Shown here: positions 1 to 64,000 of the stretch, piece after piece
Layout of the letters: every line of letters starts with the position of its first letter
How positions within the stretch are numbered: position 1 is the stretch's first letter
Made by a program: the position numbers and the translations under genes
The notes under the pieces: generated by a model
What the model was told of the DNA's origin: nothing
The model's database searches: none
The model's input: the letters and a program-made list of their open reading frames with translations, nothing else
Origin: Patescibacteria group bacterium
Lineage (GTDB): Bacteria > Patescibacteriota > Minisyncoccia > UBA6257 > UBA9933
DNA length: 64,000 bases
Assembly: GCA_038078555.1 (NCBI GenBank)
Contig: JBBTYQ010000003.1
Coordinates: forward strand, 397-64,396
Direction: 5' to 3'

Positions 1-435
1 ATCAAAAGTAACATTGGTACTGCCAGTTGCTAAGGCCTTAAAATTTACACTAGCCAGAACTCCTGTACCGGAATAAGTTAAACCAGTTCCAACGGTCTGA
101 GAAAATTGAATCCGACCGTTTATAACATCAACCGTATTAATATTGGTGATAGACATTAACGACCCGGGACTTATTTGAACGCCGGCTGACAGACTATTCG
201 CATCCTGAACTTCAAGTAGAGCGGGATTATAATTAAGATAGCGAATATCAGCGCCATCTACTTGAGCGCCTGAAGTATTCAAAATCAAGCTGACATTAAA
301 AATATTGCCAACCGTAATAGTGCTTGAAACCGAAGGCGACAACGAAAGCGTAGCCGCTTCGGCATGATAAACGAAAATAACGGCAAAAAACGCCGCTAAA
401 ATAAAAAATAATATTTTTTTACGATTACTTATCAT
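1..435 (-). CDS. Secreted cohesin-like beta-sandwich domain protein (3' end cut by window edge)
   Basis: The minus-strand frame is open from ATG 435-433 to position 1. It translates MISNRKKILFFILAAFFAVIFVYHAEAATLSLSPSVSSTITVGNIFNVSLILNTSG..., a signal peptide followed by a beta-rich domain. It is absent from the ORF track because no stop lies in the window. Its start overlaps the upstream stop by 1 nt. Confidence 0.6.
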   Translation of the reverse strand, partial: MISNRKKILFFILAAFFAVIFVYHAEAATLSLSPSVSSTITVGNIFNVSLILNTSGAQVDGADIRYLNYNPALLEVQDANSLSAGVQISPGSLMSITNINTVDVINGRIQFSQTVGTGLTYSGTGVLASVNFKALATGSTNVTFD

Positions 436-1088
436 TATTTAATAATTAATTTCAAATTTCGCACACCATCTAAAATATCTCTTCCAAGGGAAGAAACATT
501 GGAATCAAAGGTTGAATTTTCAGTAAAATCAATTTTTATTTCCGTTTCACCTTCTTCCAATGCTTGAAAACTAAGTGTTGCAATCCTGCCGTTTGTACCG
601 ACAAATTCTCTAAGTGGCCTCGACAAAGCGGAAAAAATTATTTTACCCATTTCTTCGTCAACTTTGAAATACGGGAAAATATCAAAAGCGGAAAATTCTG
701 TATTAAGATATCTTAACACGGAATCAGGACCGGAAGAGTTGCCTTCTCTTAATTCTAAAAATGAAGGGTCGTACTGAAGAAACACATCAACGCCGCCTAC
801 TTTTTTTAAAGGCGCGTCAAGCGCAACAACTACATTAATAGTATCTCCTATTTTGTAATTTTCCTGATAAAAGGGCTTCTCCGGAATTAGCGAAAGAACA
901 ACTCTTTTCGAGGAGGTATTGCTCTCAAAACTATTGCCAAGTTCTTCAATATTTAAAATTGTAAAAATATAAGCAAAATAAAGCAAAATCAAAACTCCGA
1001 TTCCTAAAAGCGCTACTAAGACAATAAAAAAAATATTAGCCGGCCCTTCGCTGATATGAATATGCCTTTTAAGCTGTTCTTTTATCAT
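435..1088 (-). CDS. Membrane-anchored cohesin-like domain protein
   Basis: 217 aa. It has an N-terminal TM helix (IFFIVLVALLGIGVLILLYFAYIF). The following beta-rich domain (INVVVALDAPLKKVGGVDVFLQYDPSFLEL) resembles the downstream partial gene. TATAAT at 1097-1102 lies 8 nt before the ATG. Confidence 0.6.
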   Translation of the reverse strand: MIKEQLKRHIHISEGPANIFFIVLVALLGIGVLILLYFAYIFTILNIEELGNSFESNTSSKRVVLSLIPEKPFYQENYKIGDTINVVVALDAPLKKVGGVDVFLQYDPSFLELREGNSSGPDSVLRYLNTEFSAFDIFPYFKVDEEMGKIIFSALSRPLREFVGTNGRIATLSFQALEEGETEIKIDFTENSTFDSNVSSLGRDILDGVRNLKLIIK

Positions 1089-1142
1089 TTGCTTTTATTA
1101 TAGACCAAAACGATACTTAAGCAAAATAACTTATCCCCAACT

Positions 1143-2252
1143 TTATTTTCCAAGTTCTTTCTTAAGTTCTTCCAGAAGATCCTTAACTTTAGAACTTATT
1201 TTCTTGGGTGTCTTAATTGACATTTCCACTATCAAACTGCCGCGGTCTTTGCCTCCAAAATGAAGCATGCCCTCATTGGGAATTTTTAAATTATGATGCA
1301 AGTCAAAATCATGAGGAATTTCCATACTTATTTTTTTTCCGGAAATAGTCGGCAACTCAATTTTACTGCCCAGCAACACATCCAGTAAATCAACCTCTTT
1401 TTTTATGTAAAGATCATTAAACTCCCTCTTAAATATAAGATGGGGTTTGACCCTAATTCTTACATAAAGGTCGCCCCCTTCAGCGCCGCGTTCGCCCGCT
1501 TCTCCGGCAGCCTTAATATGAATTATTTGATCGCTCTGAACGCCCGGCAGAATTTCCAATTTAATAACCCGCTCACCGCCAACTTTTCCTAATCCGCGAC
1601 ATTTTTCACAAGTTTTTTTCGGAATTTGACCCGTGCCAAAACATTCCTTGCATTGCCTGACTTGAGTAAAGTCCCCAAAAAATGTTTTTCGCGATTCTTT
1701 AATTTCTCCCTGGCCGCCGCAAGTTAAGCATTTTTCCAATCCGGCTTTAACATCATATCCCCTTCCTTCACACTTATCGCATTTTATTTCCGTTCGATAA
1801 CGCAATTCTTTAATTGTGCCGTAATAAGCTTCCTCCAAAGTAATTTCTTGGACTATTTCAATGTCAGCGCCTCGGCGGTAAGTTTTTCTTTTTTGCTTTA
1901 CGCCCATACCTTCAAAAAAAGCGTCAAAAATATCGCCTAAATCAGCCATGTCGCCAAAGGCTGTTGAGTCAAATTCAAAACCAAATCCCGAAGAAAACGG
2001 CTTTTGGGAAAAATCAAATCCTCCGGCTCCAGGACCAGCTGTTCCTTCAAAAACTTTGCCATATTTATCATATTGAGCTTTTTTTTCTTTATTCGATAGC
2101 ACCTGATAAGCCTCATTTATTTCTTTAAATTTTTTCTCGTCTCCGCCTGATTTATCCGGATGATATTTATGAGCCAATTTTCTGAAAGCCTTTTTTATTT
2201 CTTCTTCCGAGGCGCTCTTATTAATATCAAGAATTTTGTAATAATCTTTCAT
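1143..2252 (-). CDS. dnaJ: Chaperone DnaJ
   Basis: 369 aa. It has a J domain with HPD (KYHPDK), a G/F linker, and four CxxCxGxG zinc repeats (CDKCEGRG, CLTCGGQG, CKECFGTG, CEKCRGLG). Confidence 0.96.
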   Translation of the reverse strand: MKDYYKILDINKSASEEEIKKAFRKLAHKYHPDKSGGDEKKFKEINEAYQVLSNKEKKAQYDKYGKVFEGTAGPGAGGFDFSQKPFSSGFGFEFDSTAFGDMADLGDIFDAFFEGMGVKQKRKTYRRGADIEIVQEITLEEAYYGTIKELRYRTEIKCDKCEGRGYDVKAGLEKCLTCGGQGEIKESRKTFFGDFTQVRQCKECFGTGQIPKKTCEKCRGLGKVGGERVIKLEILPGVQSDQIIHIKAAGEAGERGAEGGDLYVRIRVKPHLIFKREFNDLYIKKEVDLLDVLLGSKIELPTISGKKISMEIPHDFDLHHNLKIPNEGMLHFGGKDRGSLIVEMSIKTPKKISSKVKDLLEELKKELGK

Positions 2253-2329
2253 AAAGCTTATTAGCTTGATAGCTTATTAGTTTGTAGCTTGGCAGAACTA
2301 AAAACCAATAAGACTAATGAACTAAAATA

Positions 2330-3334
2330 TTATTTAAGCACTATAATTTCCCTGCTTCTTCCCTCTAATATTACCACAGCAAAATCAATTGCTAAAAGTA
2401 TCTCAAAAATCACGTAAGCTAATAAGGAGATAACCCAGCGAATCGGTAAAGCAAAACCCTCTATAATTAAGAAGATAAGCATAGCCACTCCAAAAAGAAC
2501 AAGAGTTCTGGCGTTTTTGGGCAATTGACTGAATTTTTGGCTAAGCAAATCATAAACTGCATCGGAAATTTTAAGCTCCGAATTAAAGTTTTCACCGAAA
2601 TAAACGGCTAATCTTGCTTCAAATTCGCCGGCCGATTGATTAATAAGCCGATTTTTTTCTGATTCCGATAAAAGTTTAGCCTGAGGCAAATTATTAAGCT
2701 GGTCTTTGGCAGAATTAAAAGCAAATTCCTTAATTGAGTAGGACGGGTTAAAAGCCGGATAAAAATTTTTAACAATTGCTGAACTGGAGAAAAAAATATC
2801 TTCAAAATACGCTTTTGGAAAAACAAAGCCGCTACCAACCGTACTTACGTAAGAAAAACTGAAAAATATCGCTAAAGCAGCAATAGCCTTGGGCAAAACA
2901 ACTTTACTGACACGCCAAAAATTAATTTTAAGCATATTATCCATTTCTTTTTTTGCGCTCCAATAAGCCAGAAATAAAAGCAAAGTCGCAACTACTGCGC
3001 TTCCCGAAACAAATAAATTAATCTCTCCGTAAAATCCAGCTATTAAAATCAAACCCTCAATCGATATAATTAAAATTGACCGCCAAAAATCTTTTATAAA
3101 AATGCTTTGCAGAAGAACACTTATTGAAAACAAAAAAGCAGCTCCCGCGGAAATCGAAACAAACAATAAATTTCCGCGGGAAAAAAATAAATTCAAAAAA
3201 TAACTGAAAATCAGGGAAAAAACAATTCCAAAAATCGCTAAAACTATTATTTTGGAAAGCGACTGGTCAACTTCAGCGCCATCAGTGTGATGGCCGAGTA
3301 ATTCTCTATCATTTATCAGTCCCAGGGGTTCCAT
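2330..3334 (-). CDS. Polytopic membrane protein, unknown function, embedded in the dnaK operon
   Basis: 334 aa with many hydrophobic helices and no family I recognise. It overlaps the dnaK 3' end by 26 nt, so the true start may be an alternative codon further in. Confidence 0.6.
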
Positions 3335-5135
3335 CTTCCTTATTATACATTGATTGACCGATTTTTTGAAGCTCGGAGGAAAGTTCGTTTAATTTTAATT
3401 TAATGGCTTCTAAATCATTTCCGTCCTTGATGGATTTTAAAGCTTCTATTTTTTGATTTACGGAATCTTTTATTTCAGCGCTTATTTTTTCGCCGGCTTC
3501 GCGCAAAGATTTTTCCGCAAGATAAATTGATTGTTCCGCTTGATTTTTTATTTCCACAAGCTCTTTCTTCCTGCGATCTTCTTCCGCGTGAGCCAAAGCT
3601 TCATTTTTTAATTTTTCAACTTCTTCTTTGGAAATTTGAGTGGAGGCTTCAATATGCACCGATTGAATCTTATTTGTAGCTTTGTCTTTAGCGGAGACAT
3701 TTAAGATGCCGTTTGCGTCTATGTCAAACGTCACCTCAACCTGAGGCAAGCCGCGGGGCGACGGCGGAATGCCATCTAAAATAAACCGCCCCAAAGTTTT
3801 GTTATCTAAAGCCATGGGCCGTTCTCCTTGAAGAATATGAATTTCCACTGATGTCTGATTATCGCCGGCAGTAGAAAAAACTTGGGATTTGGCCGTAGGA
3901 ATAGTAGTGTTTTTTTCAATTAACGGAGTAAAAACTCCGCCTAATGTTTCTATGCCCAAAGAAAGCGGCGTAACATCCAAAAGCAAAATATCTTTTATTT
4001 CGCCCTGGAATATTCCCGCTTGCACTGCCGCGCCTATTGCCACAACTTCATCCGGATTAATTCCTTTATGAGGTTCTTTGCCGAAAAATTTTTTAACCGC
4101 TTCTTGGATAGCCGGCATTCTAGTTTGCCCTCCGACTAAAATAAATTCATTAATGTCGGAAACTTTAAGATGAGCCTCGTCAATGGTCTTTTTTATAAGC
4201 TCAATTGATTTAGCAATATAGTCAGTTACAAGCTCTTCAAGTTTTGCCCTCGTCATTTTCATTAAAAAGTGCTTTGGTCCGGCAGCATCAGAGCTGATAT
4301 AGGGAATGTTTATTTCTGTTTCAAACGCGGTAGAAAGTTCGTGTTTTGCCCGCTCAGCCGCTTCTTTAAGCCTTTGAATAGCCAATGGGTCTTTGGAAAT
4401 ATCTATGCCTTCCTGTTTTTTATATTCGGCAACAAGATATTCTATAATTCTTTTATCAAAATCATCTCCGCCTAAATGAGTATCGCCGCCCGTACCTTTG
4501 ACCTCAACCACATCATCGCCGATTTCTAAAATAGAAATATCAAAAGTTCCTCCGCCAAAATCATAAACAACGATTTTTTCGTTTTTCTGCTTGTTTAAGC
4601 CGTAAGCCAAAGCCGCGGCAGTAGGCTCATTGATAATCCGGCGCACTTTTAAGCCGGCAATTTCTCCGGCGTTTTTAGTTGCCTGCCTCTGAGAGTCATC
4701 AAAATAAGCCGGAACGGTAATAACCGCTTCTTCAATTTTCTCGCCCAATTTTGCCTCAGCATCTGTTTTAAGTTTTGCTAAGACCATCGCGGAAATTTCT
4801 TCGGGTTTATACCACCTATCGCCCATTTTCACATCCACTCCGCCCTGATCAGATTCTTTTATATCAAACGGAAACCAAACTTTGTCATGTTGAACTTCTG
4901 GGTCGGAAAATTTCCTACCGATTAATCTTTTTACGGAAAAAATCGTATTTTTCGGATTAACAACCGATTGGCGTTTAGCTAAAACTCCAGCCAACCGTTC
5001 ACCTGACTTGCTTAAAGCAACAACCGAAGGCGTGGTTCTGGCTCCTTCATGATTTTCCAAAATTTTCGGCTCGCCTGCTTCAATTACAGCCATTGCCGAA
5101 TTAGTTGTTCCTAAATCTATACCTAAAATTTTCAT
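3309..5135 (-). CDS. dnaK: Chaperone DnaK (Hsp70)
   Basis: 608 aa with Hsp70 signatures [17 protein letters not shown] and [10 protein letters not shown]. Confidence 0.98.
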
Positions 5136-5272
5136 TTTTTCTTTGAGGTGTCGGGTTTTGGCGTTAGGTGTTTAAAATTAGAAATTAAGTGTCGGGTTTT
5201 GGGCGTTGGGTTAAAACCTAAAACCTAAAAACTAAAACCTAAATAAAAAACCTAAAACCTACAACCTACAAC

Positions 5273-5779
5273 CTATTTACTAACTTTTACCCTCGCAGGT
5301 TTAATTAATTTACCATTTAGAAAATATCCCTTTTCAATTTCTTCAATAATAGTGCCGTGCGGCTTATCCGAATCAATTGACACAATTGCTTCATGATACT
5401 TAGGATTGAAAATTTCGCCAATTATAACATTCACTTTTTCCAATCCGTTTTGTTTCATTACGTCGTTTAACTGACTTAAAATTAAATAAATGCCTTTGTC
5501 AACATTGCCGTTCTTTTCTAAGGAACTCAAAGCCAAGTCAAAACTGTCTAAAACCAAAAGCAATTCTCTGATCAAGGATTCATTGGAAAATTTTGCAATC
5601 GTTTCAAAGCGCTTGGCTTCATCTTTTTTATAATTTATCAGTTCGGCTTTTGCCCTTTTCCAGCCATTAAGATATTCTTCGCGTTCTTTCTGACACCTCA
5701 AAAACTCATTTTCTTCTAAAGCTTCAACCGAAGTATCATTTTTCGCTTCTTCCTTGTCTTCATTTTTAACTTCGTCCAT
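5273..5779 (-). CDS. grpE: Nucleotide exchange factor GrpE
   Basis: 168 aa. It has an acidic N-terminus, a coiled-coil and a GrpE-like C-terminal beta domain (GTIIEEIEKGYFLNGKLIKPARVKVS). It lies directly upstream of dnaK. Confidence 0.9.
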   Translation of the reverse strand: MDEVKNEDKEEAKNDTSVEALEENEFLRCQKEREEYLNGWKRAKAELINYKKDEAKRFETIAKFSNESLIRELLLVLDSFDLALSSLEKNGNVDKGIYLILSQLNDVMKQNGLEKVNVIIGEIFNPKYHEAIVSIDSDKPHGTIIEEIEKGYFLNGKLIKPARVKVSK

Positions 5780-5785
5780 ACAATA

Positions 5786-5813
5786 ATTTTATATTTTAAA
5801 AATCTATTGTCAA
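5786..5813 (-). promoter_or_regulatory. Candidate sigma70-type promoter of grpE (TTGACA-N16-TAAAAT, 6 nt before ATG)
   Basis: On the minus strand, TTGACA is at 5813-5808 and TAAAAT at 5791-5786. The grpE ATG begins 6 nt after the -10 box, which implies a leaderless or near-leaderless mRNA. Confidence 0.5.
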
Positions 5814-5906
5814 GATGTTTTTTAAAAAAATTGAAAAAAAAATCCGCATTAACTATAATTAAATTAGCTACTTTACAAAAATTTTAATGCAAATTGGGAG
5901 GGTAAA

Positions 5907-6356
5907 ATGTGCAAAATAGTCAAAATCAAATCTTCTTTAGCGGTCGTTTTTTATGGAGAACTTGGCAATGAGAACAGATTGCTTGAAAAAAATTATAAAA
6001 CGCAAGCAACGATAGAACCTCAAGAAATATATCTTATAAACAGCGATAGAATGACCGATGTGGGAGTTTTTAACGGCAAAACATGTATTTTCCAATCATT
6101 TCACCTTAATTGCTGTTCTTGCCAAAGCTATTGCTCAGGAAAAAAGAACAAGGTCAAGGGCCATATAACAAAAAATAACAAATGGACTCTTTTTAACGTG
6201 CCTATTGTCGGACACAATACAAAGGCAAATTGTTACGCTTTTTTAGAATATCGCTTTATTGAAAAAAACGGACAGCGCGCCAATCACCATTACGGCCTTC
6301 CAATATTTTTCCATTCCTCCAAGCCCCCTCTTAGCTGGCCTCCAACAAATATTTAA
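5907..6356 (+). CDS. Hypothetical Cys-rich protein
   Basis: 149 aa containing CCSCQSYC. A strong SD (GGGAGGG) lies 4 nt upstream, and a hairpin with a T-run follows at about 6396-6432. I recognise no family. Confidence 0.55.
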   Translation: MCKIVKIKSSLAVVFYGELGNENRLLEKNYKTQATIEPQEIYLINSDRMTDVGVFNGKTCIFQSFHLNCCSCQSYCSGKKNKVKGHITKNNKWTLFNVPIVGHNTKANCYAFLEYRFIEKNGQRANHHYGLPIFFHSSKPPLSWPPTNI

Positions 6357-6477
6357 CCGAAATATTTAGCTCTATTTAGTTATAGCGCTAAAGCGCGATT
6401 CGTAAAATCCTCCCGCAATGCGAGAGGATTTTTTATGGACTTCATTTTCGTTTTCTGATAAAATAATGACGCTTAAA

Positions 6478-7836
6478 ATGATAAAATTATTCAATACAAT
6501 TACCGCTAAAAAAGAAATATTCAAGTCCTTAAAGAGAAACAGAGTAAGTATTTATACTTGCGGTCCGACTGTTTATTGGTATGCCCATTTAGGCAATTTT
6601 AAAACATATATTTTTGAGGATATCCTGCGCCGAACTTTAAAATATAACCGATATAAAATAAAACAAGTGATGAATATCACTGATGTTGAAGATAAAATCA
6701 TTAAAAAATCTCAAAGCGAGAGAAAAAGCATTTCTAGAATCACAGAACCTTATACAAAGATATTCTTTCATGATTTAAAAAAAATAAATATAGAAAAAGC
6801 CGAGTTTTTCCCCAAGGCAACCGACCATATCAAAGAAATGATTAATATCATTAAGACTCTCCTTAAAAAGGGCGTTGCTTATAAAGGGCTAGACGGTTCG
6901 ATTTATTTCAATGTTTCAAAATTTAAAAATTACGGCAAACTTTCTAAGCTTAATAAAAGAGAAATAATACTCGGCGCCCGAGTTTCGAGTGACGAATATA
7001 AAAAAGAGGAAGCGCAGGATTTTGTGCTTTGGAAATCAAAAAAACCAAATGAACCTTATTGGCCAAGCCCCTTTGGCGAAGGTCGTCCGGGCTGGCATAT
7101 TGAATGTTCGGCTATGGCTATAAAATATTTAGGAGCATCTTTTGATATTCACGCCGGGGCAGTTGATTTAATATTTCCGCATCATGAAAACGAAATTGCT
7201 CAGTCTGAGGCGGCTACCGGAAAGAAATTTGCCAACTATTGGATTCACGGAGAACATATTTTGGTTGACGGCCAAAAAATGTCAAAGTCATTGGGTAATT
7301 TTTATACTTTAAGAGATATAGAAAATAAAAAAATAAATCCTTTGGCTTTCAGATATTTTGTTCTCAATTCCCATTACAGATCCAAACTTAATTTTACCTG
7401 GCCAGCGCTCGAATCAGCTCAAAGCGCGCTAGATAATTTATATGAAATAATAAGCCAGTTAAAAAATACGGGCAAAAACAATAAAAAAATGGTAAATTTT
7501 TTTAAAGAAAACTTTTTAAAATCTATAAACGACGACTTAAATACTCCAAAAGCCTTGTCTGTTTTGTGGCAAATTATAAAAGAACCCCGTTTTTCAGATA
7601 AAGACAAAAAGCAATTAATTACGGAATTTGACAAGGTGCTTAGTCTCGGCTTATCCAGCATTAAACCGTTTAAAATACCTTTAAAAATCAAAGAATTAGC
7701 CGGGCAAAGGGAAATATTAAGAAATAATAAACAATTTATCCCCGCTGACACCTTGAGAAAAAAAATTGAGAGGTTAGGATACATCGTAGAGGATACCGAA
7801 AAAGGACCAAAAGTCCGAAAAATCATTAATCACTAA
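6478..7836 (+). CDS. cysS: Cysteinyl-tRNA synthetase
   Basis: Class I motifs are present: a HIGH variant (YAHLGNF) and KMSKS (QKMSKSLGN). The ORF track starts at 6418, but the CysRS-like N-terminus MIKLFNTITAKKEIF starts at ATG 6478, and a terminator hairpin overlaps 6396-6432. Confidence 0.93.
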   Translation: MIKLFNTITAKKEIFKSLKRNRVSIYTCGPTVYWYAHLGNFKTYIFEDILRRTLKYNRYKIKQVMNITDVEDKIIKKSQSERKSISRITEPYTKIFFHDLKKINIEKAEFFPKATDHIKEMINIIKTLLKKGVAYKGLDGSIYFNVSKFKNYGKLSKLNKREIILGARVSSDEYKKEEAQDFVLWKSKKPNEPYWPSPFGEGRPGWHIECSAMAIKYLGASFDIHAGAVDLIFPHHENEIAQSEAATGKKFANYWIHGEHILVDGQKMSKSLGNFYTLRDIENKKINPLAFRYFVLNSHYRSKLNFTWPALESAQSALDNLYEIISQLKNTGKNNKKMVNFFKENFLKSINDDLNTPKALSVLWQIIKEPRFSDKDKKQLITEFDKVLSLGLSSIKPFKIPLKIKELAGQREILRNNKQFIPADTLRKKIERLGYIVEDTEKGPKVRKIINH

Positions 7837-7888
7837 CTTTTATTTCCTAATCGTTAATCCCTATTTTCTATTCTCTATTTTTATTGCA

Positions 7889-9220
7889 ATGAACATTAAA
7901 CTTCCGCCCCAAGATTTAGAAGCAGAGCGCGCCGTATTAGGAGCGCTGATGATTGATAAAAGCGCCATTATTAAAGTGGCGGATTTAATTACGGCTGATG
8001 ATTTTTATCAGCCCGCTCATTCAAAAATCTATGACTGCGTGGTCGAGCTTTTTGAAAAAAACGAACCGATTGATATTTTAAGCATCACTAACCGGCTTAG
8101 ACACAAAAAACGGCTTGAAGAAGTCGGCGGTTCAAGTTATTTAACGGAACTTGTTAATTCAACAACCACCTCGGCCCATATTACTCATTTTTCCAAAATA
8201 ATCCGCAGCAAAAAAGTTTTGCGCGACCTGGTTGCCGCGTCATCAGACATCACTGACAAAGTTTTTGAAAATCCCGAAGATTCGGAATACTTACTTGATG
8301 AAATTGAACAAAAAATTTTATCTATCGCCCAAAAATCGAAACCTCAAAATGTTGTATTGATAAAAGACGAACTAAAAAGCGCTTATGAAAGAATTGAAAA
8401 GCTCCATCAAGGAGAGAAAAGACTAAGAGGCGTAACAAGCGGCTTTGAAGAGATCGACCACTATCTTTCCGGTTTTCAAAATTCTGACTTGGTGATTATA
8501 GGCGCCCGGCCATCGCTTGGAAAAACGACTTTTGCTTTGGACATTGCCAGAAATGCCGCAGAACACGGAAACGGAGTGGCTATATTTTCTTTAGAAATGT
8601 CACGCGAGCAAATCGTTGACCGCTTAATAGCAGCCGAAGCCCAAGTGCCTTTGTGGCAACTTAGAACCGGCCGATTAACCGATGAAATAGAATTTGAAAT
8701 GATTCAACAGGCGCTAGACCGATTGTCCCGATTGTCGATTTTAATCGATGATTCTCCTTCGCCGACAATTCTCCAGATTCGGGCAACAGCCAGAAGGCTT
8801 CAAGCGGAACATAAAAATTTAGGCCTTGTAATAGTTGATTATGTCCAATTAGTCATGCCAAGAACAAATTCAGAAAACACGGTTCAGCAATTTACCGAAG
8901 TAAGCCATGGCTTAAAATCTTTAGCCAGAGAGCTTAATTTGCCGGTAATTGCGGTATCCCAATTATCGCGGGCGGTTGACCAAAGAGAAGTTAAAATTCC
9001 CCGGCTTGCCGATTTAAGAGAAACCGGCGCGCTCGAACAAGATGCAGACGTAGTGATGTTTATTTACCGAAAAGACCGCGATAAACTAAACCCATCCTTG
9101 GAAGAAGAAAATACCGCTGAAATAATTATTGCCAAGCATAGAAACGGCCCCTTAGGAACCGTAACACTTAAATTCGACCCGGAAAAAGTAAGTTTTAAAT
9201 CAATCGACAAGGTTCATTAA
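7889..9220 (+). CDS. dnaB: Replicative DNA helicase DnaB
   Basis: 443 aa with the N-terminal PPQDLEAERAVLGALM, Walker A GARPSLGKT, and a RecA-like C-terminal domain. Confidence 0.96.
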   Translation: MNIKLPPQDLEAERAVLGALMIDKSAIIKVADLITADDFYQPAHSKIYDCVVELFEKNEPIDILSITNRLRHKKRLEEVGGSSYLTELVNSTTTSAHITHFSKIIRSKKVLRDLVAASSDITDKVFENPEDSEYLLDEIEQKILSIAQKSKPQNVVLIKDELKSAYERIEKLHQGEKRLRGVTSGFEEIDHYLSGFQNSDLVIIGARPSLGKTTFALDIARNAAEHGNGVAIFSLEMSREQIVDRLIAAEAQVPLWQLRTGRLTDEIEFEMIQQALDRLSRLSILIDDSPSPTILQIRATARRLQAEHKNLGLVIVDYVQLVMPRTNSENTVQQFTEVSHGLKSLARELNLPVIAVSQLSRAVDQREVKIPRLADLRETGALEQDADVVMFIYRKDRDKLNPSLEEENTAEIIIAKHRNGPLGTVTLKFDPEKVSFKSIDKVH

Positions 9221-9301
9221 TCTCAAATGCAATCTTTAATATATAATCTCTAATAATCGTTAATTACTTAATTGCCTAATTACTAAATTACTGATTTATT
9301 T

Positions 9302-9901
9302 ATGCTGCCTCAACAAATAAGAAATTTTATTGATATTTTTTCAAAGATGCCGTCAATCGGACCGAGACAAGCAACGCGGCTGGCTTTTAAATTGATCTCT
9401 ATCGGTAAAAATAAAATAGAAGAGACCAGTAAGGCAATTTCTGACTTAAAATATTTAAAAATTTGTTCAAATTGTTTTTTTGTGCATTCTAACCCTGAAA
9501 ATTTATGCAATATCTGCCTGGATAAACATCGCCGCCGAGATATTATCATGATAGTTGAAAAAGAGACTGATTTGATTTCTTTGGAGAAATCTAAAAAATT
9601 TAAGGGCCGGTATCTTGTTCTGGGAGAAATCATCAAGAGTGGCGTTTTAGAAAGCGCCCAAAAACTCCGCTTAAATAATCTAAAAACTTTTATTAAGAAA
9701 GAATCCGCCGGTCAAGTTGACGAAATTATTATCGCCATTAATCCCACGACCTACGGCGACCTTAATTCAATGATTATCGCCAAGGAGCTTGAAGGGCTTG
9801 CAAAAAAAATTACTCGTTTAGGCCGAGGTATTCCCACGGGCGGAGAAATTGAGTTTGCCGATGAAGAAACTTTAGCTCAAGCTCTCGAAAGAAGGATTTA
9901 A
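9302..9901 (+). CDS. recR: Recombination protein RecR
   Basis: 199 aa with an HhH N-terminus (PSIGPRQATRLAF), a C4 zinc finger (CSNC...CNIC) and a Toprim region. Confidence 0.94.
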   Translation: MLPQQIRNFIDIFSKMPSIGPRQATRLAFKLISIGKNKIEETSKAISDLKYLKICSNCFFVHSNPENLCNICLDKHRRRDIIMIVEKETDLISLEKSKKFKGRYLVLGEIIKSGVLESAQKLRLNNLKTFIKKESAGQVDEIIIAINPTTYGDLNSMIIAKELEGLAKKITRLGRGIPTGGEIEFADEETLAQALERRI

Positions 9902-9965
9902 AAACGGCTCAATAGCAAAAAGCACCTGAGCCGATTTCCTAAAAAGCCTAATGGATACTAATTAA

Positions 9966-10001
9966 AAATCGGCTCATCTAGAAAAACGCCTGAGCCGATT
10001 T
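9966..10001. terminator. Bidirectional hairpin built from TGAGCCGAT-family repeat copies
   Basis: AAATCGGCTCA (9966-9976) pairs with TGAGCCGATTT (9991-10001), giving an 11-bp stem between the convergent recR and dedA genes. A further copy is at 9927-9937. Confidence 0.6.
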
Positions 10002-10617
10002 AATCCGCTTTTTTAAAATACTTAAAATGCTTATACATCAGCCAAACGCCAACTGATAAAATGGCTATTACAATCAAATAATCAAATTGCCGGAAATAAA
10101 TATGAAGCGCTTCCCAGTTTTTTCCGAAAATTAAGCCCAAATAAGTCAGAAACAATGACCATAAAAAACTGCCGGAAAATGTCAAAATTGAAAAACGCCA
10201 AATTGATTTAAATCTTAAAATACCCAAAGGAAAAGAAATAAAAGTTCGCGCCACCGGCAAAATACGGGAAATAAATACAGCGTAATCTCCAAAACGGTCA
10301 ATCCAAGTTCTCGCCCGTTCCACTTCAGCGGAAATTTTGTGATTATTCCATTTCAAAATGCCATTTCTCACCAAACTTCCCAGCCAATAGGAAAAAAGAG
10401 AGCCAAATAAATTTCCAAAAGCGCCTACAAAAACCACCAGCCAAAAACTGAAAACGCCCGATGAAACCAAAAATCCCGAAAAAGGCATAATTACCTCCGA
10501 AGGAATCGGTAAATTAGCGGATTCCAGAAACATCAAAAAAAATACCCCCCAATAACCAGTATTGCTTATCAAAAGCAAAGCATAACCAGAAATAATGCTT
10601 AAAATTGAAAATGTCAT
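10000..10617 (-). CDS. DedA family membrane protein
   Basis: 205 aa with the DedA-type pattern FLESANLPIPSEVIMPFSGFLV and multiple TM helices. Confidence 0.85.
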   Translation of the reverse strand: MTFSILSIISGYALLLISNTGYWGVFFLMFLESANLPIPSEVIMPFSGFLVSSGVFSFWLVVFVGAFGNLFGSLFSYWLGSLVRNGILKWNNHKISAEVERARTWIDRFGDYAVFISRILPVARTFISFPLGILRFKSIWRFSILTFSGSFLWSLFLTYLGLIFGKNWEALHIYFRQFDYLIVIAILSVGVWLMYKHFKYFKKAD

Positions 10618-10633
10618 ATGTTGAAAAATAAAT

Positions 10634-11623
10634 TTATCTTTTCAGAATTTTTGCCGCTTCATCCGGATCAACAACCGTAATTTCAATGCCTGTACCCAGC
10701 TCAAAACCGGCCGAAATGCTGATTTTCGGCAGAATTTCAATATGCCAATGATAATGGCTGTGCTGTCGCTTGTCACTTACCGGCGCGGTGTGAATAAAAA
10801 AATTATAATCCGGATCTTTAAGCTTTTTTTCAATTTTTAACAGCGCTTTTTGCAAAGCATCAACCACAAAACTCATTTCTTTACTCGCGGTGTCCTCAAA
10901 ATAAGACAAATGATTTTTTGGAAATACTCTAAGTTCAAACGGCTCGCGCGAGACAAAAGGCGCAAAAACAATCGCGCCTTTATTTTCATAAATTATTCGG
11001 CGATTAATTTTTTTCTCCCATTCAATCATCACGCAATGAACACATTTTTTATTTTCATCAAAATATCGGGCTGAACCTAAAAGCGAATGTCCTACATCGG
11101 GCGGCACTACAGGAATAGCTGTCATCTGATAATGAGGGTGGTAAACAGAAGCGCCGGCTTTTGGCCCCCAATTGTGAAAAATTGAAACATAAGCCGAGCA
11201 ATCGCCTTTGGTTACCGACAGATAACGCTCTTTAAACGCTTGAAAAACCAAATTAGCCTCGCTCGCCGAAAGAGCGCCAAAATTTTTATTATGATCCCGC
11301 GTAATTATTAAATCATGGTGGCCAACGCCCTCAATTATCGGATAGGGCCCGTGATTAAAAGTTTTTGCGCAAACGTTTTTATGAATAAAAGCCGGATACT
11401 TATTTTCAATTCCCTGAACCAGCCAATCTTTGCTGTTTTTTTTATGATATAAAAGAAACGGCTGACTATGGCCGCTTTTTTGCGGATTTTCAAAAGGACA
11501 ATCTTTTGCTGAAACTTTTGTTCTTTTTTCTTTTCTAATCAATTGATCCGGCTTTTTGGCTCTTTTTGGCGCAATAACAATCCAATCGCCGGAAACAATA
11601 TCTTGTCTCAATTCGCTATTCAT
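10634..11623 (-). CDS. galT: Galactose-1-phosphate uridylyltransferase-like (GalT/HIT superfamily) nucleotidyltransferase
   Basis: 329 aa with the HxHxQ catalytic motif (VYHPHYQ) and a Cys/His metal site near the N-terminus (CPFEN...GHH). Confidence 0.8.
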   Translation of the reverse strand: MNSELRQDIVSGDWIVIAPKRAKKPDQLIRKEKRTKVSAKDCPFENPQKSGHSQPFLLYHKKNSKDWLVQGIENKYPAFIHKNVCAKTFNHGPYPIIEGVGHHDLIITRDHNKNFGALSASEANLVFQAFKERYLSVTKGDCSAYVSIFHNWGPKAGASVYHPHYQMTAIPVVPPDVGHSLLGSARYFDENKKCVHCVMIEWEKKINRRIIYENKGAIVFAPFVSREPFELRVFPKNHLSYFEDTASKEMSFVVDALQKALLKIEKKLKDPDYNFFIHTAPVSDKRQHSHYHWHIEILPKISISAGFELGTGIEITVVDPDEAAKILKR

Positions 11624-11679
11624 AAATGATTAGTAATTAGGTAATTGGCAATTTAGTAATTACTTTTTTGCTTAATTAC

Positions 11680-13551
11680 TCACTTACTTTTAATTCTATT
11701 TTCATAATACCATCTTAAAACATCGTTTGCCACTGGCACGGCATTAAGAGCGCCTTCTTTGGCATTTTCCACTAAAACTAAAATAGCGATTTCCTGATTA
11801 TTTGGAGAATTTAAAGTATAACCTACAAAAAACGCATTAATTTTAGTATTACCTTGAATCTGGGCAGTGCCGGTTTTTGCTGCTACTTTCAAAGGCAAAT
11901 TATTGAGCAAATAAGCGGTGCCGTAAGATTTTTCCACTGCATCAATCATGCCGCGCTCCACTTCTTTAAAATAATCGGCTGATTCCGCTTCCGAAAGGTC
12001 GTTAATCACTTCGAGTTTGATATCATTAATAGATTCTCCATTATCGGAAATTATGGCTTTTACCGCGTGCGGCTTATAAATTTTACCGTTATTGGCAACA
12101 GCGGTAATATAACTTAAAAGCTCGATTGGCGTAATTATAAAATCGCCTTGGCCTATGCTGACGTTATAGGTATCGCCTACTCTCCAAGGCTGACCAGTGC
12201 GCTTTTCTCTTTCTTCGGGGTCAGGCAAAAAACCGCTGCTTTCTCCCGATAAATCTACGCCAGTTTTATCGCTTAACCCGAATTCTTGCCAATATTTTTT
12301 CAACCTATAAATACCAAGGCCTTTAACGTTTTCAAATCCGCCTCCAATTGTATAAAAATAAACATTGCTGGAACGGGCAAGGGCAGAATGAAAATCAACC
12401 CAGCCATGAGCTTTCCAATCGACAAACCGGCTGGGATTATCCGGAAAATAAGGATTAGGAATTTCAATATAACCGCCGGAAAAAATCTTATCTTGAGTAT
12501 CAATAATTTTTTCTTTTAATGCCGCGTAGGCAACCAGCGGTTTAATGGTTGAACCGGGAGAATAAACTCCGGAGATGACACGGTTAAAAAATGGCTGATT
12601 AGGATTGTTAAGCGCTTCGGCGGTTATTTTATTGCTGTCAAAGCTCGGCAAGCTGACAAGCGCCAAAATCTCTCCGGTTTTAGGGTCAAGCGCGAGACCG
12701 GCGCCTGCCGAACTTCCTAAATTATTTAAAGCTAATTTCAAACGTTCGTAGAAATATTTTTGCAATTCTGAATCAATGGTTGTAATAATATTATTTCCTT
12801 TTTGAGAATCGCGCAAAAACTTATCGTCAATTATTTCACCCTTGACATTGCGATAATAAATTATCTGGCCTTCTTGGCCTCTTATTTTATCATCGTAATA
12901 ATTTTCCAAACCGGTTTTACCGATAGTATCGTTTAACGAGAAAGAATCATTTTCTTTTAAATCAGTTTTATTAACCGGACCGGTATAACCGAGAATATGG
13001 GAAAAAATATAAGAATCGAAATACTCACGTTTGAAATTTTCCTCTATTTGAACCGCGCTTAAATTAAGGTTTTTTATATTATTCGCCTGTTCTTCGTTAA
13101 GCTGAATATTAAGAATTATGGAATTTTGTTTTTCTAAATCAACGTTTTTAATCAATGCTTCAATTTCCTCAATTGAAATGCCGAGGATTTTATTAAGCGC
13201 CTCAAGAGTTTGGCTATGTTTACCTTCTTCTTTAAGAAGCTCCGGTAATTTTAAACTTAAGCGATAAACCGATAAATTTTTTACAAGCGGTTTATTAAAA
13301 CGGTCAAAAATTATTCCTCTTTCCGTGGGAATAGAAACCAAAAGACCCGCATTAATCAAGGCCCGATTTTTATAAAAATCCGCCTTTATGCCTCCCAAAA
13401 AAATCACCCTGCCAAAAACAAGAGTGATTACCAATAACACCGCAATTTTTACTAAATTAAAAGCTCTTTTTGAAAGCGGCACCTCCAATAAATCAAGCCC
13501 CTCGCCCAAATCGTCGAGAATAGCCTCTTCCAGCATCAAATCCTTAGGCAT
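11680..13551 (-). CDS. mrdA: Penicillin-binding protein 2 (elongation transpeptidase)
   Basis: 623 aa with an N-terminal TM helix and the motifs SxxK (STIKP), SSN and KTGTA. It lies directly downstream of mreB. Confidence 0.9.
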   Translation of the reverse strand: MPKDLMLEEAILDDLGEGLDLLEVPLSKRAFNLVKIAVLLVITLVFGRVIFLGGIKADFYKNRALINAGLLVSIPTERGIIFDRFNKPLVKNLSVYRLSLKLPELLKEEGKHSQTLEALNKILGISIEEIEALIKNVDLEKQNSIILNIQLNEEQANNIKNLNLSAVQIEENFKREYFDSYIFSHILGYTGPVNKTDLKENDSFSLNDTIGKTGLENYYDDKIRGQEGQIIYYRNVKGEIIDDKFLRDSQKGNNIITTIDSELQKYFYERLKLALNNLGSSAGAGLALDPKTGEILALVSLPSFDSNKITAEALNNPNQPFFNRVISGVYSPGSTIKPLVAYAALKEKIIDTQDKIFSGGYIEIPNPYFPDNPSRFVDWKAHGWVDFHSALARSSNVYFYTIGGGFENVKGLGIYRLKKYWQEFGLSDKTGVDLSGESSGFLPDPEEREKRTGQPWRVGDTYNVSIGQGDFIITPIELLSYITAVANNGKIYKPHAVKAIISDNGESINDIKLEVINDLSEAESADYFKEVERGMIDAVEKSYGTAYLLNNLPLKVAAKTGTAQIQGNTKINAFFVGYTLNSPNNQEIAILVLVENAKEGALNAVPVANDVLRWYYENRIKSK

Positions 13552-13558
13552 ATTTAAA

Positions 13559-14608
13559 TTAAATGTTTATTTCTAAAGGCCGTAATGGAGTGTTAAAAAT
13601 ATGAGAGAAATCAGGAATATTTTCCGCAATAATACCAGTGCCTCTTACAACGCAAGTAAGCGGGTCGTCAACAACCATAGTAGCCACGTTAATTTCCCGT
13701 TCAATTAATTCATCTATGCCTCTTAGCAAACTGCCGCCGCCGCAAAGATAAATACCGCGTTTTAAAATATCGCCTACCAGCTCCGGCGGAGCTGTTTCAA
13801 TGGTTTCTTTTATCGCGCTCACAATAGAATGAAGCGAACGAGAAATAGCCGCCCGAATTTGCGTGCCTTTAACTAACACTTCCCGAGGTAAGCCACTAGA
13901 CATATCTCTGCCTCTGATCGCCATTTCCAGTCTTTCATCTTGAGAAACCGCCGAACCGATATTTATTTTAAGCTCTTCAGCAGTAGGCTCTCCGATCATT
14001 AATTTAAATTCGTCCCGGATAAATCTGATAATATCATCGTTAAGCTTATCACCGGCAACTTTTAAGCTTTTAGCGGTAACAGTGCCAGCCATAGAAATTA
14101 TGGCGATTTCCGATGTCCCTCCGCCAATATCAATTATCATATTGGCTGATGGTTCATTAATGGGCAGACGGGCGCCCAAGGCCGCGGCAACCGGCTCTTC
14201 AACAAGATAAACTTTTGTCGCACCGCTCGATATCGCCGCATCTTCAACCGATTTTCTTTCCACTTCAGTAAGATTAGTGGGAATGCCGATAACCGCCCGA
14301 TGATAATTAAAGAACTTATTGCCGCTGATTTTACGGAAATAATGGCGCAGAATTTCCTGAGTTATTTCAAAATCGGAAATTACGCCGTTAGTAAGCGGCC
14401 TTATCACGGAAACATGGCTGGGCGCGCGACCCATCATTTTTTTGGCTTCATCTCCAATGGCTAAAACTTGATTGGTTTTTTTATTGATAGCGACGATAGA
14501 AGGCTCGTTTATCACAATGCCTTTGCCTTTTAAATAAACCAGGGAATTGGCTGTTCCAAGATCAATGCCTATGTCTTTTAAAAAATAATTAGAAATGCTG
14601 GATATCAT
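13559..14608 (-). CDS. mreB: Rod-shape protein MreB
   Basis: 349 aa with actin-fold motifs DLGTANS and DIGGGTSE. Confidence 0.96.
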   Translation of the reverse strand: MISSISNYFLKDIGIDLGTANSLVYLKGKGIVINEPSIVAINKKTNQVLAIGDEAKKMMGRAPSHVSVIRPLTNGVISDFEITQEILRHYFRKISGNKFFNYHRAVIGIPTNLTEVERKSVEDAAISSGATKVYLVEEPVAAALGARLPINEPSANMIIDIGGGTSEIAIISMAGTVTAKSLKVAGDKLNDDIIRFIRDEFKLMIGEPTAEELKINIGSAVSQDERLEMAIRGRDMSSGLPREVLVKGTQIRAAISRSLHSIVSAIKETIETAPPELVGDILKRGIYLCGGGSLLRGIDELIEREINVATMVVDDPLTCVVRGTGIIAENIPDFSHIFNTPLRPLEINI

Positions 14609-14612
14609 CGTT

Positions 14613-15857
14613 TTATTTTTTATTAAATAATTTAATTAATTCTTTTTCGTTTGCCAATTCTATTTTTTGCTTGCTTCTATTTTTAACCTCAATTTTATTG
14701 CCGGTTTTTTCACTGACAACCAACCTATAAGGAATGCCGATTAAATCCGCGTCGGCAAATTTCTCGCCAATACTAACATCGCTTCTGTCATCATACAATA
14801 CCTCGACTCCTAATTTTTGCAAATTTTTATAAACCGAATCGGCCAGTTTTTTTACACCGGTTTTTTCGCTTAATCTTAATAAGTGCACAGAATAAGGAGC
14901 CACTGTTTCTGGCCAAATAATGCCTTTATTATCATGATTAACTTCAACAATAGTGCCTAATAGCCTATTTAGACCGATGCCGTAGCAACCCATTACCACG
15001 CCTTTTTCATTACCGCTTTCGTCTTTATATTTTAAATCAAAAGGCTGGGAATATTTAAGCTTTAATTTAAAAATATTGCCGACTTCAACCGCTTTTTCTG
15101 TTTTTAAATTTTGATTGCCGCACTCCGGGCAAACTTTTTGCTCTTCAATAATCTCCTTATTTATCGCCACTTGGCACTTATCACAGATATAAATTATATC
15201 TTCGCCGGCCGGCGTAAGCGTCTGAAACTCATGGGAATACTTGGAAAATGTCCCGCCGGAGGCAAAGGTTAAATAAGTTGATTTTCCAATGCCGGCTTTT
15301 TTAAATATTTGAAAATAAGCTTTTATGGCTTTTTCATAATATTTATCCAAATCCGCCTCGTCTTTATGAAAGGAATACAAGTCTTTCATGAAAAATTCCC
15401 GGCCTCTTAATAACCCTGATTTTGCCCGAGATTCATCGCGAAATTTATTCTGAATCTGAAAAACATACTTTGGCAAATCCTTATGAGAAAATATGAATTT
15501 TGCCATTAAGGGCGACACTATTTCTTCATGAGTCGGGCCAAGCGCATAATCGGCTTTGGAATAAAAACTGGTAAATTTAAACAAAGAATCGTAAGTTTCC
15601 CAGCGGCCGGTGCGCTCCCAATTGGTTTTTGACTGAAGACTGGGCATTAAAATTTCCACTCCTCCTATGGCCTTAATTTCCTCCCGTATTATATTTTCTA
15701 TTTTTTTGAAAACCTTGAGACCTAAGGGCAAAAAAGTATAAACTCCTGCCATTGTTTTATCGATAAATCCGGCGCGGATTAAAAGCTGGGCGTTTATCGC
15801 TTCTTCGTCTCTTGGAGCTTCGCGCTTAGTTTTAGAAAAAAGTTCTGATTGAATCAT
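14613..15857 (-). CDS. proS: Prolyl-tRNA synthetase, short form without INS editing domain
   Basis: 414 aa with class II motif 2 (FRDESRAKSGLLRGREFFMKDLYSF) and motif 3 (GCYGIGLNRL). A C4 knuckle (CDKC-x16-CPEC) sits where bacterial ProRS carries the INS domain. Confidence 0.9.
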   Translation of the reverse strand: MIQSELFSKTKREAPRDEEAINAQLLIRAGFIDKTMAGVYTFLPLGLKVFKKIENIIREEIKAIGGVEILMPSLQSKTNWERTGRWETYDSLFKFTSFYSKADYALGPTHEEIVSPLMAKFIFSHKDLPKYVFQIQNKFRDESRAKSGLLRGREFFMKDLYSFHKDEADLDKYYEKAIKAYFQIFKKAGIGKSTYLTFASGGTFSKYSHEFQTLTPAGEDIIYICDKCQVAINKEIIEEQKVCPECGNQNLKTEKAVEVGNIFKLKLKYSQPFDLKYKDESGNEKGVVMGCYGIGLNRLLGTIVEVNHDNKGIIWPETVAPYSVHLLRLSEKTGVKKLADSVYKNLQKLGVEVLYDDRSDVSIGEKFADADLIGIPYRLVVSEKTGNKIEVKNRSKQKIELANEKELIKLFNKK

Positions 15858-15942
15858 CTCTTAAATCATATTAAAACAATTTGCTTGTGTCAAAAAAAAA
15901 CAGCCCCGCAATTCGGACTGTTTTTACAAAAATAATTTAAAA

Positions 15943-16500
15943 TTAAAACTTCACTTTTACCGGTTCTTTCGCCTCTTCAGCCTCAAGCTGGAAAAATTCT
16001 TCTTTATGGAATCTGAATACACCGGCAATTAAATTAGTGGGAAAAACTTCAGTCTTAGTATTATATTCCATCACATTGCCGTTATAAAATCGGCGAGCGG
16101 CCTGAATCTTATTTTCTGTATCGGAAAGCTCTTCTTGAAGCTTTACAAAACTTTCCACCGCGCGTAATTGAGGATATGCTTCAGCAATGGCAAAAATACT
16201 TTTCAAGGCGCTCGTAATCATATTTTCCGCTTCTTCTTTTTCGTGAACTGTCTGCGCTCCCAATGCTTTTGCCCGCGCATTTGTTACTTTTTCAAAAGCT
16301 TCTGTTTCGTGAGCCGCATAGCCCTTTACGGTTTCCACTAAATTAGGAATCAAGTCATATCGGCGCTTTAATTGCACATCAATATCAGCCCAGGATTCTT
16401 TGACTCTGTAACGCCACCTGACCAAAGAATTATAAGTTAAAACCAGCCATAAAATTATAACTATGGCTACAACAATAATGACATTAACTAAATTAACCAT
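15943..16500 (-). CDS. lemA: LemA family protein
   Basis: 185 aa with an N-terminal TM helix and the LemA pattern (WADIDVQLKRRYDLIPNLVETVKGYAAHE). Confidence 0.9.
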   Translation of the reverse strand: MVNLVNVIIVVAIVIILWLVLTYNSLVRWRYRVKESWADIDVQLKRRYDLIPNLVETVKGYAAHETEAFEKVTNARAKALGAQTVHEKEEAENMITSALKSIFAIAEAYPQLRAVESFVKLQEELSDTENKIQAARRFYNGNVMEYNTKTEVFPTNLIAGVFRFHKEEFFQLEAEEAKEPVKVKF

Positions 16501-16611
16501 AAAATTTAGCTTTAAAATCGCTTGCTTTGCGACCTTTGCTGTTTGTTTTATTTTAATTCAAAACAAAAAGAGGCGCAAGTTTAGATATTCTTAAATTTCA
16601 TAACTATAAAA

Positions 16612-16643
16612 CAAAAAGCCCCGATGGTATCCACCATCGGGGC
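16612..16643 (-). terminator. Rho-independent terminator of the 16667-17161 gene
   Basis: An 11-bp perfect stem (GCCCCGATGGT / ACCATCGGGGC) with loop ATCC is followed by a T-run on the minus strand. Confidence 0.75.
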
Positions 16644-16666
16644 TTGGTTGATTTACTTCTTCAACT

Positions 16667-17161
16667 TCAACTCGCTACTCGTTTATATATAAACATTGGC
16701 ATGTGGTTGAGTATCCACTCTCTTAAACACCAGTCTTTTTTGGAGCGAACACGCGCCTGAGTGGAATCAGGGCAGTACCATTCGTCTTCTGAATATTCAT
16801 CAATTCTCCCGCAAATTCCGACCTTGGGACTTATGCCCGCCTCACGACACGCGTATTTGAGATTTCGCAAACAGCGTTTGAGATGAGGCTTTGCGGCAAC
16901 TATCCAAAGCTCTCTTAAATCTTGCTCTTTTGCCCACTTAGCCGCTCCTCTGGCTATTCGAAGCGTTGGCGGAGGATTGCCTGGTTCCTCGTCAGTATAT
17001 TTCACTTTAATTCCCGGCTCTTTTATGCGAATATCGAGCTGAGTATAAATCGGGATGCTGAACTTTCGCGCTTTTTGCAAAGCAATTCTTGCAATGCGCA
17101 AGTTAGACAAGATGGTATCCGGAGTCCCAAAAGCAAATGCCACAACAGCCGCTTTTTTCAT
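16667..17161 (-). CDS. Hypothetical protein, compositionally atypical (about 50% GC)
   Basis: 164 aa. It has a strong SD (GGAGG, 8-nt spacer) and its own terminator. Sampled lines are 50-57% GC against about 30-40% in the surroundings. I recognise no family. Confidence 0.6.
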   Translation of the reverse strand: MKKAAVVAFAFGTPDTILSNLRIARIALQKARKFSIPIYTQLDIRIKEPGIKVKYTDEEPGNPPPTLRIARGAAKWAKEQDLRELWIVAAKPHLKRCLRNLKYACREAGISPKVGICGRIDEYSEDEWYCPDSTQARVRSKKDWCLREWILNHMPMFIYKRVAS

Positions 17162-17283
17162 CCCAATCGCCTCCTTCTATATTTTTTAGTTATGTAAATT
17201 TTCTTCCCTTATGATAACATAATAAAATTAATATGTCAATAATACGATAACATACAAAAAGTTTTTAAAGTTTAGCTATCACT

Positions 17284-17399
17284 GGCGCTCCCGCAAGGAA
17301 TCGAATCCGTCAGTAGGCGGAGTGAGCCTATCAACTGCTTAAAAAATTTTATCCGCCCACTGGCGGACCGGCTGGCGGATTTGCCATTAAGCTATGGGC
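17284..17399 (-). pseudogene. Degenerate tRNA-Lys-derived unit with two GC-rich insertions (chimeric 3' end ...GCGGGAGCGCCA)
   Basis: The minus strand keeps the blocks CCCATAGCTTAATGGCAAAT, TTTTAAGCAGTTGAT and TTCGATTCCTTG, which are shared with the adjacent tRNA-Lys. The acceptor strands do not pair, and the anticodon and T stems are broken. Confidence 0.55.
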
Positions 17400-17421
17400 T
17401 ATGGGTTGAAAAGATTTACTG

Positions 17422-17492
17422 TGCCCCCACAAGGAATCGAACCTTGATCAGCTGCTTAAAAGGCAGCTGCTTTGCCACTAAGCTATGGGGGC
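17422..17492 (-). tRNA. tRNA-Lys(UUU)
   Basis: A 71-nt cloverleaf: GCCCCCA/TGGGGGC acceptor, anticodon arm GCTGC-CTTTTAA-GCAGC, T arm CAAGG-TTCGATT-CCTTG. No CCA is encoded. Confidence 0.92.
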
Positions 17493-17511
17493 ACAGTAAA
17501 TCTTTTCAGAT

Positions 17512-17769
17512 TTATTTATTTGTTAATTTTCTAATAAATTCTCTTCCTTTAAAACTCTTTAACTCTTTTTCCCTAATCATCGCTTCTTTTCTAGTATCAA
17601 AACTTTCTTTATAAATCAATCTCCAAAAACCACTATTCTTACTTGTAAACGATTTTGCTTTATTTTTCAATAATCCGTTGTGCCTTTTTAGTCTTTCTTC
17701 CAAATTTGATGTATGACCGATATAGATTTTATCTCTTTCCTTGTTGTAAATGGCATAAATAAAAAACAT
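17512..17769 (-). CDS. GIY-YIG nuclease family protein (small, URI-domain only)
   Basis: MFFIYAIYNKERDKIYIGHTSNLEERLKRHN... is a GIY-YIG core. The ORF track extends it to 17829, but that extension (MANPPAGGLLSR...) is a read-through of a tRNA fragment. Confidence 0.85.
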   Translation of the reverse strand: MFFIYAIYNKERDKIYIGHTSNLEERLKRHNGLLKNKAKSFTSKNSGFWRLIYKESFDTRKEAMIREKELKSFKGREFIRKLTNK

Positions 17770-17794
17770 TCTTTTAATTTCTTTTCTGCTTATT

Positions 17795-17843
17795 CTGCTT
17801 AAAAGTCCGCCGGCCGGCGGATTTGCCACTAAGCTATGGGGGC
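17795..17843 (-). pseudogene. 5' fragment of tRNA-Lys with a palindromic GC insertion
   Basis: The first 22 nt and the block CTTTTAAGCAG are identical to tRNA-Lys. The anticodon-stem 5' strand is replaced by the palindrome CCGCCGGCCGGCGG, and there is no 3' half. Confidence 0.7.
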
Positions 17844-17852
17844 AAATTAACT

Positions 17853-18101
17853 CTATGTGTTTTCTAATAATTTTTTAATTTTAACGCCTCCTTTCTGTTT
17901 TTTTAACCATCTTTCAAACTCTAATGCAAATTTTTTACTTTCAAACTCGCGCCAATATATTAATTTAAAAGGTCTTCTACTTTTCGTTGATTTACTCTTG
18001 CCTTCGTTATGCCATTTTAACCTTTTTTCGATATTATAAGTTGAGCCAATATAATTTTTATTATCTTTTTCGCTTTTTATAATATACACAAAATGCTTCA
18101 T
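17853..18101 (-). CDS. GIY-YIG nuclease family protein
   Basis: 82 aa with MKHFVYIIKSEKDNKNYIGSTYNIEKRLKWHN, a GIY-YIG core. Confidence 0.85.
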   Translation of the reverse strand: MKHFVYIIKSEKDNKNYIGSTYNIEKRLKWHNEGKSKSTKSRRPFKLIYWREFESKKFALEFERWLKKQKGGVKIKKLLENT

Positions 18102-18209
18102 TGACCAATCTTTTTTGTGAAATTAACACCGAAAAATAATGCGTTTATTTTTATAAAATATAAACCCCGCAAAGCGGGGCAACCTTTCAGCTAAATTTTT
18201 CAAAATAAT

Positions 18210-18521
18210 TTAGCTGATTTTTACAATTTCCGCTTCGGTATAATGCTGGCGATGGCCTTTTTTCTTCCGATAACGGGTTTTGGAGTGATACCTAAAAACG
18301 ATTTTCTTTTTATCTCTCGCTTGTTTTAAAATTTTTGCCTCAGCTTTGGCGCCGTTTACATAAGGAGCGCCGATTTTAACGTTTTCCTTGTCAGCTATCA
18401 ATAAAACCTTGTCAAAAATAACACTGGCGCCTTCTTCGCCGTCTATTTTCTCTATTTTAATTTTTTGGCCGGGAGAAACCTTATATTGTTTACCCCCTGT
18501 TTCAATAATAATAAATTCCAT
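18210..18521 (-). CDS. rplU: Ribosomal protein L21
   Basis: 103 aa starting MEFIIIETGGKQYKVSPGQKIKIEKI, a typical L21 N-terminus. Confidence 0.95.
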   Translation of the reverse strand: MEFIIIETGGKQYKVSPGQKIKIEKIDGEEGASVIFDKVLLIADKENVKIGAPYVNGAKAEAKILKQARDKKKIVFRYHSKTRYRKKKGHRQHYTEAEIVKIS

Positions 18522-18531
18522 GTCTTTAAAA

Positions 18532-18876
18532 TTAATTAACGCTAATAATCACATAGATTGCCATTAAAATCAAGATGGCAATGCCTAAGCTGCAAAAAAC
18601 CAAAATATAGGAAAGAAAACGCTCTCTGTCATAAATAAAATCGGCAAGGAAAAAATTGACAAGTATTATCGCAAACGAAGAAACAGTAATCCCAAGAGCT
18701 TCAAATTTTCCGCCAAAAAAATCAACTCCGACATACTCATTAAAATGAATTACCAGCGGCAATGAAGCGTTTTTTAATTTAAAATAAACCATTGCTGACG
18801 ATAATAATACCAGAACAAGAGTTGTGCCGGAAACCAGCCTAAGATGTTTGTCTTTAATTATATTTGAAAAAATCAT
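18532..18876 (-). CDS. Small membrane protein, unknown function
   Basis: It has three hydrophobic helices. The ORF-track start at 18897 lies inside tRNA-Glu, so the internal ATG at 18876 (MIFSNII...) is more likely. Confidence 0.5.
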   Translation of the reverse strand: MIFSNIIKDKHLRLVSGTTLVLVLLSSAMVYFKLKNASLPLVIHFNEYVGVDFFGGKFEALGITVSSFAIILVNFFLADFIYDRERFLSYILVFCSLGIAILILMAIYVIISVN

Positions 18877-18889
18877 TTTTTTAAATTTG

Positions 18890-18962
18890 TAGCGCATACG
18901 GGAATCGAACCCGTGTTACGTGCTTGAGAAGCACGTGTCCTAGACCACTAGACGAATGCGCC
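18890..18962 (-). tRNA. tRNA-Glu(CUC)
   Basis: 73 nt with a Glu-type D region (GTCTAGTGGTCTAGGAC), anticodon arm CGTGC-TTCTCAA-GCACG, and T arm CGGGTTCGATTCCCG. Confidence 0.88.
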
Positions 18963-19013
18963 ATATATTTTAGCTTGATAGCTAATTAGATGGATAGCTC
19001 GTTAGTTAAAAAG

Positions 19014-20288
19014 CTAACCAGCTATTTTTATTTCTTCCACTATTTTATCCAAACCAACTGCATGCGATGCTTTAATTAAAATGATATCGTCTTTTTTTAA
19101 TAATTTCTTGATTGAATTTAAAGCTTCTTCCGCTGTGTCGAAAAACAAAACTTTATTTTTTTCTAATCCGCTAATTATAGCGGAATCAGCCATAAATTTT
19201 CCCCTAGGACCAACCGTAATCAAAATATCTGCGGATTGGGCCGCCAGTTTGCCGATTGATTCGTGAGCCTCAATAGAATACTTGCCCAATTCCAGCATAT
19301 CGCCCAGTATCGCAATTTTTCTTTCTCCTTCAAGCTCTTTTAAGGTTTCGAGCGCTGATTCCATTGAAAGAGGAGAGGCATTATAGCTATCGTCAATAAT
19401 ATAACTGTTTTTAATGCCGTAAATCAAATTCATCCTGGCTTTGGCCGGTTTATAATTAGCTGATAGAGCTTCGGCCGCTTCAACTAAATTAATCCCATAA
19501 ATAACGCCGACAAGCGCGCCAATTGCCGCGGCATAAGCATGCGCTTTGCCGAAAACGCCTCTTAAATTAACCGGCACAAAACTGCTTTCTTTTTCAAATT
19601 TAAAGGAAATACCGATCGGCTTGTTATTTTCGGAGCGGTTTTCAAAACTGGTAATTTTTAAATTTGAATCGCTGCTAAAACCGAAGGTCAGAATTTGAGC
19701 TCTTGTTTTTTCTTTCATCGCTAAAACTAAATTATCATCGTTATTTAAAACAGCCCAATTTAACGAAGACAAATCATCAATAAGTTTTGCTTTTTCTCTG
19801 GCTATGGCTTCTACGTCACTATAAAATTCAATATGCACCGGCACTTCGCCCACTGCAGTTACCACGGCAATTTTCGGCTGAGCAATTTCCAAAAGATATT
19901 TAATATCGCCCGGCTTAGATGCCCCGTATTCTAAAATCAAAATATCGGGATAATTAAAACGAGAAATAAAAGAAAACAGCAATTTTAACGCTGAAATAAC
20001 AATAATTTTTAGCCAGAAAAATATCAGCGGGCGCTCCACTTTCTGCCAAGAACCTAAAATAGTAAGCGGCACGCCAAGCTCATTATTAAAATTTTCGCTT
20101 GCTTTTCTTACATTTTTTTTGCCGTTTGCATTTGAATAACCGCTTAAAACAGCAAAAATCGCCTCTTTGGCCGATGTTTTACCAACACTTCCGGTAATAG
20201 CAATAATATCGGGCTCAAAACGCCAAATAGTCAAACGAGCAAGCTGTTTGAGAACGTATTTTAGAATGTTTAACGAGATTTGATGCAT
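19014..20288 (-). CDS. murF: UDP-MurNAc-tripeptide--D-Ala-D-Ala ligase (MurF-type Mur ligase)
   Basis: 424 aa with the P-loop ITGSVGKTS and the MurF-like NNELGVPLT. It lies in the dcw cluster after ftsI. Confidence 0.85.
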   Translation of the reverse strand: MHQISLNILKYVLKQLARLTIWRFEPDIIAITGSVGKTSAKEAIFAVLSGYSNANGKKNVRKASENFNNELGVPLTILGSWQKVERPLIFFWLKIIVISALKLLFSFISRFNYPDILILEYGASKPGDIKYLLEIAQPKIAVVTAVGEVPVHIEFYSDVEAIAREKAKLIDDLSSLNWAVLNNDDNLVLAMKEKTRAQILTFGFSSDSNLKITSFENRSENNKPIGISFKFEKESSFVPVNLRGVFGKAHAYAAAIGALVGVIYGINLVEAAEALSANYKPAKARMNLIYGIKNSYIIDDSYNASPLSMESALETLKELEGERKIAILGDMLELGKYSIEAHESIGKLAAQSADILITVGPRGKFMADSAIISGLEKNKVLFFDTAEEALNSIKKLLKKDDIILIKASHAVGLDKIVEEIKIAG

Positions 20289-20295
20289 TTTAATT

Positions 20296-21963
20296 TCATA
20301 GATTATCCGGTGCTATATTATAATAATTTATTATAAATTGCGCTAATTCTTTAAAAGCCGGCGCAACTGTCTGGCCGGCCAATGGAGCTCCGGATGCTTT
20401 ATCTAATTTTATCAGAATAATAAACCTTGGGTCTGAAGCGGATGCAAAACCGACATAAGTATTTATAACTTGGTCGGAATAGCCGCCGCGCTTTAAGTCG
20501 GGAACGAAAGCGGTTCCGGTTTTTCCACCAATTGAATAATTAGGGATATCGGCAACTTTATTAAGCCGAACAGCTGAAACCATTGTTTTTATCACTTTCT
20601 GAGCCGATTCTTCGCTAATCACTCGCGCAACTATTTGCGGATTTTCTTCGGCTGAAATAATAGGTTTCATTAAAACTCCGCCATTAGCAATAGCAGAAAC
20701 AGCGCTGATTAGTTGAAGCGGGGTAACTGAAACTCCCTGACCAAAAGACGCAGTGGCAAAATCAATATCCTTGCCTTTTTTTAAATTATTTATATTTCCC
20801 TTAACTTCGCCCGGTAAATTTACGCCGGTTAATTTGCCCAAACCGAATTTAATAAGATATTCCTTAAAAATATTATGGCCTATTTTTTTTTCCGCGAAAA
20901 CAGTGCCGACATTTAAGGAATGCTCGATAACACTGGTCATGGTCTGTTTTCCGTAAGCTTTTTTGTCCCAGTTTTCAATTTTCTTTCCGTTTAAAATAAC
21001 CGAACCAGTATCAATATATGTTGTGTCAGGAGTTATTTTTCCGCTGTCAAAACCGGCTGCCATGGTAATTACTTTAAAAACCGAACCCGGCTCATAAACC
21101 AATTCTACCGCAGGATTCATAAAATTTTTAATCTCCGACTTGGAATATTCATTGGGGTCAAAATCAGGAAAATTAACCATCGCAAGAATTTTTCCGGTCT
21201 TTGGCTCCTCGACAATAGCCGTACCTCCTTCGGCTTGCCAATCATTTATTAATTTTTTCAGAATTTCCTCGGCTTGAGTCTGAATATTTATATCAATCGT
21301 TAAAATAACATCTGAGCCGTTTTGAGCTTTAATAAATTTATTATCTTTTTCTTCACCGGGCTGGCCAGCTAAAGACAAATTACGCTCAAGTTCAATTCCA
21401 TAACGGCCCATTTCCACATCGCCGTATTTTTTCATTTCGGCTTCATTGGCTGAAGCGACAAATCCCAAAACATGAGAAGCTAAATTTTTAAAGGGATAAG
21501 AGCGAAGTTTTTGCTGGTCAATATAAATTCCTTTAAAATTATTTTCTTTTAAGTTGTCTATTTGTTCGCTATCCGCTTTCTGGACAATCAATTCATAAGA
21601 ATCTTCTCGCTTATTCAATTTTCTTTCCAAAATTGGTCCGGAAATTTTTATCGCTTGATTTAATTCCTCTACTGATTCATTAAATTTTTTATTTTCTTCA
21701 AAAAGGCCTTCCCAAAATTTCTTGGGATCAGCGAAAATTACAGGATAATCCTTGTTTAAGGCCGCGGGAATCAAATTATTATTTTTATCGGTAAAGTAAA
21801 TATTGCCTCTTAACGGCTCTAAAATTCCACTGGCTTTTCGCTGAGCAACGGCTCTATCATAATAAGCATTGCCATTTTTTATCTGAATATTAAAAAAATT
21901 GGATATTAAAAATAAGTAAGAAATAATAATAACTACAAAGACCAGGGGAAAACGCCATCTCAT
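20296..21963 (-). CDS. ftsI: Division transpeptidase FtsI / PBP (class B)
   Basis: 555 aa with an N-terminal TM helix and the motifs SxxK (SVFK), SLN and KTGTA. It is in dcw cluster context. Confidence 0.9.
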   Translation of the reverse strand: MRWRFPLVFVVIIISYLFLISNFFNIQIKNGNAYYDRAVAQRKASGILEPLRGNIYFTDKNNNLIPAALNKDYPVIFADPKKFWEGLFEENKKFNESVEELNQAIKISGPILERKLNKREDSYELIVQKADSEQIDNLKENNFKGIYIDQQKLRSYPFKNLASHVLGFVASANEAEMKKYGDVEMGRYGIELERNLSLAGQPGEEKDNKFIKAQNGSDVILTIDINIQTQAEEILKKLINDWQAEGGTAIVEEPKTGKILAMVNFPDFDPNEYSKSEIKNFMNPAVELVYEPGSVFKVITMAAGFDSGKITPDTTYIDTGSVILNGKKIENWDKKAYGKQTMTSVIEHSLNVGTVFAEKKIGHNIFKEYLIKFGLGKLTGVNLPGEVKGNINNLKKGKDIDFATASFGQGVSVTPLQLISAVSAIANGGVLMKPIISAEENPQIVARVISEESAQKVIKTMVSAVRLNKVADIPNYSIGGKTGTAFVPDLKRGGYSDQVINTYVGFASASDPRFIILIKLDKASGAPLAGQTVAPAFKELAQFIINYYNIAPDNL

Positions 21964-21975
21964 AAATTTCTAAAT

Positions 21976-22290
21976 TTAATTGCTAATAGTAAGCTGTTTA
22001 TTGATTGCTCTTATATATTCCGGATGTTCGTCTAAAACCAGCGATTGATTATTTTTAAACGATTCTAAATTCTTTAAATCCGTCATTTGATATAAAGTGT
22101 TCTTAAATTCGGCATTTTTTGTCTCTAAATTTCTGATATTTGATTCCATTTTACTTATTTCATGCCGAAAATTGACGGATTGATTATAAATAAAAATTCC
22201 CCACGCTACAGAGGCAATTAGAACCAGCATTAAAAAAGATATAACAAAATTTATTTTATTTTTATTTTTATTGGGTTGAATAATAGTCAT
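21976..22290 (-). CDS. FtsL-like small bitopic division protein
   Basis: 104 aa with one TM helix and then a coiled-coil. It sits between rsmH and ftsI, as ftsL does. Confidence 0.6.
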   Translation of the reverse strand: MTIIQPNKNKNKINFVISFLMLVLIASVAWGIFIYNQSVNFRHEISKMESNIRNLETKNAEFKNTLYQMTDLKNLESFKNNQSLVLDEHPEYIRAINKQLTISN

Positions 22291-22291
22291 T

Positions 22292-23188
22292 TTAATTTAA
22301 TTTAATGGCTCTTAATTTTGCAGAACGGCTCCTTGAGTTTTCTCTAATTTCTTCATCGCTCGGCCTGATTGGCTTTTTAGTCAAAATTTCCGCTTTGGCT
22401 TCATTTTTTAATTTCCGGAAATTAGTTTTTACCAGACGATCTTCCAAGGAATGAAAAGAAATTATTGCTATTCGACCTTTTGGTTTAATTATTTTTTCTA
22501 AATCGCTTGAAATTTTTTCCAGATTTTCCAGCTCATGATTTACATAAATCCTTAGCGCCTGAAAAACCCTTGTAGCCGGATGAATTCTGCCTCTTTCGTA
22601 ATTTCCAGGCACCGCTTTTTTAATAACTTCGACTAAATCAAAAGCGGTTATTATTTTTTTCTTTCGCCTTTCTTCAAAAATTTTTTTAGCTATCTGCCGG
22701 GAAAATTTTTCTTCTCCGTATAGCCAAAAAATATCGGCCAGCTCTTTATCGCTAAAACTATTTACAATCTCGCTCGCTGTCATATCTTCGGATTCTGTGT
22801 TATATCTCATATCCAAAATCTCGTTTTTTAAAAAACTAAATCCTCTGCCTGATTTTTCCAGTTGCTCCGACGAAAACCCCAAATCAAGAATCAAACCGTC
22901 GGCTTTTGGCAAATCACATTTTTTTAAAATTTCCGGCAGATTTACATTATTTTCATTTACAAAAATCACATTTTCAAAATTTTTAAAAATTCCATTTTTT
23001 AGCGATTCAATATTTTTTTTATCCCAATCAATCACCAATAATTTCCCTTCAGGGCCGATTCTTTCCAGAATTTTGACGCTGTGCCCTCCGCTTCCGGCTG
23101 TGCCATCTATAAAAAATTCTCCGGTTTTAGGATTTAAAATATCTATTGTTTCTTTTAAAAGAACTGGAACGTGAACCATAATTTTCAA
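22292..23188 (-). CDS. rsmH: 16S rRNA m4C1402 methyltransferase RsmH (MraW)
   Basis: 298 aa with HVPVLLKE, the SAM motif DGTAGSGGHS, and DLGFSS. Confidence 0.95.
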   Translation of the reverse strand: MKIMVHVPVLLKETIDILNPKTGEFFIDGTAGSGGHSVKILERIGPEGKLLVIDWDKKNIESLKNGIFKNFENVIFVNENNVNLPEILKKCDLPKADGLILDLGFSSEQLEKSGRGFSFLKNEILDMRYNTESEDMTASEIVNSFSDKELADIFWLYGEEKFSRQIAKKIFEERRKKKIITAFDLVEVIKKAVPGNYERGRIHPATRVFQALRIYVNHELENLEKISSDLEKIIKPKGRIAIISFHSLEDRLVKTNFRKLKNEAKAEILTKKPIRPSDEEIRENSRSRSAKLRAIKLN

Positions 23189-23280
23189 TTTCTAATTCTC
23201 AATTTTCCAATCAATTTTCAATTATTTAATTTCTAATTTATTTCTTATTATCTTTTGAAAATTGATAATTGAAAATTAAT

Positions 23281-23733
23281 TTAAATTCCCAACTCCGACA
23301 GTTTCTCCGCTATTTCATCGGACGCGCTTTCTGTTTTAGCTTTATATTCTTTCCATGCCAGACTGTCCCAAATTTCAATTCTGTTATACAAACCGGCTAT
23401 CACTGCTTCTTTTTTTAATCCGGCATATTCTCTTAAATAATCCGGTATTAAAATTCTGCCTTGCTTGTCTATTTCAACATCCATTGCACCGGCAAGCATA
23501 AGCCTTGCAAAAGCTCGCGAATTGGCTTGAACCAAAGGTAAAGCAATAAGCTTTTGAGCTAAAATTTCCCAATCTTTAGCGCCAAAAGCAAATAAACAAT
23601 GGTCTAAACCTCTGGTAATAATTGCTCCGCCTGAAAGGTTTGGCCTAAATTTTGCCGGCAAAGCAATTCTGCCTTTAGAGTCTAAATTATGTTGGTATTC
23701 GCCTAATAGCATGCGAATTTTTTCTACAAGCAA
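23281..23733 (-). CDS. mraZ: Transcriptional regulator MraZ
   Basis: It has two SpoVT/AbrB-like halves with DSKGRIALP and DKQGRILIP. A MraZ-like N-terminus (MLLGEYQH) suggests the start at 23712 rather than 23733. Confidence 0.93.
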   Translation of the reverse strand: MLVEKIRMLLGEYQHNLDSKGRIALPAKFRPNLSGGAIITRGLDHCLFAFGAKDWEILAQKLIALPLVQANSRAFARLMLAGAMDVEIDKQGRILIPDYLREYAGLKKEAVIAGLYNRIEIWDSLAWKEYKAKTESASDEIAEKLSELGI

Positions 23734-23756
23734 GGCGAGTAGCTGAAAAATTCAGC

Positions 23757-24010
23757 ACCCCGCCCTCTATGCATTAATTCTTTTTTTGAGCGCTCGCCAA
23801 GCGCTACCATAATATTTAAGTTTTTTCTCTCTGCTTCTCGCATCTTGTTCGTATAAATAAGCTTCATAATAAATATATTTATCTTCTGGGAAATTTAGTT
23901 TATGTTCTTTTATCCGCCTTTCTAAATCATTTGTATAGCCAATATATAATTCGTCATTCTTTCGATTTTTGATTACGTAAACAAAATACATAACGCTTAG
24001 AGGGCGGGGT
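23757..24010. repeat. 13-bp perfect inverted repeat bracketing the GIY-YIG ORF
   Basis: ACCCCGCCCTCTA at 23757-23769 overlaps the stop codon. Its reverse complement TAGAGGGCGGGGT is at 23998-24010, 6 nt upstream of the start codon. Confidence 0.85.
23767..23991 (-). CDS. GIY-YIG nuclease family protein
   Basis: 74 aa with MYFVYVIKNRKNDELYIGYTNDLERRIKEH. Confidence 0.85.
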   Translation of the reverse strand: MYFVYVIKNRKNDELYIGYTNDLERRIKEHKLNFPEDKYIYYEAYLYEQDARSREKKLKYYGSAWRALKKRINA

Positions 24011-24081
24011 AACTCGATTTTGTAAATTCGCTCTGCTCATACAAAATCGGTTATCCCCCATTTATTGACTTTTCCCCATAC

Positions 24082-24127
24082 TTATCCACAATTCCCCACT
24101 TCTATTTAATTTTGCTCCACTTATAAT
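24082..24127 (+). promoter_or_regulatory. TTATCCACA-N31-TATAAT promoter-like module (plus strand, no downstream gene)
   Basis: TTATCCACA is at 24082-24090 and TATAAT at 24122-24127. It has the same architecture as the sites upstream of the genes starting at 29684 and 63687. Confidence 0.45.
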
Positions 24128-24163
24128 AATGAGTCAAGCGATTAAAAAATTTTAAGAGCAACT

Positions 24164-24192
24164 AAAAAGCCCGCTATTTAAGCGGGCTTTTT
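24164..24192. terminator. Bidirectional terminator (giant gene / candidate short plus-strand transcript)
   Basis: An 8-bp stem (AGCCCGCT / AGCGGGCT) with loop ATTTA is flanked by an A-run and a T-run. Confidence 0.75.
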
Positions 24193-24227
24193 AAAATTAA
24201 TTCAAAATTTATTCACAGCTTATCCCC

Positions 24228-27200
24228 TTATCTTACTTTCTTCAAAAACTGGAATGTTTCCTCGAAGTTTTTAACAATAACATCAACGATTGATTCTGAT
24301 TGGCGCGGCGTAATAATTGTTCTAATCGGAGAAATCGTCTTATTTCCGGCATCGTCAACTGAAGCAACTCTCATTCTATAAAGGCTGCCTGGTTTTAATT
24401 TTGTGATAATTACATTATGCGTCTCGCTGAAATTATCGCTAATCTCTACTCTATTATTAAGCGGGTCGTCAGCCGAACCGGAACCTTCGGCATATTCTAC
24501 GAGCGAGGTTGACGGCTCATCGCTCTTCCAACTCACGATTGTCTGAACTCTGTCATTTCTGCCAGGAATCATGGCGCTGTCAATCTTAAGATTGGAAATC
24601 ACCGGAGCAGCCACGTCTCTGCTGGTTTTTGCAGTAAGCGTTTCTTGAGACTCAATCAGACTGCCTGCTTCGCTATAACCGGAAACTTTAATCTCGTAAG
24701 AAGTGTCTGGCGTAAGATTTTCAATTTTAATGTTGTGGTCAACGATTTTTTCTTCCCTGATTTTCTGTCCGATTTCTCCGGTTCTTAAATTCTTGTACTC
24801 CACAATGGAACTGGCTGGCTGTTCCGTAAACCAAACTACCACAATAGCGTCGTTATCAATATCAGAAACGCGAGAATTTATTTTTCCGGCTTTAGTGGAA
24901 AAAGTTAGGTCAGCGCTCTTGCCTACTGCCTGAGGCAGGCTAAAAGACTTTGTCATATAGTGATATTTGGCGTTTGGCGCTAAACCGCTTAATGTAATTT
25001 CATGACTGGCGCTTTTAATTTCAATATTAGAAACTTCCGAAATATAAGGATTTGTTTTAGAAATATCGTAATCTTTTTCCAAAGCATAAGCCACAACCGA
25101 ATAAGCCGGAATATTAGTTTTCCATTTTACAATCGCGGAGTTTTCGGTAATATCAACAACTCTCGGTTCTTCAATAAAAGGTGGAAGAATTGAAGGCAAA
25201 ATTGACTCAATTGATTTTTCTATCGCTTCCTGGAATTGCGAAGCTCTTTCGAGAGTCACTAAGTCTCTTACAGATTCGGCAAAAAACTTGGTGCTGAAAG
25301 TTTGATCAGGAGAAGAGCCGGAATTTCCCGCTTTATCAATTGCTTTTACTTTAAAATGATAATCCGTGCCCATTCTAAGATTGGAAAGTTTAATACTATG
25401 AGTCGTGCGAAAATCCGAAGAAGCGGAGTTTAAGCCGTATTCAGCATTTTCTCCGTAATCAACAAAAACTGTGGAATCCTCATTAGTGGTTAAGTTTACA
25501 ATTGCGCTGAATGCGCCAATGCTTGAAACTTCAATATTGCCTATCGTCGGTCCTGACGTATCATTTGCTCCAGCGCCTCCTCCGCCGCTTACCACATAAA
25601 CCGTTATTGTTTCTTTTTCCGAAGCGGAAGTGAAATTTTGCTCGTCAGAAACAGCTGTGGCGCTGTCGGGATTCATATCGTAAGATTTAACCCGGAAATA
25701 ATATTGAGTAACCGCGCTTAGGCCGCTAATCGTGACAATATGGCCGGTGGTCAAAGTATTATCGCGCGTGGTGGTAGTGGCATAATTTCCGGTTGAAGCT
25801 GAACTTGGGCCGTATTCCACTTGAGAAGTTGACGGCTCGTCAGTTGACCAAGTAATGACTGCGTGCGTGTTTGTAATAAGCGGAGTTATGATATTGGAAA
25901 TTACCGGCGGTTTGGTATCAAGAGTTGTCCGGCACTGATAAAAATTTCCGCTGTTGTTCTCTATGGCGGCGTTATTATTTGAATCATTGGATTGAACCCG
26001 CAAGTAATAATTTGTTCCCTGAGACAAACCGGTTAAATTAACACTGTGCTGATATAATCCGCCGGCCAAAGCGCCGGAACCAACCATGCCGCTTGAGACA
26101 GAACTGGTGGCGTTTGTTAAAGTGGAATTCACCGAATAATCAACTCTGGAGTTAGAATCAACATTGGTATTCCATGAAACCGTAAAAGAGGTGCCAACAA
26201 TATTAGTACAGGAAACACTTGTAATCGCCGGACCGCCAACAGTCGTAAAGCTATAACCGACGCCGCTATTATCGTCTGTTCGGGTGTTGTTTAAAATGTC
26301 TGTTGATTTTACGCGGAAATAATAAGTGGCGCTGGGAGTAAGCCCGGTAATATAGACCGTATGAGGCGTAGAAGACGCGAGTAGTGTTTCAACATAAACA
26401 GAGGAAGTATATGAGCCTTGAGTGGCGGAATATTCAACCCGCGAATCGGCGTATTCGTCGGTCTCCCAAGTGATTTTTGCCCAAGTTGACTGCACTTCAG
26501 TGCTTGAAGCGTTGGAAATTATCGGCGCGGTATTATCCGTGCCTCCTTGGCCGTCAACATAGTCATTAGCTACTGCGGAAAATTCCGACTTATCGCCGTC
26601 AGTGTCAACAAATTTAACTTTATAATAATAAGTAGTTGAAGAAGAAACGCTGGAATCAGTGTAATAATTAGTTGAAGAACTTGTAATAGTAGAAATCTGG
26701 CTGTAATTCGAATTGTCGGTGGAGCGAAAAACTTGATAAGAAGCATATGTAGCGCCGGAAGTGGCGGTATAAGGCACCCAGGAAATAAATTCCCGCCATT
26801 GGCTGGTATCAGCATTAGAAACATCCTTAATGTTTAAGCCGGTTGAATTTTGACTGCCGATGGCCGGCGCAACAACCGAACCGGAAGAAGTGTTTCCATA
26901 AACATCTCTAACCTCATAATAAACTGATTCTGAATTAGGCGCGGCGCTGATTGCCCAAGTTGTTGAGGAATTTATAGAAGTAGCACCAACGCTTTGCCAC
27001 TGGCCGCTTGTGCCGTTTGAGCCGTCAGCTGATAGATTGCTGTTATTGGAAAATCTGTAAGAGATATTAGAATCATCGGAAAAATTAAAGCTTAAAATAT
27101 TACCGGTTGAACCGCCGGCGCTGGAATCAAAAGTTACGGTCGCGGTCGGAACTTTTGTATCAAGAGTAAAAACCGCGCTGGTGGAAGAAGTAATGGAATT

Positions 27201-29684
27201 AGCGGCTTCGTTATCATTAGCGGTTACTCTGATTTGAGTAGTGGTGGAAAAAATACTTGTGCCTAGTTGAGAAGCGGCATCCCAGATAGCTGAAGTGGAA
27301 GTGGAAGTGACTGTGGTGGAAGTTGAAGAATATGTAAGCTCCTGAACCGGCTTATTGCTTAAAGCTCCGCTGTTTAAATAGCCGCTGGTTATCGAAGTCC
27401 AAGCCGCGCCGCTATTTAATCGATATTCCAAGGACGGTGTAATATAGCCCGGATTAGTAGTGCCGGTTAAAGAATCAGTATCTCTAGCACTATAAATCAA
27501 TAAAGTTTTGCCCCAATTGGAATCGGCGCTGTCTGATATTTGAGACACAGAAACGCCATTTGTACCATAAGCGCTGTCAAAGCTCGGTGGCGCGTTTACC
27601 ACATAAGTAACAACTACATTATCAACAGTAGCCGAAGATCCTCCTCCGGAATCTAAAGTAACTTTATATTGAAACCATCTGTCATTTGCCCCGTTCATTA
27701 AAGCGTGCGTACTGCTCGAAACGCTAAAAGAAATTCCATTATCATTAGAATCAAAATAATCGCTGTTATCGCAAGCCGTTGGTCCGCACCAATTAGACCA
27801 AGCGGAACCGTCAGGCGAAGACCGAACCTGAAATTTAACTGTTTCCGTAGTGGAGGTGCCGGTTTCTATCCAGCTTATTTTTGAAACTAAGGTTGTGTTG
27901 TCTCCCGCGTCATAAGCCGAAGAAATTAAACTTCCCGGAGGACTGGAAGTCTGCGGATAAACAATGGTAACGTCGTTTAATATCGGAGTGGAACTGGAAA
28001 CTGTTGATGAAAGATAAGCTTTATAACGAAAATAACGGTTATTATACAAAGAAGAAGGTATGTCCGTGCCGGAAGTCGTGAAATATGTTCCCGAAGTCCC
28101 GTCAGTACCAACATAGCTCCAGCCAGAACCGGTATTATTCGCCGCTACTTGAAATTGCAGAGTTGTTCCCGCGGTTGTTGTGGCATTCCAGGAAAAAGCG
28201 CCGAAAGTTGCCCTATTAACTAAATCAATTGTCGCTGATTCAAAAGTGCCGGAGGTATTATACGGATTCATACTTACCATTAAATCATTAGTTCCGGCAG
28301 AATTTGCATAATAACTTACAAACACATTATTAGCATCAATTCCGTGAATATCATTGTAAGATGCACCTGTATTAAGAAAAGAGGTTGACCAGCTTGTGCC
28401 GCCATTAGTTGAAGTAGCAAATTTAACGTCATAATTACTTGATTCCAAATAACTCACAAACAATGTATTAACATCAGCGGCAAATAACGATTTCTCTCCT
28501 CTTGAAGCTGGCACGGTATCTATATTAGAAATCGTCCAGCTTGTGCCGTTATATTTAGCCAACTGAACATCACTACTAAGACTTCCGTCGTCATAAGCTA
28601 TTAAAATATTATTGGCATCAATAACCTCAAGCGATGTCTTATTTGGAGCGGCGCCCATAGAAGCGTCAATGGTTGAAGTTGCCCAGCTTGTGCCGCCATT
28701 AGTTGATGAAGCAAACATTAGGGCAACACCACTTTCCACATAACTCACAAATAATGTATTAGCGTTAATCGCTTCAATTGAAGGGAAAAGACCGCCTCCA
28801 ACTGTTGCTCGAGCGTCAATAATTGAAGTTGTCCAATCCGTGCCGCCGTTGGTTGATTTGGCAAATTTTACATCAACATTAGTTGTGTCTTGATAAGCAA
28901 TAAATATAGTGCTTGAATCAACCGCTGAAATTGAAGTCAATGTTCCAACAATTGTGGCTGATGAATCAACAGTTGCAAGCGTCCAGCTGGCTCCGCCGTT
29001 GGTTGATTTGGCAAATTTCAAATCATCGCTAGTATCATCATAATAACTTATAAATATTGTATTAGCGTCAACCGCGTAAATTGATGTCCATAAACCGGTA
29101 ACACCCGTAGAATCAACAGTTGAAGTTGCCCAAGTTGCTCCGCCATCTGTTGATTTGGCAAAAAGAAGATCCGAAGAACCTCCCTGATAACTTATAAATA
29201 TAGTATTAGAATTTACAGCATAAACTGAATTATACGGACCAACATTTCCATTTGTATCCACGGCTTTAGTGGTTAAGTCATTGATGGAATTAAAAGAAGT
29301 TTTGGTGGAAACTATACTTGACGCAGTGGTACTTGTTCCGGTTACCACAACCGTAGAAGTTGAACCGCTTAAAAATCCTCCGCCAGTTGCTACGCCACTG
29401 GTGCTTGTCGCTCCATCATCTGTAAAAGAAAATGAAGTGGTGGCTAATTGCAAGTTGGTTGAAATTGACATTCCCGCGGTTGAAGAAGAATACTCGGTCC
29501 AGCCGGTTTGATTGCTCGCGTGGCTGGCGGTATTGGCCGTTACTCCCCCGCTCCAATTGCTTTGGCTGAAAGTATAGGTTGCGGCATAGGCTTCTTTAGG
29601 CTGATAATAAAAAGTGCCGGCAATAATTGCGGCAATCAAAAACAACGCGGTCAGCTCATGAAAAAGTTTTTTATATCTTGACAT
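24228..29684 (-). CDS. Giant surface protein: signal anchor, BNR/Asp-box propeller-like region, then many FN3/PAP-N-like repeats
   Basis: 1818 aa with an N-terminal hydrophobic anchor. It has at least five Asp-box motifs (STDGGATW, STNGGASW, STNGGTDW, STNGGTSW x2). It also has at least eight repeats of the type W.T.E..DSRVEYS....YYFRVKS.D. Confidence 0.85.
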   Translation of the reverse strand: MSRYKKLFHELTALFLIAAIIAGTFYYQPKEAYAATYTFSQSNWSGGVTANTASHASNQTGWTEYSSSTAGMSISTNLQLATTSFSFTDDGATSTSGVATGGGFLSGSTSTVVVTGTSTTASSIVSTKTSFNSINDLTTKAVDTNGNVGPYNSVYAVNSNTIFISYQGGSSDLLFAKSTDGGATWATSTVDSTGVTGLWTSIYAVDANTIFISYYDDTSDDLKFAKSTNGGASWTLATVDSSATIVGTLTSISAVDSSTIFIAYQDTTNVDVKFAKSTNGGTDWTTSIIDARATVGGGLFPSIEAINANTLFVSYVESGVALMFASSTNGGTSWATSTIDASMGAAPNKTSLEVIDANNILIAYDDGSLSSDVQLAKYNGTSWTISNIDTVPASRGEKSLFAADVNTLFVSYLESSNYDVKFATSTNGGTSWSTSFLNTGASYNDIHGIDANNVFVSYYANSAGTNDLMVSMNPYNTSGTFESATIDLVNRATFGAFSWNATTTAGTTLQFQVAANNTGSGWSYVGTDGTSGTYFTTSGTDIPSSLYNNRYFRYKAYLSSTVSSSTPILNDVTIVYPQTSSPPGSLISSAYDAGDNTTLVSKISWIETGTSTTETVKFQVRSSPDGSAWSNWCGPTACDNSDYFDSNDNGISFSVSSSTHALMNGANDRWFQYKVTLDSGGGSSATVDNVVVTYVVNAPPSFDSAYGTNGVSVSQISDSADSNWGKTLLIYSARDTDSLTGTTNPGYITPSLEYRLNSGAAWTSITSGYLNSGALSNKPVQELTYSSTSTTVTSTSTSAIWDAASQLGTSIFSTTTQIRVTANDNEAANSITSSTSAVFTLDTKVPTATVTFDSSAGGSTGNILSFNFSDDSNISYRFSNNSNLSADGSNGTSGQWQSVGATSINSSTTWAISAAPNSESVYYEVRDVYGNTSSGSVVAPAIGSQNSTGLNIKDVSNADTSQWREFISWVPYTATSGATYASYQVFRSTDNSNYSQISTITSSSTNYYTDSSVSSSTTYYYKVKFVDTDGDKSEFSAVANDYVDGQGGTDNTAPIISNASSTEVQSTWAKITWETDEYADSRVEYSATQGSYTSSVYVETLLASSTPHTVYITGLTPSATYYFRVKSTDILNNTRTDDNSGVGYSFTTVGGPAITSVSCTNIVGTSFTVSWNTNVDSNSRVDYSVNSTLTNATSSVSSGMVGSGALAGGLYQHSVNLTGLSQGTNYYLRVQSNDSNNNAAIENNSGNFYQCRTTLDTKPPVISNIITPLITNTHAVITWSTDEPSTSQVEYGPSSASTGNYATTTTRDNTLTTGHIVTISGLSAVTQYYFRVKSYDMNPDSATAVSDEQNFTSASEKETITVYVVSGGGGAGANDTSGPTIGNIEVSSIGAFSAIVNLTTNEDSTVFVDYGENAEYGLNSASSDFRTTHSIKLSNLRMGTDYHFKVKAIDKAGNSGSSPDQTFSTKFFAESVRDLVTLERASQFQEAIEKSIESILPSILPPFIEEPRVVDITENSAIVKWKTNIPAYSVVAYALEKDYDISKTNPYISEVSNIEIKSASHEITLSGLAPNAKYHYMTKSFSLPQAVGKSADLTFSTKAGKINSRVSDIDNDAIVVVWFTEQPASSIVEYKNLRTGEIGQKIREEKIVDHNIKIENLTPDTSYEIKVSGYSEAGSLIESQETLTAKTSRDVAAPVISNLKIDSAMIPGRNDRVQTIVSWKSDEPSTSLVEYAEGSGSADDPLNNRVEISDNFSETHNVIITKLKPGSLYRMRVASVDDAGNKTISPIRTIITPRQSESIVDVIVKNFEETFQFLKKVR

Positions 29685-29695
29685 CTTTAGCTTAA

Positions 29696-29741
29696 ATTAT
29701 ACCAAGAAATCTCTTAAATTGCCTATTTATATTGTGGATAA
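29696..29741 (-). promoter_or_regulatory. TTATCCACA-N31-TGGTATAAT promoter of the giant surface-protein gene
   Basis: On the minus strand, TTATCCACA is at 29741-29733 and the extended -10 TGGTATAAT at 29704-29696. The ATG follows 11 nt later. Confidence 0.55.
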
Positions 29742-29823
29742 CTATTGCGGCTATTCTTATCATTGTCTTATTATTATACTATAATAAAATGATTAAGTTA
29801 TTTGAATTACTTAAAAATTCAAA

Positions 29824-29847
29824 TAGCATTATTTGCGATTACTCTAA
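29824..29847 (+). promoter_or_regulatory. Conserved pre-ATG element, copy E1 (TAGCATTATTTGCGATTACTCTAA)
   Basis: It directly abuts the ATG of the response-regulator gene. Related copies abut the starts at 30777, 35683, 40492 and 44729. Confidence 0.5.
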
Positions 29848-30282
29848 ATGTTTGACCCTTCCAATAAAATTAAAATCCTTCTGGTTGACGACGACGAGAT
29901 GATAAGAATTTATTTCCGGGATATTTTCTGGATTCACGGCTTGGATAATAAATACGATCTAACCACCGTGGAATCTCCCCAAAAAGCCGAAGCAATAATT
30001 TCAGACCCAAAAACAAGGCCTCATATAATCTTCACCGACCTGGTGATGCCTGCGGAAAAAGACGGCCGAATAATCACCTCGCCAGAGGCGGGTTTAAATT
30101 TTCTTAAAAAGATCAAAACCGACCCGGAGCTTAAAGATGTCAAGGTTATCGTTTTTTCCGGCCACAGCGAAGACACGCTTAAAAAACAAGTAAAAGAATT
30201 AGGCGCGGAAAATTATATGATTAAAAGCGATAATCTGCCTAAAGATTTAATTGAATATGTGGAAAAAATGATTGGAAAGTAA
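29848..30282 (+). CDS. Stand-alone response-regulator receiver domain (CheY-like)
   Basis: 144 aa with the acidic pocket LLVDDDE, a phospho-acceptor-type D in IIFTDLVMP, and no output domain. Confidence 0.85.
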   Translation: MFDPSNKIKILLVDDDEMIRIYFRDIFWIHGLDNKYDLTTVESPQKAEAIISDPKTRPHIIFTDLVMPAEKDGRIITSPEAGLNFLKKIKTDPELKDVKVIVFSGHSEDTLKKQVKELGAENYMIKSDNLPKDLIEYVEKMIGK

Positions 30283-30316
30283 TCGCAAATAATGCGAATT
30301 TAAAAAAATAAAAATA

Positions 30317-30727
30317 ATGCGAATCAATAAAACAAGTACAAGATCAGCGGAAAAAATAATTTTCCCGGAATTAAGTTATAAAATTGTTGGCGCATCATTT
30401 AATATATTCAATGAATTAGGTTGGGGATTGCCGGAAAAAGATTATCAAAAAGCTCTTAAGGAAGAACTAGATGAGTTGGGATTGTCATACAAACAAGAAG
30501 CTTATATTCCATTGCAATACAAAGCGATAAATATTGGCCGATATTTTGCCGATTTTATTGTTGATGATAAAATTTTAATCGAAATAAAAGTAGTATCAAA
30601 ATTAGGTTATGCCCATGTTAAACAAATACTAACTTATCTTAAAGCGGCTAATCTAAAATTGGGAATTTTAATTTATTTTACTAAAGAAGGTATAAAATAT
30701 CGTCGCATTTTAAATTCTCAATTTTAA
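30317..30727 (+). CDS. GxxExxY protein (PD-(D/E)XK nuclease-like superfamily)
   Basis: 136 aa. It carries the signature G-LP-E-KD-Y (GLPEKDY) and the core DFIVDDKILIEIK. The start codon lies inside an AATAATGCGAAT repeat. Confidence 0.8.
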   Translation: MRINKTSTRSAEKIIFPELSYKIVGASFNIFNELGWGLPEKDYQKALKEELDELGLSYKQEAYIPLQYKAINIGRYFADFIVDDKILIEIKVVSKLGYAHVKQILTYLKAANLKLGILIYFTKEGIKYRRILNSQF

Positions 30728-30754
30728 TTTATTCGCATTATTTAGAAATTTTAT

Positions 30755-30776
30755 TAGCATTATTCGCGATCACTCT
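30755..30776 (+). promoter_or_regulatory. Conserved pre-ATG element, copy E2 (TAGCATTATTCGCGATCACTCT)
   Basis: It directly abuts the ATG of the ABC ATPase gene. Confidence 0.5.
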
Positions 30777-32075
30777 ATGGAGTCTATTATAAAATTACAA
30801 AATGTAAATCTCTGGTATGACCGAGGCAAGCCCTCGGAAGTTTGGGCATTGAAAAATATTGATTTAGATATTAATCGGGGCGAGTATGTCGCTTTTTTCG
30901 GACCATCAGGTTGCGGAAAAACAACTTTGCTTTACACTATTGCCGGAATCGACCAGGTTAATGACGGAAAAATTTTGATTAATAACCGGGATATTTCTAA
31001 TTTTTCGCGGCGCGAACTGGCAATTTACAGGCAAATCGGGGTTGGCATAGTATTCCAACAATTTAACTTAATCCCCTCGCTTACGGTAATCAATAACGTT
31101 GCTTTGCCAATGGCATTTCTGGGCGTATCCGAAGAAAAAAGAAAATCCGAAGCAATGAAACTTTTAGAAAGACTGGATATAAAACATTTGGCTGAAAGAT
31201 ATCCTTATGAATTATCAGGCGGCCAACAGCAAAGAGTCGGCATTGCGAGAGCCCTAGCCAATAATCCGCCGATTATTGTCGCGGACGAACCTTTGGGAAA
31301 CCTCGATTCAGTTAACGCGCAAAAAGTTTTAGAATTTTTGAAAGAATTAAACGAAAAAGACGGCCGGACAATCATTATGGTAACGCACGAAGCCTGGAGT
31401 TTACGCGATGCCAAAAAAATTTTTTACATGAAAGACGGCACTATTTTGAAAACCGAGGAATCAAAGCCGAAAACCGTTGCCGAATCGGTATCCAAGCATC
31501 TTTATCAGGAACTTTCACAGCAAATGTCAGCTGCTGAAATCGCGGCCAGCGCGCTCGCCAATATGCTGCTGCGCGGATACTCAATTGACGAAGTAAAAAG
31601 ATTTGAATTTTTTTTAAAACAGCACTTGGAAAATAAAATCGATTCGGAGATTTTTCGAAACGTGCTTGACCGGCCGTTTGCCGAGGGCGGTATCGGCTTA
31701 TGGAAACAAAAAGCCAAAAAAATCGCCGATTACGTTAATGACGTAATTGAAGAAAGAAAAGAGGTGGATGAAGTTTATATGGAATTGGAAAAAAATCCAG
31801 AGTCTCCGCTCAAAGACGAAGTGGAAAAAATAAGAATGTGGCTGTTAAAAGATTACCGCGGAAAATTGTCGGAATTGCAAAAAATTCAGATGGAAGAAAT
31901 TATTTCCGAACGGCTCCGCTCTATTATCGGCGCACCTGATTTCTTGAAAACCGTCAGCTTATCCAAAAAACAATTCGGCATCGGCTTTTCTTACCGCACC
32001 AGCCAAAAAATTTCCGAAAAAATGGAAATGGTTTTGAAAAATAATAATAATTTAAATACTCTTAAAGCAGTATGA
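30777..32075 (+). CDS. ABC transporter ATP-binding protein (MacB/LolD-like) with about 200-aa C-terminal extension
   Basis: 432 aa with Walker A GPSGCGKTT, signature LSGGQQQR, and Walker B IIVADEP. The C-terminal half has no family I recognise. Confidence 0.9.
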   Translation: MESIIKLQNVNLWYDRGKPSEVWALKNIDLDINRGEYVAFFGPSGCGKTTLLYTIAGIDQVNDGKILINNRDISNFSRRELAIYRQIGVGIVFQQFNLIPSLTVINNVALPMAFLGVSEEKRKSEAMKLLERLDIKHLAERYPYELSGGQQQRVGIARALANNPPIIVADEPLGNLDSVNAQKVLEFLKELNEKDGRTIIMVTHEAWSLRDAKKIFYMKDGTILKTEESKPKTVAESVSKHLYQELSQQMSAAEIAASALANMLLRGYSIDEVKRFEFFLKQHLENKIDSEIFRNVLDRPFAEGGIGLWKQKAKKIADYVNDVIEERKEVDEVYMELEKNPESPLKDEVEKIRMWLLKDYRGKLSELQKIQMEEIISERLRSIIGAPDFLKTVSLSKKQFGIGFSYRTSQKISEKMEMVLKNNNNLNTLKAV

Positions 32076-33322
32076 GTTTAGATTTCAGCTCTAAATTAGG
32101 CCATGGCTTAAAATTAATCGACCTTTTAAAACTCTCCTTAAGAGTCTTTAAAACTAAACCCTTGCGGACAGGTTTGACGATTTTGGGCATGTCGTTCGGC
32201 ATCGGAACAGTTTTGTTTCTTGTTTCTCTGGGCTATGGATTGCAATACGTTCTTATAGGAAAATTGGTGGCAACTGAAGATTCTTTAATTTCCGTTGAAG
32301 CTTATTACCCATCTGAAGCAGAGCGCAATATCACCTATGAGGATTTAAAAATGATTTCAGAAATACCTGAAGCCGCAGAGATTTCTCCGGTAGCAGAATT
32401 TACCGGAGAAATAAAATATGAAAAATCCTCGGGCCTTATTATCGTCAAAATAATAAAGCCGAGTTATTTCCGATTATCAGGGCAACTTCCCGATCTGGGA
32501 ACAAGCTTCGCAAAGCTTGAACCGACAACGATTTTATCCAACTCCGCTCTTCAATTAACCGGTCTTTCAGCCGATTATTTAAATTTTACCAACGCAAAAT
32601 CTAATGCTGCTCCGAAATTTTCATTCAAAATATTTTATCAAAGCGAAGAAAAAATAGACGTTGAAGAAGCGGAAACAAAAGAACTGCTGACGCTTAAAGG
32701 AATAATGACCGATGAATTACAGCCGCCTTTTGCTTTTATTCCCGACGAATATATTTCCAAAAAACCGCCTTTTTTTAAAAAGGTTTTGGTTAAAGCCAAA
32801 GACATAAACAGCGTAGAAGGATTGCGCGATAAAATGATAGAAAAAGGTTTCCTTATTTCCGCCAGAATTGATTTAGTCAATCAAGCCGGAAAAGTAATGA
32901 ACATCATTACCATGGTTTTGGGCGTTTTCGGAGTTACGGCTTTAATCGTCGCCGCTGTTGGAATGTTCAACACAATGATTATCAGTTTTATGGAACGTAT
33001 TTTCGAAGTGGGTATTATTAAATCTCTGGGCGCAACCGATAAAGATGTAAGAAATTTATTTCTAATGGAATCTTTTGTAATGGGATTATTAGGAGGCGTT
33101 GGCGGGATAACTTTGGGAGTAGGCGCCGGAGAATTATCTAATTTAGGTTTAAATATTTTAGCTCAAAGATTCGGCGGCAAGCCATTTGATTTATTTATTA
33201 CGCCTTTATGGTTTGTCGGCTTGATTCTTGGCTCATCAAGCTTAATCGGATTGGTTTCCGGATTTTGGCCGGCCCGGCGCGCTTCTTATCTTTCTCCTAA
33301 AGAGGCGTTTATCAGGAAATAA
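32072..33322 (+). CDS. ABC transporter permease, FtsX/MacB type
   Basis: 416 aa with an N-terminal TM helix, a large extracytoplasmic domain and a C-terminal FtsX-type 3-TM bundle. It overlaps the ATPase gene by 4 nt. Confidence 0.88.
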   Translation: MSLDFSSKLGHGLKLIDLLKLSLRVFKTKPLRTGLTILGMSFGIGTVLFLVSLGYGLQYVLIGKLVATEDSLISVEAYYPSEAERNITYEDLKMISEIPEAAEISPVAEFTGEIKYEKSSGLIIVKIIKPSYFRLSGQLPDLGTSFAKLEPTTILSNSALQLTGLSADYLNFTNAKSNAAPKFSFKIFYQSEEKIDVEEAETKELLTLKGIMTDELQPPFAFIPDEYISKKPPFFKKVLVKAKDINSVEGLRDKMIEKGFLISARIDLVNQAGKVMNIITMVLGVFGVTALIVAAVGMFNTMIISFMERIFEVGIIKSLGATDKDVRNLFLMESFVMGLLGGVGGITLGVGAGELSNLGLNILAQRFGGKPFDLFITPLWFVGLILGSSSLIGLVSGFWPARRASYLSPKEAFIRK

Positions 33323-33407
33323 AACTGCAAAGACCTGCCACTATCTTTATAATTGTTATTTATATCAATGAGCCGATTCTTTGAAAATGCGCATAATTAT
33401 TGAATAA

Positions 33408-33445
33408 AAATCGGCTCATCGATCAATTCATAGATGAGCCGATTT
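33408..33445. terminator. 13-bp perfect hairpin made of TGAGCCGAT-family repeat copies
   Basis: AAATCGGCTCATC (33408-33420) pairs with GATGAGCCGATTT (33433-33445). It lies between the convergent ABC permease and GC-rich orphan genes. A further copy is at 33369-33378. Confidence 0.6.
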
Positions 33446-33583
33446 GGTGCAGTATTCTTGAATTAGTCCGAACGCATTTTTCCGGAAAATTCCCCCCGCG
33501 AAAATTCGGAAAGGCGGCGGAGCCGCACGAATGACAATTTCAAGTTTTTCTTTGACGGCAAATTCTTTGTTCTTTGAATTTAT

Positions 33584-33622
33584 AAAAAAGAAAAGGGACG
33601 GGGAGATTTCTCTACCCGTCCC
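33584..33622 (-). terminator. Rho-independent terminator of the GC-rich orphan gene
   Basis: The stem GGGACGGG / CCCGTCCC (33595-33602 / 33615-33622) is followed on the minus strand by TTTTCTTTTTT. Confidence 0.7.
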
Positions 33623-33662
33623 GATGTAGTGTTCAGCGAGGACATTTCGTCTACGCCGAAAC

Positions 33663-34298
33663 TTAAACGAACTTGGAAGCGAGAACCTGCCTCAACTCTC
33701 CGTAGGTCTCGATCTCCTTCGGGAACAGAACTCGCAGGTGGCAACCGCGGCATACGATTGCGTCGTGCGTCTTGGTGGCTCGCGTGCGATCTATCCAGCA
33801 GTTGCAGAAATCATGGATGCCCACGCAAGAACTAAGTTCGCGGTCATCTCTGGTGTGGTCCACGAAGTAATCGCCGGAAGGCGGGTACTCTCGCAGAAAA
33901 TCGCCATCAGAGGTCAACTGGATCGGCTTGAGCGGGACACTACGCTCGATCTCGTGCTGGATTGCCTTGATACGCTCTTGGCGATCTGTTTCTCTACTGG
34001 CGAAGTACAGAGCACGATTGAGCCATCCCGATGCGCGGTAGTGATCGTCGCCATCTCGGCTGATCACCTTGTAGGGGCAGTAGCCGTTGATTGGATAGGT
34101 TTCGCCTGTACTGCTCCCATCTTGGTCGCGATAGTGTCCGACGAGCTTTCCGGGGACAACCTTCGTTGGCTCGAATCCAGCGGCAAAGACGGTCGCGAAG
34201 AGAATCTGCACTTCATCGGCGGAAAGTTCCTTGACCTTGCTCCAGTCATGCTTGAGAGCCAAATTAACAAACGATGCAGCAATTTCGGTCGTTTTCAT
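33663..34298 (-). CDS. Orphan GC-rich hypothetical protein with C-terminal Cys/His cluster
   Basis: 211 aa. It has SD AAAGGAG 6 nt before the ATG and its own terminator. Sampled lines are 53-60% GC. The C-terminus reads CVGIHDFCNCW...VCRGCH. The overlapping plus-strand ORF has no start signals. Confidence 0.65.
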   Translation of the reverse strand: MKTTEIAASFVNLALKHDWSKVKELSADEVQILFATVFAAGFEPTKVVPGKLVGHYRDQDGSSTGETYPINGYCPYKVISRDGDDHYRASGWLNRALYFASRETDRQERIKAIQHEIERSVPLKPIQLTSDGDFLREYPPSGDYFVDHTRDDRELSSCVGIHDFCNCWIDRTRATKTHDAIVCRGCHLRVLFPKEIETYGELRQVLASKFV

Positions 34299-34525
34299 CA
34301 GTCGCTCCTTTCTTTTGTCAATGTGCTAACTAATTAATCAACAGTCTTGCATTAAACCCACAAAAAGTCAAGAAGCAGCAATTGCCGCTTCTTGGAAACA
34401 ATCTTATGAAAATTTTTCTTTTCTGCTTCTAACGGAATCGGGAATTTCTTTTTGCCCTGAAAAATCCGTACGATTTGGTCGCCGAGCGAAGCGAGGCGAC
34501 ATCTGAATCTTTGACATTTCCAATG

Positions 34526-34600
34526 TGGTGCGCCTTGTAGGGATCGAACCTACGGCCTTTCGAATGTGAATCGAACGCTCTACCACTGAGCTAAAGGCGC
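34526..34600 (-). tRNA. tRNA-Val(CAC), CCA encoded
   Basis: 75 nt with acceptor GCGCCTT/AAGGCGC, anticodon arm TTCGA-TTCACAT-TCGAA, and T arm GTAGG-TTCGATC-CCTAC. Confidence 0.92.
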
Positions 34601-34706
34601 ATAAAATTTGCAATAGAGTAAATGAAATATTTTACCGTCAAATTAACTATCTTTAAAAATTAATTATAAACAAAAAAGACGCCTTTTCAATCAGCGTCTT
34701 TTTTGT

Positions 34707-35072
34707 TTAAGCCAATTCCACGGTTGCTCCAACTTCCTCCAGTTTCTTTTTAAGCTCTTCTGCTTCTTCTTTTTTCAATCCTTGTTTTACCGGCTTAGGC
34801 GCGCCTTCAACTAAATCTTTAGCTTCTTTGAGCCCAAGGCCAGTGGCTTCCTTAACAGCTTTAATAACATTTATTTTCTGCTCTCCGACTGCTTTAAGAA
34901 CAACGTCATATGAAGTTTTTTCTTCAGCAGAAGCGGCAGCGGCTCCGGCTCCAGAAGCCATAGGCATAGCGGCAGAAACGCCGAATTTTTCTTCCAATGC
35001 TTTAATTAATTCTGCCAACTCCACCACGGTTAATTTTTCAATTTTTTCAATTATATCGTTAAATTTTTCCAT
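34707..35072 (-). CDS. rplL: Ribosomal protein L7/L12
   Basis: 121 aa with an Ala-rich hinge and the C-terminal domain ...[24 protein letters not shown]... Confidence 0.97.
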
Positions 35073-35179
35073 ATATATAATCCCAATCTACTAATTTATC
35101 CGAATGCTTCAAATCTTGCAAATATAAGTTTATTAATAAGATTTGTAAATTCGGATGTTATTTGTATATTTGGATTGCT

Positions 35180-35683
35180 TTATTTTTCGACCGTTTGTTT
35201 TGATTTTTGATCCAGCACATATAAAAACATCTTCATGGGCGCGGAAAGCATGCCAGCCAATTGAGCGAGCAATACTTCTCGGGAAGGCAATTGACCGATT
35301 TTTTTAACCATATCGCCATCGCAAAAATTCTTGGCCAATAAATCATAGGCGCCTAAAATCTTGAAATTTTTACTTTTGGTTTCTTTGGAAAACTTATAAA
35401 TAGGACCAGCAGCCTCGGAAATTTCGACAGGCGAAAATATCGCGCCAGCCTGTAAATCAAACTGTTCCGGAGTAAAATCATAACCGCTTTCATTCAAAAT
35501 TATCCTTAATAATCTTTTTTTAAAAACTTTCATTTTAGCTCCAAAATTAAGAAGCGCTATCCTTAATTTTTTCAAATCTTCAACAGTAGTTCCGCTAAAA
35601 TCAACAAAAAGCAAAACCTTGCTGTTTTTAAGCAATTTCTTTCCTTCTTCTATTTGCTGTTTTTTTTGCTCTTTTGTAAGCAT
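35180..35683 (-). CDS. rplJ: Ribosomal protein L10
   Basis: 167 aa with an L10-like N-terminus (LFVDFSGTTVEDLKKLR). It lies directly upstream of rplL. Confidence 0.93.
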   Translation of the reverse strand: MLTKEQKKQQIEEGKKLLKNSKVLLFVDFSGTTVEDLKKLRIALLNFGAKMKVFKKRLLRIILNESGYDFTPEQFDLQAGAIFSPVEISEAAGPIYKFSKETKSKNFKILGAYDLLAKNFCDGDMVKKIGQLPSREVLLAQLAGMLSAPMKMFLYVLDQKSKQTVEK

Positions 35684-35705
35684 ATAATGTTCGCGAATAA
35701 TGCTA
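35684..35705 (-). promoter_or_regulatory. Conserved pre-ATG element, copy E3 (TAGCATTATTCGCGAACATTAT)
   Basis: It directly abuts the rplJ ATG on the minus strand. Confidence 0.5.
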
Positions 35706-35928
35706 ATTTCAGCAATTAATTTTCGTTGTTAGCGATTACTTTAAATAAAAATGCGCCTATTTGCAGACGCACTTAAGAGAAACTAAATTTACCAGTTCCT
35801 CAACAGGATTTATCTCCGCTTTGCGGAGCACCTGTCTCCCGACGTTACGTCGGGAGATCCCTCGACGTAACGTCGGGAGATGGTCTGCGGAATTTTTATA
35901 ATATTATCAGACTGATTTAAAAAGTCAA
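35706..35928 (-). promoter_or_regulatory. Structured rplJ leader: promoter, twin GC hairpins, terminator-like hairpin
   Basis: TTGACT is at 35928-35923. Two near-identical hairpins lie at 35880-35858 and 35857-35835. A 7-bp stem plus T-run lies at 35771-35743. The 5' segment CCGCAGAC (35890-35883) can pair with the terminator strand GTCTGC. Confidence 0.5.
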
Positions 35929-35941
35929 TATCTTGGCCGAT

Positions 35942-36247
35942 TTAAACGCTTTTCGTAAAATCAACGCTCTCTTTTTTAAATCTCTCTACTTCACTTTTAA
36001 TAATTTCTTCAAGGTTAGCAACTTTTGCGCGCAAAAAATTCAATATTGCGGCTTCATCGTCAGATTTTTCTGCAAGTAATTTTTCAAGTTCATCCTTGTC
36101 TTTATCATTAAGCTCATCAAGCACTTTTATCAAAACTCCCTGGAAAATTATCCGTCCAATGCTCAAAAGCGCGCTTTCTTGCTCTTCTTGGGGCAAAGTA
36201 TCAAGCCCTATTTCTTTAATTAAATTTTGTTTTAAAATATTGTCCAT
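35942..36247 (-). CDS. Small acidic helical protein, unknown function (resembles a short CPR-restricted family)
   Basis: 101 aa, E/D/K/L-rich and all-helical in character. It is the last gene of a three-gene minus-strand unit. Confidence 0.6.
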   Translation of the reverse strand: MDNILKQNLIKEIGLDTLPQEEQESALLSIGRIIFQGVLIKVLDELNDKDKDELEKLLAEKSDDEAAILNFLRAKVANLEEIIKSEVERFKKESVDFTKSV

Positions 36248-36300
36248 TTTTTCTGTAATTTATCTTCAATTTATTTTCGACCTTGATAAATCATTGATAA

Positions 36301-39216
36301 TCAACGATTGCCGCTGATTTTGCTTTTTATTATCTGCTCAATCGTAAAAAATCCTTTATCGCTTTCAGAAATCCCCAAAGAATTTATTATTTCCGCCAAA
36401 TTCTCATAATGCTTTTGTTTGCCCCAAGATAACCAGCTGCCCTTATTTTCCTCTAAAAATTTATCTACCTTGATTCCCTTAATCGCTTCATATTCATTGC
36501 CAGTTAGGCCTATTTTTCTTTCCAAAAACCCGAGATAAGCAGAATAAATTTGTCGGCTGTCTTCAAATTTTCTATTGCTCATCAGAGCATCTCTTATGTC
36601 TTTTAACCTATCTATTTCTTCCTCACTGCCAAGACCATTAGCTAAATTACCTTCCATGGCTTCAATGTCAGAATTATAAAGATTGACCAGTCTTTCTTTT
36701 TCCGCCAAATTCTGATTATTGAAATTTTCCAAGATTTTATCTAGGTTTTTTTCATTACTGATTTCCGTTACTTCTGATATTTCCGGCTTTTTCCAAACAT
36801 AAGTCGATTCTCCCGCGTCTTTAATGTTAATTTCATTATTATCGCCAAGCAAAACCTCCACTCCCGGCTTTGCGATTCTTATTTCCGTTCCATCGACTTT
36901 AATATAACCCTGTTCAACAAGAAGCTGATTGGTTTGGCGATTTAAAACACTTTTTATTTTTTCGGCATTCGTCAGATCTTCCTGACTTAAACCGAATTTT
37001 TTAGGATCATCATAAAGCCGGTCTTCTAACTGCCGATAAACCGCATGCCAAACGCCCTCGCCCTGCTTAATGGTCGCCAAATCTGCTTGATGTCCGGCTC
37101 TTATTTCTGCCGAAATTTCTGCAACTTTGGTTTTGACGTCTGGGCTATAAGCTTCAGATAAAGGATGTTCAATTTCTACTCCAGATTCTACTTCGGGTTT
37201 TTTCCCCAGCAACCACTCTCCGGCAGTTAACTTAATCGAAGGCATTGCCTGCTCAAGCATATTCAAACCAATTGACGCGCCAGCGCCTGAAGCAATCATA
37301 GCTGCGGCTTTAATAATAAGTTTTTTTCTCTGTGCTCCGACTGATTCTTCTAATATCTTATGGTAATCATTTTCAACTTCAGCTAATTTTTCTACCGAGA
37401 ATCCGGTTTTTAATTTGGAAATCGCTTTTTCTTTGTCAAAAGAGCCAAGTTTTGAATAAATCCAATCAACACCTTTGCCGACATACTGGCCAATGCCGAC
37501 TGACAAAGCTCCTTTAACATATCTTTGTCCGGCAAACATAAGCGCAGCAGCCGGAACAGCAGAAAATCCGCCTGAAAGCGCCACAGCACCGGTAACCAAA
37601 GCAGTGGAAATTGCAATTCTGGTGTACTTGCCTTGATTCAAATACCAGTCCAGCATATTTCTGGCAATATTCTTTTCTTTGGGCGGAAATTGTTCAATCT
37701 GCTCTTTTTGCAAAACCAAGTTTTCATTAACCACTAATTCTTTAAAAACTGGCCACTTTTCGTATCTTTCCAATATTTTTGACAATTTTTCGCCGGAAAC
37801 TCCTTTTCCCTCTAATCTTTGTTTTGCATTAGAAAGCAACTCTCTGCCGTACTTAATTTTTGATTCATCGTATTCCTCTTTCGATTGGCGCATTTTCAGT
37901 AATAAATCACTAATCCCAACACCTTCTTTTTTTGCTTCTTTTAATTTTTTATAAACCTCGAGATAAGCCGCTCTTTTTTCATTGACTAAGAAATTTTCCG
38001 CCTTTTTTTCTTTTTTATTTGCGCCTTCGGGGCTTTCAAAAAGCCCGTCTATTTCACTATCATCTAATGTAGCCGCTCTTGGCGCTTCCTTGGATTCTTC
38101 TGATGGTTCGAATATGACTTTTGGCTTGATTTTTTCTTTAATTTCTTCTCCGACTTCACCAATAACTTCAGCTTCTGGTAAGTCCTCTTCTCTGACTTCT
38201 CCAATCACTTCAGCTTCGGGCAAATCTTCTTCTCTGATTTCTTTTTCGGCAACAGAAGCCGGTTCAATAACTTTATTAATCCCGCTTTTTTCAATAACCG
38301 CGGATAGTTCTTCCGGCGCCTCGATAATTTTCGGCTTAACAGCCGTTTCTTTTTCTTTTTTTTCTGCCTTAATTTTTTCCTTTAATTCTATTTCGTCTCT
38401 CTTTTCTTTGGCTTTGTTAAATTCTTCCTGAAAAAAAGCGACTCTTTTTTCAAAATAATCTTTATTTTTATTCTTGCCGTTTTTTTGCGCTTCTTTAAGC
38501 TTTCTCTTGACTATCGCTAATTCATTGCCGAGCCTGTCTTTCTCCGAATAAACATAAGTTTTTTCTTTTTTTATTTTTGGTTTTTTATCAATTTTAACCG
38601 AAGATTTCTTTTTTAAATCTTTTTCTGATTTTTCGGAATTAGTTAATTGCTTTGATTCCAAATTTTCTTTTGTTTCTTCTATTTCTTCTTCTGCTTCCAG
38701 CGCGCCTTCTTCGATTTCAAATTGTTCTTGTTCCTCTTTTGATGAATTTTCTGCTTGAGCAATTGACTCTCCGGGCGCTTTAATTTTGATATCGCTTATT
38801 TTTTTATTATATGTCCCTTGCAACAACCCGCTGAATTTATTCCTTATTGATTTTACTTCTTTCAAAATATCGCCTTTAAATTCTCCGGCTTCAAAATTGT
38901 CTAATAATTGTTTCAGTTTTTGATCCAGCTTTACATAATATTTTCGGTCGCTTAACGTAAAAAAATTGCCGTCGCGCTCGTTTAAAACAATAAATTCGTC
39001 TTTTAAGCTGTCGATTTGGCTAAGTTGAAACTTTATTTTTGAAGATTCTTCGATTCCTTTTACTAATTCTTTTTTAGATGCCGCGGCACCCAAATCTTTT
39101 GGCTCTTTTTTTAATTCCGGCAATGACTTTTTAAAATCACGCAGAGCGTTTGATGTTTTTTCCAAGTCTTTTTCGGAAGCCTCTGCGCCGCCCAATTTAA
39201 ACTTTTCAGACCTCAT
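36301..39216 (-). CDS. Large coiled-coil membrane protein, unknown function
   Basis: 971 aa. The K/E-rich N-terminal half has the tandem repeat REEDLPEAEVIGEV x2. Hydrophobic Gly/Ala-rich helices lie around residues 530-650. The C-terminal domain of about 330 aa is unassigned. Confidence 0.7.
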   Translation of the reverse strand: MRSEKFKLGGAEASEKDLEKTSNALRDFKKSLPELKKEPKDLGAAASKKELVKGIEESSKIKFQLSQIDSLKDEFIVLNERDGNFFTLSDRKYYVKLDQKLKQLLDNFEAGEFKGDILKEVKSIRNKFSGLLQGTYNKKISDIKIKAPGESIAQAENSSKEEQEQFEIEEGALEAEEEIEETKENLESKQLTNSEKSEKDLKKKSSVKIDKKPKIKKEKTYVYSEKDRLGNELAIVKRKLKEAQKNGKNKNKDYFEKRVAFFQEEFNKAKEKRDEIELKEKIKAEKKEKETAVKPKIIEAPEELSAVIEKSGINKVIEPASVAEKEIREEDLPEAEVIGEVREEDLPEAEVIGEVGEEIKEKIKPKVIFEPSEESKEAPRAATLDDSEIDGLFESPEGANKKEKKAENFLVNEKRAAYLEVYKKLKEAKKEGVGISDLLLKMRQSKEEYDESKIKYGRELLSNAKQRLEGKGVSGEKLSKILERYEKWPVFKELVVNENLVLQKEQIEQFPPKEKNIARNMLDWYLNQGKYTRIAISTALVTGAVALSGGFSAVPAAALMFAGQRYVKGALSVGIGQYVGKGVDWIYSKLGSFDKEKAISKLKTGFSVEKLAEVENDYHKILEESVGAQRKKLIIKAAAMIASGAGASIGLNMLEQAMPSIKLTAGEWLLGKKPEVESGVEIEHPLSEAYSPDVKTKVAEISAEIRAGHQADLATIKQGEGVWHAVYRQLEDRLYDDPKKFGLSQEDLTNAEKIKSVLNRQTNQLLVEQGYIKVDGTEIRIAKPGVEVLLGDNNEINIKDAGESTYVWKKPEISEVTEISNEKNLDKILENFNNQNLAEKERLVNLYNSDIEAMEGNLANGLGSEEEIDRLKDIRDALMSNRKFEDSRQIYSAYLGFLERKIGLTGNEYEAIKGIKVDKFLEENKGSWLSWGKQKHYENLAEIINSLGISESDKGFFTIEQIIKSKISGNR

Positions 39217-39238
39217 AATTTATGAATAATTATTACTG

Positions 39239-40492
39239 CTATATTTCAAAATATCCTTTAACTAAATTCTTTCGTGAAATTTCTTCAAGTTTTTCTTTGC
39301 CAAAATATTCAATGAAAATTTTGTTCCATAATGATTCCTGGTGATGATATAAGTATTTTTCCAGTTCTTTTTCCCTGATTAAAGACATAATGGAATCAAC
39401 TAAATTGAAACTTACCAGAACTTCCACGCCGGTAGCGGTTTTAAAATAATCGCCTACCCAATCCAAGCCGCCCCAGAAATTAAAGTCAACAAAAACATCC
39501 TTAAAAATTTTATTAATATTGGTTAAGGCCTCCTCTGCCTGAACCCAATAAAGCGCCTCCGGAGAAACATGGGGCTCAAGCAATCGCCAGTCGTTTTCGT
39601 CGTATTTCGCCAAGTATCTTGGAAGAACCAGCCAGCGAAGCTTATCGGTTTCCGGAGGCCTTTTTTCAATGATTTCCACTTTCACAATGGAGCCTAAATT
39701 TTTTCCAAAATTTAACGGGTCATTGGCAAATTCCTTAAAAAGTTCGGAATAAGCCTTAACTTCATAAAAATAATGGAGCGCTAAAGAAAAAGCTCTGGTC
39801 ACTTCCCCGAGCATGCCCAGCTCAATGGGCACTACGAAAATAAACCCCAATTCTTTCAAGTGGGAAATGTTTTGATATCTTTTTTTCAAAAAAGACTGGG
39901 CAACTCCGACCCACTTTTGAGTTAAAGATTTTATTTCTATTTCCCTTTCTTCAAAATCGCTGGGAGTCAAACCATCGTATTGTTTGACAAAAACTTCATT
40001 AAACCATTTCGGGTCTTCAAACAAGCGAATGGCAGCGTAAATTTCAAAAATATGTTCCCGGTCAATTAATTCATTAACATCGCGATAACCAAGATAGCTA
40101 ATAACTTTTTGAGGCGGTTCTTTTTTAATTAAATCAACCGCTTTTTCTTTTTTTAAAAACAAACCTTTAAAAGGCGGCATTAATTGCCTGGTTTTTTCTA
40201 AAACTCCGTCAACGTCTTCTTTTAACATAAAAGACGGCTTGCCTAAGGCTTTAAACAATTGCAAATCATCTTGTCTGATTTTTTCTATTAAGGCGTTATA
40301 AATTTCTTCCGCTTTGATATTTTTATCCAGCTCTTTTAATTGAAGCCGATTTTTAATAAGAGCTTCGTTCTCTTCGATAATCTTGTCAAAAACATCGGTT
40401 TTACCGGTAAGCGCTTCGGCTTTATCTCTAATAACGGTAATGGTATTTTTATCAACCCTAAGAATTTTCGCAATTTTTTCTAAAGAAGTCAT
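39239..40492 (-). CDS. Hypothetical protein, 417 aa
   Basis: A long ORF with normal codon texture and no motif I recognise. It is preceded directly by pre-ATG element E4. Confidence 0.7.
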   Translation of the reverse strand: MTSLEKIAKILRVDKNTITVIRDKAEALTGKTDVFDKIIEENEALIKNRLQLKELDKNIKAEEIYNALIEKIRQDDLQLFKALGKPSFMLKEDVDGVLEKTRQLMPPFKGLFLKKEKAVDLIKKEPPQKVISYLGYRDVNELIDREHIFEIYAAIRLFEDPKWFNEVFVKQYDGLTPSDFEEREIEIKSLTQKWVGVAQSFLKKRYQNISHLKELGFIFVVPIELGMLGEVTRAFSLALHYFYEVKAYSELFKEFANDPLNFGKNLGSIVKVEIIEKRPPETDKLRWLVLPRYLAKYDENDWRLLEPHVSPEALYWVQAEEALTNINKIFKDVFVDFNFWGGLDWVGDYFKTATGVEVLVSFNLVDSIMSLIREKELEKYLYHHQESLWNKIFIEYFGKEKLEEISRKNLVKGYFEI

Positions 40493-40515
40493 AATAGTGT
40501 TCGCGAATAATGCTA
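40493..40515 (-). promoter_or_regulatory. Conserved pre-ATG element, copy E4 (TAGCATTATTCGCGAACACTATT)
   Basis: It directly abuts the ATG of the 417-aa gene on the minus strand. Confidence 0.5.
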
Positions 40516-40580
40516 ATCAACAGCAAATAATGCCGATGTATCTAACTCGCATTATTTAAAAAATTTTGCATTATTAGTAA

Positions 40581-41333
40581 TTACTCTTTTATTAACGGCA
40601 CAAAACTGAAACCAAAATACTCTTTTTGAGAATATTCATTTTTAGCCAGCTTGTCAATTACAACAATCGAATTATCAACCGGCGCGACTATTCGGCCGCC
40701 GATTTTTAATTGTTTTCGCCATTCGCCAGGCACATCGCCAGAACTAGCGGCTCCACAAATAATTTTATCATAAAACTCCGCAGGTTTATAGCCCTTAGAA
40801 CCATCTGCCAAAATAACGCTAGTGATGCCTTTTTCAATAAAATTATACTTTGAAACATTCTTCTCGGCCATTTCTTTAAGCTCGGGAATGCGCTCTATAG
40901 CTATTACTTTTGGCGCCGGTTTTTCAGAATTAACAGAATTTTCTGCTTCTGAAATATCGTTTTTTTCAAGGATATTTTTATCGCTATCCTTATCTGCCAA
41001 ATAAGATAAAATCGCCGTCTGCCAGCCGCTGCCTGCGCCAATTTCCAATATATGCTCTCCGGATTTAGGTCCTAAAAGCTCAATCATAAAAGCAACCGTT
41101 AAGGGTTGGGAAATGGTTTGGCCAAAACCGATGGGTAAAGGCGCATTAATATAAGCTTCGTTTTTATATTCTTCGGATACGAAATTAATTCTATCAACTG
41201 CCCTAAATGCTTCAATTATTTCCAGTGTTTTTAAATAACCATCCTGGATTAAAGAATCAATTAGATTTTCGTATTCCTGATTGACTATACTATTCATTAA
41301 TACTATAATAATATAAATTGACTTAATTGCCAA
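40581..41333 (-). CDS. pcm: Protein-L-isoaspartate O-methyltransferase with about 40-aa acidic insertion
   Basis: It has GFGQTISQPLTVAFMIELL and the SAM motif ILEIGAGSGWQTA. The likely start is ATG 41297 (MNSIVNQEY...) rather than 41333. Confidence 0.88.
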   Translation of the reverse strand: MAIKSIYIIIVLMNSIVNQEYENLIDSLIQDGYLKTLEIIEAFRAVDRINFVSEEYKNEAYINAPLPIGFGQTISQPLTVAFMIELLGPKSGEHILEIGAGSGWQTAILSYLADKDSDKNILEKNDISEAENSVNSEKPAPKVIAIERIPELKEMAEKNVSKYNFIEKGITSVILADGSKGYKPAEFYDKIICGAASSGDVPGEWRKQLKIGGRIVAPVDNSIVVIDKLAKNEYSQKEYFGFSFVPLIKE

Positions 41334-41369
41334 TTTTTTGAAATTTTAAAACTCAAAAAGGAGGTCTTA

Positions 41370-41525
41370 ATGAAAGAAAGGGAAGAAAAAAAACAATTTC
41401 TTAAGCCTGAATTGGAAAAAAATAAAATATTGCCCAGCGCCAATAAACCGCGAGATAATTTGTGCCATTTTAGCAACTGCGCCGAAAAAAAGTGCAAGAG
41501 GCTTAGAAACGAAGGAAATATCTAG
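41370..41525 (+). CDS. Small ORF (51 aa), basic, C-x4-C-x4-C
   Basis: It was not in the ORF track because it is under 60 aa. AGGAGG lies 5 nt before the ATG. It translates MKEREEKKQFLKPELEKNKILPSANKPRDNLCHFSNCAEKKCKRLRNEGNI. Confidence 0.45.
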   Translation: MKEREEKKQFLKPELEKNKILPSANKPRDNLCHFSNCAEKKCKRLRNEGNI

Positions 41526-41550
41526 AACCCAAACAAAAAGGAACAAGAAA

Positions 41551-41736
41551 ATGAATGATAAGAAAAATCTGCAAGGAAAAGATTGGACTATTAGATGGGA
41601 AAAAAGCAATAACGGCTCAGAAAAACACGACAGCGGAGAACAACACTGTTGTCAAGACGAAGCCATCAACATAGCCGATAAAATGCTTGCTAAGGGCTAC
41701 GGAATAACAATAATAAAAAGAAAGGAGAAAAAATAA
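41551..41736 (+). CDS. Small ORF (61 aa), unknown function
   Basis: It follows the 51-aa ORF after 25 nt, and a strong terminator follows directly. The antisense ORFs in this region are F/L-rich and look spurious. Confidence 0.5.
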   Translation: MNDKKNLQGKDWTIRWEKSNNGSEKHDSGEQHCCQDEAINIADKMLAKGYGITIIKRKEKK

Positions 41737-41754
41737 GAAAAAGGAATATCAAAA

Positions 41755-41790
41755 ACCCCTTGATGTAATCAAGGGGTTTTATTTATTTTA
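41755..41790 (+). terminator. Rho-independent terminator
   Basis: A 10-bp stem (ACCCCTTGAT / ATCAAGGGGT) with loop GTA is followed by TTTTATTTATTTT. Confidence 0.8.
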
Positions 41791-41831
41791 AAATTTGCTA
41801 GAAAACCAAAAAAATTATTTTTCGCGTTTTG

Positions 41832-41902
41832 CGGGCCCACGAGGATTTGAACCTCGATCAACGGTTTTGGAGACCGTCATTCTGCCATTGAACTATAGGC
41901 CC
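41832..41902 (-). tRNA. tRNA-Trp(CCA)
   Basis: 71 nt with acceptor GGGCCTA/TGGGCCC, anticodon arm ACGGT-CTCCAAA-ACCGT, and T arm CGAGG-TTCAAAT-CCTCG. Confidence 0.9.
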
Positions 41903-41948
41903 ATTTAAAAATTCCAAATATTTTATATTCGGGATTTTTATAAAGAAA

Positions 41949-42116
41949 TTATACCTTGGCCTGTTTATGGGTTGTGCGCTTCTTGCACCACTTGCAATAC
42001 TTTTGATATTCCAACTTCCGCTCTAAAGATTTTTTCTTGCGCGTATAATAATTATTTCTCTTGCAAATTGTACATTTAAGCTTTATTAAATTTTCTGAAA
42101 ATTTTGATTTAGCCAT
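41949..42116 (-). CDS. rpmG: Ribosomal protein L33
   Basis: MAKSKFSENLIKLKCTICKRNNYYTRKKKSLERKLEYQKYCKWCKKRTTHKQAKV (55 aa with a CxxC...CxxC pattern). The ORF-track extension to 42176 reads through a structured non-coding element. Confidence 0.93.
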   Translation of the reverse strand: MAKSKFSENLIKLKCTICKRNNYYTRKKKSLERKLEYQKYCKWCKKRTTHKQAKV

Positions 42117-42142
42117 AATCGTTGAAACTTTAAACAATTCCA

Positions 42143-42220
42143 CCCCCGCGCCTATAAACTGCATAAAACTATGCAATTAAATGGCTTGCGCCATTCCTCA
42201 CGCGCTCATAGGCACAGGGG
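42143..42220 (-). ncRNA. Candidate structured RNA (three-way junction) upstream of rpmG
   Basis: P1 has 13 bp (42220-42208 with 42155-42143) and is complete only on the minus-strand RNA, through two G-U pairs. P2 is ATGGC-GCAA-GCCAT with a GNRA loop. P3 is TGCATA-GTTT-TATGCA. Confidence 0.4.
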
Positions 42221-42286
42221 TTTATTTTATTTTAAACATTAATATTAAAAAAACAATAGCTGATAATTAAATATAACTACATTTTG

Positions 42287-42358
42287 AGCCGATGGGGAGA
42301 ATCGAACTCCCGACCTCTTTCTTACCATGAAAGCGTTCTGCCACTGAACTACATCGGC
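42287..42358 (-). tRNA. tRNA-Thr(GGU)
   Basis: 72 nt with acceptor GCCGATG/CATCGGC, anticodon arm CTTTC-ATGGTAA-GAAAG, and T arm GGGAG-TTCGATT-CTCCC. Confidence 0.92.
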
Positions 42359-42363
42359 ATAAA

Positions 42364-42394
42364 TGGTGGCGTTCTGCCACTAAACTACTCTGGC
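42364..42394 (-). pseudogene. tRNA-Thr(GGU)-like 5' fragment ending in CCACCA
   Basis: GCCAGAGTAGTTTAGTGGCAGAACGCCACCA contains an acceptor 5' strand and a D arm that closely match tRNA-Thr(GGU). It then jumps directly to a CCA-like end. Confidence 0.55.
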
Positions 42395-42405
42395 ATCTAA
42401 CCGGG

Positions 42406-42586
42406 AGCCGGAGAGAGGAGTCGAACCTCCAACCGAAGTTTACCCCGTTAGATATGCCGATAAGCCGGCGGAGGGATTCGAACCCACGACCTACGGTTTA
42501 CAAAACCGTTGCTCTGCCCCTGAGCTACGCCGGCATATCTAACGGGGCTTCGCAAAAGCATTGCTCTACCATTGAGCTACCCCGGC
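42406..42586 (-). other. Interrupted tRNA-like gene (anticodon-loop UGC) whose halves flank tRNA-Thr(UGU)
   Basis: The 5' part (42586-42548) and the T arm plus acceptor 3' strand (42430-42406) have acceptor strands that pair 7/7. They are separated by 117 nt containing a 13-bp inverted repeat and a complete tRNA. Confidence 0.55.
42463..42534 (-). tRNA. tRNA-Thr(UGU)
   Basis: 72 nt with acceptor GCCGGCG/CGCCGGC and anticodon arm ACGGT-TTTGTAA-ACCGT. The T arm GTGGG-TTCGAAT-CCCTC has one U-U mismatch. Confidence 0.88.
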
Positions 42587-42599
42587 AACGCAAACAATC

Positions 42600-43715
42600 T
42601 TAACTTTTTTTTATTAATTCTTCAAGCTCTTCCAGCATTATTTTAGGTTCGCCTTTGCTAAAATATTCTCTGGCAGGATTTAATAATTCAATCAAATATT
42701 CGGCTACAAATTTTTTAAGGTCTTCTGGATGAAGTCCGCCACTTTTAAAAATTTTTTCCAATTCTTCAATCGAAAAAATTTCAAGATTTCCGCCGTGCTC
42801 CGCCTTCCGAGAAATTGTGATTTTATTTTCCCGGCTGAAAATTAAATATCTCGCCCAATCAATAATAGGATTAAATTCAATATCTTTCTCCGGACAATAA
42901 GCTTTTTTAATTTTTCTCAAAATATCTTCTTCGCTATCGTGAATAAAAATCGCGCTGTCCGGCTTAGATTTAGACATTTTCATCGATGTTTGCAAATCTT
43001 CGCCTGAAGCGCCGTTATTCGGCTTATTTAGCCCCAAGAGCAGATGATGATGCACTGCCACCGGTTTTATAATCTTATCGCCGATTTTAAGCGGAGAAAA
43101 TTTCAATTGGTTTGCGACATCGCGTGCTATAACGTTGGCTTTTCGCTGGTCAAGACCGGCATGAGAAAAATTAAAGCCGCCGGCAAAAATATCTGCCACC
43201 TGCATTGCCGGATAAAGAAGTTTGGCAAAATCAACTTCTATCCCCTCGCGCCTGCCCATAATCGTTATGCTTCTTTGCATTCTTGCCAAACTCGTATTTT
43301 TGCTGACATCAATCAAGGTTTGCCAGTATAAATCGTTATTATGATAAAAATCCGAAGCTAAAATGAAATTTAAATCATTAGGATTGCCGCCTAAACATTT
43401 ATAAGAAATTTTTAAGCCTTCTTCAAAATAACCAACCGCTGTTTTTTTTATCGCGTCGAGATTGCCGCCCAGCTTATCATTTATCCAGGTATGATAATCT
43501 GCCAAAAAAATATGCGTTTTAACTCCGGCATCGAAAAAATCTTTAACTTTTTGCATGCAAATCAATCCGGTGCCTAAATGAATTTTTCCGGAAATCTCTA
43601 AGCCGATATAATGCTTTAAAGGAGTATTTTGAGAAAACAAAAACTCCAGCTCATCGCTTTCAATAACCTCCTCGGTTAAACGGGATATTAAATTGATTTT
43701 TTCTTTTATATCCAT
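42600..43715 (-). CDS. tyrS: Tyrosyl-tRNA synthetase, archaeal/eukaryal type (no S4-like C-terminal domain)
   Basis: 371 aa. It has YIGLEISGKIHLGT (HIGH region), KMSKS, YPAMQVADI, KIKKAYCPEKDIEFNPI and GGLHPEDLKKFVAEYLIELLNP. These blocks closely parallel the Methanocaldococcus jannaschii TyrRS sequence as I remember it. Confidence 0.85.
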   Translation of the reverse strand: MDIKEKINLISRLTEEVIESDELEFLFSQNTPLKHYIGLEISGKIHLGTGLICMQKVKDFFDAGVKTHIFLADYHTWINDKLGGNLDAIKKTAVGYFEEGLKISYKCLGGNPNDLNFILASDFYHNNDLYWQTLIDVSKNTSLARMQRSITIMGRREGIEVDFAKLLYPAMQVADIFAGGFNFSHAGLDQRKANVIARDVANQLKFSPLKIGDKIIKPVAVHHHLLLGLNKPNNGASGEDLQTSMKMSKSKPDSAIFIHDSEEDILRKIKKAYCPEKDIEFNPIIDWARYLIFSRENKITISRKAEHGGNLEIFSIEELEKIFKSGGLHPEDLKKFVAEYLIELLNPAREYFSKGEPKIMLEELEELIKKS

Positions 43716-43756
43716 ATATTTATAAAAATCTTAGCAGATTCTAGGCTTAGGAGCAA

Positions 43757-43792
43757 ACAAAAATCCCCCAAAGTGAGGGGGGATTTTTATTT
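43757..43792. terminator. Bidirectional hairpin between tRNA-Tyr and tyrS
   Basis: A 9-bp stem (AAATCCCCC / GGGGGATTT) with an 8-nt loop is flanked by an A-run and a T-run. Confidence 0.65.
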
Positions 43793-43824
43793 TGTGCCAT
43801 TTTACTAATTTGCCCTTTAAGATG

Positions 43825-43908
43825 TCCAGGGGGCAGGATTTGAACCTGCGAAGGGACATGCCCGCGGGTTTTACAGACCCGTGTAATTGACCGCTCTACC
43901 ACCCCTGG
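43825..43908 (-). tRNA. tRNA-Tyr(GUA) with C1:G72 and long variable arm
   Basis: 84 nt with acceptor CCAGGGG/CCCCTGG, discriminator A, anticodon arm CGGGT-CTGTAAA-ACCCG, a 15-nt variable region CGGGCATGTCCCTTC, and T arm GCAGG-TTCAAAT-CCTGC. Confidence 0.85.
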
Positions 43909-43931
43909 ATTTTAATTTACTATCTATATTA

Positions 43932-44303
43932 TTATATTAAATATTTTTGATATTTTTCATCTTCTAATGATATTACATTCCTTGCGCTTATTTCTTGCCA
44001 TTTTATTAAATAACAACGATTATCAGCGGTATAAATAAATAAATAATCAAAATCGTCATCTCTATATTTTTTAGCATAATTAAAACTTTGATTACCTCCA
44101 GTAATTCTAAGATTGGCGCAATGTGCTCCTCGACTACTTTTACCTGCAAATTTTATTTGTACTTTATTTAATTTTTTACCATCATCAAATACTAAATCAT
44201 ATCGCTTTCTATCTCCTAAGGGAAGTAAAACTTCATAGCCAAACGCTGTTAATTTAGCAATACATTGAGAAACGGCTAATGATCCTTTGTCTTTACTATT
44301 CAT
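43932..44303 (-). CDS. PD-(D/E)XK endonuclease-like protein (intron-associated-type small nuclease family)
   Basis: 123 aa. It has KGSLAVSQCIAKLTAFGYEVLLPLGDRKRYDLVFDDGKKLNKVQIK, the GD...D-x-V...Q-x-K pattern of this family. Confidence 0.7.
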   Translation of the reverse strand: MNSKDKGSLAVSQCIAKLTAFGYEVLLPLGDRKRYDLVFDDGKKLNKVQIKFAGKSSRGAHCANLRITGGNQSFNYAKKYRDDDFDYLFIYTADNRCYLIKWQEISARNVISLEDEKYQKYLI

Positions 44304-44378
44304 AACAACAGTCTACTACCCTGTTTAATTTTGTCAATTCTTATTTTAAAGTTGCCGTTCAGCCACCGCCGGATTAAA

Positions 44379-44729
44379 TTAATTTTCTGGAGTTTTGTCA
44401 GTTTCACTTTGTTCCTCGATATTATCAAATAAAGCAGGTTTCTCGCCATTGCCGTTGGTTTTTTTTACTTTTTTAAGATGGTGAGTTACCAAATTATCCC
44501 ACTTCATCAATATAAGCTTGATTTTTCTTAAAGCTTTTTCCAGCTGAGTGCTTAAAGTAACATCCAACCTTTCAAGCGGCAAAAAGGAAATCAATTTATC
44601 GATTTTGGCATAAGGCGTCCTTTCAAAGTCTTCTCTGATATCGCTAACTCTGGGCACTGCCCGGGCAATTAAATAAATCATCGCTCCGAGGCTAAACATT
44701 ATAATGGTTTGAAGAATAAAGTTATACAT
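44379..44729 (-). CDS. Small single-pass membrane protein, unknown function
   Basis: 116 aa with one N-terminal TM helix and a charged C-terminal tail. It is preceded by pre-ATG element E5. Confidence 0.55.
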   Translation of the reverse strand: MYNFILQTIIMFSLGAMIYLIARAVPRVSDIREDFERTPYAKIDKLISFLPLERLDVTLSTQLEKALRKIKLILMKWDNLVTHHLKKVKKTNGNGEKPALFDNIEEQSETDKTPEN

Positions 44730-44753
44730 GGAGTATTCACTAATAATGCGAAT
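44730..44753 (-). promoter_or_regulatory. Conserved pre-ATG element, divergent copy E5 (ATTCGCATTATTAGTGAATACTCC)
   Basis: It directly abuts the ATG at 44729. It shares the CGCATTATT core and the A-T-ACT tail with E1-E4. Confidence 0.35.
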
Positions 44754-44808
44754 TTTTAGCGAATAACGCTAGTCGCATTATTAAATTTTATTAGTATTAT
44801 TGTAATTA

Positions 44809-45249
44809 CTATATTTCGTATCGGCAAAATCTTTCCACTTTGATATTTTCACCCAGTTTGGCGACTGTTTGTTTTATTAAGGATTCAATATTTAATGATT
44901 CGTCTTTGACATAATTTTGAGCCAATAATTCCTCGCTGTCCTTTGGATTCATTGCGGCAACATGCATTGCCAGATTATGGGCAAGTTCCTTAAATACGGG
45001 ATTGCGCGCCACAAAATCAGTTTCACATCTAAGCTCAAGCAATACGCCGACTCTTTCGTTGTGGATATAAGACTGCAAAAGTCCGGCGCCGGTAGCCCGC
45101 TCGCTCTTTTTTTCAGCTTTAACTAAACCTCTTTCGTGAATGATAGTTATGGCTTTTTCAAGGTCGCCGCCTGCGTCTTCAAGCGCTTTTTTGCACTCCA
45201 TCACGCCGGCGCTCGTAATATCCCTAAGTTTTTGAACTTGCTCTTTCAT
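44809..45249 (-). CDS. tsf: Elongation factor Ts, minimal form
   Basis: 146 aa with the UBA-like N-terminus [26 protein letters not shown] and the core TDFVARN. TATAAT at 45258-45263 lies 8 nt before the ATG. Confidence 0.9.
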
Positions 45250-45303
45250 AAATTTAAATTATAAAACAATCTTAAAAAGATAAGCAAATCGATAACTGCC
45301 CTA

Positions 45304-46086
45304 TTAATTATCAGAGGAAATTTTTCCCACTATTTTATTGATTATCCATTCAATGCTTGCTTTAGCGTGATCATTGGCTGGAATCGGATAATCAATCAAA
45401 TCAGGGTTATCATCGCTATCAATAATTGCCACCACGGGAACTTTCATTCGGCGCGCTTCTCTAATCGCGGTATTGTGGCCTTTAATATCCAAATCAACGA
45501 CAAACATTGCCTCCGGCACTCTGGTTAAATTTTCCAAACCTCCGAATAAAATTCTCATTTTTTCAATCTGCTTGTTAATGACTGACCTCTCTTTTTTTGT
45601 ATATTTCTCGTATTCTCCTTTTGCCATGTCAGCCTGAATCTTCTTAAAATGTTCTACTCTTAAAGACAGAATTTTAAAGTTAGTAATCAATCCGCCAATC
45701 CAGCGATTTTTGACATAAGGCAAATCAAATTTTTTTGCCAAAACTTCGGCTACATCCCAAGCCGCGGGTTGCGTTGCCACAATAATAACCATTTTTTTAT
45801 TTTTTATCTGCTGACTAAGAAACTCAGCGGCTGAATCGATAGCAGATAATGTTTTGGCTAAATCAATAATTTCCATGCCATTTCTGGCCAAAGCAATATA
45901 AGGCCTAAATTTAGGATTGGTTTTGCTGGTTTTGTGGCCGTACATTAAGCCGGCGCTCATCATTTCCTTAAGCACTTCAATATCCGCTTCAGACTCAATA
46001 ACCTCGTTTTCCTTCAATTCCTCTTCAGCTACAATCATTTGAATTTTATTATTTTTTTCTTCTTTTTTCATAATAAAAATTGCCAT
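45304..46086 (-). CDS. rpsB: Ribosomal protein S2 with acidic N-terminal extension
   Basis: It has LMYGHKTSKTNPKFRPYI and the S2 core. The exact start is uncertain. Confidence 0.93.
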   Translation of the reverse strand: MAIFIMKKEEKNNKIQMIVAEEELKENEVIESEADIEVLKEMMSAGLMYGHKTSKTNPKFRPYIALARNGMEIIDLAKTLSAIDSAAEFLSQQIKNKKMVIIVATQPAAWDVAEVLAKKFDLPYVKNRWIGGLITNFKILSLRVEHFKKIQADMAKGEYEKYTKKERSVINKQIEKMRILFGGLENLTRVPEAMFVVDLDIKGHNTAIREARRMKVPVVAIIDSDDNPDLIDYPIPANDHAKASIEWIINKIVGKISSDN

Positions 46087-46195
46087 TTACGGCATTAGTT
46101 ATAATAGAAAATAATAATTGTCTTGTCAATAAACAAAAAGCGCCAAAGAATTTCTCTTGGCGCTAATTTAACTTTTTAAGACTTATCATTATCAC

Positions 46196-46372
46196 CTATT
46201 CTTTGAGCAATACCACGTTCATTAAGAATTTTCCGCAATTGGCGCAAATTTTACGCGCTACTATATGTCCTTTCCCGCATTCATTTACAGAAATAAAAAT
46301 ACTGCAGATTCTTTTAATGTGATGGCAATAATTTTCGTCGCATCCGCATTCTTTCGTTTCAGTTTTTTTCAC
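46196..46372 (-). CDS. Small Cys-rich protein (58 aa), paralog 1
   Basis: It has a GTG start 5 nt after AAGGAGG. It translates MKKTETKECGCDENYCHHIKRICSIFISVNECGKGHIVARKICANCGKFLMNVVLLKE. A terminator hairpin follows at about 46143-46170. Confidence 0.5.
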   Translation of the reverse strand: MKKTETKECGCDENYCHHIKRICSIFISVNECGKGHIVARKICANCGKFLMNVVLLKE

Positions 46373-46447
46373 ATCAGCCTCCTTAACTTTTTATAAGTTA
46401 GGTCAAGCTTATATAAAATGAGATTGGTTGCAATTGCTCATGGACTT

Positions 46448-46624
46448 TCAACTCCGTTGTTTTCTTTTGTTTTTTGCAATATTCCTTTCGATTGATACTT
46501 TATTTGATAAAAATTTTTTGCAATTAGAACAAAATACTCTAAACTTCATTTTTTCTGAAACAGGCATTCTTTGAAAATAATACGAATGTGAACACACAAT
46601 CCTTATGATTCTTGTAATGCTCAT
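46448..46624 (-). CDS. Small Cys-rich protein (58 aa), paralog 2
   Basis: It has an ATG 5 nt after AAGGAGG. It translates MSITRIIRIVCSHSYYFQRMPVSEKMKFRVFCSNCKKFLSNKVSIERNIAKNKRKQRS. It shares the C-S...C-x-N-C-x-K-F-L core with paralog 1. Confidence 0.5.
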   Translation of the reverse strand: MSITRIIRIVCSHSYYFQRMPVSEKMKFRVFCSNCKKFLSNKVSIERNIAKNKRKQRS

Positions 46625-46755
46625 ACTAGCCTCCTTATTATATTTTCATGATCTTTATAAAATTTAATGCAATTTTTAAAAATTGTCAAATAAAAAATTC
46701 CCCCGCAAAGCGGGGGAATTTTTAAACTAACCAGCTAATTAGCTAACGAGCTAAA

Positions 46756-48414
<1,659 letters not shown>

Positions 48415-48431
48415 TTACTTTTTTATAATTT

Positions 48432-48722
48432 CTATTCAATTATCGCTAAAATATCTTCTTCTTCGGCCACTAAATATTTTTTACCTTCAATTTCAATCTC
48501 ATCCGGCCCGTATTTTTTAAACAAAACTGTATCTCCTACTTTAACAGACATCGGCATTCTTTCGCCTTTATCGCTTAACTTTCCCGGACCAGCAGAAATA
48601 ACCTTGCCCTTAATGGGCTTTTCACGCTCCGCAGTCTCGGGCAGAACAATTCCTGATTTAGTGGTTTTTTCTTCTTCAATAGGCTCGATGAAAAGGCGGT
48701 TGGAAAGAGGCTTGAGATTCAT
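48432..48722 (-). CDS. groS: Co-chaperonin GroES
   Basis: MNLKPLSNRLFIEPIEEEKTTKSGIVLPETA... (96 aa). The ORF-track start at 48776 lies upstream of a TTGACA-N16-TAAAAT promoter, which favours ATG 48722. Confidence 0.93.
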   Translation of the reverse strand: MNLKPLSNRLFIEPIEEEKTTKSGIVLPETAEREKPIKGKVISAGPGKLSDKGERMPMSVKVGDTVLFKKYGPDEIEIEGKKYLVAEEEDILAIIE

Positions 48723-48730
48723 ATCTACAT

Positions 48731-48758
48731 ATTTTATTTTTAAAAAAATTTTTGTCAA
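48731..48758 (-). promoter_or_regulatory. Candidate groES-groEL promoter (TTGACA-N16-TAAAAT)
   Basis: On the minus strand, TTGACA is at 48758-48753 and TAAAAT at 48736-48731. The ATG follows 8 nt later. No CIRCE-like inverted repeat was seen. Confidence 0.5.
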
Positions 48759-48956
48759 GCTTTGAAACGCTGACATGCCCGTTTTGAAATAAAATTCAAA
48801 ACAGGCCAGCCCCGCAACAAACTTTATTTGTTGCGGGGCTTTTTTATTTTTAAAAATAAAATTTCTAGGATTTTTATAAACCTAAAAATTGACATTTTAG
48901 AAATATTTTCTTATTCTATTTTCAGCTTAATTTAAAACTTAAATAAGGAGACTGTT

Positions 48957-50354
48957 ATGATCAAAGTAGAGCTGATAAACCACGGCGCAATAAACGACGC
49001 AAAACTCATATCTTTTTCTGCAAAAGGTTGTTATCAACCGGAAAAACCGATAATGGGAGAAACCATGGATATTGTCGGAAAATTATTCAAAACCGGCCAC
49101 CACACCACGTTTCAACACGGTTATTTCACTTTCTGGATAGAAGACATTGCCATTTCAGATGTCACTTTCGGCCTGCATCTGGTAAACCCGTTTTACAATA
49201 CGAGCCAGCGCTCCGGAAGATTCTGCGGAAAAATGTTTCAAAATCCCGATTACGAAGAAATTAGCAGTTATATCAAAACATACTGGCCCGAACTCGACGA
49301 AGAACAATTAACTCTAGCTATACATTTTGTCAGAGACGGCATAGTCATATACCAAAAAAATCTTTCTAAGGCCGTTGATTTCGCCAAAGAATTAATCAGG
49401 GAAGAAAGGCCTTTTGCCAGCGAAAAATATATAGACCAAAATGCGCCTAAGTTTGCCCAAGAGCAATTAAGAGTATTCATTCCGACAATATTTCCCACAG
49501 CTCTTACTTATACGGCTAATCTTTCCGCTATCATTGCAATGCACTGCTCCAGCTGGTCTCCGGCTTTAATAGATATCAGCCGAAAAATGATGGATGCCGT
49601 AATTTCGCTTTATCCGGAAACGCTGGAATTAAAGAAGATACTCGAGATTGTAAACGAAGTGAAGCATTCCTCTAAAAACCTCAAGTGGCTTCCGGCAGAA
49701 GATATTTTTCATTTAACCAGCGCTATCCGCTACAACCCTTCCGCAATTCTGTCGCCGAAAGACAAAGATTACAGTTCGAAATTCCGCGATGCAATAATTC
49801 CGCCTCCGGAATTCATGCACCCGATAGACTTATTGCACTTCCATCCGGCTTTTATGGAAAATTCTGTAAGTCGGCTGGAATCAGTTGTAAATATTTCCGT
49901 AGCAACAATGGGTCAAGATCAAAGGCATCGAATGATTTCCCGAGGCAAACCGAGATTTACCGGTGAATTTTATCTGCCACCGATTCCAAGAATGTGCGGT
50001 TTAACCGGCGAAGCGATTGCTTTAATAACAGCGTGGAAATGTCTCTTCAAACAATTGCCAAAATCTCTTGCTTTGGCGCTCGTGCCTTATGGAGCTATGG
50101 TTTCTTACAAAAAATCCGGCTCGCTTAACGCAGTAGCTCATGAATTAAACAAACGCCTCTGCTGGACTGCCCAAGAAGAGATATATCACTCCGCGCTTAA
50201 TTTACGCAAAGAAATATCCGAAAAATGCGGAGCTGACTCGCCTCTGCTTGCGATATTTCCTCCCAGTTGCGTAAGAACCGGCAAATGCGGCGAAGGAGAT
50301 AGATATTGCGGTAGAGATATGAAGAAAGATTGTTTTATTGAAAGAAAAATCTAA
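48957..50354 (+). CDS. thyX: Long ThyX-like (flavin-dependent thymidylate synthase family) protein with two ThyX-like halves and a C-terminal Cys cluster
   Basis: 465 aa. The N half has GHHTTFQHGYFTFWIE...SQRSGRF (the RHR is replaced by LHL). The C half has HFHPAFMEN...QRHRMISRGKPRF. The tail reads CVRTGKCGEGDRYCGRDMKKDC. SD AAGGAG is present. Confidence 0.7.
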   Translation: MIKVELINHGAINDAKLISFSAKGCYQPEKPIMGETMDIVGKLFKTGHHTTFQHGYFTFWIEDIAISDVTFGLHLVNPFYNTSQRSGRFCGKMFQNPDYEEISSYIKTYWPELDEEQLTLAIHFVRDGIVIYQKNLSKAVDFAKELIREERPFASEKYIDQNAPKFAQEQLRVFIPTIFPTALTYTANLSAIIAMHCSSWSPALIDISRKMMDAVISLYPETLELKKILEIVNEVKHSSKNLKWLPAEDIFHLTSAIRYNPSAILSPKDKDYSSKFRDAIIPPPEFMHPIDLLHFHPAFMENSVSRLESVVNISVATMGQDQRHRMISRGKPRFTGEFYLPPIPRMCGLTGEAIALITAWKCLFKQLPKSLALALVPYGAMVSYKKSGSLNAVAHELNKRLCWTAQEEIYHSALNLRKEISEKCGADSPLLAIFPPSCVRTGKCGEGDRYCGRDMKKDCFIERKI

Positions 50355-50495
50355 TCCTAAATCTAAATCGTGCCCGTTTTGAGGTCAAACTTAATCGGGC
50401 ATTTTTATTTAAAGTTATTTGACTTTTTGTAATATTAAAAATAAATTAAAAGCAGCTGATATTTAAAACTTAATAAAAAGAAAGCGGGAGGAAAA

Positions 50496-51602
50496 ATGAA
50501 AAATCGTTTTGGCGCGTTGCCTGACACCGACATTAAATCTTTAATAAGGGCGGGCTTTATAAAGGGAGCCAGAGAAGAAAATATCAATCCGGCCTCATTA
50601 GATCTGGCTGTTTCTGAAGAAACTTACAGACTGGAAGGATTATTTTTGCCGAGAGCCGGAGAAAAAGTTAAAGACCTTTTAAAAGGCGCTGGCGCGAGCC
50701 CTCATGATCTTGAACAGCCTTTGGAACGCAACGTCACCTATTTAGCTAAACTTTATGAAACTCTTGAATTGCCCCAAGGTATTTACGGCTACTGCAATCC
50801 AAAATCGTCAACCGGCAGAAATCACATTCACGCCCGGCTACTGGCTGACGGAGTGCCTCGCTACGACGCCTTAACACCTGCGGGTTATTGCGGAGAACTC
50901 TGGATAGCAATAACGCCGAAATCTTTTTCTATAAAAATAAGCAAAGGATTAACTTTAAACCAGCTAAGACTTTTTAACGGAGATACAAGGCTCGATGAGC
51001 TGGAAATTCAGATAGCGCTAAAAGCCAACGAGCTTCTTTGGGACTATCTGAAGAAAAAACCGATTTTTTATGAGGAGATAAAAATAAAAGACAATGACGG
51101 ATCGCTGATTCTTACTCCTGACCTTAATTCGGAAATTGTCGGGTATGAATGCCGCGGCTCAAATAAAGTTCTGGATTTTTCCAAAAAAGAATTTTACCGA
51201 GCTGATGATTTCTTTGAGCCGATTTTTAAGAAAAATGATTGCATTTATCTTAAAGAGGGTGGCTTTTATATAATCTCCACCAAAGAAGCGGTAGTAGTGC
51301 CGCCTGAATTCGCCTGCGAAATGTGGCCAACAGACCACCGTAGCGGTGAATTCAGAGTGCATTACGCAGGATTCGTCGACCCTGGCTGGGGTTTTTTCAA
51401 AAACGGCGAAATTAAGGGAAATCCCCTAACTCTTGAAGTAAAAGCATACGAAGACTTAATCGTACGCGAAGGACAACCGATAGCTAAAATAAAGTTTGAG
51501 CGCATGATTAGCGCTCCGGAAAAACATTACGGCGAAAAACTTTATTCCAACTATACTCTTCAAAACGGCCCGACGCTTTCCAAACATTTTCTCAGAACTT
51601 AA
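50496..51602 (+). CDS. dcd: Long-form dCTP deaminase-like protein (dUTPase-fold, DCD family)
   Basis: 368 aa with NPKSSTGRN and HYAGFVDPGWG, motifs typical of dCTP deaminase/dUTPase-fold enzymes. SD GGGAGG is present. Confidence 0.7.
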   Translation: MKNRFGALPDTDIKSLIRAGFIKGAREENINPASLDLAVSEETYRLEGLFLPRAGEKVKDLLKGAGASPHDLEQPLERNVTYLAKLYETLELPQGIYGYCNPKSSTGRNHIHARLLADGVPRYDALTPAGYCGELWIAITPKSFSIKISKGLTLNQLRLFNGDTRLDELEIQIALKANELLWDYLKKKPIFYEEIKIKDNDGSLILTPDLNSEIVGYECRGSNKVLDFSKKEFYRADDFFEPIFKKNDCIYLKEGGFYIISTKEAVVVPPEFACEMWPTDHRSGEFRVHYAGFVDPGWGFFKNGEIKGNPLTLEVKAYEDLIVREGQPIAKIKFERMISAPEKHYGEKLYSNYTLQNGPTLSKHFLRT

Positions 51603-51609
51603 ACCTAAG

Positions 51610-51634
51610 GCGGCGCTCTTGCGCCGCTTTTTTT
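51610..51634 (+). terminator. Rho-independent terminator after dcd-like gene
   Basis: A 7-bp GC stem (GCGGCGC / GCGCCGC) with loop TCTT is followed by a T7 run. Confidence 0.8.
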
Positions 51635-51761
51635 AATTATTTTTTCTGAAAACCTAAAAAAATAAATCAGCGAATAAATTTTCAATTGACTTTTTTGTTT
51701 TCTGGGGGCAAACTATTTAATAGTTGATTAATAACTTAATAAAAAGCCTGGGGAGGAAAAA

Positions 51762-52136
51762 ATGAATAAAATTCTTGTTCTATTAAAAACTTTTTTTAAG
51801 AAAAAAAAGCTTAAAATAGTTTTAAGAAAAGAAAGAGGAACATGCCCTTTTTACGGATTTGCCCACGCATCCGGAACCACCAAGTTTTTTGACCAAGGCG
51901 GAAGCCAGTGCGCTCTTATCTTAAAAAGATATGTTTCTTGCAGAATGGAAGGCAAAAGCGATGTCCCGGATTGGAAAAAATGTCATCTTAATAGGGCGAG
52001 AAACCAGAAGACAGTAGAAGATATCATGCAATTTTCTACTATTTTCCCGCAAGAATTCATGCCCGAAAAAAACCATTCTTGGCCAGGCATGAAATTTAAA
52101 ACATGGGTGCGCTATGTAATGAATAACAAAATTTAA
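51762..52136 (+). CDS. Hypothetical 124-aa protein with four Cys
   Basis: SD GGGGAGG is present. The sequence contains ...RGTCPFYGF...GGSQCALILKRYVSCRMEGKSDVPDWKKCHLN.... I recognise no family. It has its own terminator. Confidence 0.6.
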   Translation: MNKILVLLKTFFKKKKLKIVLRKERGTCPFYGFAHASGTTKFFDQGGSQCALILKRYVSCRMEGKSDVPDWKKCHLNRARNQKTVEDIMQFSTIFPQEFMPEKNHSWPGMKFKTWVRYVMNNKI

Positions 52137-52138
52137 CC

Positions 52139-52168
52139 GATTGGGTTGCAATAGCAACCCAATTTTTT
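52139..52168 (+). terminator. Rho-independent terminator
   Basis: A 10-bp stem (ATTGGGTTGC / GCAACCCAAT) with loop AATA is followed by a T7 run. Confidence 0.8.
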
Positions 52169-52277
52169 TAGCGCTTTATTGAATTTTGAAATATTATATA
52201 GAGTCATATTATTGACTTTTGTTTTAATTTTGTATATCCTATCCACTAATTACCAATAACTGATTAACTAAATTATT

Positions 52278-52475
52278 ATGGGTGGCGTACCGGTAAAACA
52301 TCATACGAAATCAAAAGTTGGGAGACGCAGGTCTCATTTAGCCTTGAAACCGGCTCAAATTCACGTTTGCCAAAACTGCCAAAATCCTATTGTTCCTCAT
52401 CGATATTGCGCTAATTGCGGAAATTATAAAAATAAAATCGTTAAAGAACAGAAAATTAAAATAAAGAAGATATGA
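52278..52475 (+). CDS. rpmF: Ribosomal protein L32
   Basis: 65 aa starting GVPVKHHTKSKVGRRRSH, with the CxxC...CxxC zinc-ribbon form. Confidence 0.93.
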   Translation: MGGVPVKHHTKSKVGRRRSHLALKPAQIHVCQNCQNPIVPHRYCANCGNYKNKIVKEQKIKIKKI

Positions 52476-52544
52476 GAAAGAAGATATGAGAAAAGAGGCG
52501 CTTAAAACCTAGTTTCTCATTTCTGATTTTTCAATTCTAACTAA

Positions 52545-52967
52545 TTGGCTACCCGGCATCTTGCTCGTTCCATCGTTCTCCAATCGCTTTACGAATGGGA
52601 TTTTTATAATCAAAAAGAAGATCTGACAAAAGTCGTAGAGCGTAATATTAATGAATTTGGTTCGGGAATTGACGAGCCGGAATTCGTTTGGCGCATAGTT
52701 AAAGGCGTTATTGATAATATTGACCAAATTGATAAAATAATCGGCGCATCCGCGCCTCATTGGCCGATAAACCAAATTTCCATAGTCGACAGGAACATTC
52801 TGCGTATTGGAATTTTTGAACTGCTTTATGCAGACAAGGCGGAGGTGCCGGAAAAAGTTGCAATTAACGAAGCAATTGAGCTGGCAAAAAATTACGGGGG
52901 CCAGAATTCCAGAAAATTTATTAACGGAGTCTTGGGAACAATATATAAAGAAATGGCAGCAAAATAG
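52545..52967 (+). CDS. nusB: Transcription antitermination factor NusB
   Basis: 140 aa with a TTG start. It has [17 protein letters not shown] and an all-helical NusB pattern. Confidence 0.88.
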
Positions 52968-53049
52968 AACTTCGAAATTGGAATTTATAATGTAGACATT
53001 TAATTTTTGCCTAAATCATAAATTCTAAATCCTAAGTTCTTTAATTTTA

Positions 53050-53748
53050 GTGGATTTATCAGTCTTAGAAAAAAAAATAAGCGTCCAGTTTAAAAATATC
53101 AACCTTCTTAAGGAGGCTCTTACTCACCGATCTTATCTTAATGAAAATTCTGCTTGGGGCTTGTCTAATAATGAACGGCTGGAATTTTTAGGCGATGCTA
53201 TTTTAGAACTCATAGTTACCGAAGAGTTATTTAACCTTTACCCGAAATCAACAGAAGGAGAACTCACAAGCATCAGAGCCGCATTGGTTAATTATCAAAT
53301 GCTCTCGGAAGCGGCAAAAAATATCGACCTTAATGAATTTATTTTGCTTTCCCGCGGAGAATCAAAAGACATGGGCAAAGCCCGAGATGTTATTTTAGCA
53401 AACGCTTTTGAAGCGCTCTTAGGCGCTATTTATTTGGACGGCGGATACAAATCAGCCGAAGCTTTTATAAAAAACCACTTAATAAAATACCTTGCTAAAA
53501 TAATCGAAGAAAAACTTTACAAAGACCCGAAAAGTTTGCTTCAGGAAATAGCCCAGGAAAAATTCAAGGTAACTCCGACTTATTTGGTTATTTCAGAAAG
53601 CGGTCTGGATCACGCTAAAATTTTCAATATTGGTGTTTATTTTAGCGATAAGCTTATTGCCGAAGGCGAAGGTTCATCAAAGCAAGAAGCCGAAGTAGAA
53701 GCGGCAAGAAAAGCGCTGGAAAATAAAGATTTGCTTAAAAAATCTTAA
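53050..53748 (+). CDS. rnc: Ribonuclease III
   Basis: 232 aa with a GTG start. It has the signature NERLEFLGDAILE and a C-terminal dsRBD. Confidence 0.95.
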   Translation: MDLSVLEKKISVQFKNINLLKEALTHRSYLNENSAWGLSNNERLEFLGDAILELIVTEELFNLYPKSTEGELTSIRAALVNYQMLSEAAKNIDLNEFILLSRGESKDMGKARDVILANAFEALLGAIYLDGGYKSAEAFIKNHLIKYLAKIIEEKLYKDPKSLLQEIAQEKFKVTPTYLVISESGLDHAKIFNIGVYFSDKLIAEGEGSSKQEAEVEAARKALENKDLLKKS

Positions 53749-53766
53749 ATTCTTAATTTTCAAAAT

Positions 53767-55920
53767 ATGTTTCTAAAATCATTAGAGCTTAACGGATTCA
53801 AGTCATTTGCTTCCAAAACAACTTTGGAATTTCCTCGAGGAATTACCGCAATTGTCGGTCCAAACGGTTCTGGTAAATCAAATATTATCGACGCCATAAG
53901 ATGGCTTTTAGGCGAACGAGAAGCAAAAAATTTAAGAGGCTCAAAAATTGAAAATCTTATTTTTGCCGGCACGCCCAAACGGCCGCGCACCGCCATGGCT
54001 CAAGTCGGTCTTTTTTTTGAAAATAATTCAAAACTAGCATCTTTTGATTTCAATGAAATTTCCGTGGTAAGGCGGGCTACTCGAGACGGCAATTCCCAAT
54101 ATTTTATCAATAAATCCGAAACCAGGTTGAAAGATTTGATAGATTTTTTCGCTCGCGCGCGCTTGGGTACCAAAGGATTAACAATCATAAATCAAGGTTC
54201 CAGCGATTTATTCGTCAAAGCAACGCCAGAAGAAAGGAAAACAATGATTGAAGAGGTGCTGGGACTAAGAGAGTTTCAAATAAAAAAATCGGAAGCAGAG
54301 CGAAAACTTGGCAATACAAATATTAATTTGGAAAAAGCCAAAGCGCTGGTTGAAGAAGTCATTCCCCGTTTGCGAATGCTTAAAAGACAAACTGCTAAGT
54401 GGGAAAAACGGCAAGATATCGAAAACGAGCTTCGCGAGCTGGAAAATAATTATTTTTCCAATAAATTCGGCGAAATTGAAATTGAAAGCCGAAAATTAGA
54501 GTCCCCGCTCAATGAATTGCTGAGCGCCTCAAAAATAAAATCAAACGAGTTAAAACAACTGGAAGAAGATATTAAAAAACTTGAAGAAAAATCCGAAAAA
54601 TATAGTCTCAGAGAAATTAAGGAGAAAAAGAATCAATCCACGGAAAATCACCTTAAAATCCAAAAAGAACTTGCCCGAATTGAAGCCACATTGGAATTAA
54701 TAAGCATACGAGAAACCGACGATAATATATTCGACAAAGAAGAACTTTTAATGCTTCTTAATGAAATCAAAAATGACCTTGAAGCAAATTCAAAAAATGA
54801 AAACGCTTCCCTGCTCCTTGAAACAGCAAAAAATTTGGTAGAAAAAATAAATAAATTTTTAAATCAGCCTAATATCCAAAAATCGGAAAAAATCAGAGAG
54901 TTAGAAGATTCTAAAAATCGCCTGCTTAAGGAAATCCAATCAACAGAAGCAGAGCTTAAACATCTGGAAGAGATAGAAAACAAAACAACCGATGAACTTG
55001 AAGGTTTTAATAAAAATTTTCAAAAAGCTTACGAGCTTCTTGAGGCGAAAAAAGAAGAGATTTCTAAATTGGAAAATCAAAAACAAAAAATTGCCTTTGA
55101 AAAAGAAAAGCTCGGTCTTAAATTTCAGGATATTAAAAATTACTGCTATCAGATTGGCCGTCAAATTGACGAATTTAAATCAATAATTCCCGAAGCAATG
55201 GAAAATCCTCTGGAAATTGAGAGAAAAATGCTTAAGCTTCGCGCTGAACTTTCGAGCATCGGCGAGATAGACCAATCCTTGATAAAAGAAGCGACTGAAA
55301 CGGAAAACCACTATACTTTTTTGCTTAGCCAATCAGGCGATTTGGAAAAAGCAATTGAGGATTTAAAAAACCTGATTGAAGAGTTAAGGAAAAAAATCAA
55401 TTTTGAATTTGATTCTTCTCTAAAACTTATAAATGACAAATTCGATGATTTCTTCCGGCTGATGTTTGAAGGCGGCCACGCCAAGCTTAAAATCCAAAGC
55501 TTAAAGCCTAAAATTCAAAATAACGAAGAGCCGGAAATTGAGGCTGATGAAAATGATAAGGCAGAAGAAAAAAATGAATTTTCCGCTGGTATTGATATCG
55601 AGCTTAATCTGCCAAAAAAACGCATTACTAGCTTAGAAATGCTTTCTGGCGGAGAAAAAAGCCTGGTTTCAATTGCCGCGCTTTTTGCTTTAATTTCGGT
55701 AAGTCCTCCGCCTTTTTTAGTGCTTGATGAAATTGACGCGCCTTTAGACGAAAAAAATTCAACAAGATTTGCCAATTTAATCAAAGAATTTTCGCATCAA
55801 ACGCAATTTATCATAGTTACCCACAACCGATCGGTTATGGAATCAGCTAATGTGCTTTACGGCGTTACAATGAACGACGACGGCACCTCAAAAGTAATTT
55901 CTTTGAAACTTGACAACTAG
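53767..55920 (+). CDS. smc: SMC-type chromosome condensation ATPase, shortened and without recognisable hinge
   Basis: 717 aa. It has the N-terminal FKSFASKT...GPNGSGKSN, and the C-terminal LSGGEKS signature and LVLDEIDAPLD Walker B. It sits in the rnc-smc position. The middle of about 390 aa is coiled-coil-like only. Confidence 0.85.
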   Translation: MFLKSLELNGFKSFASKTTLEFPRGITAIVGPNGSGKSNIIDAIRWLLGEREAKNLRGSKIENLIFAGTPKRPRTAMAQVGLFFENNSKLASFDFNEISVVRRATRDGNSQYFINKSETRLKDLIDFFARARLGTKGLTIINQGSSDLFVKATPEERKTMIEEVLGLREFQIKKSEAERKLGNTNINLEKAKALVEEVIPRLRMLKRQTAKWEKRQDIENELRELENNYFSNKFGEIEIESRKLESPLNELLSASKIKSNELKQLEEDIKKLEEKSEKYSLREIKEKKNQSTENHLKIQKELARIEATLELISIRETDDNIFDKEELLMLLNEIKNDLEANSKNENASLLLETAKNLVEKINKFLNQPNIQKSEKIRELEDSKNRLLKEIQSTEAELKHLEEIENKTTDELEGFNKNFQKAYELLEAKKEEISKLENQKQKIAFEKEKLGLKFQDIKNYCYQIGRQIDEFKSIIPEAMENPLEIERKMLKLRAELSSIGEIDQSLIKEATETENHYTFLLSQSGDLEKAIEDLKNLIEELRKKINFEFDSSLKLINDKFDDFFRLMFEGGHAKLKIQSLKPKIQNNEEPEIEADENDKAEEKNEFSAGIDIELNLPKKRITSLEMLSGGEKSLVSIAALFALISVSPPPFLVLDEIDAPLDEKNSTRFANLIKEFSHQTQFIIVTHNRSVMESANVLYGVTMNDDGTSKVISLKLDN

Positions 55921-55949
55921 GGACTGAAAACTGTAAACTAAAAACCATT

Positions 55950-56270
55950 ATGTTAGCAATCAAGCTTAAAAGAATAGGTAAAAGAGGCCAAGCAAGCTTC
56001 AGAATAGTTGTTCAGGAAAAGCGCTCAAAATTGGGCGGACGCTATGTTGAAGATTTGGGCTGGCTTAATCCGCACAATAATAAATCAAGCATTAAAAAAG
56101 ATCGGATAGAATATTGGATTAAAACCGGAGCGCAGCCGACTGATAGCGTTTATAATATGCTCGTAAAAAACAGCATTATTAAGGGTCCTAAAAAACCGGT
56201 TCATAAAATTTCTAAGAAAAAAATCGAGGGTCAAGCCAATAAACAACCAGAAACGCCAGTCGCTGCCTAA
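55950..56270 (+). CDS. rpsP: Ribosomal protein S16
   Basis: 106 aa starting MLAIKLKRIGKRGQASFRIVV. Confidence 0.95.
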   Translation: MLAIKLKRIGKRGQASFRIVVQEKRSKLGGRYVEDLGWLNPHNNKSSIKKDRIEYWIKTGAQPTDSVYNMLVKNSIIKGPKKPVHKISKKKIEGQANKQPETPVAA

Positions 56271-56357
56271 CCGGCAAAACGGATTGACTTTTCTTAATTT
56301 TAAAGTTATTTTACCAATAATAAAAGGTCGATAGAAAATCAGATTTTATACAAAGAA

Positions 56358-56663
56358 ATGGAAGCAAAAGATCAGGAATTTCTGGAATTTCTCGTCAAAT
56401 CCATTGTTGATCATCCAGACGATGTCAAAGTTGATCGCAAAGTGGATGAGATGGGCGTTCTCCTTGTTCTTAATGTTCATCAAATGGACATGGGACAAGT
56501 GGTTGGAAAGCGCGGCTCAACAGCCCAATCAATCCGTTCGCTACTTCGAATTGTAGGCATCAAAAATAATGCTAGAGTCAATTTGAAAATTGCCGAACCG
56601 GAAGGATCCACCAGAAGAACAGAATCTGCAGTTGATAGAACTGTAGAAGACTTAAATCTTTAA
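56358..56663 (+). CDS. KH-domain RNA-binding protein (YlqC/UPF0109-like)
   Basis: 101 aa with GxxG-type VVGKRGSTAQSIRSLL. It lies between rpsP and trmD, the conserved position. Confidence 0.85.
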   Translation: MEAKDQEFLEFLVKSIVDHPDDVKVDRKVDEMGVLLVLNVHQMDMGQVVGKRGSTAQSIRSLLRIVGIKNNARVNLKIAEPEGSTRRTESAVDRTVEDLNL

Positions 56664-56717
56664 ACTCGCAAAAAACCCCGCACAAAAACGCGGGGTTTTA
56701 GATTGTATTTTAAACCT

Positions 56718-57410
56718 ATGATATTTAATATCATCACGATATTTCCAAAAATGTTTTCCGGCCCAAATAGCTACTTGAACGAATCTATTTTAAAACGCGC
56801 CCAGAAAAAAAATCTTATTAAAATTAAAATCCATGATTTGCGCGACTTCACAACTGACAAACATAAAAAAGTCGATGACCGGCCTTATGGAGGCGGTCCG
56901 GGAATGGTTTTAAAAATCGAACCGCTTGCAAAAACGATTTTGTTTTTAAAATCGAAACTTAATCCGACAATCGGCGAAAAAAAATTAAAAGTCATTTTAT
57001 TTTCTCCGGCTGGCCGGCAATTTGATAATAAAATAGCGGCTAAATTAGCAAAATACGACCAGCTTATTTTAATAGCCGGCCGCTACGAAGGCATCGACGA
57101 AAGGATAAAAAAAATTATTAGAGATCAAAAATTAGAAATTCAAGAATTGAGTATCGGTTCTTATGTTTTGACCGGCGGAGAAATTCCGGCTATGGTTTTA
57201 ATCGACGCAGTGTCCCGTCAAATTCCAAAAGTTTTGGGTAAAACCGAATCGCTTGAGGAAAAACGGCTAGGCATCGGAATACCGACTTACACTAGACCGG
57301 AAATTTTTATTCATAAAGGGAAAAAATACAAAGTGCCTAAGATTTTATTATCGGGAAACGCTAAAAAAATAGAGGAATGGAGGAAAAAATATGAAAAAAC
57401 CCCTGCTTAA
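56718..57410 (+). CDS. trmD: tRNA (guanine37-N1)-methyltransferase TrmD
   Basis: It has [13 protein letters not shown]..., [13 protein letters not shown], and the SPOUT-knot GRYEGIDER. The ORF track begins at TTG 56703, but ATG 56718 gives the canonical N-terminus. Confidence 0.94.
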
Positions 57411-57448
57411 AAGCAGGGGTTTTTTATTAATTAAAAAATATTCAGCAG

Positions 57449-58504
57449 CTATTCCTCGTCCTCTTCTTTTGGTTTTTCTATAGACATCGGCTCAATATCA
57501 GCCGCAACTCCGGAAATTCGCAAAACATCTTTATCTATTTTGCCTAATTCTTTATAAGCATTGTTGTACATGCCAACCGTGGTTCCCAAATGAACCCCTA
57601 ATTTTTTCATATAGTTTTCATAACTGGACAAATGGCGTCCCAGTTCCTCCACTCTTTTTCTGATTTCCTTGGCAGATTCTTCAATTTGCAAAGCTTTCAA
57701 CCCCTGAAGAACGGTTTGAAGATAAGCCAAAAAAGTGGTGGGCGAAACAATCATCACTTTTTTCTCGCCAGCCGCATATTGAATAAGATCGCGAGTGTTG
57801 CTTTTTACTGCGCCAATTTTATTAATCAGTAAATCATAATAAACCGCTTCTGAAGGAATAAACATAAAAGCAAACTCCATGGTGCCTTCCGCAGGCTTAA
57901 TGTATTTTGAAGTTTCGTCTATCCTGCTTTTCAAATCATCTCTAAAAGCCGATTCAAATCTCACGCGCTCCGCCTCGTCTTTAGTTTCTAAAATACGGTT
58001 ATAATTTTCCAAGGAAAATTTAGAATCAACCGGAATAATGCGTTCCTTGATAAAAATTGCCGCGTCAACAATTGTGCCGTCTTTAAATTCGTATTGCATC
58101 TGAAAAGTGCCTGGCGGCAAAACATTTTTAAGAACTGCCTCCAGATAATATTCGCCCAAAATTCCTCTTTGCTTGGGATTTTTTAAAATATCCTGAAGAT
58201 TTTCCAATTGTTTGGCAATATCAACCACCTGTTTTTGCCCCTCGCCTACCCGAGTAAGCTCTGCGGTAATTTCTTTAATTATTCTTGAGCTTTCACCAAA
58301 CTGATGCTGAAGCATCCGCGTTGATTGGTCCAGCTTTAAATCAAGAGTACGGCTGATTTCCTGAATCTGATTTTGAATCAAAAGAAATGGCTGATTATCG
58401 CCTTCAATTGCTTTCTGAAAACCTGATTTTCTAAAAAACAAAAAAATGGCTGCTATGCCAATTACTAAAATTGATAAGATAATAATTAAAAAAATTACTT
58501 CCAT
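57449..58504 (-). CDS. rmuC: DNA recombination protein RmuC
   Basis: 351 aa with an N-terminal TM helix, a coiled-coil, and a C-terminal RmuC nuclease-like core (FAFMFIPSEAVYY...). Confidence 0.85.
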   Translation of the reverse strand: MEVIFLIIILSILVIGIAAIFLFFRKSGFQKAIEGDNQPFLLIQNQIQEISRTLDLKLDQSTRMLQHQFGESSRIIKEITAELTRVGEGQKQVVDIAKQLENLQDILKNPKQRGILGEYYLEAVLKNVLPPGTFQMQYEFKDGTIVDAAIFIKERIIPVDSKFSLENYNRILETKDEAERVRFESAFRDDLKSRIDETSKYIKPAEGTMEFAFMFIPSEAVYYDLLINKIGAVKSNTRDLIQYAAGEKKVMIVSPTTFLAYLQTVLQGLKALQIEESAKEIRKRVEELGRHLSSYENYMKKLGVHLGTTVGMYNNAYKELGKIDKDVLRISGVAADIEPMSIEKPKEEDEE

Positions 58505-58821
58505 AATACTTCAAAAATATAAAATCCAAAAATTGCAAAAAATCCAAAAATCAAAACTCCGGATAACAACATTAAAATTTTGCCGGTTTTTTCCTGATTG
58601 GAACTAATTGGCAAAAATCTCGCTAAAATGCTTACTATAACTAATACTACTATCGATAAAATGCCTTTGCCTACCCAGTGATGATAAAAATTATTTTTCA
58701 TCCAGTCTTTCAAGGGCAGATATAAATCCGCGGTAATGGTAATGGCAATAATAAATAATACGGCGGTAGTTGCTCCGATTATTATAGAATTAATAAGTTT
58801 TGTTTTTTTTAAAGTATCCAT
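58495..58821 (-). CDS. Small polytopic membrane protein, unknown function
   Basis: 108 aa with three hydrophobic helices. It overlaps rmuC by 10 nt. Confidence 0.55.
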   Translation of the reverse strand: MDTLKKTKLINSIIIGATTAVLFIIAITITADLYLPLKDWMKNNFYHHWVGKGILSIVVLVIVSILARFLPISSNQEKTGKILMLLSGVLIFGFFAIFGFYIFEVLWK

Positions 58822-58847
58822 TTAAATTAAAACTATTTTTAAAATTC

Positions 58848-59312
58848 CTATTTTACAACCGCTCCGGAAATTGCCATGCCCATTAAAGTTATTGCCGTGC
58901 CGATAAATACAATTGTCGTGGCCAGCCAAATGCCGGCATTTTTTATTTTAGGCTGATTCTCAAAATCTTCGCCGAATAAATATACCACCAAAACCATTAT
59001 CAGCGCCGCAAACGGCAAAAACAAGAAAACATGCTCTTTAACTTCCATTAAAATTGAATGAGCCCACGGATAAGGGCCGGCTTTAATAATCGGCTTAACT
59101 AATGCGCCGTAATAATATACATAATAATAGCCGCCGGTTATCCAAGACAATAAAAATCCGATCAGTCCCCAAAGCGAAGTTAGGCGGAGAAATTTAATTC
59201 TTTTAGAATCTAATTTCTTAATTAAAACAAATAAAACCGCGGAAAAAAGAATAATGCCTAGCATGCCCGAAAAAACATGGCTAATCAGCAAAAATTTAAA
59301 TAATAAGCTCAT
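58848..59312 (-). CDS. Polytopic membrane protein, unknown function
   Basis: 154 aa with four hydrophobic helices. It has a 4-nt overlap with the upstream gene. Confidence 0.55.
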   Translation of the reverse strand: MSLLFKFLLISHVFSGMLGIILFSAVLFVLIKKLDSKRIKFLRLTSLWGLIGFLLSWITGGYYYVYYYGALVKPIIKAGPYPWAHSILMEVKEHVFLFLPFAALIMVLVVYLFGEDFENQPKIKNAGIWLATTIVFIGTAITLMGMAISGAVVK

Positions 59313-59833
59313 ACTTTTTGTATTTTTTCATGGATAAACTTTAGAACAAATGCCGTTATAACTATTGCCACAAAATAACCAAGCATAATAATCAAATACG
59401 AAATCTTATTGGAAAAAGGCAACTCGAAAAATTCTTCGGTTAATTTGCCCAAACCCGCTGCCCCATACCAAGAAACAAGAGAGATTGCGCCGCCCAGCCA
59501 AATGGGAATTTTTCTGGCATGCATTAATGATACGCCGAGCAAAAGAATTAAAATGGCGGAAAATTTCGCCAGAAGCACTGGATTATAAAAATATTCCGGA
59601 CCTTTTAATTCCCAGCGCCAGCCAAGCATCATACCCAGACCGGTAAAAATTAAAATAATCAAACTTAAGCGCATTACCTTATATGTGATTTTGAGCTCTT
59701 TTGATTCTGATTCGTCAACTATGCCGTCTCTTATGGCTTTAAGGTAAAAAATTTCCGCCAAAGTAGCGGCGCCCACTCCGGAAATCGCAGTTAAAATATG
59801 CAATCCCTTATTGATAAAGAAAAACAATTCCAT
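59309..59833 (-). CDS. Polytopic membrane protein, unknown function
   Basis: 174 aa with about five helices. It is divergent from the GT2 gene. Confidence 0.55.
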   Translation of the reverse strand: MELFFFINKGLHILTAISGVGAATLAEIFYLKAIRDGIVDESESKELKITYKVMRLSLIILIFTGLGMMLGWRWELKGPEYFYNPVLLAKFSAILILLLGVSLMHARKIPIWLGGAISLVSWYGAAGLGKLTEEFFELPFSNKISYLIIMLGYFVAIVITAFVLKFIHEKIQKV

Positions 59834-59854
59834 CTTTATAATTATATTAAAATC

Positions 59855-61489
59855 ATGTTAAGATGGCAAATACAGATGCCTCTGCCTCGAGAATACTATT
59901 ATTTGAATATCGGCCAAGCCGCTGACCTGGAAAATCCCAGAGAACGCAAAATATACCGCACTCTGGAAATGATTCCGGGATTTTTAGCTTGGGCGACTCT
60001 TTTGGGCGTTATTGGATTATCTTATTTCTCTCCGCTTATTACGGCTTTTTTTATAATTGTTTTTGACACTTATTGGCTATTAAAAACCATTTATCTCAGC
60101 CTTCATTTGCGCATGGCTTTTAAAAAAATACAGCAAAATTTAAAAATTGATTGGCTCCGACGCCTCAATGAATTATCATCGGGGGTTGGAGCTTCGACCT
60201 TCGACACTTCGCTCAAAGCGTCGGAGCTACAAAACCACGACTGGAAAGATATATATCATTTGATACTTTTGCCTTTTTATAAAGAAGATTATGAAACTAT
60301 TTATCAATCCATAGCCAGCTTGGAGCAAGCTAATTATTCAAAAAACAAAATGATAATTGTTTTGGCGGCCGAAGAAAGAGCCGGAAATTCTGTTTTAGAA
60401 ATTGCCGAAAAAATTAAAAATGAATTTGGAGATAAGTTTTTTCAATTTTTAATAACTATCCATCCTCAAAATTTAACCGGAGAAATTCCGGGCAAAGGTT
60501 CAAATATCGCCTGGGCCGGTAAAAAAGCCAAAGAAAAAATAATCGATACTCTTAAAATTTCTTATGACAAAATCATTGTTTCGGCTTTCGACATTGACAC
60601 GATAATTTATCCTGATTATTTTAGCCGCCTGACTTATGTTTATTTAAACACTAAAAATCCTCAAAATTACAGCTATCAGCCGGTGCCTTATTACATTAAT
60701 AACATCTGGCAAACACCGGCGCTCGCCCGAGTAGTGGCGTTTTCCGCCACTTTTTGGCATAGTCTCCAGCAAGAACGGGCGGAGCGACTAACTACTTTTT
60801 CGTCTCATTCAATGCCGTTTCAGGCTTTAGTTAATGTAAATTTTTGGCAGAAAAATATGGTTAGCGAAGACTCGAGAATTTTCTGGCAATGTTTGTTAAG
60901 GCATAACGGAAATTACGGCGTAGTGCCGCTTTATTATCCGGTAAAAATGGATGCTAATACGGCGCCGACTTTCTGGCAAACAATGAAAAATTTATACAAA
61001 CAGCAAAGGCGCTGGGGCTGGGGAGTCGAAAATATCCCTTATATTCTTTTTGGCTTCTGGAAAAATAAAGAAATTTCAGTTCGACAAAAATGGTATTTTT
61101 CCTGGATCTACATTGAGGGCTTTTGGTCGTGGTCAACCAACGCTTTGATAATTTTTATGCTCGGCTGGTTGCCGATAATTTTAGGCGGAGAATATTTCCG
61201 GCAGACTATTTTGGCTTATAACCTGCCGCAAATTACTCGGTGGCTGATGACACTTTCCGCCATTGGTATTATCACTTCAGCTTATTTGACAATGGTAATT
61301 TTACCGCCTAAGCCTAATGAATACGGAAAACGCAAATACTTACTGATGATTATTCAGTGGCCTTTGCTTTTGGTAACAATGATTATTTTCGGCGCTTTTC
61401 CCGGCTTGGAAGCTCAAACTCGCTTGATGCTTTCCGGAAAATCAAGACTGGGATTCTGGGTTACACCTAAACAAAACCTTAAGATATAA
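59855..61489 (+). CDS. Membrane-embedded family-2 glycosyltransferase, processive (cellulose/chitin-synthase-like) type
   Basis: It has the DxD-like FDIDT and the Q-x-x-R-W motif (KQQRRWGWG), with flanking TM helices. The ORF-track start at 59798 overlaps the divergent gene. ATG 59855 lies 12 nt after TATAAT (59837-59842). Confidence 0.8.
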   Translation: MLRWQIQMPLPREYYYLNIGQAADLENPRERKIYRTLEMIPGFLAWATLLGVIGLSYFSPLITAFFIIVFDTYWLLKTIYLSLHLRMAFKKIQQNLKIDWLRRLNELSSGVGASTFDTSLKASELQNHDWKDIYHLILLPFYKEDYETIYQSIASLEQANYSKNKMIIVLAAEERAGNSVLEIAEKIKNEFGDKFFQFLITIHPQNLTGEIPGKGSNIAWAGKKAKEKIIDTLKISYDKIIVSAFDIDTIIYPDYFSRLTYVYLNTKNPQNYSYQPVPYYINNIWQTPALARVVAFSATFWHSLQQERAERLTTFSSHSMPFQALVNVNFWQKNMVSEDSRIFWQCLLRHNGNYGVVPLYYPVKMDANTAPTFWQTMKNLYKQQRRWGWGVENIPYILFGFWKNKEISVRQKWYFSWIYIEGFWSWSTNALIIFMLGWLPIILGGEYFRQTILAYNLPQITRWLMTLSAIGIITSAYLTMVILPPKPNEYGKRKYLLMIIQWPLLLVTMIIFGAFPGLEAQTRLMLSGKSRLGFWVTPKQNLKI

Positions 61490-61640
61490 TTAATTTTATT
61501 TATTTAATAAAAATTCGCCATTGTTTATCTAATAAATTTTTAGTGAGTTTTAAAAATCTCCAATTAAAAAGAGCGGCACAGACCGCTCTTTTATATCTCT
61601 TATATCTCTTTAAATATTTTAAAAAATCTCAAAAAATCTA

Positions 61641-62591
61641 TCAATATTCCCGAACCATAACAAATCCTGAACCACCATTACCACCAGTATCAGGCCCAAC
61701 GCTACCTCCGCCACCACTACCACGACTACCGTTACCACCAATTCTATTTCCACCTACTACTCCCCCAGAACCACCACTAATACCACTTCCACTAGGACCA
61801 CCAGAACTATTGCCGTTATTGACCCATCTACCATTAAAATAATCATAATACCTACCGCCTGCTCCAGAACCACCATTAGACCCATTAAAAGCATTAGGCC
61901 CCGAAAAAGACCCTCCTATTCCGGGATAATTATAACTCCGTCCACCAGCACCTCCGGTTGCAACTACAAAACTGCCAAAAGATGAACTTCCTCCATTGCC
62001 GCCTGAAATATTCCAAACTGCAGAACCTGCACCACCAGTACCTACTGTAACAGGTACCGAGGATATACTTGAAACATCAATAATCCCCTCTACGTATCCG
62101 CCCCCGCCACCGCCACTTCCTACGCCACCTTGATAACTACCGCCGCCTCCGCCTCCGCCAGCTACCTGAACATAAACTGTATTCACCCCAGATGGTTTTG
62201 TCCATGTTCCACTCGCTTGAAAAAGCTTCATATTTCCCGCGCTTCCACCTCCTCCCCCGCCAATACATCCATTAACATCACAAATTGTGCCTGATGCTTT
62301 TATGTTTCCTGTTACATCTAATTTTTCTGACGGACTTGCTACTCCGATTCCCACGTTACCGTCAAAAATAGCATTGGAATAAGCTCTAAAAGCTCCGCCT
62401 ATGCCTAAAGAACCGGCTTTATACTGAACACCGGAACCAGTGTTAATCGGAGCGTCGCAACCAGGATTTCCAACAATGCAAATGGGCGGAGTTGATACAG
62501 GCGGAGTCCAATCAGCGTAGACAAAAGCAATACCGATGAATAAACTCAATATAATGACTGATGAGATTTGAAGAAGATTTATTTTTTTCAT
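61641..62591 (-). CDS. Secreted glycine-rich protein with tail-fibre-like N-terminal motif
   Basis: A signal peptide (MKKINLLQISSVIILSLFIGIAFVYA) is obtained from ATG 62591. It has GNVGIGVASPSEKLDVTGNIKASG and then ASGTWTKPSGVNTVYVQVAGGGGGGG plus a Gly/Ser/Asn-rich region. The ORF-track start at 62663 overlaps the upstream gene. Confidence 0.7.
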   Translation of the reverse strand: MKKINLLQISSVIILSLFIGIAFVYADWTPPVSTPPICIVGNPGCDAPINTGSGVQYKAGSLGIGGAFRAYSNAIFDGNVGIGVASPSEKLDVTGNIKASGTICDVNGCIGGGGGGSAGNMKLFQASGTWTKPSGVNTVYVQVAGGGGGGGSYQGGVGSGGGGGGYVEGIIDVSSISSVPVTVGTGGAGSAVWNISGGNGGSSSFGSFVVATGGAGGRSYNYPGIGGSFSGPNAFNGSNGGSGAGGRYYDYFNGRWVNNGNSSGGPSGSGISGGSGGVVGGNRIGGNGSRGSGGGGSVGPDTGGNGGSGFVMVREY

Positions 62592-62628
62592 TTTTTTTAA
62601 ATTATAATTAGCGACTTTTTGTTTTAAA

Positions 62629-63006
62629 TTATTGTAATTGTTTGAATTTATCCAGCTCTTCAAGTTGTTTCTGAATTTCTTCTTGAGTCAACGGTTTAGC
62701 GCTGGTTTTTTTGCGATATGCGTCTATAGAATTAAACTGTTTATTTAATTCTGTTTCTGAAAGCGGTTGAGCGCTGGTACTGAATTCTTTTCTCAATTTA
62801 TCAATTTCACTTAATTGCCCTTCTATTATTTCTTGCTTCTGAATTTCCAAAGAAGGCGCGCCTGTCGGCTGAAAATCTGTTTGTGCAATATATTTATAAT
62901 AATTGTACCAGCCTATTATCGCAATAGCCAGCAAAACGACAGCCACTAATCCGGCTATTATAACTAAAATGATTTTCTTATTTCCAGCTATCAATTCTTC
63001 TAACAT
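62629..63006 (-). CDS. Bitopic membrane protein with repeated coiled-coil segments
   Basis: 125 aa with one TM helix (IILVIIAGLVAVVLLAIAIIGW). This is followed by repeated ...PL(S/T).(E)E(L/I).KQ... segments. Confidence 0.6.
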   Translation of the reverse strand: MLEELIAGNKKIILVIIAGLVAVVLLAIAIIGWYNYYKYIAQTDFQPTGAPSLEIQKQEIIEGQLSEIDKLRKEFSTSAQPLSETELNKQFNSIDAYRKKTSAKPLTQEEIQKQLEELDKFKQLQ

Positions 63007-63033
63007 AATAATTATATTTTTTAATATTTTGTT

Positions 63034-63687
63034 TTATCTTGACGGAACTTCAATCCTGTCGCCTGGCGCAACCGGAGGAGGCGGCGGTGGTAACGGTAAG
63101 CTTGATATTGTTTTTACAACATTAGAAAAATTCAGCCAACCAACAACGTCAGCTCCCCAAGCCCAACCGCCGTAAGAAGTGCCGGCGCCAAGAGAATCAT
63201 CTATTTTATTACTAATAAGCTTAGCATCAGTAATTTTAATCCAGCCGTTCCAATCGCCCCGCTCCAAGTTATTTTTTAATGCGCCGCTGCAACCAGACGC
63301 AAAAACATTACACGCCCTTAGCCAGCCGGAAATATCGCCGGTAGCAACATCAATAACAACCGGAGTGTTTGGGTTTTCCGGATAAGGACCAACCGGATTA
63401 AAATTAATCCAGCCAATATTGGAAGACCAAGCATAACCTCTTAACTCTTCTTTGCCTCCTGATGCAGGAACAATACTTACTTTATAATCCGAACTAGCGC
63501 AAACTCCCCTGTCTTCACAGTTAACGCTTACCCAGCCGATATTAGAAGACCACATCCAACCACTCAAAACATTGCCACTAACTTGAGCTTCAGCAGAATA
63601 AAAATTTTCAAATCCGTAAAAATAAGTAGCTCCGGCTAAAAGCAAAAATATTGTCACGAAGATAATAAATTTAGGTAATTGTTTCAT
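63034..63687 (-). CDS. Secreted GW-repeat protein with poly-Pro C-terminal tail
   Basis: 217 aa with a signal peptide. It has four repeats of type G(W/Y)xWSSNIGW(V/I)xxN. The C-terminus is PLPPPPPPVAPGDRIEVPSR. Confidence 0.75.
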   Translation of the reverse strand: MKQLPKFIIFVTIFLLLAGATYFYGFENFYSAEAQVSGNVLSGWMWSSNIGWVSVNCEDRGVCASSDYKVSIVPASGGKEELRGYAWSSNIGWINFNPVGPYPENPNTPVVIDVATGDISGWLRACNVFASGCSGALKNNLERGDWNGWIKITDAKLISNKIDDSLGAGTSYGGWAWGADVVGWLNFSNVVKTISSLPLPPPPPPVAPGDRIEVPSR

Positions 63688-63695
63688 TAGTTTTA

Positions 63696-63740
63696 ATTAT
63701 AGCATTAATAGAAAAAGAATGGCGTTGTTTCTGTGGATAA
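63696..63740 (-). promoter_or_regulatory. TTATCCACA-N30-TGCTATAAT promoter of the GW-repeat protein gene
   Basis: On the minus strand, TTATCCACA is at 63740-63732 and the extended -10 TGCTATAAT at 63704-63696. The ATG follows 8 nt later. Confidence 0.55.
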
Positions 63741-63745
63741 CCGAG

Positions 63746-64000
63746 TTATCTCGGAATAATTTCTATCAAACCGCCTGGCGGGCCAACTGGTGGCGGCGGT
63801 GGTGGCGGCAGTATAATAATATAGTTTCCGGAAAAAGTGATTATTCCGCCACCGGATAAAGTCTGAGAAATTGAAACTGGAGTATTATAGCCAGCCACAC
63901 TATTCCATGTGATGGTATAAACGCCGAGTGGCATACTGGGATAAGAAGCAGAAACGCCTGAACCGGTTCTAGTGGAAGGTCCGGTGATTGTCCAGGAGGC
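63746..64000 (-). CDS. Secreted protein, 5' end outside window, same poly-Pro C-terminal tail
   Basis: The frame is open to the window edge and continues upstream of the ORF-track Met at 63934. The C-terminus is ILPPPPPPPVGPPGGLIEIIPR, homologous at DNA level to the end of the 63034-63687 gene. Confidence 0.7.
   Translation of the reverse strand, partial: ASWTITGPSTRTGSGVSASYPSMPLGVYTITWNSVAGYNTPVSISQTLSGGGIITFSGNYIIILPPPPPPPVGPPGGLIEIIPR

Follow-up and report, generated by a model that had tools for sequence, protein, structure and literature searches.

In an ultra-small bacterium of the Patescibacteria group, from groundwater, the gene for tRNA-Lys has a broken copy of itself on either side, both copies bearing the same GC-rich hairpin, and two tiny nuclease genes stand with it. 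The arrangement, which is found again in dozens of related bacteria, looks like an apparently undescribed selfish element that invades tRNA genes, with SegB and endonuclease-driven partial gene duplications as its nearest precedents. We analysed 64,000 nt of contig JBBTYQ010000003.1 (GCA_038078555.1), hereafter the window, and the locus in it would represent two stacked copies of a family of selfish DNA elements living in Patescibacteria tRNA genes. In the reading that we favor, at a probability of roughly 0.6, a selfish nuclease cassette gets into tRNA genes when breaks induce recombination; a single working tRNA is preserved, and copies disrupted by the palindrome stay behind.

On the minus strand, which carries all the features described here, the order is rplU, hairpin P', nuclease gene g1, the partial tRNA copy psiL, nuclease gene g2, the intact tRNA-Lys(UUU), termed T, and a second partial copy, psiR. 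P' (CCCCGCTTTGCGGGG, then TTTATATTTT) occupies 18165..18179 between the rplU stop and g1. The g1 gene (17853..18101) encodes an 82-aa minimal GIY-YIG nuclease (Pfam PF01541, E=5.6e-19) and stops 9 nt short of psiL. The 5' part of psiL (17822..17843) equals tRNA-Lys nt 1-22, the acceptor 5' strand and the D arm, with 22/22 identity. The perfect 16-nt palindrome P, TCCGCCGGCCGGCGGA (17806..17821), then stands in place of tRNA nt 23/24-31, and the 3' part, CTTTTAAGCAG (17795..17805), matches nt 32-42 at 11/11 positions, from the anticodon loop through the 3' side of its stem, where psiL ends. The initial annotation had described the fragment in just this way, with its first 22 nt identical to the functional gene and a palindrome substituted for the anticodon-stem 5' strand. 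The 22-mer is found just twice in the window, in psiL and in the intact tRNA, and such an exact repeat within 64 kb is not expected by chance. The g2 gene (17512..17769) encodes an 85-aa minimal GIY-YIG nuclease of the Slx1/UPF0213 type (Pfam E=5.2e-18). T lies at 17422..17492 (Rfam RF00005, 75.4 bits; ARAGORN), its CCA not encoded, and psiR, a near full-length pseudo-tRNA-Lys that aligns to the tRNA over its whole length, lies at 17283..17405. Pfam, Rfam, ARAGORN and alignment thus placed all five elements where they had been annotated.

The psiR copy begins with a duplicated CCCATAG 5' end. At nt 24-31, the site of the psiL palindrome, it carries a partial P, TCCGCCAGCCGG (17379-17368), and a full P, TCCGCCAGTGGGCGGA (17367-17352), followed by an expanded T-run. 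A second insertion of 24 nt, AGGCTCAC+TCCGCCTACTGACGGA (17329-17306), takes the place of the T-stem 5' strand, and the 3' end (...CGGGAGC-G-CCA, i.e. TTCGATTCCTTGCGGGAGC-G-CCA) differs from that of T in having a different acceptor and an encoded CCA. The insertion at the shared site, the second GC-rich insertion and the foreign 3' end claimed for this unit are therefore all present, and psiR is, to judge from its sequence, a descendant of a different tRNA-Lys allele. Only tRNAs were matched by Rfam in the window, the hairpin regions having no match. T, the sole functional-looking tRNA unit, is the only RF00005 match at the locus, and psiL and psiR have no Rfam tRNA match even at E<=10. What had been called three tandem units are indeed Lys-derived, but psiL and psiR are not equivalent to T; they are left and right pseudo-copies that bracket g2 and the tRNA, which is the canonical architecture of the family.

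T is also flanked by an inverted repeat with 23-nt arms of 100% complementarity, identified by repeat search and RNA folding, whose predicted fold has an energy of -58.7 kcal/mol (z=-9.1). The left arm (17493..17508) adds 16 bp to the acceptor stem of T, its partner being the right arm at 17407..17421. Analogous repeats of 15 nt and 10 nt surround the tRNA in loci L123 and L060, respectively; since only these two were comparable, the long inverted repeat was rejected as a family trait.

The repeats at the locus are short, and metagenome assemblers may break or mis-join at repeats, which raises the question of chance resemblance or of an artefact of collapsed or chimeric repeats. A 1201-bp region of the locus is 100% identical in six contigs, assembled independently by different pipelines from five samples or more, and 99.7% identical in a seventh, so at the level of assembled contigs the locus is not an artefact. 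Moreover, 22-nt repeats are far below assembler k-mer length, and dozens of unrelated samples show the same architecture. We regard this explanation as extremely improbable.

Both g1 and g2 score above the gathering threshold of the GIY-YIG profile PF01541. They are not a recent tandem duplicate, because they share only 40% identity. Across 42 homologues Y5, Y16, G18, R26, H30, E55 and R66/E67 are invariant, a set that includes the catalytic Tyr, Tyr, Arg, His and Glu. The AF2 model of g2 (pLDDT 89) predicts the elements E-E-H-E-H-H in the beta-beta-alpha-beta-alpha fold. Its Foldseek matches are GIY-YIG domains without exception, the best being UPF0213 and Slx1, with 1zg2, 6sei and 7wme ranked before 1ln0 and 1yd6; a sequence search of the PDB also returned 1zg2 first (E=0.003) and SLX1 next. 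As the E-values are weak, we tentatively place these 82-85-aa proteins, which carry no auxiliary domain, in the stand-alone Slx1/UPF0213 branch and not with I-TevI or UvrC. Pfam, NCBIfam, PHROG and PADLOC detected the catalytic domain alone and no DNA-binding domain, and the homing-endonuclease models of the latter three cover only the first ~40 residues, under their cut-offs. In this the proteins differ from free-standing, Seg-like homing endonucleases, where a sequence-specific DNA-binding domain is joined to the nuclease. The start of g2 was set at ATG 17769 and a start at GTG 17829 was rejected, since homologues begin MF... The over-extension of g2 by naive annotation that had been foreseen does occur: the 105-aa reading frame (MANPPAGGLLSR...) is open in the sequence, and a public assembly has it annotated in this long form. 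A third GIY-YIG gene, g3, is also present in the window, enclosed by a 13-nt GC-rich inverted repeat.

Is the arrangement peculiar to this genome? We compared 74 non-redundant g2-family loci from metagenomes. A palindrome lies <=160 nt upstream of the ORF in 54/74 and <=400 nt from it in 68/74, and a same-strand tRNA follows <=130 nt downstream in 53/74; both palindrome and downstream tRNA are present in 45 of the 67 loci with room on both sides. In other genomes, too, the palindrome is thus closely tied to tRNA fragments and to GIY-YIG genes, which upholds the earlier view that the fragments are not random decay but share an insertion type at one site. The adjoining tRNA, found in 63/74 loci, is Lys in 41, Asn in 20 and His in 2, with no other isotype. 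These three tRNAs are classic targets of anticodon nucleases; we considered such a link, and the data spoke neither for it nor against it. The initial annotation had proposed repeated targeting of tRNA-Lys by a GIY-YIG-associated element; the recurrence at tRNA-Lys bears this out, but the targets extend to Asn and His, and insertions are also seen at another position, the D-loop.

The pseudo-copies are derived locally. The 5' part of psiL has 90% identity to the neighbouring tRNA and matches it perfectly in 27/48 loci, while the acceptor 7-mer is perfect in 33/48 against a mean identity of 53% across loci; the segment after the palindrome likewise copies the local anticodon stem. Elsewhere psiL is truncated anywhere from nt ~39 to ~60. 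Tandem pseudo-copies occur in L069 (5 copies), L068, L060 and L086, nested palindromes in L087, L096, L109 and the psiR of the window, and L131 and L127 differ in pseudo-copy content while their ORF proteins are identical. In L061, L062 and L065 the pseudo-halves agree with each other and the intact tRNA differs from them by compensatory changes in the acceptor or T stem. An intact copy is kept, as the idea of gene duplication restoring function had it, but the compensatory acceptor-stem differences in these three loci suggest that function may in some cases have come by replacement with an imported tRNA.

The palindrome itself is conserved as a structure. P forms a 6-bp GC stem with a 4-nt loop (-10.8 kcal/mol as a hairpin), and the family consensus is TCCGCC-N4-GGCGGA with compensatory stem variants. 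The stem TCCGCC/GGCGGA is kept in 82/102 palindrome instances, while the ORFs are only 50-70% identical. Both-side changes occur in 4/6 stem pairs and 98.6% of cells are paired, values matched in 0/500 shuffles. Insertions are found in the D-loop, at nt 24-31, in the variable region and in the T arm, in the last case in both orientations, and also within other hairpins. The g1 gene belongs to a clade sister to that of g2 and has its own palindrome; protein P0242 is 99% identical to g1. The architecture in this clade is identical, but the hairpin at that tRNA position is CCCCGCTTTGCGGGG, and the g1 homologues in L127-L134 lie between psiL with P' and tRNA-Lys(UUU). P' in the window is identical to the palindrome at nt 24-31 of the pseudo-tRNA-Lys copies upstream of g1 homologues elsewhere. 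P' may therefore be a relic of g1's own pseudo-tRNA, but it also resembles an rplU terminator, and an identical hairpin terminates groEL (46701-46715).

Two further readings concern the hairpin. In the first, which we consider possible but rather unlikely, a minimal Slx1-like GIY-YIG nuclease and its cognate 15-16-nt hairpin would make up a mobile element of a new class: the two would disable the resident tRNA gene through the hairpin planted in it, the cassette would give the sole working copy, and the hairpin would be the structure that is recognised or cleaved. This would be an 'addiction by tRNA replacement', in that the host could not lose the cassette because its working tRNA is transcribed through the nuclease gene; if true, tRNA genes would have a specialised element of their own that parallels REP/RAYT but uses a GIY-YIG enzyme. 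In the second, which we find doubtful, the hairpin itself would be mobile, a 'nano-MITE' that the cognate nuclease would move or copy into the stem-loop DNA of tRNA genes, with pseudo-tRNAs as the only places that tolerate insertion and the nuclease gene as the hairpin's resident helper. Such a REP/RAYT-like pair would fit the hairpin that each GIY-YIG clade has to itself, the several tRNA positions and the nesting of the hairpins, the two orientations in the T arm, the hairpins on both sides of the nuclease gene in 25/74 loci, the inverted repeat around g3, and the kinship of the nuclease to Slx1, a cutter of branched DNA. The hairpins, however, are not dispersed, as 123/137 palindrome matches in related loci lie <=400 nt from a nuclease gene, and we know of no GIY-YIG enzyme that transposes DNA. 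This reading overlaps with that of a selfish cassette and does not exclude it. Membership of REP/RAYT proper was rejected on the findings that the enzyme is GIY-YIG and not HUH Y1, and that CCGCC...GGCGG palindromes number three in the 64-kb window, two of them at this locus.

Other features point to RNA. The nuclease ORF lies 5-25 nt from the intact tRNA and often overlaps it, the ORF stop being the tRNA's own U8-A9-G10 TAG in 23 loci, so the two must be co-transcribed. P' (18180-18164) and the psiR hairpin with its T-run (17368-17351) match the intrinsic-terminator pattern, which the psiL hairpin does not. A hairpin stands at a fixed spacing of 12-30 nt upstream of the nuclease start codon, and the palindrome loops are asymmetric with symmetric stem changes, as would suit an RNA hairpin. 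For Slx1-like proteins, a fusion to a tRNA Gm18 methyltransferase has been described in one prokaryotic case (PMC1564403). Together with the 23-bp leader/trailer stem on the window tRNA, these observations could be taken for a domesticated arrangement in which the GIY-YIG protein acts on tRNA or other RNA, the hairpins serve as terminators, stabilisers or processing signals, and the pseudo-tRNAs are duplication leftovers recruited as leader and trailer. We consider this unlikely. The D-loop-type hairpins of other loci are followed by GGTAGAGC and not by a T-run or U-tract, and strong termination 12-30 nt ahead of an ORF with an essential tRNA behind it would defeat its own purpose. Truncation at variable points, arrays in tandem, nesting and both orientations are what one typically sees in selfish DNA and not in a tuned regulatory RNA; related lineages manage without the arrangement; and the pseudo-copies' tracking of the local tRNA sequence is left unexplained.

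We infer the direction of transfer, and also mobility, the latter from comparisons of distant lineages because the look-ups gave no same-species empty allele: all contigs with an identical L21 protein have the full structure, and exact-protein look-ups of g1, g2 and L21 returned the same arrangement every time. The search for empty sites by alignment was productive only in part. Orthologues of the 164-aa gene that lies downstream led to 35 loci; a GIY-YIG ORF is present in one only, far from the gene, and these loci share no synteny at such distance and have different tRNAs upstream of that gene; the relative L015 does have a clean, element-free tRNA-Lys. The closest g2 homologues (78% and 74% identity) sit in unrelated gene neighbourhoods, yet again at tRNA-Lys. 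The clade was not found on viral contigs in IMG/VR, where the only GIY-YIG relatives were distant (<=46%, in partial matches) and lend no support to an origin in phages. The ORF list and Pfam show no integrase gene between rplU and the 164-aa gene. An integrative element that targets tRNA genes was rejected, there being neither a tyrosine nor a serine integrase and the repeats being 5' parts or whole pseudo-tRNAs rather than 3' att sites. A group I intron in the tRNA was likewise rejected, as Rfam found no intron and a complete tRNA, not a 3' exon, follows the ORF.

How, then, might a selfish cassette produce such loci? Its core would be a gene for an ~85-aa Slx1/UPF0213-type GIY-YIG protein and an intact tRNA (Lys, Asn or His), bracketed by partial tRNA copies in which a clade-specific GC-rich hairpin takes the place of nt 24-31 or sits in the D-loop. 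The nuclease would make or provoke breaks within or beside the tRNA gene, and recombinational repair would insert or duplicate the cassette. One working tRNA would always be kept, as we propose because the cell cannot do without it and its transcription runs through the nuclease gene. Redundant copies would then gain the palindrome, which would destroy the tRNA structure and probably also the target or recognition context of the nuclease, and repeated rounds would yield tandem pseudo-copies, nested palindromes and stacked nuclease genes. In the window, g1 would first have stood directly upstream of tRNA-Lys; the g2 element would later have entered at ~nt 23/24, leaving the first 22 nt as psiL and the older, diverged tRNA-Lys as psiR.

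Several points stand against the selfish cassette. The proteins have no DNA-binding domain, so the finding of a specific site is unexplained. The presumed target is still there in the intact tRNA, which would have to avoid being cut or converted in some way. Overlapping two-sided pseudo-copies, both bearing palindromes, are not predicted by simple homing; they would need Campbell-type integration, unequal exchange or gene conversion of the palindrome in addition. Some palindromes with T-runs look like, and perhaps act as, terminators, and the P' hairpin also terminates groEL. Finally, the viral contigs did not contain the clade, and no transfer vehicle is known.

Among known systems the nearest is SegB of phages T4 and T6, a free-standing GIY-YIG homing endonuclease whose cleavage sites lie within tRNA genes. 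Across phages it shows a statistical association with such genes, and it causes the tRNA region to undergo segmental (tandem) amplification that depends on recombination (PMC2330249; PMC13096335). As here, its gene is embedded among tRNA genes. SegB, however, has ~220 aa and a DNA-binding domain, in contrast with the catalytic domain of 82-85 aa in the Slx1/UPF0213 branch; it is phage-borne, whereas this clade is chromosomal in Patescibacteria; and its loci lack a conserved palindrome and palindrome-disrupted pseudo-tRNAs. The GIY-YIG ORF at Allomyces atp6 reportedly reflects an endonuclease-mediated partial gene duplication in an organelle genome. The likeness is that an endonuclease ORF brings a part-copy of the host gene, function is reconstituted and the displaced part becomes an adjacent pseudogene fragment; there, however, the target is protein-coding and its 3' part is duplicated, whereas here the target is a tRNA gene with pseudo-copies on both sides and a conserved hairpin in each.

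Tyrosine-integrase islands and prophages insert in tRNA genes, bring along tRNA sequence that makes the gene whole again, and leave part of the tRNA behind as a direct repeat. In the present family there is no integrase, the unit is only ~0.4-0.6 kb, and what is duplicated is either the 5' portion of the tRNA or almost all of it, with a hairpin replacing nt 24-31. REP/RAYT systems (REPtrons) resemble it in having a nuclease gene flanked by cognate short GC-rich palindromes and a clade-specific pairing of protein and palindrome, but RAYTs are HUH/Y1 transposases and REPs occur in hundreds of dispersed extragenic copies, whereas the palindromes here are confined to adjacent pseudo-tRNAs. The tRNA introns of Patescibacteria come from the same phylum, affect tRNA-Asn and are mis-annotated by standard tools. 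Those introns, however, are self-splicing, lie at anticodon position 35/36 and in some cases carry HNH endonucleases; here intron RNA is absent and the ORF is followed by a complete tRNA. Neither palindromes nor GIY-YIG are mentioned in the paper on the introns. Searches of the full-text literature, a scope that most subscription journals fall outside, brought up no account of the arrangement.

The stand-alone Slx1/UPF0213-type GIY-YIG proteins form a large, uncharacterised bacterial family, for which the selfish cassette, if true, would provide a concrete biology and a testable substrate. The compact, clade-specific pairing of nuclease and hairpin on a 70-nt target would offer a system for studying how a nuclease with only a catalytic domain attains specificity. 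The arrangement also accounts for recurrent annotation errors in Patescibacteria, where ORFs are called through pseudo-tRNAs (MxDPPAGGLLS..., SASWR, RQLAE) or into tRNA genes. If the reading is correct, the essential single-copy tRNA genes of the smallest bacterial genomes would be invaded, duplicated and replaced by a nuclease and not by an integrase.

The tRNA-Lys locus lies on the minus strand of a Patescibacteria (CPR) contig of 37.6% GC and is bounded by rplU (18521-18210) and a conserved gene for a 164-aa protein (17161-16667). This protein is recorded in a MAG named 'Patescibacteria group bacterium', with relatives in Paceibacteria, Harrisonbacteria and similar lineages. Behind rplU stands a GC hairpin, P' (CCCCGCTTTGCGGGG, 18179-18165), with a T-run directly after it, and then g1 (18101-17853), which encodes an 82-aa GIY-YIG protein. 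A 9-nt spacer separates g1 from psiL (17843-17795), the left broken tRNA copy. It begins with a copy of tRNA-Lys nt 1-22 (22/22 identical), continues with the perfect palindrome TCCGCCGGCCGGCGGA and ends in CTTTTAAGCAG, which is identical to tRNA nt 32-42 (11/11). The second GIY-YIG gene, g2 (17769-17512, 85 aa), shares only 40% identity with g1 and is followed by the intact tRNA-Lys(UUU) (17492-17422, 75.4 bits) and by psiR (17405-17283), a nearly full-length pseudo-tRNA-Lys. psiR carries a palindrome of the same type at the same tRNA position, the 5' strand of its T stem is replaced by a second insertion (AGGCTCAC+TCCGCCTACTGACGGA), and its acceptor 3' strand differs from that of the intact tRNA, with CCA encoded. 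Neither psiL nor psiR obtained a tRNA score even at E≤10. The initial annotation, which described three Lys-derived units with two GIY-YIG genes, was correct in every particular, strand and positions included. We compared contigs from Hainich groundwater ENA assemblies and from Logan assemblies of other runs. A 1201-bp region was 100% identical in six contigs of independent assemblies from at least five samples and 99.7% identical in a seventh; its presence in independently assembled contigs makes an assembly artefact very unlikely.

A perfect 23-nt inverted repeat, made up of the acceptor stem and 16 nt, encloses the intact tRNA-Lys (17407-17508, minus strand) and lengthens its acceptor stem by 16 bp. 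The predicted RNA stem has an energy of -58.7 kcal/mol (z=-9.1). One relative (L123) has a 15-nt repeat of unrelated sequence in the same place. The inverted repeat may form a stem for processing or may be left over from the insertion of the tRNA.

The g1 and g2 proteins consist of the GIY-YIG catalytic domain only, with invariant catalytic residues (Tyr, Tyr, Arg, His and Glu). Homing-endonuclease models matched only the first ~40 residues, below threshold. Both a PDB sequence search and a confident AF2 model of g2 (pLDDT 89) placed UPF0213 (BH0048) and the Slx1 nuclease domain nearest, ahead of I-TevI and UvrC. An exhaustive family search yielded 170 clusters at 50% identity (E≤1e-10). In a 2006 phylogenomic survey of GIY-YIG proteins, the prokaryotic Slx1-like members were minimal stand-alone domains, one of them fused to a tRNA methyltransferase (PMC1564403). 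The window also holds a third minimal GIY-YIG gene, g3 (23991-23767, minus strand, 74 aa), which has no adjoining tRNA. Surrounding g3 is a GC-rich inverted repeat, ACCCCGCCCTCTA ... TAGAGGGCGGGGT (23757-24010, minus strand), whose right arm includes the g3 stop codon, so that the ORF is in effect the loop of a palindrome; mraZ is just downstream.

Patescibacteria hold many close g2 homologues. The first clue to a general pattern came from mis-annotation: many of these proteins are annotated with a spurious extension at the N-terminus (MVDPPAGGLLS, for example, is translated GATCCGCCAGCTGGCGGACTTTTAAGC), and others have C-terminal tails such as SSVGRA, the tRNA D arm translated as protein. When metagenomes were scanned with the alignment of the family, 80 loci came up, and 74 of these were non-redundant. 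The palindrome TCCGCC-N4-GGCGGA was found within 160 nt upstream of the ORF in 54/74 loci and a tRNA on the same strand within 130 nt downstream in 53/74; both were present in 45 of the 67 loci with room on both sides. Any palindrome within 400 nt was seen in 68/74 loci, and palindromes flanked the ORF on both sides in 25/74. Conversely, 123 of the 137 palindrome matches in 180 kb lay within 400 nt of the ORF. The adjoining tRNA was Lys in 41 loci, Asn in 20 and His in 2, with no other isotypes, and in 23 loci the tRNA itself supplies the ORF's stop codon, the TAG of U8-A9-G10. The canonical layout is psiL (t1-23, palindrome, t32-~42), ORF, intact tRNA and psiR (t~4-23, palindrome, t32-76, where t denotes tRNA nucleotide positions), which is exactly the arrangement in the window. 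Variants include a tRNA ahead of the ORF (L049, L061, L065, L068, L069 and L114), a second insertion site, which lies in the D-loop between TAGCTC(A) and GGTAGAGC (some Lys loci and every Asn locus), psiL units repeated in tandem (five copies in L069), palindromes nested inside palindromes, and additional T-arm insertions of ~22-25 nt in either orientation, a class to which the second psiR insertion of the window belongs. Beside a His-type GIY-YIG element, a tRNA cluster contains a tRNA (L109 1348-1421, and L110) to which ARAGORN assigns the anticodon CUA and the label 'Pyl'; it may be an amber-suppressor-like tRNA.

Among all family members retrieved, 84 annotated g2-family proteins are over-long (at least 97 aa). 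Palindrome-derived peptides occur in 26 of these, in all three frames (PPAGG, SASWR and RQLAE), and tRNA-derived peptides (AQLVEH, GSSPG) in a further 25; the association therefore extends across the wider g2 family. Since more distant members (P0263, P0298, P0316, P0350, P0375, P0390 and others) have N-terminal extensions translating a whole tRNA (AQLVEH ... GSSPG), immediate tRNA-then-ORF adjacency seems to reach well beyond the palindrome-bearing clade.

The stem TCCGCC/GGCGGA was retained in 82/102 palindrome instances, with ORFs down to 50-70% identity. Stem variants are symmetric (CCCGCC/GGCGGG, TCCGTC/GACGGA, TCCGTT/AACGGA), and the four central bases vary freely, often asymmetrically. 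Across 23 distinct variants, both-sided changes occurred in 4 of 6 stem pairs and 98.6% of cells were paired, values reached by none of 500 shuffles. The g1 homologues (L127-L134) have the same architecture at tRNA-Lys(UUU), but a different hairpin, CCCCGCTTTGCGGGG, occupies the corresponding position in the tRNA; two of their contigs with identical ORF proteins differ in pseudo-copy content. Judged by covariation and distribution, the palindrome is under selection and clade-specific. The P' upstream of g1 may be left over from the pseudo-tRNA of g1 or may just be the terminator of rplU, and both readings stand because the identical 15-mer serves as the groEL terminator (46701-46715, minus strand). 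The 40 nt ahead of that terminator hairpin (tagctcgttagctaattagctggttag) bear a faint likeness to a tRNA D arm, and some terminators in the window are possibly exapted element relics. The hairpin may serve as a structure for recognition, as an immunity plug or as an RNA element, or may combine these roles. Because some hairpins match terminators as well, a role at the RNA level stays alive.

Over its 5' part, psiL shares 90% identity with the neighbouring tRNA, and in 27/48 loci this part is an exact copy. Its 7-nt acceptor strand is perfect in 33/48 loci, as compared with 53% identity across loci, and the bases 3' of the palindrome likewise copy the local anticodon stem. The pseudo-copies evidently derive from local tRNAs. 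In three loci (L061, L062 and L065) the pseudo-halves agree with each other and depart from the intact tRNA through compensatory differences; the pseudo-tRNA there was once a working gene, which was split and whose function was taken over. In the window, the psiR acceptor is GCTCCCG/CGGGAGC, as against GCCCCCA/TGGGGGC in the intact tRNA-Lys, which points to a different tRNA-Lys allele as the source of psiR.

Elsewhere in the window, a tRNA-like gene is split in the anticodon arm (42404-42586, minus strand; 5' half GCCGGGGTAGCTCAATGGTAGAGCAATGCTTTTGCGAA, 3' half AAACTTCGGTTGGAGGTTCGACTCCTCTCTCCGGCTCC), and the two halves pair through their acceptor strands. Between the halves stands a complete tRNA-Thr(UGU) enclosed by a 14-nt inverted repeat (gccccgttagatat / atatctaacggggt), repeating the theme of an intact tRNA nested in a disrupted one, without a nuclease gene or the TCCGCC palindrome. 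A 26-nt pseudo-copy of the tRNA-Thr(GGU) 5' end, GCCAGAGTAGTTTAGTGGCAGAACGC (42369-42394, minus strand), precedes the intact tRNA by 10 nt; the palindrome is absent.

The closest g2 relatives (78% and 74% identity) also reside at tRNA-Lys with psiL, ORF, tRNA and psiR, in gene neighbourhoods unrelated to that of the window. For comparison, the best match of the adjoining housekeeping-type 164-aa gene is 66%. Various tRNAs precede the orthologues of this gene in 35 genomes (L008-L042), with the tRNA genes directly ahead of it in many Patescibacteria, and a GIY-YIG ORF is found in only one of these loci, distant from the gene. The 164-aa product itself is a hypothetical protein with no Pfam domain and invariant W/C/Q/E residues. 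A tRNA-Lys(UUU) of the same type stands clean, with no element, in one locus (L015). By these comparisons the g2-family element appears to be sporadically distributed. The g2 clade was not found on IMG/VR viral contigs.

How would such loci arise? A conserved nuclease gene is physically joined to an essential tRNA, the unit has pseudo-copies of this tRNA on one or both sides, the selected hairpin sits at fixed tRNA positions, and the loci carry signs of repeated events. We propose that the nuclease breaks DNA in or beside the tRNA gene and that recombinational repair then inserts or duplicates the cassette; selection would keep exactly one working tRNA, and every redundant copy would acquire the hairpin. 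Overlapping psiL and psiR would be expected from single-crossover (Campbell-type) integration if the unit carried a hairpin-bearing tRNA segment, and unequal exchange after a break is an equally possible source. With insertion inside the tRNA transcription unit, the promoter would lie on one side of the nuclease gene and the essential tRNA on the other, a position in which the gene would be shielded from deletion. In the window, g1 likely came first and stood 9 nt ahead of tRNA-Lys, which the g2 unit probably entered later, at nt ~23/24; psiL would be the remnant of the old 5' end, and psiR that of an older allele. A precedent for GIY-YIG cutting in tRNA genes with tandem amplification is phage SegB, for which cleavage within tRNA genes and recombination-dependent tandem amplification of the tRNA region are experimentally supported (PMC2330249; PMC13096335).

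In the searchable full-text literature we found no description of the nuclease/pseudo-tRNA/hairpin arrangement. Related reports deal with different subjects: group I introns in tRNAs of Patescibacteria, GIY-YIG ORFs within non-intron insertions of CPR rRNA genes, and GIY-YIG genes among the listed transferred genes of Patescibacteria from subsurface (groundwater) sites. We class the locus with a known phenomenon, in which a nuclease drives the invasion of a host gene and its partial duplication, and there is a real chance that the pairing of hairpin and nuclease represents a new kind of element.

Follow-up and report, generated by a model that had tools for sequence, protein, structure and literature searches.

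Two transfer RNA genes in a patescibacterial chromosome are enclosed by long perfect inverted repeats, which we interpret as DNA-level by-products, or scars, that bracket replacement tRNA genes at loci repeatedly broken by selfish elements; we give this reading a probability of roughly one half. Comparative analysis shows that each repeat-flanked tRNA is an intact gene lying amid the degenerate remains of an older gene for the same kind of tRNA. The stretch analysed, called the window here, comprises 64,000 nucleotides (64 kb) at 37.6% G+C from a groundwater member of the Patescibacteria (Paceibacteria/Wolfebacteria-like), and encodes the bacterial markers bL21, bL33 and MurF.

ARAGORN and Rfam place seven tRNA genes in the window, every one on the minus strand. 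The repeats around tRNA-Lys(UUU) and tRNA-Thr(UGU) are the longest perfect inverted repeats with spacers of 20-200 nt anywhere in the 64 kb, and the remaining five tRNAs show leader/trailer complementarity of 6 nt or less, in line with the initial annotation, which had described them as free of such flanks. An ORF of the PD-(D/E)XK type beside tRNA-Tyr matches Pfam PDDEXK_5, the family of the tRNA-fMet intron endonuclease I-Ssp6803I.

An inverted-repeat search returned the arms around tRNA-Lys as 17407-17429 and 17486-17508, each 23 nt long and 100% complementary across a spacer of 56 nt, so that the repeat is made up of the 7-bp acceptor stem and 16 bp of leader and trailer. The duplex was previously described as a perfect leader/trailer helix of 15 bp continuing into a helix of about 22 bp. 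It is indeed perfect but one base pair longer at each level, with a flank helix of 16 bp and a continuous helix of 23 bp, because the discriminator A73 pairs with U-1. RNAfold predicts the precursor as a single unbroken 23-bp stem closing the cloverleaf (-58.7 kcal/mol, z = -9.4). Read along the minus strand, the locus runs from GIY-YIG #2 through fragment (i), PAL, the anticodon-loop piece and GIY-YIG #1 to a gap of 3 nt, the leader arm, the tRNA and the trailer arm, after which come 7 nt and a degenerate tRNA-Lys copy (17399 to 17286):

17853-18101, minus strand: GIY-YIG nuclease gene #2, 82 aa (Pfam GIY-YIG, E=5.6e-19), directly upstream of the former resident tRNA-Lys
17822-17843, minus strand: fragment (i), resident tRNA-Lys nt 1-22, GCCCCCATAGCTTAGTGGCAAA, 100% identical to the start of the intact tRNA-Lys
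17806-17821, no strand assigned: PAL, a perfect 16-nt palindrome, TCCGCCGGCCGGCGGA, standing in place of nt 23-30 of the tRNA copy
17795-17805, minus strand: what is left of the anticodon loop and the 3' strand of the anticodon stem, CTTTTAAGCAG, equal to tRNA-Lys nt 31-41, where the copy ends
17512-17769, minus strand: GIY-YIG nuclease gene #1, 85 aa, catalytic domain only (Pfam GIY-YIG, E=5.2e-18)
17493-17508, minus strand (read 17508 to 17493): Lys leader arm, TGAAAAGATTTACTGT, starting 3 nt past the stop codon of GIY-YIG #1
17422-17492, minus strand: intact tRNA-Lys(UUU), 71 nt, CCA not encoded (ARAGORN; Rfam 75.4 bits)
17407-17422, minus strand: Lys trailer arm, ACAGTAAATCTTTTCA, matching the leader arm exactly as its reverse complement, with A73 as its first base
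17286-17399, minus strand: fragment (iii), a degenerate tRNA-Lys pseudogene with palindromes (repeat search and sequence comparison)

In a Harrisonbacteria genome (locus L014), an 87-aa ORF homologous to GIY-YIG #2 abuts an intact tRNA-Lys, and we therefore regard the 22-nt fragment (i) as the remnant of a resident tRNA-Lys. Fragment (iii) carries palindromes of the PAL family in place of the 5' strands of its anticodon stem (17352-17379) and T stem (17306-17321). One palindrome with its T-run (17351-17368) scores as an intrinsic terminator, and a promoter-like site is predicted from the sequence upstream of fragment (i). The repeat-flanked tRNA-Lys is the intact copy within a GIY-YIG/palindrome element that broke the resident tRNA-Lys. 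Three independent assemblies agree base for base over the Lys region, which rules out an assembly artefact as the source of the repeat. We also rejected a role for the Lys helix as an intrinsic terminator, since no U-tract follows the trailer arm. When orthologues of the locus were sought through the neighbouring 164-aa gene, synteny was not kept and the relatives were distant (about 62-66% identity); one relative found in this way (L006) has a tRNA-Lys without the repeat, and L132-L134 added no information.

The element belongs to a family. Homologues of GIY-YIG #1 with 60-78% identity occur across many lineages of Patescibacteria, and Y5, Y16, G18, R26 and E67 are invariant in 34 of them, leaving the catalytic domain intact. 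Among solved structures, those closest to GIY-YIG #1 are of the I-TevI catalytic domain, UPF0213 proteins and SLX1. Domain and structure comparison revealed no DNA-binding domain in the family proteins, which at 82-90 aa consist of the catalytic domain only. A metagenome scan for relatives of GIY-YIG #1 yielded 80 loci, 77 of them with downstream sequence, and in 67 of these 77 a tRNA begins 0-120 nt beyond the end of the nuclease gene: Lys(UUU) in 27 cases, Lys(CUU) in 16, Asn(GUU) in 23 and His in one. At least 55 of the 67 tRNA-linked genes have a PAL upstream, within a partial copy of the same tRNA, and the palindrome (consensus TCCGCCAGCTGGCGGA) lies 11-64 nt upstream of the GIY-YIG start codon. 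At Lys loci it substitutes nt 23/24-30/31 of the duplicated 5' part of tRNA-Lys, and the tRNA copy extends 8-19 nt beyond PAL before it ends; at Asn loci it lies at the D loop, at nt 14-16 of tRNA-Asn. About one third of the GIY-YIG loci have a palindrome-bearing pseudo-tRNA downstream, variant loci contain tandem fragment arrays or have the tRNA placed upstream of the ORF, and the genes neighbouring the element vary between loci.

These comparisons show an element order of PAL-bearing partial tRNA, 85-aa GIY-YIG gene, intact tRNA-Lys or tRNA-Asn and, often, a palindrome-bearing pseudo-tRNA, widespread in Patescibacteria. The pattern of PAL with an anticodon loop is absent from the viral contigs of IMG/VR, and we accordingly rejected carriage of the element by phages. 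GIY-YIG genes of CPR bacteria have been reported within rRNA insertion sequences only (PMC11270868). We did not find the PAL string in searchable papers, nor any published account of GIY-YIG genes embedded in tRNA genes, or of nested tRNA genes, from CPR bacteria, and the GIY-YIG/PAL/tRNA family appears to be new to the literature.

The tRNA-Thr locus is organized differently and has the following parts:

42553-42586, minus strand: 5' part (nt 1-35) of the resident tRNA-Thr(UGU), pseudogene 'X' (comparison with L131 and L127)
42535-42552, minus strand: CGAAG + leader arm, CCCCGTTAGATAT (arm 42535-42547; repeat search)
42463-42534, minus strand: inner intact tRNA-Thr(UGU) (ARAGORN; Rfam 70.3 bits)
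42443-42462, minus strand: 7-nt spacer TATCGGC + trailer arm, ATATCTAACGGGG (arm 42443-42455; repeat search)
42406-42442, minus strand: 3' part of the resident tRNA-Thr(UGU) pseudogene, from nt 36, with its 3' anticodon-stem strand mutated
42365-42394, minus strand: extra 5' tRNA-Thr fragment, GCCAGAGTAGTTTAGTGGCAGAAC + GCCACC, resembling the outer and inner tRNAs of L126

The 13-bp duplex that had been noted around this tRNA is confirmed as a pair of perfect 13-nt arms (42535-42547 and 42443-42455). The arms are not continuous with the acceptor stem, from which they are separated by the 7-nt bulge TATCGGC on the 3' side. An alternative register of 17 nt (42443-42459 and 42531-42547) reaches 4 nt into the 5' end of the tRNA, and pairing of CGAAG with CTTCG at 42434-42438 extends the duplex to 18 bp with a TAAA bulge.

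In the relatives L127-L131, whose TyrRS is 76-77% identical, the resident tRNA-Thr(UGU) is intact and has no flanking repeat, and the gene order is TyrRS, tRNA-Thr(UGU), tRNA-Thr(GGU), L33 and tRNA-Trp. When the outer halves in the window (42586 to 42553 and 42442 to 42406) are joined, 64 of 72 positions are identical to the resident tRNA-Thr(UGU) of L131 and L127, and the resident gene was therefore split at anticodon position 35|36 by a 110-nt insert consisting of CGAAG, leader arm, inner tRNA-Thr(UGU), TATCGGC and trailer arm. The inner tRNA is identical to the gene it interrupts at 57 of 72 positions. The closest relative, L126 (TyrRS 82%), has a cassette of its own at this locus, with a different inner tRNA and different arms (TCCCCCACCCATT and AATGGGTGGGGGA); its arm tips lie at both junctions, and the 3' junction again falls immediately before nt 36. 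Nesting at 35|36 is also found in L052 (tRNA-Ala) and L041 (tRNA-Cys). The additional fragment at 42365-42394 is the residue of an earlier round.

The outer genes of nested loci are decaying through loss of stem strands, deletions and extra hairpin insertions, and so do not represent exons of a functional tRNA: the outer Thr gene is without a 3' anticodon-stem strand, and the outer Lys copies have palindromes instead of stem strands. An Rfam scan of the window at gathering thresholds returned the seven tRNAs only, a permissive scan of 16800-19200 gave no group I intron, and no bulge-helix-bulge (BHB) motif was found at the junctions between outer and inner tRNAs. With degenerate halves, no ribozyme and no BHB motif, we rejected the possibility that outer and inner sequences form a split or intron-containing tRNA.

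Leader/trailer complementarity was then scored for a non-redundant set of 168 tRNAs, drawn from the window together with about 135 related loci, against 834 mismatched leader/trailer pairings. The Lys and Thr repeats of the window score 32 and 26, and all 834 mismatched pairings stayed below 24; these controls and the ranking of the two repeats as the longest in the window led us to reject chance as the origin of both. Eleven of the 168 tRNAs score 20 or more, seven of them above all 834 controls, and in all eleven the arm pairs begin 0-8 nt from the tRNA ends. Repeats accompany about 4-6% of the tRNAs sampled and in every case flank the functional copy, a hint that they bring some advantage or are required by the insertion mechanism. 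The arms of different loci have unrelated sequences, several arms are just 10 bp long, and the cores are perfectly Watson-Crick paired with no G-U. Within the GIY-YIG family, the repeat is carried by L052, L064 and L102 among the 80 scanned loci, and by the window, L030 and L135; most homologous tRNA-Lys and tRNA-Asn genes beside the same nuclease family have none.

The content of the arms indicates which side is the original. In L052 and L102 the leader arm includes the GIY-YIG stop codon, and in L064 it lies in C-terminal codons of the ORF; because it overlaps the end of a coding sequence, we regard the leader as the constrained sequence and the trailer as the derived copy. In L135, whose nuclease is 78% identical to that of the window, the repeat is a perfect 15 bp, though 77 nt separate the leader arm from the tRNA. 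Seven of 15 in-register leader positions differ between L135 and the window, each mirrored in the trailer. Covariation, which the initial annotation had proposed as a test, is therefore present between these two loci, but without any G-U or single-sided intermediate. Other examples are decaying: in L136 (74%) the repeat is in register with 12 of 17 positions paired, L053 has a decayed repeat of about 35 nt, and decayed arms mix G-U with non-pairs.

A perfect complement at 16 of 16 positions cannot arise stepwise from unrelated sequence, which argues for templated inverted duplication. We propose that the trailer arm was templated, in inverted orientation, on the 5' leader of the tRNA itself, when a 3' DNA end finishing the 3' strand of the acceptor stem snapped back onto the 5' strand and was extended along the leader. 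Such fold-back (snap-back) synthesis might take place during repair of a nuclease-made break, during replication or on an incoming linear fragment, and the arms would afterwards either stay perfect by quasi-palindrome correction or decay. The signature of fold-back lies in where the copy starts and stops, since it begins at the end of the acceptor stem, takes any leader, including a neighbour's stop codon, and in ORF-less cassettes ends at the cassette boundary. In the quasi-palindrome template-switch model of Ripley, studied in E. coli by the Lovett laboratory, a short inverted repeat primes an intramolecular strand switch that turns the flank into a longer perfect palindrome and keeps the arms identical. 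The 7-bp acceptor stem would here play the part of the priming inverted repeat, and correction that keeps drifting arms identical accounts for the pattern in the window and L135, with no G-U intermediates. In contrast to quasi-palindrome cases, the tracts here are 10-16 nt long, lie beside an essential gene and recur in natural genomes together with mobile nuclease genes. Loci under repeated nuclease-made breaks are places where fold-back events are to be expected. Selection for pairing could, however, explain equally well why the arms of the window and L135 are both perfect despite 22% divergence of the proteins.

The principal alternatives concern what the arms might do. The initial annotation had offered, as one explanation, that they are terminal inverted repeats of small tRNA-carrying cassettes. 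Part of this stands, as the Thr insert is discrete and tRNA-Lys is an intact copy within an element, but the arms are unlike the terminal repeats that transposases recognize. As a full account, it would make the arms true terminal repeats of a non-autonomous tRNA cassette whose hairpin or cruciform is cut by a structure-specific nuclease or recombinase, for example one of the abundant stand-alone GIY-YIG proteins, and inserted in the cognate gene. The empty site in relatives of the Thr locus agrees with this, as do the arm tips found at both junctions in L126 and at one or more in W2, the tRNA-Ala locus of L052 and L041, the four independent insertions at 35|36 in three tRNA types, the C-rich sequence of several tips (CCCCG, TCCCCC, TCCCG), the paired stem changes that distinguish the inner tRNA from the interrupted gene, and the match of the GIY-YIG profile to the nuclease domain of the structure-specific SLX1. 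Yet arm sequences are not shared between cassettes, no target-site duplication or direct repeats flank them, and neither the window nor the approximately 135 loci contain a second copy of a cassette or a recurring arm sequence. The overlap of GIY-YIG-linked leader arms with stop or C-terminal codons is better explained by copying in situ than by a pre-formed unit, and the L135 repeat is still perfect with its leader arm 77 nt from the tRNA. We consider this explanation unlikely, though deserving of serious attention.

The other suggestion of the initial annotation, processing by RNase III, turns on a gene whose reported location our domain search upheld:

53050-53748, plus strand: RNase III gene rnc (Pfam Ribonuclease_3 + dsrm), the candidate enzyme if the precursor duplexes are cut

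Here the duplexes would be selected stems from which RNase III frees a short-tailed pre-tRNA out of a long transcript of nuclease mRNA and pseudo-tRNA, much as in rRNA operons. A 23-bp helix is long enough, rnc is present, the tRNA lies within a longer transcription unit, given the promoter-like site before fragment (i) and the terminator-like palindrome after the cassette, and the arms co-vary between the window and L135. In addition, bacterial RNase P is inhibited when the leader pairs with the 3' end (PMC9433436), which agrees with the earlier remark that a fully paired leader makes a poor RNase P substrate and would mean that another cut is needed. Against selection for cleavage, the stems are missing from the orthologous tRNA-Thr(UGU) genes of L127-L131, so that the conservation between relatives on which the proposal depended was not found, and from most tRNAs of the same family that face the same processing problem. 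The cores have no G-U, decayed examples mix G-U with non-pairs, several arms reach only 10 bp, and the Thr arms are set off from the acceptor stem by a 7-nt bulge, with the 17-nt register competing with that stem. Long helices formed by the flanks of a stable RNA recall the rRNA processing stems cut by bacterial RNase III or at archaeal bulge-helix-bulge motifs, but here they are sporadic, not kept among orthologues, perfectly Watson-Crick and free of bulge-helix-bulge structure. As the reason for the repeats, RNase III processing is not supported: these features and the lack of any gain in folding speak against it, and we judge it improbable. Incidental cleavage is another matter: since RNase III is encoded at 53050-53748, it is a reasonable expectation, and incidental RNase III processing of the duplexes is possible.

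The arms might also act as a folding clamp that keeps the intact tRNA from mispairing with identical acceptor and anticodon sequences in the flanking pseudo-tRNA fragments, and each repeat-flanked tRNA does have, on either side, fragments that copy its sequence. When the whole unit was folded by partition function, in a model that ignores co-transcriptional folding and base modifications, the acceptor-stem probability for Lys was 0.976, compared to 0.974 with the trailer arm scrambled, and for Thr 0.001, rising to 0.20 with the trailer arm scrambled, which is no gain in the one case and a loss in the other. The same flanking fragments are also common without the repeat (L058, L059, L066, L071). 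A k-mer comparison of repeats with flanking fragments was insensitive, the ORF being longer than the flank scanned and the fragments having diverged. The clamp is not supported in silico, and we think it very improbable.

Whatever the origin of the repeats, the precursor duplex, of about two helical turns (23 bp continuous for Lys; 13 bp, or 18 bp with a bulge, for Thr), would block RNase P and 3' processing until opened. Under the fold-back reading it would be a tolerated burden rather than a designed signal, with RNase III the obvious candidate for opening it. We also entertain, more tentatively, a wider interpretation in which Patescibacteria would possess a tRNA-gene turnover system in two parts: selfish elements with a GIY-YIG gene and a 16-nt palindrome that invade tRNA-Lys and tRNA-Asn and regenerate an intact copy, and hairpin-ended cassettes with a complete foreign tRNA that insert precisely at 35|36 of the cognate gene and replace it in situ. 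The repeats would then be a hallmark, or a mechanistic requirement, of cassette formation or insertion. Taken as a whole, this combination is less likely than not.

Several known systems share features with these loci. T4 SegB, a free-standing GIY-YIG homing endonuclease whose gene lies in a phage tRNA cluster, causes tRNA genes to be co-converted and amplified (PMC2330249, PMC13096335). The resemblance lies in a GIY-YIG gene among tRNA genes, with nuclease breaks that on the SegB side favour inheritance of the neighbouring tRNA region and lead to its duplication and rearrangement. The elements described here have the intact GIY-YIG domain of homing endonucleases and the placement of the gene beside a conserved target tRNA in varied neighbourhoods; a sequence-specific DNA-binding domain is the trait they lack. 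In contrast to SegB, the 82-85 aa predicted nucleases consist of a catalytic domain and lack a DNA-binding domain, they reside on a bacterial chromosome rather than in a phage (consistent with the IMG/VR result), and a conserved 16-nt palindrome lies inside the duplicated 5' part of the tRNA, with nested pseudo-tRNAs left behind. Integrative elements likewise target tRNA genes and leave tRNA gene fragments (PMC9897764), and as with them, an intact tRNA is regenerated and the displaced original persists as a fragment beside the insert. Unlike integrative elements, these loci have no integrase, duplicate the 5' rather than the 3' part and contain inserts of 0.1-0.4 kb, and in the ORF-less class the old gene holds a whole tRNA within its anticodon. 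Bacterial tRNA anticodon loops can also host group I introns with homing endonucleases (PMC3984707; bioRxiv 10.1101/2020.01.27.920355), which share with these loci an insertion inside the anticodon loop and homing-endonuclease-type genes nearby; here, however, there is no ribozyme, a second complete tRNA gene restores function without splicing, and the outer exons are decaying. What sets the loci apart from all these precedents is the combination of stand-alone catalytic-domain nucleases, a conserved palindrome within a duplicated tRNA 5' part, and complete tRNA genes that sit in the anticodon of the gene whose place they take, together with the absence of ribozyme, integrase and transposase. 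Homing-endonuclease-driven rearrangement and fold-back palindromes are both known in kind, and they are found here within what appears to be a new element family.

Taken together, our analysis explains an odd RNA feature as a signature of genome dynamics, and raises the question of how a tRNA matures when its leader is fully paired to its trailer and is a poor substrate for RNase P. The repeats would be naturally occurring cases of palindromes formed by fold-back next to an essential gene, and the element of GIY-YIG gene, PAL and tRNA-Lys or tRNA-Asn offers a testable model for how a nuclease without a DNA-binding domain finds its target. For annotators, the loci are a warning that CPR tRNA regions hold many pseudo-tRNA pieces and nested genes. 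On this reading, essential tRNA genes in the reduced genomes of CPR bacteria would be hotspots of invasion, breakage and replacement.

The order of a tRNA fragment, a nuclease gene and an intact tRNA is common to the tRNA-Tyr and tRNA-Lys loci, but the nuclease families differ, with a PD-(D/E)XK endonuclease encoded at the tRNA-Tyr locus:

43932-44303, minus strand: PD-(D/E)XK endonuclease gene, 123 aa (Pfam PDDEXK_5, E=2e-21)
about 44359-44380: tRNA-like 5' fragment CCGGCGGTGGCTGAACGGCAAC, ~55 nt upstream of the start of this gene

In the window, tRNA-Tyr follows 23 nt downstream of the end of the nuclease gene, and an ORF of 116-130 aa immediately upstream of tRNA-Tyr was also found in five relatives matched through TyrRS (L126-L130).

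Within the window, PAL, a 16-nt palindrome (TCCGCCAGCTGGCGGA), is confined to the tRNA-Lys locus:

17306-17321: PAL site
17352-17379: PAL site
17806-17821: PAL site

In addition, most of the related GIY-YIG genes in the 80 metagenome loci (L046-L125) are preceded by PAL, and in the downstream pseudo-tRNA of the window, PAL together with a T-run (17351-17368) was scored as an intrinsic terminator. PAL could serve as a nuclease binding site or an attenuator, or could mark an end of the element. Among the metagenome loci, we also observed a unit consisting of a tRNA 5' part, PAL and an anticodon loop that is tandemly arrayed upstream of an intact tRNA or nuclease gene, with five 52-nt units in L077 (2171-2420) and three 27-nt units in L064 (597-690). 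In L135 (about 2975-3000), whose nuclease is 78% identical to GIY-YIG #1, and likewise in L053 and L057, the pseudo-tRNAs that follow the intact tRNA have palindromes of a second family, CCTGCCTGCCGGCAGGCAGG, inserted into their T loops.

Two tandem GC-rich hairpins are found in an intergenic region of the window:

35835-35879: TCTCCCGACG-TTA-CGTCGGGAGA and a variant

The pseudo-tRNA of the tRNA-Cys cassette locus L041 contains similar CCGACG...CGTCGG hairpins, as do the tips of the tRNA-Ala cassette in L052, and these hairpins may constitute a REP-like family.

At the tRNA-Thr locus, both the window and its Wolfebacteria relatives carry 5' fragments of tRNA-Thr directly upstream of an intact tRNA-Thr(GGU):

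window, 42365-42394: tRNA-Thr 5' fragment
L127, about 3729-3775: tRNA-Thr 5' fragment

The window fragment closes with GCCACC, matching the start of the inner tRNA in L126, the closest relative, and this sequence match suggests that the fragment is the trace of an earlier cassette, since mostly deleted. CGAAG (42548-42552), to the left of the Thr leader arm, is complementary to a CTTCG (42434-42438) that belongs to the split resident gene, in its 3' half, where relatives carry GCAAAG or GCGAAG. The inverted repeat, interrupted by a TAAA bulge, therefore crosses the insertion junction.

Among the window's seven tRNAs, tRNA-Val(CAC) (34526-34600) alone encodes its 3' CCA. Finally, since a 5' tRNA-like fragment (GCGCCGCCTGTAGCCCAGTCGGGAGAGG, 3617-3650) precedes a normal tRNA-Lys by ~55 nt in the distant relative L006, stray tRNA pieces seem to be common in the phylum.

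Follow-up and report, generated by a model that had tools for sequence, protein, structure and literature searches.

The 9-mer TTATCCACA, set at a fixed distance upstream of an extended -10 box, forms a promoter module that is under selection, is widespread in the Patescibacteria (CPR), and is specific in both orientation and distance. The element itself is an asymmetric, orientation-specific 9-mer that must be perfect and is centred near -48. We describe it from a stretch of 64,000 nucleotides of a Patescibacteria group bacterium (the 64-kb window), in which it precedes two genes. Patescibacteria make up a large share of bacterial diversity, have tiny genomes with few recognisable regulators, and attach to their hosts by pili and surface proteins. 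To our knowledge, almost nothing has been described about the control of their pilus and surface genes. An invariant cis-element marking dozens of envelope and pilus promoters in each genome, over many CPR lineages, gives a testable handle on CPR regulation, and it offers a way of predicting surface-exposed proteins from DNA sequence.

The window belongs to a 76-kb contig recovered from Hainich groundwater (0.1-um fraction; ENA ERZ1292624). Its GC content is 33-44% in 2-kb segments, the genes are small, and start codons 8-11 nt past a -10 are common. By sequence comparison, its nearest relatives are Patescibacteria (CPR) metagenome contigs. Exact copies of TTATCCACA occur three times, at 24082-24090 (plus strand), 29733-29741 (minus) and 63732-63740 (minus), and each agrees in full with the DnaA-box consensus (relaxed form: TT[A/T]TNCACA). 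Dinucleotide-preserving shuffles hold 0.25 exact copies on average, and none of 100 shuffles reaches three. TATAAT follows the three boxes after 31, 31 and 30 nt, respectively, an arrangement for which the shuffle expectation is 0.00. The perfect 9-mer 30/31 nt before TATAAT, which a first-pass annotation of this DNA had pointed out, is thus real and far above chance (3 vs 0.25 for the boxes; 3/3 vs 0 for the spacing). That annotation had also read the box sequences correctly at 24082, 29733, 63732 and 1139. Of the two imperfect boxes it listed, TTATCCCCC is indeed at 24051, but TTATCCCCT lies at 24220-24228 and not at 24217; positions 24209-24217 read TTATTCACA. Copies with one mismatch are at chance level (14 in the window vs 13.9 expected), so that, taken by themselves, imperfect copies are statistically uninformative. 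No more copies of the exact 9-mer occur in another 10 kb of the contig past the window start.

Two of the three copies lie in promoters of the type described here. The features are as follows.

29733-29741, minus strand: solitary TTATCCACA box in the promoter of the 1818-amino-acid gene, at about -52 to -44 if TATAAT is taken as -12 to -7 of a predicted start site
29696-29704, minus strand: extended -10 TGGTATAAT of the 1818-amino-acid gene, the top-scoring promoter-like site in 23600-30000
24228-29684, minus strand: target gene of 1818 amino acids, with an N-terminal hydrophobic, signal-like segment MSRYKKLFHELTALFLIAAIIAGTFYYQPKEAYA
63732-63740, minus strand: second solitary TTATCCACA box, at about -51 to -43, beginning 5 nt past the stop codon of the upstream gene
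63696-63704, minus strand: extended -10 TGCTATAAT of the 217-amino-acid gene, from sequence reading
63034-63687, minus strand: target gene of 217 amino acids, with an N-terminal transmembrane segment and repeated GW..SSNIGW motifs

Read on the minus strand, the first promoter (29741 to 29733 and onward) has the form TTATCCACA-N28-TGGTATAAT-N11-ATG ahead of the open reading frame (ORF) at 24228-29684, and the second (63740 to 63732 and onward) the form TTATCCACA-N27-TGCTATAAT-N8-ATG ahead of ORF 63034-63687. Both thus have an extended -10 with a start codon within about 12 nt. Because its ATG is only 11 nt past the -10, the mRNA of the 1818-amino-acid gene is probably leaderless or nearly so; transcription start sites and leaderless status are deduced here from -10-to-ATG distances. 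The -35 of this promoter is weak (best candidate TAGGCA, with an 18-nt spacer). A divergent plus-strand promoter, TTATCA-17-TATAAT, lies at 29757-29785, and the box at 29733-29741 is at about -55 from it. Beyond its N-terminal 400 amino acids the 1818-amino-acid protein carries FN3 / Pur_ac_phosph_N repeats, and homologues of the N-terminal 400 amino acids have BNR/sialidase-type domains. The gene has no close orthologue (best match 43-55% identity over part of the query only), and the box is absent from three distinct distant homologues (five loci), so that the element is tied to a class of genes rather than to one protein family. A Pfam search of the 217-amino-acid protein gave no match; on the same strand its gene is followed by a 125-amino-acid ORF and then by a Gly_rich_2 gene. 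A hairpin, CCGAG-ATAA-CTCGG (63747-63760, minus strand), holds the stop codon of the upstream gene and abuts the second box; as it has no T-run, it is probably not a terminator.

How general is this arrangement? We scanned 185,579 species genomes (596 Gb) for the pattern TTATCCACA-N27/28-TGNTATAAT-N7-12-ATG, which has 20 specified bases. Chance would give about 13 matches at uniform base composition and several-fold more in AT-rich DNA. This promoter-type pattern is matched at 112 loci. At least 76 of them are labelled CPR, from many candidate phyla (Jorgensen-, Moran-, Nomura-, Uhr-, Magasanik-, Buchanan-, Yanofsky-, Azam-, Vogel-, Doudna- and Paceibacterota, “Saccharibacteria,” and others); nine more are in genomes assembled from metagenomes and labelled “bacterium,” and about 25 are in other taxa, which is near the chance level. 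For CPR we expect about three matches by our own estimate, based on about 120 TGnTATAAT sites per Mb in the fetched loci and on a rough figure for the size of the CPR fraction; the excess over chance is roughly 30-fold. The required TG and nearby ATG favour leaderless CPR genes, and the taxonomic skew is therefore partly built in: the scan shows a module widespread in CPR, not one exclusive to CPR.

The spacers between box and -10 are unrelated among the matches. With unrelated spacers in at least 76 CPR-labelled genomes and a single orientation, the box and its spacing are a genuine, selected promoter element. We aligned 114 matches in all, 42 with N30 and 72 with N31, and derived a profile from the latter. 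Outside the imposed positions, its information is limited to a G 5' of the box (41/72), a G or A 3' of it, and a weak TTG at -35 to -33, the favoured flanks in the 72 matches being gTTATCCACAg. The same profile contains no second half-site or neighbouring box, and the site is therefore asymmetric and of a monomer type. The 8-kb flanks of the matches hold 37 additional exact 9-mers against nine expected, and the distance from these to a -10-like hexamer again peaks at 30/31. Several sets of orthologous genes, among them the MKKxKLPQIKKDIKAFLTSEEG family (loci L131, L156, L202, L209), keep the box, the -10 and their spacing but have diverged in spacer sequence. This retention is suggestive at most, since the search could find retained copies only.

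Departures from the perfect, correctly oriented box are a different matter. In the fetched loci, boxes with one mismatch occur seven times at N30/31, where about six are expected from neighbouring spacings, and boxes in inverted orientation (TGTGGATAA, then -10) have no distance peak. As mismatched and inverted boxes are both unenriched, we regard the element as a perfect, orientation-specific 9-mer. This bears on a further site in the window:

1131-1139, plus strand: TTATCCCCA, inverted relative to the promoter of a cohesin gene and unsupported as a member of the promoter type

The cohesin ORF (435-1088) is preceded by TGGGGATAA-N28-TATAAT-N8-ATG. The first-pass annotation had counted it as a member of the set, for which neither the mismatch nor the inversion finds support at that spacing. 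Its remark that an ATG follows the -10 by 8-11 nt in all cases is correct for the copies at 29733, 63732 and 1139, but not for the one at 24082, where the ATG is 1 nt after TATAAT.

Two groups of matches have additional conserved sequence. In seven Magasanikbacteria-type loci (L154, L179, L184, L216, L223, L225, L235), GTGGGGAGTGGAATAA precedes the box in an orthologous promoter, and the two together make an imperfect inverted repeat (GTGGAATAA ... TTATCCAC); MraZ-type GTGG boxes thus directly adjoin the promoter box, and the downstream gene encodes a membrane protein of about 167 amino acids. Matches in Streptococcus and Lactococcus (L126, L176, L218, L228) share the element ...gttgttaataagTTATCCACAactata.gttgtg...TGATATAAT, present in at least two copies in Streptococcus ictaluri. 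It is perhaps the promoter of a mobile element or prophage, with a relationship to the Streptococcus suis prophage site described below.

Are certain kinds of genes favoured downstream of the module? Forty-four matches have a complete ORF starting within 120 nt, and we compared the first 70 residues of these with those of 326 other ORFs of at least 200 amino acids in the same loci. A strongly hydrophobic N-terminal segment is found in 33 of the 44 targets (75%) and in 113 of the 326 background ORFs (about 35%), an odds ratio of 5.7 (Fisher test, p = 7e-7). Among 63 downstream proteins, most have no Pfam family. The most frequent family is the N_methyl type IV pilins (6/63), followed by TSP3 repeats (three), collagen repeats (three), sensor kinases (two) and a PilB-type ATPase; RecA, LexA, RtcB, GAPDH, GrpE and a sigma factor occur once each as cytoplasmic targets. 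The annotation's description of the targets as surface-protein genes therefore holds as a tendency, and a genome-wide pattern search of the kind that it had proposed, run here on species genomes, yields both an excess over chance and a bias toward genes for membrane and secreted proteins. The regulon is neither small, contrary to that annotation, nor confined to this genome: it is spread over CPR, and a related geometry occurs in phages of other phyla.

We found the latter by scanning viral contigs for TTATCCACA-N0-30-TTGAC-N18-TATAAT, collapsing related sequences; the matches were listed independently of offset. Among the matches listed, at least 23 box families lie 8-10 nt and at least 23 lie 17-20 nt upstream of TTGACA, compared with about 1.8 families per offset elsewhere. 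These offsets put the phage boxes at about -49 and about -59, positions that differ by one turn of the helix, and their orientation and aaG flank are those of the CPR module. An example is in the early-control region of an S. suis prophage (KX077895.1, at about 37.4 kb). A factor common to CPR and Firmicutes is needed to account for this, and DnaA is one. In one abundant phage family (e.g., L334-L434 within L325-L441, sample 3300045988), TTATCCACA is 16 nt upstream of TTGACA, a second box, TGTGGATAA, lies in the -35/-10 spacer, and GTGGATAAA comes just after the -10, together a dense cluster of DnaA-box type. Tandem TTATCCACA clusters occur on other viral contigs (L008, L027, L102, L115).

The third exact copy in the window, at 24082, had been presented as a promoter of the same type. 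It is instead box 2 of the operator of the mraZ/dcw genes, on the minus strand. The features of this region are:

23281-23712, minus strand: mraZ, from protein homology (ORF 23281-23733; the start is probably the ATG at 23712)
24050-24137, minus strand: mraZ/dcw promoter-operator, which shares the 9-mer; an array common to 55 distinct CPR mraZ loci
24132-24137, minus strand: operator -35, TTGACT
24115-24120, minus strand: operator box 0, GTGGAG
about 24108-24113, minus strand: predicted operator -10, AAAATT
24094-24099, minus strand: operator box 1, GTGGGG
24082-24090, minus strand: operator box 2, TGTGGATAA, the third copy of the first-pass annotation
24070-24078, minus strand: operator box 3, TGGGGAAAA
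24050-24060, minus strand: operator box 4, TGGGGGATAAC, containing the imperfect TTATCCCCC mentioned above
24209-24228, minus strand: far-upstream double box AGGGGATAA-gc-TGTGAATAA, which contains the TTATCCCCT and TTATTCACA sites

Downstream of mraZ are rsmH, an ftsL-like gene, and genes for a PBP and a Mur ligase. We compared 80 CPR mraZ loci with 73-84% protein identity, 55 distinct ones of which have a common control region with the layout TTGACa/t, N17 with GTGGnG, -10, taaaNNaa, GTGGGGaat, TGTGGATAA, nnn, TG(G/T)GGATAA, about 10 nt, TG(G/T)G(G/C)ATAAC, and mraZ. The spacing of boxes 2 and 3 is exactly 3 bp across the 55 loci. In the window, the predicted mraZ -10 precedes the 24082 copy by about 20-30 nt, a layout that all 55 share. 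The far-upstream pair (nGTGnATAA-N2-TGTGnATAA) is found in at least 19 CPR mraZ loci, at a distance of 130 or 140 nt upstream of box 1; at its fifth position A, C, G and T all occur freely. These two distances are one helical turn apart, and the pair usually stands just before the terminator-like hairpin of the preceding gene.

On the plus strand, the TATAAT that follows the 24082 copy after 31 nt is part of the AT-rich stretch that separates the -35 and -10 of mraZ, and the ATG after it opens an ORF of eight codons that runs into a terminator. A plus-strand promoter at 24082-24127 giving a short transcript was considered and rejected: its TATAAT is inside the mraZ promoter spacer and is not conserved in relatives. 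Opposite-strand -10-like signals in the relatives have offsets of 17 and 49, with one case each at 30 and 31. As the TATAAT is not conserved among the 55 related loci, the apparent third promoter is, on this comparison, a coincidence.

The leader of mraZ varies in other ways. A 74-amino-acid GIY-YIG ORF (23767-23991, minus strand) is inserted between the dcw operator and mraZ, flanked by the inverted repeat TAGAGGGCGGGGT (23998-24010 and 23757-23769), and the insert is also present in L237, L248 and L285. Other relatives have different structured inserts of 100-400 nt at the same spot; the mraZ 5' leader thus seems to be a hot spot for insertions. In a sister CPR subclade (L278, L286-L288, L296, L298, L300), the operator has three plain boxes (TGGTGT / TGGGGG / GTGGGG) with a period of 10 nt and no ATAA tails, and short tandem repeats, e.g., (CATAC)n or (TATACC)n, stand between it and mraZ.

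Which protein recognizes the promoter boxes? Judging from the DNA, the most likely reading, which we put at even chances, is that the 9-mer is a solitary high-affinity DnaA box, with DnaA as binder and regulator of the promoter. The module consists of (aa)G-TTATCCACA-(g/a), 30/31 nt of arbitrary sequence, TGnTATAAT, 8-11 nt, and ATG. The 9-mer, at about -52 to -43 just upstream of the -35, in fixed orientation and with no second half-site, would place DnaA on one face of the helix beside RNA polymerase, in direct contact with it. This contact would modulate, and most probably stimulate, initiation at extended -10, largely leaderless promoters, and the output of envelope and pilus proteins would be coupled to the state of the replication initiator. 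A face-of-helix contact is implied by the two phage positions being one turn apart, and activation seems more likely than repression because the box is clear of the core promoter elements. Dependence on an activator gains no support from the -35 elements, since those of the box promoters are not weaker: they match the consensus at 3.12 of 6 positions on average, vs 2.91 at other TGnTATAAT sites (p = 0.32).

The solitary boxes favour DnaA by their 9/9 match, their flanks and their monomer type. The gTTATCCACAg flanks are also those of boxes R1 and R4 of E. coli oriC. In the fetched CPR loci TTATCCCCA never occurs at N30/31, though it is common in the operator. Against DnaA, no replication or nucleotide-synthesis genes typical of DnaA regulons are seen among the Pfam-scanned targets. 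In E. coli, ChIP-seq detects DnaA at double boxes 2 or 3 bp apart with the relaxed consensus TTATnCACA; of 32 solitary consensus boxes, DnaA occupies only 13 in vivo, and it normally needs a pair (PMC11317965). This rule, too, counts against DnaA, because the promoter boxes lack a neighbour in the profile; such pairs (3 bp and 2 bp apart) are found in the dcw region only. There the paired boxes, with their ATAA tail, 11- and 12-nt periods, GTGA/GTGC cores and TGTGnATAA form, seem to fit DnaA better than MraZ. Since boxes 0-2 fit MraZ and the paired boxes fit DnaA better, we read the dcw control region as a composite of MraZ-type and DnaA-type boxes. The interleaving of 9-mer pairs (2-3 bp apart) with MraZ-type GTGG boxes suggests that the same protein may also act on the cell-division operon through 24050-24228.

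The presence of the 9-mer in the mraZ operator raises the possibility that MraZ itself is the binder. The MraZ box of this clade would then have grown to TGTGGATAA, and MraZ would repress its own dcw genes through the array and act on the envelope genes through single perfect boxes. At its own promoter, MraZ binds a row of three to four direct GTG(G/T) boxes repeated every 10 nt (PMC12957436; bioRxiv 10.1101/2022.02.09.479790), and at least three direct boxes with a period of about 10 nt are present in the 24050-24120 array. Box 2 is TGTGGATAA in nearly all 55 loci, at the usual place of MraZ repeats between the promoter/transcription start and mraZ, and the GTGG cores at -21, 0 and +10 fit the 10-nt period. 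The 9-mer contains the GTGG core, its sole multi-copy context here is the mraZ operator, and a division regulator acting on surface proteins would be biologically sensible. Cryo-EM further indicates that the octamer can engage a single box (PMC12957436 / bioRxiv 10.1101/2022.02.09.479790). However, MraZ contacts GTG(G/T) only and takes three to four repeats for good binding, whereas the promoter boxes are solitary and conserved at all nine positions; no additional GTGG/TGGG boxes flank 29733-29741 or 63732-63740, which are also not at the usual location of MraZ repeats. Although the operator contains TGGGGATAA as often as TGTGGATAA, TGGGGATAA is never found at N30/31 before a -10 in the CPR loci, compared with 13 non-seed copies of the exact 9-mer (ten in CPR loci and three in the window). 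The paired boxes do not suit MraZ in their periods of 11 and 12 nt, and their GTGA/GTGC cores break the GTG(G/T) rule. In the sister subclade the operator is a plain TGGGG/GTGGGG x3 array that lacks the tails, and the same box geometry is present in a Streptococcus prophage. We consider MraZ a serious rival to DnaA but a clearly less likely binder of the promoter boxes.

About as likely as MraZ, in our judgement, is another sequence-specific factor, e.g., a CPR transcription factor, a competence or pilus regulator, or a part of RNA polymerase such as the alpha-CTD, for which the identity with the DnaA box would be coincidental or would reflect competition. Class I-type activators and UP-like elements typically show such strictness in distance and orientation, and the pilins, PilB-like ATPase, RecA and LexA among the targets resemble competence regulons; the poor binding of solitary boxes by DnaA in E. 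coli (PMC11317965) points the same way. Such a factor would nevertheless have to recognize the exact universal DnaA consensus, flanks included. A dimeric HTH factor would find no palindromic partner here, and the geometry in phages of non-CPR hosts calls for a factor that crosses phyla. It is very improbable that the boxes are only a reservoir titrating DnaA (datA-like), as scattered perfect boxes can, or chance occurrences in AT-rich intergenic DNA, with no role in transcription: titration needs neither the fixed 30/31-nt distance nor the orientation nor the bias in gene class, and chance is excluded by the shuffles and the roughly 30-fold CPR excess.

With DnaA as the candidate, one may ask whether the window contains a replication origin. 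The hallmarks of oriC are a cluster of DnaA boxes, an AT-rich unwinding element and a GC-skew switch, usually beside dnaA/dnaN. Cumulative GC skew runs near-monotonically from 0 to -2.98 along the window, with a sole small local rise at 24-34 kb and no sustained reversal. No dnaA or dnaN is seen among the window ORFs that were listed or scanned with Pfam, no dnaA in 20 kb of extra contig sequence, and a search for the domain IV signature detects no DnaA gene in all the fetched loci. Rfam and tRNA scans of the window find seven tRNAs only, with nothing near the box sites. Given the near-monotonic skew, the lack of dnaA/dnaN among the scanned ORFs and the solitary promoter boxes at 29733 and 63732, the window is not an origin, in agreement with the earlier annotation.

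DnaA is well established as a transcription factor, at dnaAp, nrdAB, mioC and purH in E. coli and in regulons of B. subtilis and Caulobacter, where it controls ftsZ, gcrA and podJ in the latter. Known DnaA regulons typically include replication or nucleotide-synthesis genes. The module resembles them in that its 9-mer is the TTATCCACA consensus with G flanks upstream of a sigma-70-type promoter; the dcw region has pairs 2-3 bp apart as in E. coli, and the link to cell division recalls Caulobacter. In contrast to these regulons, the boxes here are solitary, invariant and at one fixed distance (N30/31), binding by DnaA is a prediction, the targets are envelope, pilus and secreted proteins, and the module recurs over a whole radiation of phyla. 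The closest parallel for the operator is the MraZ-binding repeat, which is TGGGN x3 in E. coli, GTGG[A/T]G x3 in B. subtilis and GTG[G/T] x4 in Mycoplasma (PMC12957436; bioRxiv 10.1101/2022.02.09.479790). The 24082 copy is likewise in a direct GTGG/TGGG array from the dcw promoter to mraZ, with 10-nt phasing of boxes 0-2, but boxes 2-4 have a conserved ATAA tail and 12-nt spacing and are DnaA-box-like. MraZ repeats also differ from the boxes at 29733 and 63732, each of which stands alone, is reversed with respect to transcription, and precedes the promoter rather than lying at or after the transcription start. In its position just upstream of the -35, and in the phage positions of about -49 and -59, the element is like a class I activator site or UP element. 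It is nonetheless an asymmetric 9-mer that contains GC and is conserved at 9/9 positions, unlike A/T-rich UP elements and unlike the palindromes of CRP-type sites.

While DnaA as a transcription factor and MraZ operators are already known, the fixed-position solitary box in many CPR lineages appears to be new. A literature search found no paper joining TTATCCACA or DnaA with CPR promoters. We know of no description of a solitary, invariant DnaA-type box at a fixed position before CPR envelope and pilus genes, interleaved with MraZ boxes at dcw. It is tempting to speculate, although we would call it somewhat less than an even prospect, that Patescibacteria have recruited DnaA as a global regulator of the surface and pilus proteome through a solitary box at about -48, acting also on mraZ/dcw, and that the phage positions at -49/-59 reflect a general contact geometry between DnaA and RNA polymerase. 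If DnaA is the binder, replication status would be linked to surface remodelling and division in minimal cells. The module would also provide a defined geometry for transcription activation by DnaA, the mechanism of which is called poorly understood in the E. coli literature (PMC11317965).

Finally, the window contains a second shared motif, GCATTATTYGCGAWYAYT, with seven matches at up to three mismatches (1.7 expected), five of them exact. The sites, located by motif search, are:

29826-29843, 30757-30774 and 40568-40585, plus strand: GCATTATTYGCGAWYAYT
35686-35703, 40496-40513, 44732-44749 and 30278-30295, minus strand: GCATTATTYGCGAWYAYT

The motif ends 2-5 nt before the ATG of five unrelated genes, encoding a response-regulator receiver, an ABC ATPase, ribosomal protein L10, and ORFs of 417 and 116 amino acids. 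The response-regulator gene is bracketed by inverted copies, one inverted copy following the gene, and a PDDEXK_3 gene (30317-30727) lies between two copies. GCATTATTYGCGAWYAYT might serve as an alternative signal for transcription (a promoter) or for translation, or it might mark where a mobile cassette ends.
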